A stretch of 28,397 nucleotides of DNA from positions 1 through 28,397 of the forward strand of contig CAYRXN010000088.1 of the NCBI GenBank assembly GCA_964428275.1, in the 5' to 3' direction. This document shows positions 1 through 28,397 of this stretch, piece after piece. Within the stretch, counting starts at the first letter, position 1. Every line of letters begins with the position of its first letter. The translations under genes and the position numbers were made by a program. This DNA comes from an uncultured Planctomycetales bacterium. Lineage in GTDB: Bacteria; Planctomycetota; Phycisphaerae; UBA1845; Fen-1342. Below the pieces are notes generated by a model. That model worked only from the letters and a program-made list of their open reading frames with translations. It was not told the origin of the DNA and made no database searches.

Positions 1-831
1 TTTGAGCGCAAAGTGGAGCAGGGCGTAGAGTGCGATCAGGGCCCGCTGGCCGTCGGAAAGCTCGTTGAAGTCGAATACCGTCGGACGGCCCCCCGCACTG
101 GCAGACGCAAACTCGACGCGCAGCAACTTGGCGTTGCGTCCCAGGTTCTCCAAGCTCAGGTTTTCGAATCCGGGCAAGGCTTCTTGCAAGTCGGCCAGGA
201 GGCCGGCCAGGCTCTTTCCATCGCCCGCAGCGTGACGATACCACGCAACGAAGTCCGCCATCGAACTGCTGGGGAGCTCCGCCTCGGCCTGCGAAGACGA
301 GGCCATATTGGGCGCGTCGACGCGGACCGTGTAAATGCGCTTCAGGCGCTCGCGGAACCAGGTGAGCTTGGTGTTGACGTCTTGAGGCTGAATGGTGGCC
401 AGCGCCGACCGGCTCCAGTCGAACGGATAACAAGGGCCTTCAGAAAAGTCGTCCCGGAACAATCGAACGCGTCCCTCTTTGAACTCGAACAACCGCCCCC
501 CCGCGACTCCGAGCGTTTCCAGTACCACACGCGAACGTCGGCCGGCGCCGGCGTGTTCGATTTCGAGTCGGTACTGATAGAGTTCGGTGTCCCTCCACGC
601 TTCGAGCTCGAATACTTGCGTGGACAACGATTGCCAGCGTGTGAGCGTATCGGGCGCGAATACGGCATCAAGCGGTGCCGACTCGACAACGAAGTCCCGC
701 AACCCGCCCAGAACATCCATGACGCTGCTCTTGCCGGTGCCATTACGCCCCAACAAGAGTTGCTTGGGTTCCAGGGGAAGCGTGAAATTGACGAAAGCCC
801 GATAGTTGTCAATGTAGAGCTGCTTCAACAT
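1..831 (-). CDS. AAA-family ATPase of the SMC/RecF-like ABC type (AAA_15/AAA_21-like); N-terminal 277 aa only, the 3' end of the gene lies beyond the window start
   Basis: Minus-strand reading frame open from ATG (829-831) to position 1. It is absent from the ORF track because it has no stop inside the window. The N-terminus MLKQLYIDNYRAFVNFTLPLEPKQLLLGRNGTGKSS contains a Walker A (GRNGTGKSS). Later FNELSDGQRALIALYALL is a signature/D-loop-like motif typical of this ATPase class. An SD-like GGGAG/GGAGG lies 8-14 nt upstream of the ATG. The gene is co-oriented with pheS and sits 41 nt downstream of it. Confidence 0.75.
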   Translation of the reverse strand, partial: MLKQLYIDNYRAFVNFTLPLEPKQLLLGRNGTGKSSVMDVLGGLRDFVVESAPLDAVFAPDTLTRWQSLSTQVFELEAWRDTELYQYRLEIEHAGAGRRSRVVLETLGVAGGRLFEFKEGRVRLFRDDFSEGPCYPFDWSRSALATIQPQDVNTKLTWFRERLKRIYTVRVDAPNMASSSQAEAELPSSSMADFVAWYRHAAGDGKSLAGLLADLQEALPGFENLSLENLGRNAKLLRVEFASASAGGRPTVFDFNELSDGQRALIALYALLHFALK

Positions 832-871
832 GGCCAGGCTCCCTGCCTCCCCCCTGGCGATGGTACACCAT

Positions 872-2404
872 TCATGATCGGCACAGCGGCGCCTCCCGGA
901 GCCACGGCATGGTGGCGAAGTACAGATCACCGATGGACTTGAGCCCGTGGATCATCATTGCGAGCCGCTCCAGCCCCAGACCCCACGCCAGCACGCGGTC
1001 GGTAATGCCCAGCGGCAGCGTGACTTCCGGGCGAAACAGGCCCGAGCCGCCCATCTCGACCCACTCGTCGCGATGTTCGAGCCACAGGAAGACCTCCGCC
1101 GACGGCTCGGTGTAGGGGAAGAAGCTCGGGCGGAAGCGGATCTTCGGAAACCCCATCTTCTTGTAGAACGCCGCCAGCGTCCCCAGCAGCGACGCCAGGC
1201 TGGCGCTTCTGTCCACGATGATCCCGTCCACCTGGTGAAAGACCGGCAAGTGCTTGTAGTCCACCGTCTCGCGGCGGAATACCGGGCCGATCACGAAATA
1301 CTTGCCCGGCCGGCCCGGCTGGTGGCGGGCCAGCGCGCGGATCGTGGCCGCGGTGGTGTGCGTGCGCAGCACGGGCTTGTGAGCCAGCTCGCGATCCCAG
1401 CGGTATTGCCAGCCGGTCGATCCGGTGTCGCCGCCGTTTTCGTGCGTGGCGCGGATGCGCTCGACGAGCGCGTCTCCGGGCAGCGTGCAGCGGTCGGGCC
1501 GGGCGACGTAGAAGGTGTCCTGCATGTCGCGGGCGGGATGGTCCTGGGGCTGGAACAGCGCGTCGAAGTCCCAGAAGCTCGACTCGACCCACGGACTGAC
1601 GATCTCCTCGAAACCCATCTCCAGAAAGACTCTCCGGACCTTGTCGAGCGTGCGCTGAAACGCGTGCTCCTTGCCGGGATAGAGCTTCTTGGCGGCCAGG
1701 GTCACGTCGTAGGGCTGCAGGTCCACGTCACGCCACGAGCCGTCCGCGAGCATTTCGGGCGTGAGCCGGGTGACCTTCCGCCGCGCCGTCACGCCCGCGG
1801 CCAGCAGCTTGCGCCCGGACTCGGTGATCGCCACGCGCCGATCGGTGCGGGCCTTGACGTTCAGGAAGCCCTTGCGCTTCCCCAGCAGCTTCAGGGCGGC
1901 GGCCACGTCGATGCCCTCGGCGGCGAGCTCGTCGGCACGGGCGGTGCGCCCGCCGGCCAAAGCGGCCAGCAGCAATTCGTCGGGCTGCTTTTCCTCGGCG
2001 TCGGCGCGCCCTTTTTCCGCCAGAACGAGCGTGTCGCCTTCCTTTTTCGCCCAGCCGCGCTGATTGAGCCAGCGCAACGACTGGCCGACCTGGCCGGCGT
2101 TGAGGTCGCAGTGCTCGGGAACCTCGGTGAGTTTGCAGCGGCCGCCCTGCGCGATCAGCACGGCGACGACCGTGCGCTCGGGCAGCGGGGCGTCGCCGAG
2201 CTTCCGGCCTTCCTTGCCGAGGCTGAGCTCGTCGTAGGCGGCCTCCTCGATTTCGACCAGCCCCTGCTCACGAAGCTGCGTGCACGCCGCCATCACCGGG
2301 GACTGGTCGGCCCCCAGGCGCCCGGCCAAGTCCGGTACGGAGACGGGCGCGTCGAGCTTCGCCAGAGCGGCGAGAATGTCGTAGTGAAGTTGTGGCAGTT
2401 CCAT
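872..2404 (-). CDS. pheS: Phenylalanine--tRNA ligase alpha subunit, long archaeal/eukaryotic-type architecture (510 aa, N-terminal winged-helix-like extension)
   Basis: ORF 872..2404(-). Class II aaRS motifs are present: FQPQDHPARDMQDTFY, LRTHTTAATIRAL, GPVFRRE, and FPYTEPS, which is characteristic of archaeal/eukaryal PheRS alpha. A ~200-aa N-terminal extension precedes the catalytic core. An SD GAGGGAG lies ~9 nt upstream of the ATG at 2404. Confidence 0.9.
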   Translation of the reverse strand: MELPQLHYDILAALAKLDAPVSVPDLAGRLGADQSPVMAACTQLREQGLVEIEEAAYDELSLGKEGRKLGDAPLPERTVVAVLIAQGGRCKLTEVPEHCDLNAGQVGQSLRWLNQRGWAKKEGDTLVLAEKGRADAEEKQPDELLLAALAGGRTARADELAAEGIDVAAALKLLGKRKGFLNVKARTDRRVAITESGRKLLAAGVTARRKVTRLTPEMLADGSWRDVDLQPYDVTLAAKKLYPGKEHAFQRTLDKVRRVFLEMGFEEIVSPWVESSFWDFDALFQPQDHPARDMQDTFYVARPDRCTLPGDALVERIRATHENGGDTGSTGWQYRWDRELAHKPVLRTHTTAATIRALARHQPGRPGKYFVIGPVFRRETVDYKHLPVFHQVDGIIVDRSASLASLLGTLAAFYKKMGFPKIRFRPSFFPYTEPSAEVFLWLEHRDEWVEMGGSGLFRPEVTLPLGITDRVLAWGLGLERLAMMIHGLKSIGDLYFATMPWLREAPLCRS

Positions 2405-2594
2405 TCCTGCTGGCTCCCTCGTGCCTCACGAAAATCGGGCGTGTAGCGTATCGCGACCGTGCGTTCAAGTGTAGCGGGCCGGCGAAGCGAAAAACGCAAA
2501 ACGCAGCGGGCGGCGAGCGGAAGCCCCCCGTCCCACCCCACGGCTCGTCGTCGGGGCAACGCCCCCCCTGTCACTGTTGCCTCAGAGCCTCGTT

Positions 2595-2628
2595 GAATGG
2601 CGAATGCCGAATGGCGAATGGCGAATTG
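2595..2628. repeat. Heptamer tandem repeat (GAATGGC/GAATGCC) x ~4.7 in the pheS upstream / fucosidase downstream intergenic region
   Basis: Direct reading of gaatggc gaatgcc gaatggc gaatggc gaattg. Confidence 0.8.
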
Positions 2629-2647
2629 TTCTCCGCCGGCGCGTCGC

Positions 2648-2688
2648 CTCCGTCCCTCCGTCCCTTCGTCCCTTGGCCTTCGCCCCTT
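2648..2688. repeat. 8-nt tandem repeat of the CGTCCCT core (ccgtccct ccgtccct tcgtccct ...); the same core recurs at 10732-10780
   Basis: Direct reading: cctccgtccctccgtcccttcgtcccttggccttcgcccctt. Confidence 0.75.
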
Positions 2689-2712
2689 GATCGCGGGCGC
2701 GGGCCGCGTGGT

Positions 2713-5700
2713 CTACGCGCCCGACTCGCCGGCGCTGGCCTTGTACAACCCCACTTCCGCCAGCGCGGGGCGGGCGCGGCAATCGCGGACGATCAAACGC
2801 ACCCGCCGGGCGGTCACGGGGGCGAAGCGCAGCAGGCGCTTGTGGCCGATCGTCGTGCCCTCGGCGATCGGCCGCCAAGCGCCGCCGACCCGGGCCTCGA
2901 TCGCGAACGAACGCACCCGCTGCCCCAGCTCGATCGCTTCGCCGAGCATCGCCCGATCGAACGTGCGCGGCTCGTGCAGGTCGAGCTCGAGCACCGCGGC
3001 GTATGCCTCCTCAGCCGGCGTCCACCAGGTGTGCCGATCGCCATCGACGACGGCGGCCGCGGGATGGCCTGTGGCCGAGGGCAGGTCGGCGGAAGCGACC
3101 GCGCCGCTGGCCAGGTTGGTCGCGAACGTCTCGTCCAGCACGCGGCGGAACTCCCGCAGCCGGGCCGCGTCGGCCTCGTGGATCAGCCCGCGTTTGTCGG
3201 GCGGAACGTTGAGCAACAAAACGCCGTTGCGGCCTGCCGATTTGTAGTAAATATCAACGAGTTGCCGCACGGACTTGACCTGGCCGTCCTGCGCGGCGTG
3301 GTAGAACCAGCCCGGCCGGATCGAAACGTCGCACTCGGCCGGCACCCAGCAGTCGCCGTCTTCGTGGCCGGAGGTCAGTTGCTTGTACTTGGGTGTGCCG
3401 GGGTAGAACTCGCCGCAGCGCAGCGTGGACCAGTTGGTCTGGCCCGCAAGGCCGTGCTCGTTGCCGACCCAGCGCACGTCGGGGCCGCCGTCGGAAAAGA
3501 TGACCGCCTCGGGTGCCAGCGTTCGCACGATCTCGTAGTAGCCGGCCCAGTCGTACACCTGCCGCTTGCCGTTGGGGCCTTCGCCGCAGGCGCCATCGAA
3601 CCACTGCTCGTAGACCGGGCCGTAGCTCGTGAGCAGCTCGGTGAGCTGCTTCTTGTAGAACTCGTTGTAACGCGGCGAATCGCCGTAGCTCGGCTCGTGG
3701 CGGTCCCAGGGCGAAAGGTACAGGCCGAGCTTCAGGCCCGCCTCGCGGCACGCCTCGGCCAACTCGCGGACCACGTCGCCCCCTCCCCCGCGCCAGGGGC
3801 TGCGCTTGACCGAATGGTCCGTGTAGCGGCTCGGCCAGAGGCAGAACCCGTCGTGGTGTTTGGCGGTGAGGATGACCTGTTTGAAGCCGGCGGCCTTGAG
3901 CACCCGCACCCACTGGCGGGCATCGAGCTGCGTCGGGTTGAACAGGGCAGGGTCTTCGCGTCCGGTACCCCACTCGCGATCGGTGAACGTGTTGATGCCG
4001 AAGTGCAGGAACGCGATCAGTTCCAGTTCCTGCCAGGCCATCTGACGCGCCGACGGCGCAGGCAGCTTCGCCCCCGGCGCGGGACGCGGGGCCGACCGGA
4101 CGTCGTAGCAGAGCATATCGCGCCCCAGCCGGCGGCGGTCCAGCCCCGGGCCGCGGAGAAAGACTTCGAGCCCGTCGCCGCCGGTCTTTTCGAAGAAGGT
4201 GATGGTGAGCGGGTGGCGGCCGGCCGCCAGCGCGACCACGCCGGTCGCGGACCTCATGCCGTGCAGGCCGTCGTTGTCCACCACCAGCTCGTCGCCGATG
4301 TACAGCCGGCTGCCGTCGTCGGAGATGGTCTCGAACGTGTACACGCCCTCGGCCGGGACCGTCACGAAACCGCGATAGCGCAGCGCGAAGTGTTCCTGAT
4401 GATGCCGGGGCGCGAACGTGATCTCCGGCACGACGCCGGCCGAAACGGGCGTCAGCCGGTCGAAATCGGGCAGGCGGTTCCAGTCGCCCTCGTAATACTC
4501 GAAGCACAGCCCCGGGGCGGTTCGGGCGACCGTCACCGCCGGCCGCGGGGCGACCTTGCGGAAAGTCGCCTCGGCGACGGGGCTGACCGGCCGGCCGGCG
4601 CGGAACAGCCGCGCGCGCACGGTCGCGCTGTCGGTCAGCCGCACCGGGCCGCCTGCCAGCGGCGACGAGGCCGTCACTTCGCCGCCGTCGATCGTGTAGC
4701 GAATCTCGACGTTCTCGCGGTCGGAGGTGATCTCCACGTCGAGCGTATCGACGAAGATGTCGTGTGCCGCGGCGATCTTGGGCGGCATGCTCACGTCGAC
4801 CCGGCCGGCCACGTCGAGCACCACGACCGCGTCGATCGGGTCGGGCGTCTCGGCCGGCACGGCGATCAGCAGGGCGTCTTCCCGTCGCGTGACCTCCAGC
4901 GGCGCGCGGTCGGCGTCGGCCAGCAGGGTCGCCCGGCGCGGCTCGTTGTAGATGCCCGGCACGACCAGCGGCCCGTCGGCGGGCCAGTCGAAGACGTGCA
5001 GGTAGAGCCGCGTGTCGCCGCCGACCAGCCGCTTCTGCGTGCAGCGGCCCCAGGTAAGACGGGCAAACGGGCTGGCCTGCGTGGCGTAGATCGACTCGCC
5101 GTTGACCTTCATCCACCGGCCGATCTCGCGCAGCCGCTCGACGCTCTCGGCGGGGAACGTGCCGTCGGCCCTGGGGCCGACGTTGAGCAGGAAGTTGCCG
5201 CCCTTCGAGGCGATGTCGGCCAGCTTGCGGATCAGGTCTTTGGTGGACTTGAAATCGTGGTCGTGTTTGTTGTAGCCCCAGTGCCGGTTCATGGTCATGC
5301 AGGTTTCCCAGTCCACGCCGGGCAGACCGGTCGCGGGGATGCGCTGCTCGGGCGTACCGAAATCGCCGGCGAAGCCCGCATCGCTCAGGCCGCCCATGCC
5401 GCCGCGGCCCTTGTCGACGCGGTTGTTGACGATCACGTCGGGCTGGAGGCGGCAGCACAGGTCGTAGAGCGCCTGGCCGTAGGCGTGGTTCCACGTCGCT
5501 TCCCATTCGCCGTCGAACCACATGACGCCGATGGGGCCGTAGTTGGTGAGCAGCTCGGTGACCTGGTTGCGCAGGTACTCGACGTAGCGATCGAAGTCCG
5601 CCCCGTTGGGCGGGCGGTCCTGCTTCTCCCACCCGCGGCGGGGCAGGTAGTCGGGATGGTGCCAGTCCATGATCGAGTGGTACCAGCACATCTTCAGCCC

Positions 5701-6198
5701 GCGTTTGCGGCAGGCCTCGGAAAGCTCTTTCATGATGTCGCGCCTGAAGGGCGTGGACATGATGTCGAAGTCGGTGTACTTCGAGTCGAACAGGCAGAAG
5801 CCGTCGTGGTGCTTGGTGGTGATGACGATGTACTTCATGCCGGCGTCGGCGGCCATCCGGGCCCACGCGTCGGCGTCGAACTTGACCGGGTTGAACTGCG
5901 CGACGAGCTTCTCGTACCGTTCGACCGGGATGCGCGCGGTGGTGCGGATCCACTCGGCGTGGTTGGTCTGTCCGTTCCACTGACCGGCCGGGATCGCATA
6001 GAGCCCCCAGTGAATAAACATGCCAAACCGCGCCTCACGCCACCATTTCATGCGCGTGTCGCGTGTCGGGCGGGCATTGTCCACCACCGCTCTCGCCGCA
6101 TCGGCGCTCCCCGTCACGCCCGGATCCGGTTGCGCCAGCCCGGCCCGCCCCCCCCACAACATGGCAATGACCGCGACCAGCAATCCGACTTTCATCAT
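2713..6198 (-). CDS. Secreted multidomain alpha-L-fucosidase: GH29 catalytic domain (approx. aa 48-400), Fn3/CHB_HEX_C-like domain, PA14 domain (approx. aa 555-690), second GH29 catalytic domain (approx. aa 715-1020), C-terminal F5/8 type C (discoidin) domain
   Basis: ORF 2713..6198(-), 1161 aa. N-terminal signal peptide MMKVGLLVAVIAMLWGGRAGLA. GH29 block 1: FGMFIHWGLYAIPAG...KYIVITTKHHDGFCLFDSKYTDFD...MWFDGEW. PA14-like: CFEYYEGDWNRLPDFD...ALRYRGFVTVPAEGVYTFETISDDGSRLYIGDELVVDNDGLHG. GH29 block 2: LIAFLHFGINTFTDREWG...KQVILTAKHHDGFCLWPSRYTD...EQWFDGACGEG. C-terminal discoidin-like: HTWWTPAEEAYAAVLELDL...RVRL. SD GGGAGA lies 5 nt upstream of the ATGATG start. Confidence 0.9.
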   Translation of the reverse strand: MMKVGLLVAVIAMLWGGRAGLAQPDPGVTGSADAARAVVDNARPTRDTRMKWWREARFGMFIHWGLYAIPAGQWNGQTNHAEWIRTTARIPVERYEKLVAQFNPVKFDADAWARMAADAGMKYIVITTKHHDGFCLFDSKYTDFDIMSTPFRRDIMKELSEACRKRGLKMCWYHSIMDWHHPDYLPRRGWEKQDRPPNGADFDRYVEYLRNQVTELLTNYGPIGVMWFDGEWEATWNHAYGQALYDLCCRLQPDVIVNNRVDKGRGGMGGLSDAGFAGDFGTPEQRIPATGLPGVDWETCMTMNRHWGYNKHDHDFKSTKDLIRKLADIASKGGNFLLNVGPRADGTFPAESVERLREIGRWMKVNGESIYATQASPFARLTWGRCTQKRLVGGDTRLYLHVFDWPADGPLVVPGIYNEPRRATLLADADRAPLEVTRREDALLIAVPAETPDPIDAVVVLDVAGRVDVSMPPKIAAAHDIFVDTLDVEITSDRENVEIRYTIDGGEVTASSPLAGGPVRLTDSATVRARLFRAGRPVSPVAEATFRKVAPRPAVTVARTAPGLCFEYYEGDWNRLPDFDRLTPVSAGVVPEITFAPRHHQEHFALRYRGFVTVPAEGVYTFETISDDGSRLYIGDELVVDNDGLHGMRSATGVVALAAGRHPLTITFFEKTGGDGLEVFLRGPGLDRRRLGRDMLCYDVRSAPRPAPGAKLPAPSARQMAWQELELIAFLHFGINTFTDREWGTGREDPALFNPTQLDARQWVRVLKAAGFKQVILTAKHHDGFCLWPSRYTDHSVKRSPWRGGGGDVVRELAEACREAGLKLGLYLSPWDRHEPSYGDSPRYNEFYKKQLTELLTSYGPVYEQWFDGACGEGPNGKRQVYDWAGYYEIVRTLAPEAVIFSDGGPDVRWVGNEHGLAGQTNWSTLRCGEFYPGTPKYKQLTSGHEDGDCWVPAECDVSIRPGWFYHAAQDGQVKSVRQLVDIYYKSAGRNGVLLLNVPPDKRGLIHEADAARLREFRRVLDETFATNLASGAVASADLPSATGHPAAAVVDGDRHTWWTPAEEAYAAVLELDLHEPRTFDRAMLGEAIELGQRVRSFAIEARVGGAWRPIAEGTTIGHKRLLRFAPVTARRVRLIVRDCRARPALAEVGLYKASAGESGA

Positions 6199-6289
6199 GG
6201 GGTATCTCCCGTATCCGGTTTCGCAGGCATCGCCCGTCCGGGTTCGTTCGTCCGCGACGCTGGCGCCTTCTCGGTGGGCGGCAGCCGCG

Positions 6290-7093
6290 TTAAAACGGAT
6301 TCTCGCGCAAGATCCCGTCGATCATCGGCCGGACCATCTCGGCCCAGACGCGGTAGCCGGCCTTCTTGAAATGAATGCAGTCACCGCGCATCAGTTTCGG
6401 GTCGGCGGTGCCGTCTGCGCGGATGAAGCGCCGGGCCAGGTCCACCAGTCGCACGCGCTTGCCGTCGGCCATCTGCCGAATCGCCCGGTTGACAGCTTCG
6501 ACTTTCTCGCGGACGGGGTCGTCAGCGGTCTTGCCGCGTTCGATCGTACACAGCAGGATCGTCGCGCGGGGCGCCTTGGTCGCCAGCCGATCGAGGATCG
6601 CCCGGATGCCGGCGGCGATGTCGGCGGCGCTGTCGTGCGGCAGGTTGTTGGTCCCGATCAGCAGGACGATCACGCGCGGATCGATGTGGTCGAAGTTGCC
6701 GTGGTCGATTCGCCAGAGGACGTGTTGCGTGCGGTCGCCGCTGATCCCGAAGTTGGCCGCGTGCATACCGCCGAAGAACTTCCGCCACAGATTGCCGGCG
6801 GACGTCCCGACTCTTCGCCCCGGACCACCCCAGCCCTGCGTGATCGAATCGCCGAGGAAGACGACTTGCAGGTCGGGGTGTTCCTTGCCGATCCGGTTGA
6901 TCGCCAGGTGTTGATCCATCCAGGTTCCCTTTCCCCAGCCCGCCGCCGCGGCGCGGTCTTCCCGGCTTGCCACGGGCACGAGCGTCGCCGGTTTTCTGAC
7001 GGGCCGGCTCGATTGCCGCGCAAGGGCCGAAGCCGCAAGCGCCGCCGCCGTCACGAACAGTACGATGCCCTTGGTTGTCCCCGCACGGGCCAT
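6290..7093 (-). CDS. Secreted SGNH/GDSL-family hydrolase (carbohydrate esterase/acylhydrolase-like)
   Basis: ORF 6290..7093(-), 267 aa. Signal peptide MARAGTTKGIVLFVTAAALAASALA. SGNH blocks: GDSITQGWG (block I, Ser nucleophile), GTNNL (block III), DCIHF (block V, DxxH). SD GGGAGG lies 7 nt upstream. A 91-nt gap separates it from the downstream co-oriented fucosidase gene, so an operon is likely. Confidence 0.85.
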   Translation of the reverse strand: MARAGTTKGIVLFVTAAALAASALARQSSRPVRKPATLVPVASREDRAAAAGWGKGTWMDQHLAINRIGKEHPDLQVVFLGDSITQGWGGPGRRVGTSAGNLWRKFFGGMHAANFGISGDRTQHVLWRIDHGNFDHIDPRVIVLLIGTNNLPHDSAADIAAGIRAILDRLATKAPRATILLCTIERGKTADDPVREKVEAVNRAIRQMADGKRVRLVDLARRFIRADGTADPKLMRGDCIHFKKAGYRVWAEMVRPMIDGILRENPF

Positions 7094-7198
7094 GACCTGC
7101 CTCCCGGAAAGTTGAGCCTACCCGACCAGACGGCACCCGACGAGGCGAGTGCCCCTCCCCACAAACTTACTCGCCCAGACGGAAAGTTCGCACAGCGG

Positions 7199-7213
7199 CA
7201 TGATAGAATCACG
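7199..7213 (+). promoter_or_regulatory. Extended -10-like element TGATAGAAT (motif GATAGAATCAC) about 100 nt upstream of the 7311 gene
   Basis: tgaTAGAATcac read directly. It is AT-rich in a 70% GC background. The same 11-mer core recurs in gene-sense orientation upstream of three other minus-strand genes (10863-10873, 19516-19521, 22323-22333). Confidence 0.35.
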
Positions 7214-7310
7214 GGCATTCAAATACCACGGCCTGTTGCTCGTTACGCACCGGCGCGTTGCCAACACGAGTGCCGGCCCTTCGACAAACGGGAAACAGGA
7301 CGCGCCGATT

Positions 7311-8474
7311 ATGGCCATACCTCCTGAACAACCCGATCACGACGTCTTGAACGCCCAACGCGGCAACCGCGTACTGCCGCTGTTTCTGCGCCTGCGGCTG
7401 CTGCTGGGCGGCCCACTCGGTGCAGCCCTGGTCCTGTGGGCCGTTGCACTCTTGGTGCTGCTGTTTCTGAGCCGTGTCAGCAGTTCTGGCTTCGCGGTCC
7501 TGTTTGGCTACGTGTTGGCAATCGGATTGGTGGTTGTGCTTTGGCGCCTGGGCACCCGCCGCCGCTACGGCAGGGAGCTTCGTTGCGCCTCGTGCGGATA
7601 CCTGCTGGCCCCGGCAGGAGTCGGCGAACGCTGCCCCGAATGCGGCGCCGCCTGGCTCCAGCCACACGGACGACGCGCAGGTCTGCCCGCCGGCTTTCCC
7701 TGGCTGCGCATACCGGCGGCGCTACTGGCAATCCTGGTCGCGCTGTCGCTCACGGGCTCAACCCGGACATTCCTGCGTCTCAGCACCCGAATCGCGTCAA
7801 CCGACGCCCTGATCCGCTGTGCGACCGCCAGTAACCACCGCTCCGCATGGTTTGCCTGGGCAGAGCTCCAGGACCGCCAGCTCACGTCCGGACAGCGCAG
7901 CCGCCTCATACGTGCGGTACTCGAAATGCCCCCCCAGTGGACGTCGACGGCGTTGAGCTGTTCCTGGCTCGGGAGTGCCGCCTCGCGCGGCCAGCTGTCC
8001 GCACAAGAGATAGACCGTGTTGTCGATGGAGTGCTGGAACTGCGTCTGAGCGCGCCTGCCGTAGTGGAAGCAGGCAAGTCCTTCGACGTTGCGGTCGAAG
8101 GCAGACTGCGCCTGCTGCTGCTGTTCCTGTACCCGGTCCACGTCGTCGGGTCGCGGATCGAGACCACCGGCCCCCTGGTCCTTCACGATTCGGAAGACTT
8201 GCCGAAGAGCGTCTTCGGCTTTGCCTTCAAGTCTCCCACCGGAGGTTTTACCGGTGCGGCGAAAGGGGAGCTCCGCTTTACCGGGCTGGCCACTGCCCCG
8301 GGCACCGCAACCGTTCACTACGTCGCGTGGATTGTTTCCTACACGCCGGGGCGGGACATCCAATGCCGTGCCGACGGAACCCCCATCCTGCCGCCGGGCA
8401 TCACGCGAATGAAGAGCATCGACCTGACCAGGACGATCACGATTCGCCCCGCCCCGGCTTCACAACCCCGGTGA
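7311..8474 (+). CDS. Hypothetical integral membrane protein with an internal zinc-ribbon (C-x2-C ... C-P-x-C) between TM helices and a ~250-aa C-terminal domain of unknown function
   Basis: Longest frame in 7.1-8.5 kb (ORF track 7149..8474; start placed at the first ATG, MAIPPEQ, codon 55 of that ORF). Hydrophobic helices LPLFLRLRLLLGGPLGAALVLWAVALLVLLFL and FAVLFGYVLAIGLVVVLW. Zinc ribbon CASCGYLLAPAGVGERCPECG. GC3 is visibly lower than in neighbouring genes. The start is uncertain (alternative ATG at ~7200, or the GTG at 7149). Confidence 0.55.
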   Translation: MAIPPEQPDHDVLNAQRGNRVLPLFLRLRLLLGGPLGAALVLWAVALLVLLFLSRVSSSGFAVLFGYVLAIGLVVVLWRLGTRRRYGRELRCASCGYLLAPAGVGERCPECGAAWLQPHGRRAGLPAGFPWLRIPAALLAILVALSLTGSTRTFLRLSTRIASTDALIRCATASNHRSAWFAWAELQDRQLTSGQRSRLIRAVLEMPPQWTSTALSCSWLGSAASRGQLSAQEIDRVVDGVLELRLSAPAVVEAGKSFDVAVEGRLRLLLLFLYPVHVVGSRIETTGPLVLHDSEDLPKSVFGFAFKSPTGGFTGAAKGELRFTGLATAPGTATVHYVAWIVSYTPGRDIQCRADGTPILPPGITRMKSIDLTRTITIRPAPASQPR

Positions 8475-8550
8475 CGCGGGCGCCGCCCGCCCGGTCATCG
8501 CCCCCGGCGCAGCAGCCGATCGGGCAGACGGCGTCCGCTCTGTTCTCGGG

Positions 8551-9906
8551 TCAGCGGGGATCGGCCGGGCCCGCCGCGTCCGCCAACGGAATCGTATCGC
8601 TGCCGTTGCCGGTCATGTTGCCGGCGATGTTCTGCGACAGCTTGCGCAGGTCGACGCCGAGCACCGACTCCACGGTGGCCAGCGTTTCGGAGAGCATCCT
8701 GGCCCGGCCCAGCGCGGCACCGGCCATGGCTTTGCCGTTGCCGCCGTCGATGACGGTGATGCTGCCGAGATCCACACCCTCGATCGTGGACGCCAACCGC
8801 TGGACGATGTTGGGCATCATCTCGACCAGCATGACCTTGAGCGCGTCCGGGTGCTTCTGGATCGACTGGCCGATCTGCTCGATCGCCGCGGCGCGGGCCT
8901 TGCCCTCTTCCAGCGTGCTGGCCGCGTCACCTTCGGCCTTGGCCTTGGCCACGTCGCGAGCCGCCAGGGCGCGGGCAACCTCGGTCGCCGTCAGCCGGGC
9001 CCGTTCGGCCTCGGCCTCGGCCTCCTGCTGGCTGGCTTCCTTGAGCGCGGCCTCGCGGGCGAGTTCGGCCTTGCGGATCCGCAGGTCGTTGTCCGCCTCG
9101 GCGATCGCCTTTTCGGCCGCCAGCCGGGCCTGCTCGGCCTGCTGGTGCGACTCGGCTTCGATCTGCTTGGCTTCGGCGTCGCGCGCGGCCTTGGCCTTGC
9201 GGGCGGCGGCGTTGGCCTCGGCCTCCTTGATGACGGCTTCGGCGGCGCGGGCCGCCTCGGCCTTGCGGGCCGCCGAGATGACCTCGGCCCGGGCCTTGCG
9301 CGCGATCGATTCGAGGTACTGCTCCTCGTCGTGAACGTTCTGGATGTTCACGCTGTCGATCACGAGACCGAGCTTGCGCAGGTCGTCGGAAACCTCGTCC
9401 ATGACGGTCTGCACGAACTTGTCGCGGTCCTCGACGATTTCTTCGGGGGTCATCTTGCCGATCACGGCCCGCAGGCCGCCTTCGAGCGTCTCGCGGGCGA
9501 CGCGCTGCATTTCGACGATCGGCTCACCGAGGAAACGCTCGATCGCGGCCCCGCGAATCGCGGGGTCGGAGGACACTTTCACGTTGGCCACCCCGGTCAC
9601 GGTGATCGGCATCATCGTGCCGCCGCCGGACTGGGCCTTGACCTCGAGCGCGACCTGCATGTTGCGCAGGCTGATGCGCATGACCTTGTTGATGACCGGG
9701 ATGACGACCTTGCGCCCGCCGATCAGCACGCGATAGCCGACGCCTTCGCGGCCGGTGCCGCCGGTGATGACGACCATTTCGTTCGGATTGCCAACCACGA
9801 CCAGCTTGGCGATCGTGATGACGATCGCAACCACGATGAACAGAACGACCCCGAAGAACACGATGACCGCCATCGGGACGTCCGCGGATGGTGCTGCCAG
9901 CATCAT
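8551..9906 (-). CDS. Flotillin-family SPFH/band-7 protein (FloT/YqiK-like) with an N-terminal TM helix and an EA-rich coiled-coil
   Basis: Frame of ORF 8551..10341(-). Start assigned to the ATGATG at 9906/9903, preceded by SD GGAGA (gagggagatacgaaATGATG). MMLAAPSADVPMAVIVFFGVVLFIVVAIVITIAKL is followed by an SPFH core and a long Ala/Glu/Lys-rich repeat region typical of flotillins. The start overlaps the stop of the upstream nfeD-like gene (ATGA), suggesting translational coupling. Confidence 0.9.
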   Translation of the reverse strand: MMLAAPSADVPMAVIVFFGVVLFIVVAIVITIAKLVVVGNPNEMVVITGGTGREGVGYRVLIGGRKVVIPVINKVMRISLRNMQVALEVKAQSGGGTMMPITVTGVANVKVSSDPAIRGAAIERFLGEPIVEMQRVARETLEGGLRAVIGKMTPEEIVEDRDKFVQTVMDEVSDDLRKLGLVIDSVNIQNVHDEEQYLESIARKARAEVISAARKAEAARAAEAVIKEAEANAAARKAKAARDAEAKQIEAESHQQAEQARLAAEKAIAEADNDLRIRKAELAREAALKEASQQEAEAEAERARLTATEVARALAARDVAKAKAEGDAASTLEEGKARAAAIEQIGQSIQKHPDALKVMLVEMMPNIVQRLASTIEGVDLGSITVIDGGNGKAMAGAALGRARMLSETLATVESVLGVDLRKLSQNIAGNMTGNGSDTIPLADAAGPADPR

Positions 9907-10667
9907 TTCGTATCTCCCTCTACTGAGTGCATCCGTTGCTCGAACTGCGCGCGCGAGACGACCCGGGCGACCCCCGCCCGATAGCCGACGACGACCACTT
10001 CCTCCCCCGCGGCGAAACTGGCCCGGGCATCGTCCGCGACCGCCGGCACATTCCGCCGGGTGCCGCGCACGTGCAGGGCCACTTCTCCCTTGCGGGGATG
10101 GTGGATCGCGATCGTGACGCGCGCCAGTTTGTTTACGTAATCGCGCGGACTGGGCGTGCTGTCGCCCGACGTGCGCCTGATCGTCCGGAACATCTGGTGC
10201 ACGGCCTGCCCCACGGCGACGCCGGCGACCAGCGCGACGACCAGCGTGGCGGTTCGCCCCACCGCCGTCAGGTGGGTCAGAATCACGCCGACGGCGCCAA
10301 AGACCGCCAGAAAGAACACGACGAACCGCATCGAGAACCACGTCGCCAGCGCCGCGGCCCCGCCGCCGGCGGCGTGCGAAGCGTGCGCGATGTCGGTGTC
10401 GATGTCCGTTCCGACGTCCACGTCGAAATCGGCCGCCCCGTCGATGTCGAAATCGGCATCCACGTCGAAATCGGCGTCGAGATCGAGATCGGCCATATGC
10501 ACGTCGGCGTCGAAATCGACGCCCGTGTGCGCATCGACGCCGGCATCCGCGTGGGAACCACCGATGATCGACACGAGCAGCAAGCCGCCGCCGACAATCA
10601 ACGCGCCCCAGTAGGCGATGTCGAGCGCCGCCGCATCCGCCAGAAGATGTGCCGCCATTTCGGTCAT
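9903..10667 (-). CDS. NfeD/YqiJ-like membrane protein (flotillin partner; C-terminal OB-fold-like) with an internal acidic DFDVDA-type repeat insert
   Basis: ORF 9903..10667(-), 254 aa. It is the conserved upstream partner position of flotillin operons (yuaF-floT / yqiJ-yqiK arrangement). TM segments are present, followed by a C-terminal soluble domain ...VTIAIHHPRKGEVALHVRGTRRNVPAVADD...GEEVVVVGYRAGVARV. SD GGAGA lies 6 nt upstream of ATG 10667. Confidence 0.8.
   Translation of the reverse strand: MTEMAAHLLADAAALDIAYWGALIVGGGLLLVSIIGGSHADAGVDAHTGVDFDADVHMADLDLDADFDVDADFDIDGAADFDVDVGTDIDTDIAHASHAAGGGAAALATWFSMRFVVFFLAVFGAVGVILTHLTAVGRTATLVVALVAGVAVGQAVHQMFRTIRRTSGDSTPSPRDYVNKLARVTIAIHHPRKGEVALHVRGTRRNVPAVADDARASFAAGEEVVVVGYRAGVARVVSRAQFEQRMHSVEGDTK
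10405..10520. repeat. Intragenic imperfect ~18-nt tandem repeats (gtcgaaatcggc core x4) encoding the acidic DFDxD repeats of the NfeD-like protein
   Basis: The gtcgaaatcggc core sits at 10422, 10446 and 10464, with gtcgaaatcgac at 10509. Protein: DFDADVHMADLDLDADFDVDADFDIDGAADFDVDVGTDIDTD. Confidence 0.7.
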
Positions 10668-10731
10668 CGGGTGTCTCCAGTCCGCAGACGCGCGGCCTTC
10701 AGGCCCGCGGCTCTTCGCCGGGCGTTGTTAC

Positions 10732-10802
10732 CTGCGTCCCTGCGTCCCTGTGTCCCTCGATCCCTGTTCCCTCGATCCTTCCGCGTGCATTCGGGACGCA
10801 GG
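10732..10802. repeat. 8-nt tandem repeat array of the CGTCCCT core (gcgtccct gcgtccct gtgtccct cgatccct gttccct cgatcctt) followed by an inverted copy gggacgcagg; 60-130 nt upstream of the nfeD start
   Basis: Direct reading. The same repeat unit occurs at 2648-2688. The downstream gggacgcagg (10793-10802) can pair with cctgcgtccc (10731-10740). Confidence 0.75.
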
Positions 10803-10865
10803 CAGGGTTCTGCTCTGTAATGAAGGGTAGCCGGGAAACAGCCCGCGCCCATTGCAAAACGGCGT

Positions 10866-10871
10866 GATTCT
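10866..10871 (-). promoter_or_regulatory. Candidate -10 element GAGAAT (motif ATGAGAATCAC) of the nfeD-flotillin operon
   Basis: RC of gtgattctcat (10863-10873), about 195 nt upstream of the nfeD ATG. It shares GAATCAC with the 7202 and 22323 sites. Confidence 0.3.
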
Positions 10872-10884
10872 CATAACCCCAGAT

Positions 10885-11160
10885 ATGCATGGCAGTTTCC
10901 GCCGACAGGACGGCCCCATTGTCAACCGCTGCCACGTCGGGGTCAATCATCACGGACCGGGCGGTGAGCGCAATGCCACGACGACAGTTGCCGCCATCGC
11001 CTGGGAGATCGCGCGCGGCGAGCATCCCGGGGCGGCGGCCGCCGTACTGGCGGCGCTGGTCCTGCTGGGAGTGGGAAGCGTGCTGAGCTGGAACAAGCGG
11101 ACCCTGCTGGAAGAGGCAAGGTCATCTGCGAACCACGACGGCTCCGCCGCGCGGCCGTGA
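10885..11160 (+). CDS. Hypothetical small protein (91 aa) with a C-terminal hydrophobic helix; doubtful
   Basis: ATG at 10885 within ORF track 10852..11160(+). GC3 is high as in real genes, but there is no convincing SD. It lies inside the 600-nt nfeD upstream region. Confidence 0.25.
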   Translation: MHGSFRRQDGPIVNRCHVGVNHHGPGGERNATTTVAAIAWEIARGEHPGAAAAVLAALVLLGVGSVLSWNKRTLLEEARSSANHDGSAARP

Positions 11161-11215
11161 CGACCCGGCCCACGCGCCGGTACGCGCCGATGCGCAACGC
11201 GGTCGGCGGACGGCC

Positions 11216-11246
11216 GCCCTCTCCCCCGATGCGTGGGGGAGAGGGC
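11216..11246 (-). terminator. GC-rich hairpin (12-bp perfect stem, 7-nt loop) 19 nt downstream of the SPFH gene stop; candidate U-tract-less intrinsic terminator
   Basis: gccctctccccc gatgcgt gggggagagggc read directly. No T-tract on either strand. Confidence 0.45.
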
Positions 11247-11264
11247 ACCGCCACCGCTGCCCCC

Positions 11265-12395
11265 TTACCCGCTCTCGGCGGGCTCGCGGATCAGCGAACG
11301 AACCTGCTGCGCGATGTCGCCGGAACCGAAGACGAACGTCGCCTTCATGCCGGCGAGCACCTCCTGGAGCAACTCCAGCTCCTTCATCCGCGCCAGCACC
11401 GGATTCTCCGCCAGGAGTTTCGCGGTGTTGGCCTGGCTGCGGGCCGCGGCGGTCTCCTCCCGCCGCTTGATCAGGTTCGCCTGGGCCCGCTTCTCGGCGG
11501 TGATGACCTGGTTGAGAATGGCCTTCATCTCGCCGGGCAGGATGATGTCGCGCAGACCCACGCTGCGCACCGTGACGCCGAACTCGGCCACCCGGCGCGC
11601 GATCGTGCCGCGAACCTCGCCGCTGACGGCCTCCTTGTCGCCGAGCAGGGCGTCGAGCGTGCGCGTACCGACCGCCGCCCGCAGCGCGAGCTGCGCCTCG
11701 CGGTAGAGCGCCTGGGTGGGGTCGCTGACGGTGGCCGCGGCCTTCTCGGCGTCGATCACCTGGAACGTCACCACCAGGTTCACGCGCAGCGTGACCTTGT
11801 CACGGGTCATGATCTCCTGGCCCGCCACGTCGACCATCTGCTCGCGCAGGTCCACCGACCGCCACACGATCCGGCCCGCGTTCTTCCAGAACACGTACCG
11901 GCCCTCGCGCAGCTTCTCGATCAGCCGGCCGTTGACGTACAGCAACACGACCTCGTGCGCGTCCACGTCGATGCCCTCGAAAAACGTGCGGGCGGCCGGG
12001 TGCGCCAGCACCGCATCGAGCCGCTTGTGCTCGAATCGCAGCGTCGCGACGTCGTACCGCTCGACCTCCAGTTTGTACGGCGTCTTCCAGAAGGCGTACC
12101 GGCCGGGGCCGAGCACCGCCAGCAAGCGGCCGTCTTTCCAGACCAGCGCACGTTCGTGGTCGGCCAGCTCGACGACCTCGAGCGCCTCACGCATGTCGGC
12201 GTGGCGGATCAGCACGTCGAGCAGGGCGTGATCGAAGCGCGTCTTGAGCGTGTCCACGACTTCGATCACCGACGCCCGGCGGCCCAGCAACCGCTCCCAG
12301 AGGCGATAGGTGCCCGGGCCGCGCAGTCCCTGGAAATCACCGTGGCGAAACGCCAGACCGCGCTCGTGCTGCTTGATGCGAACGGTGATGAACAT
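11265..12395 (-). CDS. SPFH/band-7 (stomatin/slipin-like) protein without an N-terminal TM helix, with a triplicated N-terminal beta-hairpin segment preceding the SPFH core
   Basis: Frame of ORF 11265..12716(-). Start placed at ATG 12395 (MFITVRIKQ), which has a strong SD (ccggAAAGGAGGtcgatcATG). SPFH core: TRDKVTLRVNLVVTFQVIDAEKAA ... C-terminal NPVLARMKELELLQEV. Three ~45-aa N-terminal repeats each carry a G(T/R)Y(R/A/V)(L/F)W motif: GPGTYRLWERLLG.., GPGRYAFWKTPYK.., REGRYVFWKNAGR... Confidence 0.85.
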   Translation of the reverse strand: MFITVRIKQHERGLAFRHGDFQGLRGPGTYRLWERLLGRRASVIEVVDTLKTRFDHALLDVLIRHADMREALEVVELADHERALVWKDGRLLAVLGPGRYAFWKTPYKLEVERYDVATLRFEHKRLDAVLAHPAARTFFEGIDVDAHEVVLLYVNGRLIEKLREGRYVFWKNAGRIVWRSVDLREQMVDVAGQEIMTRDKVTLRVNLVVTFQVIDAEKAAATVSDPTQALYREAQLALRAAVGTRTLDALLGDKEAVSGEVRGTIARRVAEFGVTVRSVGLRDIILPGEMKAILNQVITAEKRAQANLIKRREETAAARSQANTAKLLAENPVLARMKELELLQEVLAGMKATFVFGSGDIAQQVRSLIREPAESG

Positions 12396-12738
12396 GATCG
12401 ACCTCCTTTCCGGTCGCCCGTCAGAAAGCCCCCCGCGTGCGAGGGACGGAAACCTCTGTTGCGAATCGGGGTGCCGCACGTGCGGCCCGCCCCGCCGCAG
12501 CCGGAGGGGTGGCGCTTGAGGCACGCCGGGCCCGCCCCCACGACGCCCTTCCCGCCCCCCCTTGCACGGGCCGGAACGCCGTGGTGACGGTCTGCCGCGC
12601 CGGTATCCGCGCCGCCGCAGGTCCACTGCGCCGGTGTCGGTCGGCCCGCGGGGCGTCGTTCGGAGGCGACGAACGCCCGCAACGGGCCGCCGACCGGCAA
12701 GCCGCCGGCCAGTCACCCCGATTCACATGGTGCGAGGC

Positions 12739-12758
12739 GTTTCCGCCCAGGCGGAAAC
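12739..12758. other. Perfect 8-9-bp GC hairpin (gtttccgcc cag ggcggaaac) immediately 3' of the tRNA-like element on the minus strand
   Basis: Direct reading. No adjacent T-tract. Confidence 0.4.
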
Positions 12759-12793
12759 ACCCTCGTTGCGGACTGCACGTCACGCAACCCTCT

Positions 12794-12870
12794 TGGTGTC
12801 CAGGCGGGACTCGAACCCGCAACACACAGTGTCTCGCACTGTTGCATCTGCCCTTTGAGCTACTGGACGC
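12794..12870 (-). tRNA. tRNA-like element, degenerate: the T-arm and acceptor end are canonical, but the D-stem pairs poorly and the anticodon loop (GCGAGAC) lacks U33. Possible tRNA pseudogene, att-site remnant or unusual tRNA
   Basis: Minus-strand sequence GCGTCCAGTAGCTCAAAGGGCAGATGCAACAGTGCGAGACACTGTGTGTTGCGGGTTCGAGTCCCGCCTGGACACCA (77 nt). T-arm GCGGG-TTCGAGT-CCCGC, then CTGGAC-A-CCA. A hairpin ACAGT-GCGAGAC-ACTGT stands in the anticodon-arm position. TAGCTCA is a standard D-arm start, but no GAGC complement is found. Confidence 0.35.
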
Positions 12871-13194
12871 AACACCCGACGCACGTCTTGACTCCGTCGC
12901 GGAACACCCGCTGCAGACAACAAGTGTGCAGCGGCATGCCGGCGGCGTTCATCGAGTGATACGACTGTGTTCTCTCAGTGCCCGGTTCCCGAAACGGGAG
13001 TCGAGCACTGGTAACTTCATTCGTCCGCCCTGGTCTCCTGGTTGCCGGTTCCCGCCACTGCCCTGACTCCAGCCAGCGCGTGGGCCTGGCATTCACAATG
13101 GTGCCGCAGTGGGCGGCGGTCTCTGCGCCGGCCTACCGCCGGCGCGGGCGCGCAGTCCGGGTCCGGGCGGTGCGGATCGGTATCGCACGCAACC

Positions 13195-13229
13195 AAGAAA
13201 AAAGCCCCGAAGACGGCGGTCTCCGGGGC
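13195..13229 (-). terminator. Rho-independent terminator (minus strand): ~10-bp interrupted GC stem followed by UUUUUUCUU
   Basis: Plus strand aaccaagaaaaaa GCCCCG a AGAC GGCG GTCT c CGGGGC. On the minus strand the hairpin is followed by TTTTTTCTTGGTT. Confidence 0.7.
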
Positions 13230-13408
13230 AGACACGTTCTTTACGCAGAAAACGCAGCTACCCCGGCGGTTGCCCCCCGCCGCAAAGCCCATCGTCAGAC
13301 TGAGCGTACCGCTCGCCTGGAACCACTGGCACAATGCCAGGGCACCGGCGTATCTCAGTCGGCCGATCGAATTGTCTCATCGTTGCCCACATAGCCGTTC
13401 CAGTCTCA

Positions 13409-13489
13409 CCGCCCCGGCCACCCCGGCCACCCTGACCACCCCAGCTGCCCCGGCCACCCTGACCGCCCCGGCCGCCCCGGCCGCCCCGG
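13409..13489. repeat. 9-nt tandem repeat x9 (plus strand CCCCGGCCA-like; minus strand GGNGGCCGG/GGTGGTCAG), giving regularly spaced G3-4 tracts on the minus strand
   Basis: gccccggccaccccggccaccctgaccaccccagctgccccggccaccctgaccgccccggccgccccggccgccccgg read directly. Confidence 0.85.
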
Positions 13490-13518
13490 TGGGTGGCAGA
13501 TAACAAACGAAGGTAAGA

Positions 13519-13547
13519 ACTATACAACAGGTCCGAGAACAAGTCAA
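13519..13547 (-). promoter_or_regulatory. Near-consensus sigma70-type promoter on the minus strand: -35 TTGACT, 17-nt spacer, -10 TATAGT; lies in a ~120-nt AT-rich patch
   Basis: RC of 13519-13547 = TTGACTtgttctcggacctgttgTATAGT. The palindrome CAAGAGA-a-TCTCTTG (13545-13559) overlaps the -35 and its upstream flank. Confidence 0.5.
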
Positions 13548-13927
13548 GAGAATCTCTTGCATTTTCTTTGTAAGACACAAAGGCACTGTGGCACGAAGAC
13601 AACAGGGGTAGTGAAACAGTATGAAGAGCCGCGGTCTTTGACCCGCGCGGTACCCCACAACCTCGCCAGCTCGGTTCTGGCGGGTGGTGCCCACCCTGCC
13701 TGCAGCGGCGGCTTCCCTGCTCGTGGCCCCGGCCTGCAACCGGTGATCGACGTGGTCCCGAGCCGGGCCGCCGGCGTCGCCCTTGCAGGCCAGACGACCC
13801 CGAGGGCTCAGCCGCCGGCCGTCCCAGGGCTGCGATACGACCAGGGCACCCTGCCCCAGGAAGGCCCTTGTTCGCTTCGCGCGTTCCACTTACATCTCGC
13901 CCCCCCCGCGGACTTGAGCCACCGCCG

Positions 13928-15823
13928 CTATTTCGGATAGCCGATGGCCTTCAGGGCGGTCGTGATTTCGTCGAGAATCGTGGGGTCGTCGATCGTCGCG
14001 GGCATGCGCCACTCGTTGCCGTCGGCGATTTTCTTGATGGTGCCGCGGAGGATCTTGCCGCTGCGGGTCTTGGGCAGCCGATCGACGACGATGGCCGTCT
14101 TGAACGCGGCGACCGGACCGATCTTGTTTCGCACCGCCTGGATCAACTCCTTGACGATCTCGTCGTGCGGGCGATCGACCCCGGCCTTGAGCACCACGAA
14201 CCCGACCGGGATTTCGCCCTTGAGCGCATCGGCCACGCCGACCACGGCACACTCGGCCACGTCCGGGTGGCCCGCGAGCACCTCCTCCATCCCGCCGGTC
14301 GAGAGCCGGTGGCCGGCGACGTTAATGATGTCGTCGGTGCGGGCCATGATGTACAGATAGCCGTCTTCGTCCCGGTAGCCGGCGTCGGCGGTCGTGTAGT
14401 AACCCGGAAACTCGCTCAGATACGAGGACACGAAGCCCTCGTCGTTGTTCCACAGCGTCGGCAAACAGCCCGGCGGCAGCGGCAGCTTGACGGCGATGCT
14501 GCCGATCCTGCCCGGCTCCAGCTCGTGGCCGGCGTCGTCGAGAATCCGCACGTCGTAGCCCGGAGCGGCCTTGGTCGGCGAGCCCGGTTTGACCGGCAGC
14601 GGCTCGATGCCGAGGCAGTTGGCCGCGATCGCCCAGGCCGTCTCCGTCTGCCACCAGTGGTCGATCACCGGGACGCCGAGCAGGTTCTCCGCCCATTGCA
14701 GCGTATCCGGGTCGCAGCGTTCGCCGGCGAGGAAAAGCGCCCGCAGGCACGAGAGGTCGTACTTTCTCGCGTACTGGCCGCCGGGGTCTTCGCGTTTGAT
14801 GGCCCGGAACGCGGTCGGCGCCGTGAAGAGCACTTTGACGCCATGCTGCGAGATTACCCGCCAGAACGCGCCGGGATCGGGCGTGCCGACCGGCTTGCCC
14901 TCGTAGAGGATCGTCGTGCAGCCGTGCAGCAGCGGGGCGTAGACGATGTACGAATGGCCGACGACCCAGCCGATGTCCGACGCCGCCCAGTACACGTCGC
15001 CCGGCTCGACGTTGTAGATGTGCTTCATCGTCCATTTCATCGCGACGGCGTGTCCGCCGTGGTCGCGGACGACGCCCTTCGGGACGCCGGTAGTGCCGGA
15101 GGTGTAGAGGATGTAGAGCGGATCGGTGGCCGCGACCGAGACGCAATCGACCGCCTCGGCGGCTTCGAGCGCCGCAGCGAAGTCGAGATCGCGGCCGGCG
15201 ACGAGTTCGGCCGTCACCTGCGGGCGCTGGAGGATGATGCACTTCTCGGGCTTGGCGGCGGCCATGCGGATCGCTTCGTCGAGCAGCGGCTTGTAAGCGA
15301 TGATCTTCTTGCCCTCGATGCCGCACGAGGCCGAGACGATCACGCGCGGCCGGGCGTCGTCGATGCGCGTCGCGAGTTCCCGGGCCGCGAAGCCGCCGAA
15401 GACGACCGAATGGACCGCGCCGATGCGTGCGCAGGCGAGCATGGTCATGACGGCCTCGGGGACCATCGGCATGTAGACGATGACGCGGTCGCCCTTTTCG
15501 ACGCCGGCGGCGCGCAGCATTCCGGCGATGTGCGCGACTTTGTCGCGCAACTGGCGGTAGGTGTACGTTCTTGTCGTATCGGTGACCGGGCTGTCGTAGA
15601 CCAGGGCGGGCTGATCGGCGCGGCCTTCGTCCACGTGGCGGTCGAGGGCGTTGTAACAGGTGTTGAGCATGCCGCCGGCGAACCAGCGGAAGAAGGGCGG
15701 GTTCGAGTCGTCCAGGACGCGCTCCCACTTCCTGTCCCAGCGGATCGCTTCGGCGGCCTCGGCCCAGAAGCCTTCGCGATCGTCGATGGAGCGGCGATAG
15801 ACGGATTCGTAGGTCTGGCTCAT
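13928..15823 (-). CDS. prpE: Propionate--CoA ligase-like acyl-CoA synthetase (Acs/PrpE family, AMP-forming), 631 aa
   Basis: Frame of ORF 13928..15979(-). Start placed at ATG 15823 (MSQTYESVYRRSIDDREGFWAEAA), which has SD GGGAGG 7 nt upstream. Strong similarity in motif order to PrpE/Acs: YMPMVPEAVMTMLACARIGAVHSVVFGGFA, YTSGTTGVPKG, WQTETAW, ARTDDIINVAGHRLSTGGMEE, LPKTRSGKILR. Confidence 0.9.
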   Translation of the reverse strand: MSQTYESVYRRSIDDREGFWAEAAEAIRWDRKWERVLDDSNPPFFRWFAGGMLNTCYNALDRHVDEGRADQPALVYDSPVTDTTRTYTYRQLRDKVAHIAGMLRAAGVEKGDRVIVYMPMVPEAVMTMLACARIGAVHSVVFGGFAARELATRIDDARPRVIVSASCGIEGKKIIAYKPLLDEAIRMAAAKPEKCIILQRPQVTAELVAGRDLDFAAALEAAEAVDCVSVAATDPLYILYTSGTTGVPKGVVRDHGGHAVAMKWTMKHIYNVEPGDVYWAASDIGWVVGHSYIVYAPLLHGCTTILYEGKPVGTPDPGAFWRVISQHGVKVLFTAPTAFRAIKREDPGGQYARKYDLSCLRALFLAGERCDPDTLQWAENLLGVPVIDHWWQTETAWAIAANCLGIEPLPVKPGSPTKAAPGYDVRILDDAGHELEPGRIGSIAVKLPLPPGCLPTLWNNDEGFVSSYLSEFPGYYTTADAGYRDEDGYLYIMARTDDIINVAGHRLSTGGMEEVLAGHPDVAECAVVGVADALKGEIPVGFVVLKAGVDRPHDEIVKELIQAVRNKIGPVAAFKTAIVVDRLPKTRSGKILRGTIKKIADGNEWRMPATIDDPTILDEITTALKAIGYPK

Positions 15824-15918
15824 GGCGGTGCCTCCCGGGTGGTAAGGGTGATCGCCATTGTAGTCGAGGGCCCACCCGCCGCCGAGTGCGGCCGGGCGTT
15901 CGAAAGATTCGCCGGCGC

Positions 15919-15924
15919 TATAAT
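15919..15924 (+). promoter_or_regulatory. Perfect TATAAT hexamer in the prpE-sppA divergent region (candidate -10 for sppA, ~190 nt upstream)
   Basis: ggcgcTATAATgtcgcc read directly. No good -35 is seen. Confidence 0.25.
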
Positions 15925-16114
15925 GTCGCCGCGAGCGGAGGGCGGGTAGGATGCGTACTCCGGGGCCGGCGAGCCGCACCCGGAAGCAACTTTTCCGACC
16001 GTTGCGGGAATAAAGGACAAGCCGCCGCGAATATCAATCCGACTGCCCGCCTCCGCGGCGTGCGGCGGCGGACAGACACGTGCGAGCAAACTCGACATCC
16101 AAGGGAGACACACG

Positions 16115-17956
16115 ATGAGGTACCTGAGAGCGAAACGATTCTCCTGGCTCCTGCTGGCCCTGGGCGCCCTGCTGGGCTGGCCCCAGGCGGGCCTGGCGGC
16201 CGGCAAGGTGCTGCGGGTGCGCTTCGACGGCCCGGTCATGGAGAAACCCGACGAGAACGCCCAGTTCTTCGCGCTGCTCGGCGGCAGCCAGGCCCGCTCG
16301 CTGCGGGGCTGGGTCAAGACGATCGAGAAGGCCGCCGAAGACGAAGAGGTGCGCGGCATCGCCATGATCATCGAGCGGCCGCAGATGGGTTTCGCCCAGT
16401 TGCAGGAAGTCACGCAGGCGCTGCGCGCGTTCCGCAAGAGCGGCAAGAAGATCTACTGCTACATGGACTACGCCTCCAACGGCACCTACGCGCTGGCCTG
16501 CGCTGCCGACTCGATCACGATCGCCGAGAACAGTGAACTGGGCATCGTCGGCCTCCACGCCGAGCTCTCGTATTACAAGAACCTGCTCGACAAGATCGGC
16601 GTCCAGGCCCAGCTGCTGCACTGCGGCGCGTACAAAAGCGCGCTGGAGCCGTTCACCCGCACCGGCCCGAGCAAGGAAGCCGCCGAGAACATCGACTGGC
16701 TGCTCGACGGCATCTACGACGCGTGGATCGGCCTGATCGCCGAGGGGCGCGGACTGTCGCCGGAGAAGGTCAAGGCCCTCGTGGACGCCGCGCCGCTTCC
16801 GGCGGCCGAAGCGCTCAAGGCCGGGCTGGTCGATCACGTCGGATCGTTTCTGGACTTCAAGCAGATGGTCCGCAAGGAGTTCGGCAAGGACGTCGAGATC
16901 GTCAAGAAGCTCGGCGACGACGAAGGCATGAAGATCGACTTCAACAACCCCTTCGCGTTCTTCCAGATGCTCGGCGAGATGCTCCAGCCCAAGGACGAGC
17001 CGCGCAAACCCGGCATCGCCCTGGTCTATATCGACGGTGGGATCACGATGGGCAAGAGCGACCAGAGCCCCTTCGGCGGCTCGTCCAGCGTCGGCAGCAC
17101 CACGATCCGCGCCGCGTTCGAGAAGGCCCGGCTCGACGACGCCGTCAAGGCCGTCGTGGTGCGCGTCAATTCGCCCGGCGGATCGGCGCTGGCCAGCGAT
17201 ATCATCTGGAAGGCCGCCCGGCGCTGCGCCAAGGAAAAACCCCTCATCGCGAGCATGGGCAACGTCGCCGGCAGCGGCGGCTACTACGTCTCCATCCCCG
17301 CCGACGTGATCTTCGCCGACGAAGCGACGATCACCGCCTCGATCGGCGTGGTCGGCGGCAAGTTCATCTGGCGCGAGCTGATGGAGGACAAGCTGGGCAT
17401 CACCACGGCGATTTTCGACCGCGGCAAGCACGCCGGCCTTTCCAGCATGAACCGTCCCTGGAACGACGAGGAGCGCGAGTTCATCCGCAAGTACATGGTC
17501 CAGGTCTACGAGCAGTTCAAGGGCCGCGTCATGGAATCGCGCGGCGACCGCCTCAAGGGCAAGCTCGAAGACATGGCCGGCGGCCGGGTCTTCACCGGCA
17601 AGCAGGCCCTCGAGCTGGGGCTGATCGACGAACTCGGCACGCTCGAAGACGCCATCGCCTACGCCGTCAAGAAGGCCGACCTGGGCGAGTCATACGAGGT
17701 CTACGTGCTGCCCGAGGCGAAAAACCCCTTCGAGGAGATCATCGCGTCGATGACCGGGCAGGAGCAGAAAGACGAGTGGGAGATGTCCACCCGGCAGTTC
17801 GTCACGTCGGACCCGCTGCTGCGCGTCGCCGCCCCCCTGCTGCGCCGCCTCAGTCCGGTTCGGGCCGCGCAGCTCGCCGACGCCCTGGAAAACCTCGTGA
17901 TGCTCAGCCGCGAACGCGTCGGCTGCTTCATGCCGTTTGATCTGACGATTCGCTGA
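16115..17956 (+). CDS. sppA: Signal peptide peptidase SppA (protease IV), 67K type with two S49 domains
   Basis: ORF 16115..17956(+), 613 aa. SD AAGGGAGA lies upstream of the ATG. N-terminal signal/anchor MRYLRAKRFSWLLLALGALLG. Two ClpP/crotonase-like S49 repeats, with the catalytic Ser context ...VASMGNVAGSGGYYVS... and the Lys dyad region. Confidence 0.9.
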   Translation: MRYLRAKRFSWLLLALGALLGWPQAGLAAGKVLRVRFDGPVMEKPDENAQFFALLGGSQARSLRGWVKTIEKAAEDEEVRGIAMIIERPQMGFAQLQEVTQALRAFRKSGKKIYCYMDYASNGTYALACAADSITIAENSELGIVGLHAELSYYKNLLDKIGVQAQLLHCGAYKSALEPFTRTGPSKEAAENIDWLLDGIYDAWIGLIAEGRGLSPEKVKALVDAAPLPAAEALKAGLVDHVGSFLDFKQMVRKEFGKDVEIVKKLGDDEGMKIDFNNPFAFFQMLGEMLQPKDEPRKPGIALVYIDGGITMGKSDQSPFGGSSSVGSTTIRAAFEKARLDDAVKAVVVRVNSPGGSALASDIIWKAARRCAKEKPLIASMGNVAGSGGYYVSIPADVIFADEATITASIGVVGGKFIWRELMEDKLGITTAIFDRGKHAGLSSMNRPWNDEEREFIRKYMVQVYEQFKGRVMESRGDRLKGKLEDMAGGRVFTGKQALELGLIDELGTLEDAIAYAVKKADLGESYEVYVLPEAKNPFEEIIASMTGQEQKDEWEMSTRQFVTSDPLLRVAAPLLRRLSPVRAAQLADALENLVMLSRERVGCFMPFDLTIR

Positions 17957-18018
17957 CGCGCGGCGAGACGCGGCGAACGATCCGCGCGAGGTTACGCAAC
18001 GACGGCCCGGCCGGCGTT

Positions 18019-18064
18019 CGTCGCGTCTTTCCCGCGACGGACGCCGGCTTCCTGCGCGGCGTCC
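18019..18064. terminator. Two adjacent GC hairpins between convergent sppA and thrC (candidate bidirectional terminator)
   Basis: cgtcgcg-tctttcc-cgcgacg and ggacgccg-gcttcctgcg-cggcgtcc read directly. Confidence 0.4.
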
Positions 18065-19453
18065 TCAGCCAAGGTGCGCGCACAGCCAGTCGCGGAACGC
18101 GGCGTAGTCGGCGGGCAGACGATCGCAGGATTCCGGCTTGTGTTCGAGGCCGGCCAGCGTGGGCGGCACCTCGGGCTCGACGCCGGTCGCGGCCCGGACC
18201 TCGTCCGGGAACTTGGCCGGGTGGGCCGTTTCGATACAGACCGCCAACGGCTCGTTCTGCCCTGCACACGCTTCCCGGTAGCGTTCCAGCCCGGCCCAGC
18301 CGACCGCGCCGTGGGGTTCGAGCACGGTCCCGTAGCGCTCGTACGCCGCGCGAATCGTGGCGCGCGTCTGCTCGTCGGAAATGCTGACGGCGTAGAGGTC
18401 GCGGCGCATCGCGTCGAGATCGGGCGGCTGATGGATGCGGCCGGTCTCGTCCATGTGCCCGCCGTAGACGTCCACGAGACGGGCCAGGTTGGACGGGTGG
18501 CCGACGTTCATGGCGTTTGAGATGCAGACGCGCGAGGGTACGATCGGCGCGTACTGCCCGGTGGCGAGGAAGCGCGGCACCTCGTCGTTGGCGTTGGTCG
18601 CGACGACGATCCGCTCGATCGGCAGCCCCATCTGCCGCGCGATGACCGCGCCCATCATGTCGCCGAAGTTCCCCGACGGCACGCAGAACGTGATCGGCTC
18701 GCCCGCGGCAACGTCGGCGAGGTTGACGTAGGCGTAGACGTAGTAGACCGACTGCGGCAGCAGCCGGCCGATGTTGATCGAGTTGGCCGATGTGAGCCGG
18801 ACATGGGCGAGGTCCGGGTCGGCGAACGCGCGCTTGACCATCGCCTGGCAGTCGTCGAACTTGCCATCGACGCCGATCACCGACACGTTGCCGCCGATGG
18901 TGGTCATCTGCCGCCGCTGCCGCTCGGAGACCTCCTCGGGCGGGAACAGCACGACCACCCGCACGCGTTCGACGCCGTGGTAGGCGCAGGCGACGGCGCT
19001 GCCGGTGTCGCCGGAGGTCGCGGTGAGGATCGTCAACGCGCCGGCCTGATCGCGCATCAGGCGGCCCATCCAGCGGGCCATCATGCGGGCGGCGAAGTCC
19101 TTGAACGACGCGGTCGGCCCGCGATCGAGCCGCATGAGATGCTGCCGGCCGGTGACGTTTTCGAGCGGCACCGCGAAGTCGTAGGCATCGCGGCACAGGG
19201 CGGCGAGCGTCTCCGCGTCGAACACGCCCGCCGTGAAGCGACGCAGAACGGCAAACGCGACTTCGTGATACGGCCGCCCGGCAAGCCCGGCGAGCTCCGC
19301 CCGATCCAGCGCCGGATAGCGTTCGGGCATGTAGAGCCCCCGGTCCGGGGCCTGCCCCTGGAGCAGCGCTGCATCCAGCGTGACGCGCGGCGCGCGGCGG
19401 TTGGTGCTGCGATAGCGGATCGGCTCATCGTCTTTCGGCGATCGGGGCGACAA
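18065..19453 (-). CDS. thrC: Threonine synthase (PLP-dependent, long form)
   Basis: Frame of ORF 18065..19636(-). PLP-lysine motif RGPTASFKDFAA, plus TATSGDTGSAVA and GNFGD. The N-terminus LQGQAPDRGLYMPERYP aligns with E. coli ThrC QGLGKNQGLFFP. Start assigned to TTG 19453 (GGAGGAG SD, 7-nt spacer). The alternatives are GTG 19456 and the far-upstream ATG 19636, which lacks an SD. Confidence 0.88.
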   Translation of the reverse strand: MSPRSPKDDEPIRYRSTNRRAPRVTLDAALLQGQAPDRGLYMPERYPALDRAELAGLAGRPYHEVAFAVLRRFTAGVFDAETLAALCRDAYDFAVPLENVTGRQHLMRLDRGPTASFKDFAARMMARWMGRLMRDQAGALTILTATSGDTGSAVACAYHGVERVRVVVLFPPEEVSERQRRQMTTIGGNVSVIGVDGKFDDCQAMVKRAFADPDLAHVRLTSANSINIGRLLPQSVYYVYAYVNLADVAAGEPITFCVPSGNFGDMMGAVIARQMGLPIERIVVATNANDEVPRFLATGQYAPIVPSRVCISNAMNVGHPSNLARLVDVYGGHMDETGRIHQPPDLDAMRRDLYAVSISDEQTRATIRAAYERYGTVLEPHGAVGWAGLERYREACAGQNEPLAVCIETAHPAKFPDEVRAATGVEPEVPPTLAGLEHKPESCDRLPADYAAFRDWLCAHLG

Positions 19454-19515
19454 CACGTCTCCTCCATCAGGGTCCAGACAGTCCGCGAGGTTCGCAACCA
19501 GGAACCACTGCGTGC

Positions 19516-19521
19516 ATTCTA
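19516..19521 (-). promoter_or_regulatory. Candidate thrC -10 element TAGAAT (CATAGAATGCAC)
   Basis: RC of attcta, about 63 nt upstream of the thrC start. It shares ATAGAAT with the 7202 and 22323 sites. Confidence 0.3.
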
Positions 19522-19846
19522 TGACCGCGCGCGCCGCGGGCACAGTCGAGCGACTGCACGCCGGGGTTGGTGGTGTAACGGCAGTTCGCAGCGCCCCTCG
19601 TTCCGCGGACGCCAGCGGCCCTCGGCTGGCCTTCAAGCCCGGGCACGTGAGAAACCAAGAAAAGGTCGAGAGGATGGCGCTGGCGTCTCGCCCGCAAGTT
19701 GGCAGGGTGGCACAGGCGTCCCGCCTGCGACCAACCCGCCCGTGGCACGGTCTTGAACCGGTGGAAACCGCTCAGCGAATGCGGCGGTCCGGGCGAGCCG
19801 GGGTTGCTGCGAAGTTCGGTCACACCTGTCCGGGCAATGCCCCCGG

Positions 19847-22264
19847 TTACTCGGGTTTGCCGAGGAAGATCGCCTGCTGGTCGTCGGCCGTGTTCTCGTC
19901 GCCGTCGGCGCCGCGCGAACCGGCGCGGAAGACGAACTGATCGAGGTTGTTGATCGCGCCCGAGAGCCCCGGCCGGTTGGTTTCGGGCCGGAATACGATC
20001 GTGCCGGCGCGATCGAGCTCATCTGGGCCGCGCTGGGCCGTCGGAAAGATGGCGTCGATCGTGTCGAGGCCGGTCGGGTCGGCGCTGTCGATCACCATCA
20101 GCAGGCGCTGCCCGGTCCAGAACACGATTCCGCCCGCTTCGTCGGCGCCGGTCCGTTTGAACCGCAGCAGCGCCCGGTCCAGGTCGTTGATCGCGCCGCC
20201 GAAAGGCAGCCAGGTGACGTCGGCGCCGACCAGGCCCGCGGGCAGCGTCGTCGCGAGGCTGAACGCGGTGCGGTCGTCGCCGAGAATGGGTGTCCCGTCG
20301 GCCAGGTAGATCGCCCGGCCGTCGTCGTTGATACCCGAGAGCAGGTCGGTGGGATCGGCATCGTTGAGCGTGTGGAATTCGCTCCAGGCGCTGCCGTCCC
20401 AGCGCAGGATGGTTTCGTGCGTCTGCTCGTTGGCCGTCAGCGTGGTTTCGACCGCGATATGGCCGTTGCGGCTGATGGCGAAAGCGTCGTAGTTCTTGCC
20501 GAGCTCGCCCACCTGGGTACCGAGCGCGAGACCGGGATAGTTGCGGCCGGGGGCGTTGTCGATCACGCGGCTCAGCTCGCCGTCGCGGAGCCGATAGATG
20601 CCGCGGTTGCCCGCGTCAGAGGCATAGGAACTCTGGAACAGGAACTCGCCGCGCGCGTTGTTCGTGGTAATCAGGACGGGCTTGTCCTGGAAGAACGCGA
20701 ACGAGGGCTGCTCGGGGACCGAACCCGGTACCGCGGGCTCGGCGACCTGCCAGGTGGTGTGGCCGTCGGTTGCGAAGATACCGCGCTGGAACAGGGCGAA
20801 CGAGCCGTTCTCGCGGAAATAGCTGTAACGATTCGAGAAGATCGCGATCCCGCCGTCGCTGAGCCCCGGGTGATAGAAGTCCGGGATGAAATCGGCGGTC
20901 GAATCGGGGACGGCGGCGCGCACCAGCTCCGCGCTGGAAACCAGCAGCAGGTCGCCGTCGCTGACGCGCCAGCGGAACACGGCGTTGGCCTGCGGCATGT
21001 TGTTGACGCTGGTGCAGAACAACAGCCGGCCGTTGCCGCCCCAGGCGAGGTGTTGCGAGCCGGTGTCCCAGCGGATGGTGAAGCGGCCGAAGTGCGCGTT
21101 GTCGTCGAAGCCGGGCACGGTGCCGGTTTGCGTCGGGTCGTCGTCGATGACGCGTTCGAGCTGACCGTCGTGCCAGACGTAGAGCCCGCCGGTCCCGTGG
21201 CCGCCGGTGTAGGCGGCGTAGAACGCCACGCGCCCCTCGTCGTCGATCACGGGATTGCCAAAATACGTAAACGTGGCGCCGTCCTGGCCGGGAACGGCAT
21301 CGCCGGTCTGGACGATCGGCGTCACGGCGATCGCCGCGGGCGGACCGTTGTCCGCGGGCTCTCCGCCGTCGTCGCCGGAGCCGTCCCCCGAACCCGAGTC
21401 GGCCCCGGAGTCATCGCCCGCGCCCGAGTCGTCGCCGGAGCCCGAACCCGAATCCCCGGAACCACCGTCGCCGCCCGAACCGGAGTCCGCGTTGTCGCCG
21501 CTGCCGGAGCCGGAATCGTTGTCGCCGGCGCCGGAGTTATCGCCGTCGGAGCCGCTGCTGTCATCGCCTCCGCTGCCGCCGTTGGAACCGCCGCCGGCGT
21601 TGCCCGTATCGGGCGGCACGAAGTCGCCGGCATTGCCGCTGGTCACGCGGATCATCACGTCGATCGGCGTCGAGGGCACGGCCAGATCGGGGAAGTTGGC
21701 GTAGAGCAGGTCGGCCGCGGGTGGATCGAGCGGCGGTTCGCCGGAGAGCACGTAGAACCAGAGGATCATCGCTTCGGCGAACGTGCGGTGGCCGAGGGCC
21801 TCGCGGAGCATCTCGCGGCTGACGGGTTGCTGAGCGAGGATCGTAAACCGCCAGGTGCCGGCGGTGTCGGTCGTGCCGACGAAGCGCACCCCCACGGTGC
21901 CGTCGCCGAGCGGGCGGCGCTCGACGCGCAGCCGGCCGTCCGTCGAGCGGGTCTCGGCACCGGGGTAGGTCTTCAGTTCGTGGCCGTCGGGGGCGACGAC
22001 GCTTCCGATCCCGAGGATCGCCGGCGACTTGGGCAGCACCACGACCTCGAGATCCTGCCCCGCCTGGGCCGCGACCTCGAAGGTCTGAAAGGTTCCCGCG
22101 GGGAGGCGCGCTTCGGACTCGCCGGTGGCCAGCGTTTTGTTCTGGGCATGATCCGCCGACGGGTCGCTTCCCACGAATTCCGGGCCGCAGCCGCCGAGAT
22201 TCAGCGTGCCAAGCGCAGACAGGGCCAGCAGGATCGCCGTTGCAGAGATGGGCGCGGGTCGCAA
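19847..22264 (-). CDS. Large lipoprotein: lipobox signal (…LSALGTLNLGG-C), N-terminal domain, ~75-aa Asp/Gly/Ser-rich low-complexity linker, and a C-terminal domain with recurring G-Φ-x-F/Y beta-strand repeats (beta-propeller-like); function unknown
   Basis: Frame of ORF 19847..22303(-). The ORF-track 'M' at 22303 is a GTG without SD. Start assigned to TTG 22264, preceded by SD GGAGAGGA with a 7-nt spacer, giving MRPAPISATAILLALSALGTLNLGGCG. Linker: SGSDGDNSGAGDNDSGSGSGDNADSGSGGDGGSGDSGSGSGDDSGAGDDSGADSGSGDGSGDDGG. Repeats: GRVAFYAAYTGG, GIAIFSNRYS, GEFLFQSSYA, GHIAVETT, GIVFWTGQ, GTIVFRPET. Confidence 0.7.
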   Translation of the reverse strand: MRPAPISATAILLALSALGTLNLGGCGPEFVGSDPSADHAQNKTLATGESEARLPAGTFQTFEVAAQAGQDLEVVVLPKSPAILGIGSVVAPDGHELKTYPGAETRSTDGRLRVERRPLGDGTVGVRFVGTTDTAGTWRFTILAQQPVSREMLREALGHRTFAEAMILWFYVLSGEPPLDPPAADLLYANFPDLAVPSTPIDVMIRVTSGNAGDFVPPDTGNAGGGSNGGSGGDDSSGSDGDNSGAGDNDSGSGSGDNADSGSGGDGGSGDSGSGSGDDSGAGDDSGADSGSGDGSGDDGGEPADNGPPAAIAVTPIVQTGDAVPGQDGATFTYFGNPVIDDEGRVAFYAAYTGGHGTGGLYVWHDGQLERVIDDDPTQTGTVPGFDDNAHFGRFTIRWDTGSQHLAWGGNGRLLFCTSVNNMPQANAVFRWRVSDGDLLLVSSAELVRAAVPDSTADFIPDFYHPGLSDGGIAIFSNRYSYFRENGSFALFQRGIFATDGHTTWQVAEPAVPGSVPEQPSFAFFQDKPVLITTNNARGEFLFQSSYASDAGNRGIYRLRDGELSRVIDNAPGRNYPGLALGTQVGELGKNYDAFAISRNGHIAVETTLTANEQTHETILRWDGSAWSEFHTLNDADPTDLLSGINDDGRAIYLADGTPILGDDRTAFSLATTLPAGLVGADVTWLPFGGAINDLDRALLRFKRTGADEAGGIVFWTGQRLLMVIDSADPTGLDTIDAIFPTAQRGPDELDRAGTIVFRPETNRPGLSGAINNLDQFVFRAGSRGADGDENTADDQQAIFLGKPE

Positions 22265-22325
22265 ATCGAAATCCTCTCCAGGCAACCAGGTTGGTCGGGG
22301 CACACGCCGGCGGCTACCCTCGGTG

Positions 22326-22331
22326 ATTCTA
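22326..22331 (-). promoter_or_regulatory. Candidate -10 element TAGAAT (motif GATAGAATCAC) of the lipoprotein gene, ~62 nt upstream of its start; a possible -35 TGACCG sits at an 18-nt spacing
   Basis: RC of gtgattctatc (22323-22333). Confidence 0.35.
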
Positions 22332-22520
22332 TCGGTTTTCCGCGTGTCCCGGTCAGTTCCCTCAACCGTTTACAGACCGGCGTGACAAGCCCCCGCAGCG
22401 GGGCACCGCCCGCCCATCTTGCCGAGGCGCTGCGGCACGGGATTCTAGGCCGGCGGCGACGCACCCGGTCCGCATTCAGGCAGGCGGCCGCAACGGCCCG
22501 ATAAACTCTCCGGCCTGCGA

Positions 22521-23282
22521 TCACTCGTTGCGAACCAGGATCTGGACCAGTCCGACCACGCCGCTGACCAGCAGCGAAACCAGCAGGAGGAACAACAGCA
22601 TCCCCACCGCGAAACTGAGCACCGGCCAGGCCGAATCGACCGCATCTTCGACCGCCGGCAGCAGATGCCCCAGCACGGCGATCAGCACGCCGAACAGGGC
22701 GATGGCGCCGACGGCGCCGCGCCGGTTGCCCTCGATCGGCGTCATGCGCACGGTGAGGCACACCGCGAGATAGAGGAACGCCACGTTCATCCACTGCGTC
22801 AGATCGCTGCGCAGGATCGTGTTGAGCACTTCCTCGCTGACTTTGAGCACGTCGTGCAGAAGCCCCCACACGCCCGAGAGCGTCAGCGGCAGCTTGAGCG
22901 GCACCGACCACATCCCCCCTTCGGTCGCGTAGCGTCCGAGAATCCCCTGCCCCAGGAACCGGGCCGCGAGGTAGAGACAGCCGGCGCAGGCCCCCAGCGG
23001 CAGCAACCCGACGAGAACCGCGCCGAGCACCGGGATGTTGTGTTTCTCGGGTGTCTCGGAGGTCGGCTCGCCTTTCTCGTCGTCCCCCATGAGCCGCGTG
23101 TTGCTCACCGCGTTGCCGGTGACGAGCAACCCGAGCACGTGGCCCAATTGGGCCACGAGCGTCCCCGGCAGGAGCACGGCGTTCACGACGCGCGGCTTGA
23201 CCAGCCGGCTCCAGAGCCCGTGGACGCCCCAGGCCGAGAACACGATCACCAGCAACCAGAACGTCAGAGCGGCATAGAGCAT
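22521..23282 (-). CDS. Hypothetical polytopic integral membrane protein (253 aa)
   Basis: ORF 22521..23282(-). SD GAGGG lies 7 nt upstream of the ATG. Multiple hydrophobic helices: LTFWLLVIVFSAWGV, VLGAVLVGLLPLGA, AIALFGVLIAVLG, VGMLLFLLLVSLLVSGVVGLV. No recognisable catalytic motifs. Confidence 0.65.
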   Translation of the reverse strand: MLYAALTFWLLVIVFSAWGVHGLWSRLVKPRVVNAVLLPGTLVAQLGHVLGLLVTGNAVSNTRLMGDDEKGEPTSETPEKHNIPVLGAVLVGLLPLGACAGCLYLAARFLGQGILGRYATEGGMWSVPLKLPLTLSGVWGLLHDVLKVSEEVLNTILRSDLTQWMNVAFLYLAVCLTVRMTPIEGNRRGAVGAIALFGVLIAVLGHLLPAVEDAVDSAWPVLSFAVGMLLFLLLVSLLVSGVVGLVQILVRNE

Positions 23283-23296
23283 GATCCGACCCTCGC

Positions 23297-23315
23297 ATCG
23301 CGCGCTGCGCGCGAT
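23297..23315. promoter_or_regulatory. Perfect 9-bp inverted repeat with 1-nt spacer (ATCGCGCGC-T-GCGCGCGAT) immediately upstream of the SD of the 22521-23282 gene, within the region divergent to the uvrA-like gene; candidate operator or 5'-UTR hairpin
   Basis: Direct reading at 23297-23315. Confidence 0.4.
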
Positions 23316-23679
23316 TCATTATGCCCATCGGCGACGGGTTTTCCACCTTGGTTCCGTCAGGCGACCCGCGCAGCCGCACGCGGAGGGCGGGCGTCCCCGC
23401 TCCCCCCGGACCGCCGGAGCGCCTCGTGGTATCATGGCGGGCTGCAACGCGGTGACAGGTTCCCGGCGAGCGTCGGGGCGGGCGCGGGCTCCGCTTCCAC
23501 TGGTTTCGGACCATCCTCGAGAGCCCGGCGTGGCAGGCGGCCGTCGCAGCCGGGTCGGGCCGAGCCATGCCCCGCGTCCAGGTGTGGCCGCCCCCGTCTT
23601 CTTCGATCGCCTGCGCCGGGCGGCTATGATCCAGCGCAGGCGGCGCAGCGCACCGTAAGTGAGGCCCGGCGCAAGCACG

Positions 23680-28397
<4,718 letters not shown>

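Follow-up and report, generated by a model that had tools for sequence, protein, structure and literature searches.

A predicted secreted alpha-L-fucosidase carrying GH29-A-like and GH29-B-like modules on one chain, next to an SGNH esterase gene in a planctomycete

The 28,397-nucleotide stretch of planctomycete DNA analysed here (the window) encodes, in one open reading frame of 1161 codons, two complete GH29 modules, the first GH29-A-like and the second GH29-B-like, with catalytic residues that are intact and conserved among related proteins. We interpret the product as a secreted two-site exo-alpha-L-fucosidase, born by fusion, that would serve to degrade a multiply fucosylated, galactose-containing glycan together with an esterase partner, and for this reading as a whole we estimate a probability of about 0.6. 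Most exo-glycosidases are stopped by fucose caps, whose different linkages call for different enzymes.

Results

The gene pair

The fucosidase gene and the esterase gene upstream of it lie on the same strand, both starting with ATG (Table 1). The original prediction had put the gene for a secreted GDSL esterase 91 nt upstream of the fucosidase gene; recomputation gave identical coordinates and a gap of exactly 91 nt, and the peptide motifs quoted in the prediction were all found in the translation. Both reading frames are backed by the GC content at the codon positions, with a GC3 of 0.90 for the fucosidase and 0.83 for the esterase. The start of the fucosidase agrees with the N-terminus of an 82%-identical homologue, P0002 (MMKVGLLV / MMKIGLLV), and a Shine-Dalgarno-like GGGAGA is located in the spacer, 7 nt 5' of the ATG. 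By eye, both N-termini appear Sec-like, with a basic residue, a hydrophobic run and a GLA-Q (fucosidase) or ALA-R (esterase) motif; low pLDDT for fucosidase residues 1-41 is the one further observation in favour of its predicted signal peptide.

Table 1. Features of the fucosidase and esterase genes, with positions in the window.
Feature	Position	Strand	Basis
Two-headed alpha-L-fucosidase gene, whole, 1161 aa	2713..6198	-	ORF translation, Pfam and AlphaFold model
Predicted signal peptide, aa 1-22, MMKVGLLVAVIAMLWGGRAGLA/QP	6133..6198	-	By eye; N-terminus conserved in P0002
GH29-A (beta/alpha)8 catalytic module, aa 48-370	5089..6057	-	PF01120 E 9e-102; 6gn6 E 3e-110
GH29-A nucleophile D229	5512-5514	-	Alignment to aLfuk1
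GH29-A acid/base E284	5347-5349	-	Alignment to aLfuk1
Beta-sandwich C-terminal to GH29-A barrel, aa ~380-465	4804..5061	-	6gn6 alignment reaches aa 462; model strands 384-463
CHB_HEX_C_1 / Fn3_assoc Ig-like domain, aa 485-541	4576..4746	-	Pfam E 4e-10 and 5e-8
PA14 domain, aa ~555-700 (Pfam core 594-674)	4099..4536	-	PF07691 E 3e-16
Pro/Ala-rich linker, aa 701-715, RSAPRPAPGAKLPAP	4054..4098	-	Comparison with adjacent unfused gene pairs
GH29-B (beta/alpha)8 catalytic module, aa 716-1025	3124..4053	-	4zrx E 5e-145; AfcB 3ues E 9e-129
GH29-B nucleophile D868	3595-3597	-	Alignment to AfcB
GH29-B acid/base E914	3457-3459	-	Alignment to AfcB
F5/8 type C (CBM32-like) beta-sandwich, aa ~1033-1152	2743..3102	-	PF00754 E 2e-12; PF22633
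Spacer, esterase stop to fucosidase start, 91 nt	6199..6289	-	Read from sequence
Esterase gene (SGNH/GDSL type, predicted secreted), 267 aa, PAF-acetylhydrolase-Ib-like	6290..7093	-	Pfam Lipase_GDSL_2, E 2e-30
Esterase Ser83	6845-6847	-	
Esterase Asp238 and His241	6371-6382	-	

Domain layout

From the N-terminus, the fucosidase consists of the signal peptide, GH29-A, a beta-sandwich, CHB_HEX_C, PA14, the Pro/Ala linker, GH29-B and CBM32. All Pfam matches in both proteins exceed the gathering cut-offs, among them those to the CHB_HEX_C-like and PA14 domains predicted between the modules and to the F5/8 type C domain predicted after them. The PA14 domain (PF07691, 59.8 bits, cut-off 24) is all-beta in the AlphaFold model, and its SDDGS motif (S626-S630) is invariant across the family. 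F5_F8_type_C spans aa 1041-1139 (PF00754, 47.8 bits, cut-off 28.2), and this CBM32-like domain, C-terminal to GH29-B, has its aligned counterpart in 4zrx, 8ayr and AfcB. The model has a mean pLDDT of 84. In Foldseek searches each half gave target TM-scores of 0.86-0.94 with structures made of one module and one beta-sandwich, and no solved chain covered more than about 37% of the 1161-aa query.

The two GH29 modules

Alpha_L_fucos (PF01120) was matched twice, at aa 48-368 (E 9e-102) and at approximately aa 752-1019 (E 1.4e-40), with 341 bits for module 1 against a cut-off of 25.2. The best solved matches of module 1 are the GH29-A enzymes aLfuk1 of P. thiaminolyticus (6GN6), BF3242 of B. fragilis (9EU1) and BT2970 of B. 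thetaiotaomicron (2WVV), which pair with aa 45-462 along the full length (E 3e-110 to 6e-81) and agree in the catalytic Asp/Glu, His and Arg. In the model a beta-sandwich comes after a (beta/alpha)8 barrel, and Foldseek scores the match to 6gn6 at a target TM-score of 0.86. D229 and E284 are in register with the catalytic Asp186 and Glu239 of aLfuk1, the BT2970 equivalents being Asp229 and Glu288 (PMC11796335, Table 10). In contrast to the present protein, these GH29-A enzymes have a catalytic domain and a beta-sandwich only, and aLfuk1 is a hexamer in which the active site is completed by a neighbouring subunit.

Module 2 is closest to GH29-B enzymes: B. ovatus BACOVA_04357 (4ZRX), A. muciniphila 8AYR, AfcB of B. 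longum subsp. infantis (3UES/3MO4), BT2192 of B. thetaiotaomicron (3EYP) and SpGH29 of S. pneumoniae (6ORG), which are alpha-1,3/4-L-fucosidases with a C-terminal F5/8-type-C domain. Residues 716-1152 align end to end with this set (E 1e-116 to 5e-145), with a structural alignment identity of 42-49% and target TM-scores of 0.89-0.94 for AfcB, BT2192 and SpGH29. D868 and E914 are in register with AfcB Asp172 and Glu217 (numbering of PMC11100010), and module 2 also shares with the set the His triad (H732, H781/H782), Y827, W910 and W964. These correspond to the known GH29-B features, a His triad, a nucleophile-guiding Tyr and a Trp pair contacting Gal (+2') and Fuc (-1), and Gal in the +2' subsite is required by GH29-B enzymes (PMC11100010). 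The GH29-B set consists of stand-alone enzymes with one catalytic domain, whereas module 2 has lost its own signal peptide and sits behind the GH29-A-CHB_HEX_C-PA14 unit.

The identity between modules 1 and 2 is 31%, in line with the prediction of two complete and clearly different modules, which are old paralogues rather than the product of a recent duplication. Degenerate duplicate catalytic domains are known in multi-domain carbohydrate-active enzymes, and one of the modules could be catalytically dead and act only as a fucose-binding, lectin-like domain. In a distant subclade of nine homologues, where the module 2 score is lower, and only there, H782 is replaced by Ala, so that the constraint on module 2 is not identical everywhere. 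On the other hand, none of the 44 full-architecture homologues departs from D229, E284, D868 or E914, the His, Tyr and Trp that bind fucose are kept here and in these fusion homologues, and both modules score far above family thresholds. We therefore regard a dead module as very unlikely; judged from their sequences, both modules look active.

Characterised GH29-A enzymes have a broad specificity for alpha1,2, alpha1,3, alpha1,4 and alpha1,6 fucosides, and characterised GH29-B enzymes are specific for alpha1,3/4-fucose on GlcNAc that also bears galactose (Lewis-type branches). Family membership thus suggests broad-specificity fucose removal by the N-terminal GH29-A head, and removal of alpha1,3/4-fucose on Gal-branched GlcNAc by the C-terminal GH29-B head.

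Spread and origin of the fusion

The full A-B architecture occurs in 44 homologues (database cluster representatives; 49-82% identity), mostly labelled Phycisphaerae, and is also continuous in independent metagenome and MAG contigs. The single polypeptide that had been predicted is thus genuine. Unfused adjacent pairs do exist in other genomes, as expected if an assembly or sequencing artefact had joined two genes here. However, the same unbroken frame recurs in the 44 representatives from various samples and assemblers, the Pro/Ala linker at the junction shows no remnant of a second signal peptide, and GC3 is uniform at 0.90 along the coding sequence. We give the artefact explanation next to no credence.

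The unfused pairs instead point to the origin of the gene. In six loci (L130, L157, L007, L015, L022 and L044) the two halves are separate genes side by side, both with a signal peptide of their own, and comparison with four of these (L130, L157, L022 and L044) places the linker at the signal-peptide position of the stand-alone GH29-B genes. The fused GH29-B modules form one tight score group above all stand-alone modules. On this sequence evidence the gene arose by fusion of neighbouring genes for secreted enzymes, GH29A-CHB-PA14 and GH29B-CBM32, and a Phycisphaerae-like lineage has since passed the fused gene on as a unit.

Tandem fusions of one GH family had been called uncommon, which holds for characterised enzymes but not for the databases, where 99 of the best 120 matches are proteins that carry GH29 twice or three times, in layouts that include A-A, B-A and A-A-A. 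Such tandem proteins are found widely among uncultured Planctomycetota, Verrucomicrobiota and Armatimonadota. In the literature, no paper was found describing a tandem-GH29 enzyme of such design, and GH29 enzymes appear in a 2023 review on microbial fucosidases solely as a single catalytic domain accompanied by beta-sandwich domains.

The esterase

The catalytic residues of the esterase, Ser83, Gly119, Asn149, Asp238 and His241 (GDS, Gly, GxND and DxxH blocks), are invariant in 68 single-domain homologues. Its best solved relatives are the catalytic subunits of PAF-acetylhydrolase (PAF-AH) Ib (1WAB/1ES9/3DT6), which share the SGNH fold signature and align with aa 54-252 (E 4e-32), having Ser, Gly, Asn and Asp-x-x-His in register. 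Compared with these, the present enzyme is bacterial and secreted and carries an N-terminal extension. The next solved relatives, the bacterial sialate O-acetylesterases 7PZG and 6NJC, are only weakly similar (E ~2e-8), and the domain match to the acetylxylan esterase AxeA1 is far below threshold (33 bits, cut-off 700). Since PAF-AH Ib is closest, the esterase is probably acetyl-specific.

Linkage of esterase and fucosidase

The predicted operon is supported in part: the genes are on the same strand 91 nt apart, no terminator-like site was found on the minus strand of the spacer, and the pair is kept in the nearest relative, as seen across two overlapping contigs. The minus-strand scan of the spacer found no sigma-70-like site either, but this consensus does not cover planctomycete promoters, so that the 91 nt may contain an internal promoter. 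Esterase and fucosidase are probably co-transcribed. However, the pair is not conserved across the protein family beyond the nearest relative: the esterase is missing upstream in the more distant fusion loci with readable flank (L002-L005, L087-L090, L092 and L093), and an SGNH gene lies directly upstream in only 3/77 family loci with readable upstream sequence, to which the nearest relative adds one. Such genes are found at L129 and L137; the latter is only distantly related to the present esterase (36 bits), so that its association may be incidental.

The esterase could accordingly be an unrelated neighbour with an acyl or acetyl role of its own, its position a lineage-specific accident and the fucosidase working without it. 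In the nearest relative it follows SPFH genes on the same strand after a gap of 370 nt, and could equally belong to an SPFH unit. In the window, on the other hand, a divergently oriented ORF cuts the esterase off from the SPFH genes and leaves it grouped with the fucosidase. The conservation of the pair at 82-86% protein identity also argues against an accident, as do independent associations in three further lineages, either with an unrelated SGNH gene or, as in the homologue P0004, with a SASA esterase domain joined to the N-terminus of the protein. We consider mere adjacency a serious possibility, at somewhat less than even odds; the coupling to the esterase is lineage-specific and is the weakest step in our preferred reading of a two-site fucosidase with an esterase partner.

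Genomic context

The neighbours in the window are housekeeping genes (pheS, SPFH proteins, acs, sppA, thrC and a uvrA-like gene), and the local context is therefore uninformative on substrate. Genes near those of relatives encode GH38, GH2, GH20, GH109 and a sodium:solute symporter, and in one relative a GH95 gene lies directly upstream of the family gene; such a combination of glycosidases is characteristic of N-glycan or host-glycan breakdown. GH38, GH20 and a GH29-B enzyme occur together in the N-glycan locus of S. pneumoniae (PMC5215778).

A sulfated or acetylated fucan had been predicted as substrate, and the pair could form a fucoidan or sulfated-fucan system in which the esterase deacetylates the polymer before the two GH29 modules take off fucose. 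The host is a planctomycete, and fucoidan breakdown in marine Planctomycetota and Verrucomicrobiota involves GH29 enzymes and carbohydrate esterases (PMC11685898). Against this, no sulfatase, endo-fucanase or utilisation-locus gene was found among the main ORFs of the 28-kb window or among the annotated neighbours at six fusion loci (L002-L004, L087, L088 and L092), the genes of relatives adjoin the N-glycan or host-glycan type enzymes, and module 2 falls in the GH29-B group that needs a galactose-branched acceptor. The fucan prediction is thus not borne out, and we think it quite improbable.

Discussion

The preferred reading, a secreted two-site fucosidase, would operate as follows. The CHB_HEX_C, PA14 and CBM32 domains, putative sugar-binding or spacer domains, would probably tether the enzyme to the glycan. 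Differently linked fucose caps could then be taken off the same multiply fucosylated, galactose-containing glycan, and a single binding event would open the chain to other exo-glycosidases. Candidate substrates are glycoprotein N- or O-glycans, plant or invertebrate glycans and microbial exopolysaccharide. The PAF-acetylhydrolase-like esterase would most likely strip O-acetyl groups that block glycosidases.

A bolder extension, which we consider rather doubtful, is a division of labour in which one cis-fused head frees fucose that blocks the other, for example alpha1,2-fucose on Gal or core fucose. Doubly fucosylated Lewis b/y-like epitopes would be cleared in one encounter, outperforming separate enzymes, and the acetylesterase, a separate gene here and a SASA fusion in P0004, would supply a third step. 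If so, the independent A-B, B-A, A-A and A-A-A layouts would mark a general strategy for heavily fucosylated glycans, belonging to environmental Planctomycetota, Verrucomicrobiota and Armatimonadota.

The best-known precedent for two same-family catalytic domains on one secreted chain is S. pneumoniae StrH, which has two tandem GH20 domains and acts on glycoprotein glycans (PMC5215778). StrH differs in being a GH20 enzyme with an LPXTG cell-wall anchor and with neither PA14 nor CBM32, and the likeness is one of analogy only, with no homology to the present architecture. Complementary ranges on Lewis b/y antigens are seen in S. pneumoniae SpGH95 and SpGH29, alpha1,2-acting and GH29-B alpha1,3/4 fucosidases, respectively; SpGH95 accepts LeB and LeY and rejects LeA and LeX (PMC10154630). 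The pneumococcal enzymes are separate proteins and the first belongs to GH95, whereas the present GH29-B module has its GH29-A partner in cis, on the same chain.

The advance is incremental, as both modules come from well-understood subfamilies and multi-catalytic glycosidases are familiar; the two-headed design, recurring widely in environmental bacteria, is moderately interesting and no surprise. It could offer a test case for whether joining two same-family catalytic domains gives synergy, and a convenient single protein with which to defucosylate glycoproteins or oligosaccharides completely.

Gene pair and domain content

The esterase and fucosidase genes lie on the same strand, separated by a gap of 91 nt. 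In a window of about 68% G+C both ORFs exhibit a strong third-position GC bias, both have a GGGAG-type ribosome-binding motif ahead of the ATG, and both products carry Sec-like predicted signal peptides at their N-termini (judged by eye). Pfam matches and the ORFs confirmed the predicted layout of two GH29 modules with CHB_HEX_C-like, PA14 and F5/8 type C domains and an upstream SGNH gene, and all peptide motifs quoted in the original prediction were found in the fucosidase translation. NCBIfam had no model that matched the fucosidase and, for the esterase, only a match far below threshold.

Features of the window (Pfam matches of the gene pair are above the curated cut-offs; aa, residues of the encoded protein)
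Feature	Position	Strand	Remarks
AAA_15/AAA_21 ATPase, partial gene	1-951	-	open at window end
pheS	872-2404	-	510 aa
Tandem repeat, 7-mer (GAATGGC)	2595-2626		x4.6
Tandem repeat, 8-mer	2642-2673		x3.9
Fucosidase ORF	2713..6198	-	1161 aa; third-position GC 0.90
Alpha_L_fucos, copy 1	aa 48-368 of fucosidase		E 9e-102
CHB_HEX_C_1 / Fn3_assoc	aa 485-541 of fucosidase
PA14	aa 594-674 of fucosidase
Alpha_L_fucos, copy 2	about aa 752-1019 of fucosidase		E 1.4e-40
F5_F8_type_C	aa 1041-1139 of fucosidase
Esterase ORF	6290..7093	-	267 aa; third-position GC 0.83
Lipase_GDSL_2	esterase		E 2e-30
ORF without Pfam match	7149-8474	+	441 aa
SPFH/Band_7, first gene	8551-10341	-
ORF without Pfam match	9903-10667		254 aa
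SPFH/Band_7, second gene	11265-12716	-
tRNA-Leu(GAG)	12795-12869	-
UvrA-like ORF	23659-28395	+	at least 1579 aa; open at window end

The two GH29 modules

The closest solved structures assign the two modules to different GH29 subfamilies, as had been predicted. Module 1 best matches GH29-A enzymes, with aLfuk1 of P. thiaminolyticus first (6gn6, E 3e-110; alignment of aa 45-462, which takes in the C-terminal beta-sandwich) and BF3242 (9eu1) and BT2970 (2wvv) as further relatives. For module 2 plus the discoidin domain the best matches are GH29-B enzymes, namely BACOVA_04357 (4zrx, E 5e-145), AfcB (3ues and 3mo4, E 9e-129), an A. muciniphila enzyme (8ayr), BT2192 (3eyp) and SpGH29 (6org). The low identity between the modules (31%) and their separate subfamilies ruled out a recent internal duplication, and by their sequences the two are ancient paralogues.

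In the alignments, D229/E284 of module 1 are in register with Asp186/Glu239 of aLfuk1, and H63/R260 with His23/Arg218 (numbering from the table in PMC11796335). In module 2, D868/E914 are in register with Asp172/Glu217 of AfcB, and the module also has the His triad (H732/H781/H782), the Tyr (Tyr827) and the two Trp (Trp910, Trp964) described for GH29-B active sites (PMC11100010). With both Asp/Glu pairs present, the suspicion that one module might be a degenerate copy lacking a catalytic residue therefore fails, and both modules look catalytically competent.

An AlphaFold model built with 29 homologues (mean pLDDT 84, pTM 0.53) has confident barrels and beta-sandwiches joined by short linkers, and the pTM value is that expected for beads on a string. 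Each half of the protein fits known single-module enzymes in Foldseek, with target TM-scores of 0.86-0.94 for those built of one module and one beta-sandwich; solved chains cover at most about 37% of the query.

Conservation and frequency of tandem GH29 proteins

The fucosidase was compared with 5.8 billion protein clusters, and the top 120 matches were re-analysed with module-specific queries. The full architecture (GH29A-CHB_HEX_C-PA14-linker-GH29B-CBM32) was present in 44 of these cluster representatives at 49-82% identity; they derive from many samples and assemblers, and the named ones are Phycisphaerae, Phycisphaerales or Planctomycetota. None of the 44 has lost a nucleophile or an acid/base residue of either module, with gaps confined to truncated fragments. 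An assembly artefact joining two genes is thereby excluded, and the GH29-A and GH29-B heads are both, to judge from these residues, under purifying selection.

Of the 16 active-site positions that were checked, only one shows a substitution, H782A. Nine distant members (P0036, P0038-P0044 and P0046) have it, with Ala where the GH29-B His duo has its second His. Part of this subclade also scores lower on module 2, and the specificity of the second head may be altered or its activity weakened.

Other layouts among the top 120 matches
Layout	Matches	Remarks
GH29A-GH29A	44	about 1020 aa; Verrucomicrobiota, Sedimentisphaerales, others
GH29B-CBM32-GH29A	8	named members Fimbriimonadaceae
GH29A-GH29B-CBM32	1
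GH29A-CHB-PA14-GH29A	1
Three GH29-A modules	1	P0033, 1633 aa
GH29A-CHB-PA14, single head	21

The original prediction held tandem fusions within one GH family to be uncommon. Two or three GH29 modules occur in 99 of the top 120 matches, so tandem GH29 proteins are common in environmental genomes; what stands of the claim concerns the literature, where our search found no description of a tandem, dual or two-module GH29 enzyme, which is not proof of absence. In a 2023 review, GH29 enzymes are described as having a single catalytic domain with one or two beta-sandwich domains (PMC10154630). Every component of the fucosidase clearly belongs to a known family. A chain that joins GH29-A with GH29-B seems to be biochemically uncharacterised, yet this architecture is conserved, fairly widespread and no singular oddity. 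The A-A, A-A-A and B-CBM32-A layouts (P0033, P0047-P0120 of about 1020 aa, P0063, P0069, P0076) are apparently uncharacterised as well.

Origin by gene fusion

The locus survey comprised 167 sequences (166 fetched loci and the window). A genome scan with the family alignment gave mostly single GH29 genes because its patterns were generic GH29 motifs, and all loci were redone with module-specific phmmer queries. Genes for GH29A(-CHB-PA14) and GH29B-CBM32 are often adjacent on the same strand (L130, L157, L022, L044), in the reverse order in L007 and L015, and the second gene of each pair encodes its own predicted signal peptide. Where the unfused second gene has this signal peptide, the fucosidase has a Pro/Ala-rich linker (aa 701-715), after which homology to the mature stand-alone GH29-B starts at a conserved motif (ARQMAWQELE, versus PQQIAWADLE and PQQYEWQKLE). 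By score, all fused GH29-B modules fall into one tight group above every stand-alone module, a pattern that fits a single old fusion followed by vertical inheritance. Recurrent adjacency and fusion are classical evidence for two enzymes in one pathway. Scores do not separate the adjacent-gene type from other stand-alone GH29-B as the specific source of the fused GH29-B; only the general fusion scenario is therefore claimed.

The esterase and its pairing with the fucosidase

The SGNH signature of the esterase is complete (S83, G119, N149, D238, H241) and invariant in 68 homologues. Among solved structures the esterase is most similar to the catalytic subunits of PAF acetylhydrolase Ib (E 4e-32), with Bacteroidales sialate O-acetylesterases next (E about 2e-8), and an acetyl-specific activity is on this likeness most likely.

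The predicted operon is borne out in part. The genes share a strand across the short gap, and in the nearest relative an esterase is likewise followed by the fucosidase, with 82% (fucosidase) and 86% (esterase) identity, as read from two contigs overlapping by exactly k = 141 and from an independent assembly. On the other hand, the more distant fusion loci whose upstream flank could be read (L002-L005, L087-L090, L092, L093) have no SGNH gene close by. A scan of the 91-nt spacer revealed no terminator-like or sigma-70-like site, which is weak evidence in this phylum.

Upstream sequence was readable at 77 family loci, and in three of them an SGNH gene lies directly upstream: the window, L129 (a double-SGNH protein) and L137 (from an organism of 36% G+C). 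In P0004 an N-terminal SASA (PF03629) esterase domain is fused to GH29A-CHB-PA14-GH29B-CBM32. The pair itself is kept only in the nearest relative. The esterase association is thus sporadic, but it has arisen several times; the odds that esterase and fucosidase are functionally coupled are roughly even. P0004 has 1615 aa (L004, 7001-11848), and a transglutaminase-like gene then follows, as in L088.

Substrate and proposed mechanism

The annotated genes of the window besides the pair (pheS, two SPFH/Band_7 genes, tRNA-Leu, acetyl-CoA synthetase, sppA, threonine synthase, a DUF7453 protein gene and a long uvrA-like gene) give no context on the substrate. Relatives are more telling: the fucosidase gene lies among GH38, GH2, sodium:solute symporter, GH20 and GH109 genes in L002, with a sodium:solute symporter and GH20 in L003, and directly downstream of a GH95 gene in L088. 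This set of enzymes is reminiscent of loci for the breakdown of N-glycans or host glycans, such as the GH38/GH20/GH29 locus of S. pneumoniae (PMC5215778), and galactose in the +2' subsite is a requirement of GH29-B enzymes (PMC11100010). Multiply fucosylated, galactose-containing glycans are therefore favoured over sulfated fucan, one of the substrates originally proposed. Fucoidan, to which both the neighbouring enzymes and the galactose requirement run counter, is an improbable substrate, as no sulfatase gene was seen among the main ORFs annotated in the window (nor a transporter or regulator gene) or among the annotated neighbours of the relatives' fusion loci.

The data establish what the domains are, that both active sites are intact and conserved, and that the chain arose by fusion. 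From family knowledge and the relatives' neighbourhoods we infer that the secreted fucosidase would be held on the glycan by PA14 and CBM32, the GH29-A head taking off fucose that is accessible in general (in alpha1,2, alpha1,6 or similar linkage) and the GH29-B head alpha1,3/4 fucose from Gal-branched GlcNAc. Where present, the acetylesterase might clear O-acetyl groups first. The closest functional precedents are StrH, which carries two GH20 catalytic domains on one chain, and the complementary pair SpGH95 and SpGH29 acting on Lewis antigens.

Other features of the window

Rfam found only a tRNA in the whole window, and the promoter and terminator scan gave nothing informative. The 309-nt spacer that follows the fucosidase gene has no folding advantage over shuffled sequence (z = 0.37); two tandem repeats lie in this region (2595-2689).

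The 441-aa ORF, divergent from the esterase, combines a CxxC...CPxC zinc-ribbon-like motif with hydrophobic segments. In the nearest relative (L085), no DNA match to this stretch of about 1.1-1.4 kb was found between the SPFH gene and the esterase, so the ORF appears to be inserted or specific to the lineage. The 254-aa ORF precedes the first of the two paralogous SPFH genes, and this ORF and the first SPFH gene are kept as a pair in L085.

PheS, the phenylalanyl-tRNA synthetase alpha subunit, is much longer than usual in bacteria and has N-terminal winged-helix (MarR_2/HTH_24) domains, a layout that recalls the archaeal/eukaryotic type. The UvrA-like ORF is far above canonical UvrA length, with UvrA_inter and UvrA_DNA-bind in the middle and additional ABC-ATPase parts. 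The partial AAA_15/AAA_21 gene encodes an AbiEii-like P-loop ATPase that is possibly defence-related.

Follow-up and report, generated by a model that had tools for sequence, protein, structure and literature searches.

Does the promoter-to-terminator unit on the minus strand of this Phycisphaerae bacterium encode a small RNA of its own, or does it serve the genes that follow it? A reading of the sequence alone, made on the same 28,397-nucleotide stretch analyzed here (the window), had proposed a stand-alone, non-coding sRNA with a G-quadruplex (G4)-prone repeat as its core. The unit that it described, about 317 nt long and bounded by a strong promoter and a strong intrinsic terminator of its own, is present, and its layout recurs upstream of the same gene in many relatives. 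Based on comparative sequence analysis, we consider it likely (probability of roughly 0.65) that this unit is not a stand-alone non-coding sRNA but the control region (leader) of a “tRNA-like RNA + slipin” operon. The support for this attenuator reading is comparative or thermodynamic throughout. As such, the sRNA proposal holds for the discrete promoter/terminator unit but not for its non-coding nature, its independence, or its G4 core.

The comparison is based on 23 high-GC lineages (15 close lineages, “group A”, and eight in “group B”), all of which show the same order: promoter, short open reading frame (ORF), strong hairpin or terminator, tRNA-like element, and slipin gene. This count leaves out the low-GC lineages L120-L139. 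The nearest syntenic relative, L164, has the arrangement prpE-gap-tRNA-like-slipin, with a slipin that is 83% identical. A PrpE search of genome contigs returned 80 loci from many phyla at 70-80% identity, none of them with synteny or intergenic similarity.

Transcription is predicted to start near position 13511, from a σ70-type promoter (13519..13547, minus strand) with the −35 hexamer TTGACT (13547-13542), a 17-nt spacer, and the −10 hexamer TATAGT (13524-13519). The sequence-only reading had called this promoter near-consensus; it matches the consensus at 10 of 12 positions and is the sole match within 11000-16000, where shuffled sequences give an expectation of 0.2. The single AT-rich patch described there is likewise borne out by a GC scan of the whole 28.4 kb, in which 100-nt segments with a GC content of 0.48 or less start only at 13476-13546 (GC content of the window, 0.68). 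The homologous promoter of L164 reads TTGACT-16-TATACT, and TTGAC-type promoters occupy the equivalent position in all 23 high-GC lineages, where TTGAC-N16-18-TAnnnT lies 370-730 nt (most often 470-600 nt) upstream of the T-loop of the tRNA-like element. A perfect 7-bp inverted repeat, CAAGAGA-T-TCTCTTG (13545..13559, minus strand), overlaps the −35 hexamer, as had been reported, and may be an operator; it is not conserved in L164. By eye, different GAA/TTC-type palindromes are seen at the −35 position of some other lineages. The predicted 5′ untranslated region (5′UTR) of the transcript (13393..13511, minus strand) measures ~119 nt, compared with ~46 nt in the nearest relative.

This 5′UTR leads into an ORF of 44 codons plus stop (MWATMRQFDRPTEIRRCPGIVPVVPGERYAQSDDGLCGGGQPPG*; 13258..13392, minus strand), which had been dismissed when the unit was called non-coding. 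Comparison with relatives shows that it is a conserved element, since its frame, length, start, and PP(G)-stop end are all retained. The L164 counterpart is exactly 135 nt long and requires no indel, with 48 of the 135 bases (36%) different and a conserved C-terminal end; the flanking non-coding DNA is rich in indels. Counterparts were found in 13 close and eight more distant lineages. The ORF ends in Pro-Pro-Gly-stop, PPSG, PPR, or PPQR in 13 lineages that bear the antiterminator described below, and L114 has a similar end. Across these 14 lineages the stop codon is TAG in nine, TGA in four, and TAA in one, and the codons of the terminal motif vary as well (CCG/CCT/CCA, CCG/CCC/CCA/CCT, and GGG/GGA/GGC). 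Two lineages carry a 3-nt insertion at the ORF end that gives PPSG, and L113 and L110, a pair in group B, are set apart by a 3-nt indel. In most relatives, a Shine-Dalgarno (SD)-like GGAG, GGGAG, or AGGAG precedes the in-frame ATG or GTG by 6-14 nt. The earlier statement that the unit contains no SD-preceded ORF therefore stands narrowly for the window species, in which the SD-like GGUGAG is weak and lies 12 nt from the ATG, but fails for most of the counterparts. A conserved protein-coding frame, which the sequence-only reading had itself named as an argument against an sRNA, is on comparative grounds what this unit contains.

The body of the peptide evolves differently from its frame. Differences between the window and L164 fall at the three codon positions in the proportion 15/15/18, which makes the peptide body nearly neutral, and the codon-position test found no purifying selection on it in either pair compared (window vs L164 and L113 vs L109). 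Consequently, the coding claim rests on frame, length, start, stop, and terminal motif, and not on dN/dS. A near-neutral body is typical of leader peptides, for which the act of translation matters and the product does not. Between lineages, peptide length ranges from 22 to about 60 aa; the motifs common to the window and L164 peptides are MW..M.QF.R..E.RRC and DD.LCGGG.PPG, and codon usage, from reading the sequence, is atypical for the genome. Searches of Pfam and NCBIfam with eight leader peptides gave zero matches. The leader ORF contains no run of codons for a single amino acid, and only the terminal Pro-Pro is conserved. The missing run leaves room for a whiB7-like subtype, because general translation-stress sensors such as the whiB7 leader also lack such enrichment. 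Part of the apparent Pro-Pro-Gly conservation is explained by the pairing requirement alone (CCNCCGGGG vs CCCCGGNGG).

That pairing involves the intrinsic terminator (13195..13229, minus strand), whose presence the sequence-only reading had recognized correctly. Its 11-bp stem, GCCCCGGAGAC/GUCUUCGGGGC, is followed by UUUUUUCUU and has a predicted energy of −20.7 kcal/mol; the stem occupies 13229..13204 with eight G-C pairs, and the TTTTTTCTT tail runs to 13195. The L164 stem is nearly identical, differing by one base (C to U) at the 3′ end. The 5′ arm GCCCCGGAG recurs in six lineages, and equivalent terminators are found in 12 lineages besides that of the window; across lineages, the terminator hairpins range from −16 to −27 kcal/mol and are followed by 5-7 U.

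We found that the terminator has a predicted, mutually exclusive competitor. In this antiterminator hairpin (13223..13266, minus strand), CCGGGGUAG, which comprises the last codons and the stop of the ORF, pairs with CUGCCCCGG, the 5′ arm of the terminator; an inner helix stabilizes the hairpin further. Its predicted energy is −25.4 vs −20.7 kcal/mol for the terminator. One strand of the hairpin lies where a ribosome on the leader ORF would cover it. The last codons and stop pair with the terminator arm in the window species and in L164, L086, L088, L092, L166, L169, L171, L172, and L176, and the nascent-RNA hairpin from ORF end to arm has an energy of about −20 to −31 kcal/mol across lineages (−14.7 in L101). 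In 9 of 13 lineages, the arm pairs better with the ORF end than with any other of 158 upstream segments, and the gap from stop to arm is constant at 23-35 nt. The two strands covary across lineages by computation: cognate pairs of ORF end and arm average −17.7 kcal/mol vs −15.4 kcal/mol when permuted, with 30 of 20,000 permutations as good, and with one representative per arm type 66 of 40,320 permutations are as good. The pairing is weak or non-unique in 3 of the 13 lineages (L091, L101, and L174), and the group B relatives, which do carry the ORF and a large hairpin, show no clear antiterminator.

Downstream of the terminator, a spacer (12870..13194, minus strand), whose 3′ third is conserved with L164 and includes GGGTGTTCCGCGAC at about 12912-12897, leads to a 75-nt tRNA-like element (12795..12869, minus strand). 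This element had been called degenerate. It is indeed non-canonical, failing as a tRNA-Leu by its lack of a long variable arm, its C at position 33, and its C1-A72 mismatch, but it is scored as a tRNA by both Rfam (37.9 bits) and ARAGORN (Leu(GAG)). The anticodon, GAG in the window and GGT in L164, is unconstrained across loci, and at more than 45 loci the slipin gene is preceded by an equivalent element whose anticodon loop is unconstrained. The slipin gene itself, which encodes a stomatin-like SPFH protein (11265..12395, minus strand; SD AAGGAGG), is the presumed regulated gene. The “gene-free island” of 1.5 kb described earlier is the conserved 5′ region of this gene and holds the 44-codon ORF.

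A search between the terminator and the slipin gene (13195-12395) found no σ70-like site, and no consistent σ54-like site was found there in the high-GC groups. A promoter of another type may still lie in front of the tRNA-like element. The terminator is coupled to a predicted antiterminator that overlaps the ORF stop, and no other recognizable promoter precedes the tRNA-like element and the slipin gene; together, these results make the unit look like a leader, or attenuator, and speak against its description as stand-alone. In low-GC distant relatives the ORF unit is absent, and all 12 of their loci carry TGGCAC-N5-TTG, 84-102 nt ahead of the tRNA-like array, so that a σ54-type site takes the place of the ORF unit and two control regions occupy equivalent positions. 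A candidate σ70 promoter ~540 nt upstream in the low-GC lineages L120-L139 was rejected: a conserved gene encoded on the other strand most likely accounts for that region, and the σ54-type site is found instead. PADLOC returned nothing for the slipin, NfeD, and second SPFH proteins, and no Rsr or RtcB gene lies near the locus. In the literature, we found no description of an association between tRNA-like RNAs and SPFH/slipin proteins.

No Rfam family covers the unit, in agreement with its description as novel. At the gathering threshold, Rfam matched only the tRNA in the whole window, and at E ≤ 10 (12700-14000) it gave sub-threshold, terminator-driven matches to anti-hemB (18.4 bits) and isrL (17.1 bits), both far under their cut-offs. 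Rfam matched nothing besides tRNA in 13 related loci. The fold of the whole transcript is not significantly stable (z = −1.5).

Altogether, the unit is probably built as an attenuator that senses the ribosome, as in trp or the whiB7 uORF, a known kind of regulation. In the proposed mechanism, transcription would start near 13511 and the leader ORF (13392-13258) would be translated. The last codons and stop (CCG GGG UAG) would form the 5′ strand of the antiterminator, a hairpin that would sequester the 5′ arm of the terminator (13229-13204). A ribosome at the Pro-Pro-Gly-stop end would block the antiterminator, the terminator would fold, and the ~317-nt leader RNA would be released. If leader translation were absent, slow, or stalled further upstream, the antiterminator would form instead, and polymerase would read through into the tRNA-like element and the slipin gene. 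By the logic of trp-type and whiB7-uORF attenuators, the operon would then be induced by translation stress.

What part does the G-rich repeat play? Nine 9-nt units (CCGGGGCGG and variants; 13408..13489, minus strand) form an insertion in the 5′UTR, in frame with the ORF. The tandem repeat has a period of 9 and 8.7 copies (13412-13489), with periods of 18 and 27 reflecting the same array, and a degenerate two-unit pattern has seven matches in total, all of them within the tract (0.22 expected). The nine-unit repeat is present as described, but it begins ~22 nt past the predicted start and not at the 5′ end of the transcript. The regular G-runs with a canonical G4 pattern are also present: judged by a threshold of four or more G3+ runs, loops of 1-7 nt, and a G4Hunter score from about 1.5 upward, the nine G3+ runs give two non-overlapping canonical motifs (mean G4Hunter score over the tract, 1.55). 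In the whole window there are only five such motifs, all on the minus strand, and two of them are those of the repeat. Since three independent assemblies of the same species (L081, L082, and L083) carry the tract without any indel, it is not an assembly artifact, and its copy number is identical in four assemblies.

Two results argue against the repeat as the functional core of the unit. It is absent from L164 and from every other lineage examined (more than 20), so that conservation in relatives holds for the promoter and terminator but not for the repeat. In addition, the minimum free energy (MFE) structure predicted by ViennaRNA with G-quadruplexes enabled is identical to the duplex-only structure at four transcript lengths and contains no G4, which indicates that a G4 fold is not predicted to compete with the Watson-Crick alternatives. 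On sequence grounds, the repeat is best described as a recent, species-specific expansion inside the 5′UTR. At most it would tune the switch, either by lowering leader translation or by supplying extra copies complementary to the 5′ arm of the terminator. The repeat and the ORF end are the only parts of the transcript strongly complementary to that arm, with repeat duplexes reaching −26.3 kcal/mol. A role for the repeat units as decoy antiterminators has partial support from this complementarity, but the MFE structure of the nascent RNA forms the local antiterminator at the ORF end, and the repeat pairs elsewhere. A search of viral contigs with a 20-mer of the repeat gave 106 unrelated matches to a generic GC-rich pattern, which is uninformative on its origin.

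The same observations bear on the other explanations of the unit and its repeat. It is possible, though doubtful, that the repeat is neutral slipped-strand junk that expanded in a tolerant 5′UTR and has no effect on the switch, a view compatible with the attenuator explanation of the whole unit. Its simple 9-nt unit, its restriction to one species, and the generic low complexity evident from the viral matches fit this view, whereas its length is fixed in the four assemblies, its complementarity to the terminator arm is strong, and its place in a translation-sensing leader, after the promoter and before the start codon, is one in which structure should matter. A trans-acting RNA of ~317 nt, or a dual-function version of it, with the repeat as a module (an RNA G-quadruplex, or a sponge for C-rich targets or proteins), appears quite unlikely. 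The unit's own promoter and terminator, its G-runs with their G4Hunter score, and the stable copy number would suit such an RNA, as would the differences between units, most of which lie in the prospective loops and leave at least GGG in each run; leader RNAs derived from attenuators can also act in trans, for example, rnTrpL of Sinorhizobium. Against it stand the loss of the repeat from the closest relative and more than 20 other lineages while the rest of the unit is conserved, the G4-free MFE structure, the unremarkable fold stability, the lack of an Rfam match, and the conserved, probably translated frame.

If that frame is instead an independent small-protein gene, the 44-aa peptide would be the product (for example, a slipin partner), the terminator would simply end its mRNA, and the tRNA-like element and slipin would use a promoter of their own that we did not recognize. 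We consider this unlikely. The conserved position, frame, and C-terminal motif of the ORF, the strong terminators with their 5-7 U, and the short motifs common to the window and L164 all agree with it, but the near-neutral body and variable length of the peptide do not; Pfam and NCBIfam gave no match, the second promoter was not found in searches for σ70- and σ54-like sites, and the covarying complementarity between stop region and terminator arm would be left unexplained. Translation of the repeat itself, from a TTG start at 13507-13505, is extremely improbable; it would extend the 44-aa ORF in frame by an N-terminal (RGG)n stretch, to an 83-aa protein. The period is divisible by 3, the open RGG frame continues into the ORF (a 114-aa ORF, 13258..13602), and of the 11 differences between units, seven are GGC/GGT exchanges that are synonymous in that frame; mutation bias would, however, produce such C-to-T transitions just as readily, and they fall in the G4 “loops”. 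The TTG is the sole in-frame start past the predicted transcription start, lies 4-7 nt from the 5′ end, and has no SD; the transcript contains no ATG or GTG upstream of 13392, and no relative has such an extension.

The attenuator reading places the locus beside several known systems. In the whiB7 leader of mycobacteria and other actinobacteria, a uORF that varies in length and sequence between species precedes a rho-independent terminator, with efficient translation leading to termination and impaired translation to an antiterminator and read-through (PMC10274678). The window locus likewise has a short ORF, similarly variable, a terminator, and a predicted antiterminator. It differs in belonging to the Planctomycetota (Phycisphaerae) and bearing no sequence relation to whiB7, in an ORF whose Pro-Pro-(Ser)-Gly/Arg-stop end is the antiterminator strand itself and which shows no Ala enrichment, and in its presumed regulated genes, a tRNA-like RNA and a slipin in place of a transcription factor. 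In trpL, hisL, pheL, and leuL, a leader ORF is combined with exclusive 2:3 antiterminator and 3:4 terminator hairpins, and a ribosome at the stop codon masks region 2; pheL is a classical leader-peptide attenuator (PMC3082878). The window locus shares the leader ORF and the predicted exclusive hairpins, but lacks a single-amino-acid codon run, and the genes that it precedes are not biosynthetic. A possible 1:2 hairpin (GGCGG/CCGCC, 13282-13266) is found only in the window and L164.

The proline-codon leader ORFs mgtL and mgtP of Salmonella also have consecutive Pro codons in a short leader ORF beside alternative RNA structures, and PPG is a strong stall motif. In the window, by contrast, Pro-Pro lies at the very end of the ORF, and a stall there should prolong termination and not relieve it, because the stalled ribosome would still mask the antiterminator. 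Effects of EF-P and of coupling on terminators are documented (PMC5021804, PMC8129111). The repeat resembles bacterial 5′UTR RNA G-quadruplexes in its position shortly after a promoter and in its more than four copies of G3+N1-7, carried by both the RNA and the non-template strand; it differs in being neither conserved nor favored by the energy model, within a 68% GC genome with abundant C-rich competitors. The tRNA-like neighbor, with conserved D and T arms and no decoding identity inside a stress-type operon, recalls YrlA (rsr-yrlA-rtcBA). The rtc operon has a σ54-type promoter, as do the distant low-GC relatives of the window locus. The likeness to YrlA concerns this neighbor and not the unit, and the Rfam YrlA/Y RNA scores are 16.6-17.1 bits vs cut-offs of 69-80. 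A translational-stress regulon of Anabaena, in which RtcB and a tRNA array are induced, also includes a slipin gene, whose induction is 42-fold (PMC10272220).

For scanning genomes, the locus carries a lesson, in that the eye-catching G4-type repeat is its least conserved part. To our knowledge, regulatory RNAs and attenuators are almost undescribed in Planctomycetota. The locus therefore offers a sequence-defined, testable example of an attenuator, in which a Pro-Pro-Gly-stop end would act as the antiterminator strand in at least 13 Phycisphaerae-type lineages. A bolder proposal, which we consider very unlikely, is that the unit may sense translation stress for an undescribed bacterial RNA-protein module of a soluble slipin and one to three tRNA-like RNAs with unconstrained anticodon loops. 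The layout of this slipin would resemble that of the major vault protein (three beta repeats, an SPFH “shoulder”, and a long helix), and the ~317-nt leader with its nine G-runs in the window species might be dual-function: besides encoding the leader peptide, it would have a trans role, or would serve as cargo or as a decoy for antitermination, by way of G4 or C-rich pairing. The attenuator reading joins three things without a known connection: a translation-sensing leader, a tRNA-like RNA unfit as a normal decoder, and a soluble stomatin-family protein. This link suggests a stress function for a widespread, uncharacterized slipin subfamily.

Our analysis favors, with a probability of about 0.65, a reading of the unit as a ribosome-sensing leader (attenuator) of a tRNA-like-plus-slipin operon, with a lineage-specific G-rich repeat in its 5′UTR. 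The sequence-only reading had proposed a stand-alone, non-coding sRNA with a G-quadruplex (G4)-prone repeat; its sequence features were all recovered, but the interpretation is only partly supported: a conserved ORF argues against the non-coding part, and the repeat is absent in relatives. Specifically, the σ70-type promoter (TTGACT-17-TATAGT, 13547..13519, minus strand) is the sole match within 5 kb (shuffles give 0.2) and lies in a stretch of GC ≤ 0.48, a value reached nowhere else in the 28.4-kb window. The intrinsic terminator on the same strand has an 11-bp stem (13229..13204) followed by a U-run to 13195, and the scan also returned the 7-bp palindrome at 13559-13545 (minus strand). No Rfam family was found for the unit, the only matches being sub-threshold and terminator-driven.

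Around the promoter, we observed that five of the six SNPs in 1.7 kb between the window and same-species assemblies L081-L083, a very small sample, cluster within 140 nt (13516, 13525, 13639, 13642, and 13652). Two of them flank the −10 hexamer, and none of the six lies in the transcript body. The ~300 nt that separate the prpE stop from the AT-rich promoter patch (13620-13927, minus strand) are GC-rich, with no feature assigned to them; their equivalent in L164, the nearest relative outside the species, is a much shorter spacer containing a prpE terminator.

Relatives were gathered by a metagenome scan with the slipin (80 loci) and by look-ups of the closest slipin homologues (13 more), and here the promoter and terminator proved to be conserved. 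In 23 high-GC lineages, 15 of them close (group A) and 8 more distant (group B), a TTGAC-N16-18-TAnnnT promoter precedes the tRNA-like T-loop by 370-730 nt (mostly 470-600 nt), and most of these lineages carry a strong hairpin/terminator ~200-380 nt past the promoter. By BLASTN between the 1.5-kb “island” and the slipin loci, the tRNA-like part alone is detectable. The decisive comparison is L164, which has an 83% identical slipin and the same prpE-gap-tRNA-like-slipin order. Its homologous promoter reads TTGACT-16-TATACT, its terminator stem is one base apart from that of the window (C to U, 3′ end), and the −35 palindrome is absent from it.

The 44-codon ATG ORF (13392-13258, minus strand), which had been set aside in the sequence-only reading, has an exact counterpart in L164 and is the conserved part of the unit. 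Over 135 nt, the two ORFs differ by 48 bases and zero indels, keeping the start (MW..M.QF) and the end (LCGGG.PPG*). In 13 group-A lineages, the C-terminal end is Pro-Pro-Gly-stop, or PPSG, PPR, or PPQR. Positions 1 and 2 of the Pro-Pro-Gly codons are fixed, the third varies (CCG/CCT/CCA, CCG/CCC/CCA/CCT, and GGG/GGA/GGC), and the stop codons, with L114 included, comprise nine TAG, four TGA, and one TAA. By our estimate, sequence of this base composition would contain the CCNCCNGGN-stop pattern ~0.03 times per 800 nt. Where the ORF carries insertions, their length is divisible by three (PPSG in group A; the L113/L110 pair in group B), and GGAG, GGGAG, or AGGAG stands 6-14 nt ahead of an in-frame ATG/GTG in most lineages.

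The main rival explanation makes this ORF, instead of a leader, the gene of a functional small protein that has a terminator of its own. The reading frame, start, and stop are indeed maintained, but without a conserved product: the peptide body is almost unconstrained (differences by codon position 15/15/18), its length among lineages ranges from 22 to ~60 aa, and neither Pfam nor NCBIfam gave a match to it. Such a pattern typifies leader peptides, and the short ORF is best interpreted as one. In addition, the scan found no σ70-like promoter between the terminator and the slipin gene, and no consistent σ54-like site in the high-GC lineages. Distant low-GC relatives are without the leader ORF unit and carry a σ54-type site, TGGCAC-N5-TTG(T/A), that precedes the first tRNA-like element by 84-102 nt in 12/12 loci (L120, L124, L125, L127-L130, L132, L135, L136, L139, and L142). 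The leader ORF unit and the σ54-type site hence sit in equivalent positions, which supports, without proving, control by read-through; the tRNA-like/slipin module thus seems to have two interchangeable control regions.

Within the leader, the ORF end is predicted to double as an antiterminator strand. For the window, the predicted partners are CCGGGGUAG (Pro-Gly-stop) and CUGCCCCGG (terminator 5′ arm), stabilized by an inner helix, and the resulting hairpin (13266-13223, minus strand) has a folding energy of −25.4 kcal/mol, compared with −20.7 for the terminator. The alternative pairing is also predicted in L164, L086, L088, L092, L166, L169, L171, L172, and L176. Among 158 upstream windows, the terminator arm finds its single best partner in the ORF end in 9 of 13 lineages, and the stop codon lies 23-35 nt from the arm in all. 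Furthermore, the ORF end has changed in step with the terminator stem (for example, CCUCGUGGGC in L092, GCCCUGCGGG in L171, GCCCUGAAGGA in L172, and GCCCUGGAGG in L176). Cognate ORF-end/arm binding is −17.7 kcal/mol versus −15.4 when permuted, with 30 of 20000 permutations equally good; using one representative per arm type, 66 of 40320 match the cognate pairing. If a ribosome terminated or paused on Pro-Pro-Gly-stop, it would mask the antiterminator strand, leaving the terminator free to fold, and with no ribosome the antiterminator would form first. The proposed switch logic is that of trp-type attenuators and of the whiB7 leader, the uORF of which is also variable in length and sequence (PMC10274678).

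In group B (L106-L113), the leader ORFs (MHPNY..., MNHQ..., MYSN...) start at an ATG 10-11 nt past the −10 hexamer, so that these mRNAs would be nearly leaderless. Alternative hairpins (GCUCUUC / GGAGAGC / GCUCUCC) and a 15-17-bp hairpin follow, and no antiterminator is evident.

The period-9 tandem array claimed from the sequence is real, with 8.7 copies at 13412-13489 (minus strand) and all seven matches of a two-unit degenerate repeat pattern (0.22 expected). Its G4 pattern also held, with nine G3+ runs, a mean G4Hunter score of 1.55, and two canonical G4 motifs, out of five on the minus strand of the window. Three independent same-species assemblies are 99.6-99.8% identical here with zero indels, so the repeat is no assembly artifact and, in this small sample, not length-variable. 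The L164 5′UTR (~46 nt, compared with ~119 nt in the window) lacks a G-rich repeat, and TRF found no comparable repeat in any related locus; the repeat is therefore an insertion specific to this species, placed after the promoter and ahead of the conserved part. The repeat lies in the 5′UTR in frame with the 44-codon ORF, and the transcript contains no ATG or GTG ahead of it. Because its unit CCGGGGC complements GCCCCGG, the repeat tract is strongly complementary to the terminator 5′ arm (to −26.3 kcal/mol); elsewhere in the transcript upstream of the stop codon, only the ORF end is (−19.5 kcal/mol). The MFE structure of the nascent RNA contains the local antiterminator, with the repeat paired to other regions, and ViennaRNA with G-quadruplex energies on returned unchanged duplex-only structures. 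Any tuning of the switch by the repeat is conjectural, be it by reduced leader translation, decoy pairing, or a non-template-strand G4/R-loop. The highest G4Hunter score of the window (2.28) falls on a canonical G4 motif, GGGGGGGCGGGAAGGGCGTCGTGGGGGCGGG, at 12531-12561 (minus strand), in the stretch of leader that separates the tRNA-like element from the slipin start; unlike the 13412-13489 repeat, this motif has a core, AGGGGGGGCGGGAAGGG, that is unchanged in L164.

The flanking genes are prpE (13928-15823, minus strand) and the SPFH/Band-7 (slipin) gene (true start MFITV at 12395, minus strand); homologues of the latter, named “slipin family protein,” belong to Phycisphaerae and other Planctomycetota. 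None of the loci in the PrpE genome scan (L001-L080) shares the gene order. The closest PrpE relatives (72-80% identity) belong to many phyla, including Chloroflexota, Proteobacteria, Acidobacteriota, and Desulfobacterota; PrpE is either highly conserved or horizontally mobile. The slipin was modeled at pLDDT 85 with an N-terminal set of three beta repeats, each five-stranded, together with an SPFH domain and a long helix; the model shows no membrane segment. In Anabaena, a translational-stress regulon comprises RtcB, a tRNA array, and a slipin gene induced 42-fold along with them (PMC10272220).

The element first described as degenerate and tRNA-like (12795-12869, minus strand) does score as a tRNA (37.9 bits; ARAGORN Leu-GAG), yet it is non-canonical, with no long variable arm, C33, and a C1-A72 mismatch. 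One to three such elements stand in tandem, on the same strand, ahead of this slipin subfamily at >45 loci in genomes of 38-72% GC, 190-1000 nt upstream of slipin (L085-L176 loci). Their “anticodons” are patternless (ten UUA (stop) loops, two-/four-base loops, and Leu/Ser types without a long arm), and GAG in the window becomes GGT in L164 with compensatory stem changes. These slipin-linked elements are unlikely to be decoding tRNAs. Nearby, a motif ~40 nt upstream of the element (GCGTGT(T/A)CCGCGA, ~12897-12912, minus strand) and a hairpin followed by CACC(A/G)..GTGA just downstream (12720-12790, minus strand) are kept in groups A and B, and may be processing or protein-binding sites. In L171 (~2020-2065) and L174 (~1990-2035), the tRNA-like element is immediately followed by a short stem bearing a second T-loop (GGTTCGAGTCC), which resembles a T-arm/acceptor mini-helix without D or anticodon arms.

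We found no description of the tRNA-like and slipin association in the literature. Leader attenuators are a regulatory kind already known, and this would be a new member; to our knowledge, they are barely described in the phylum Planctomycetota. Altogether, the proposed leader is attached to an unexplained RNA-protein module, which is possibly more interesting than the leader itself.
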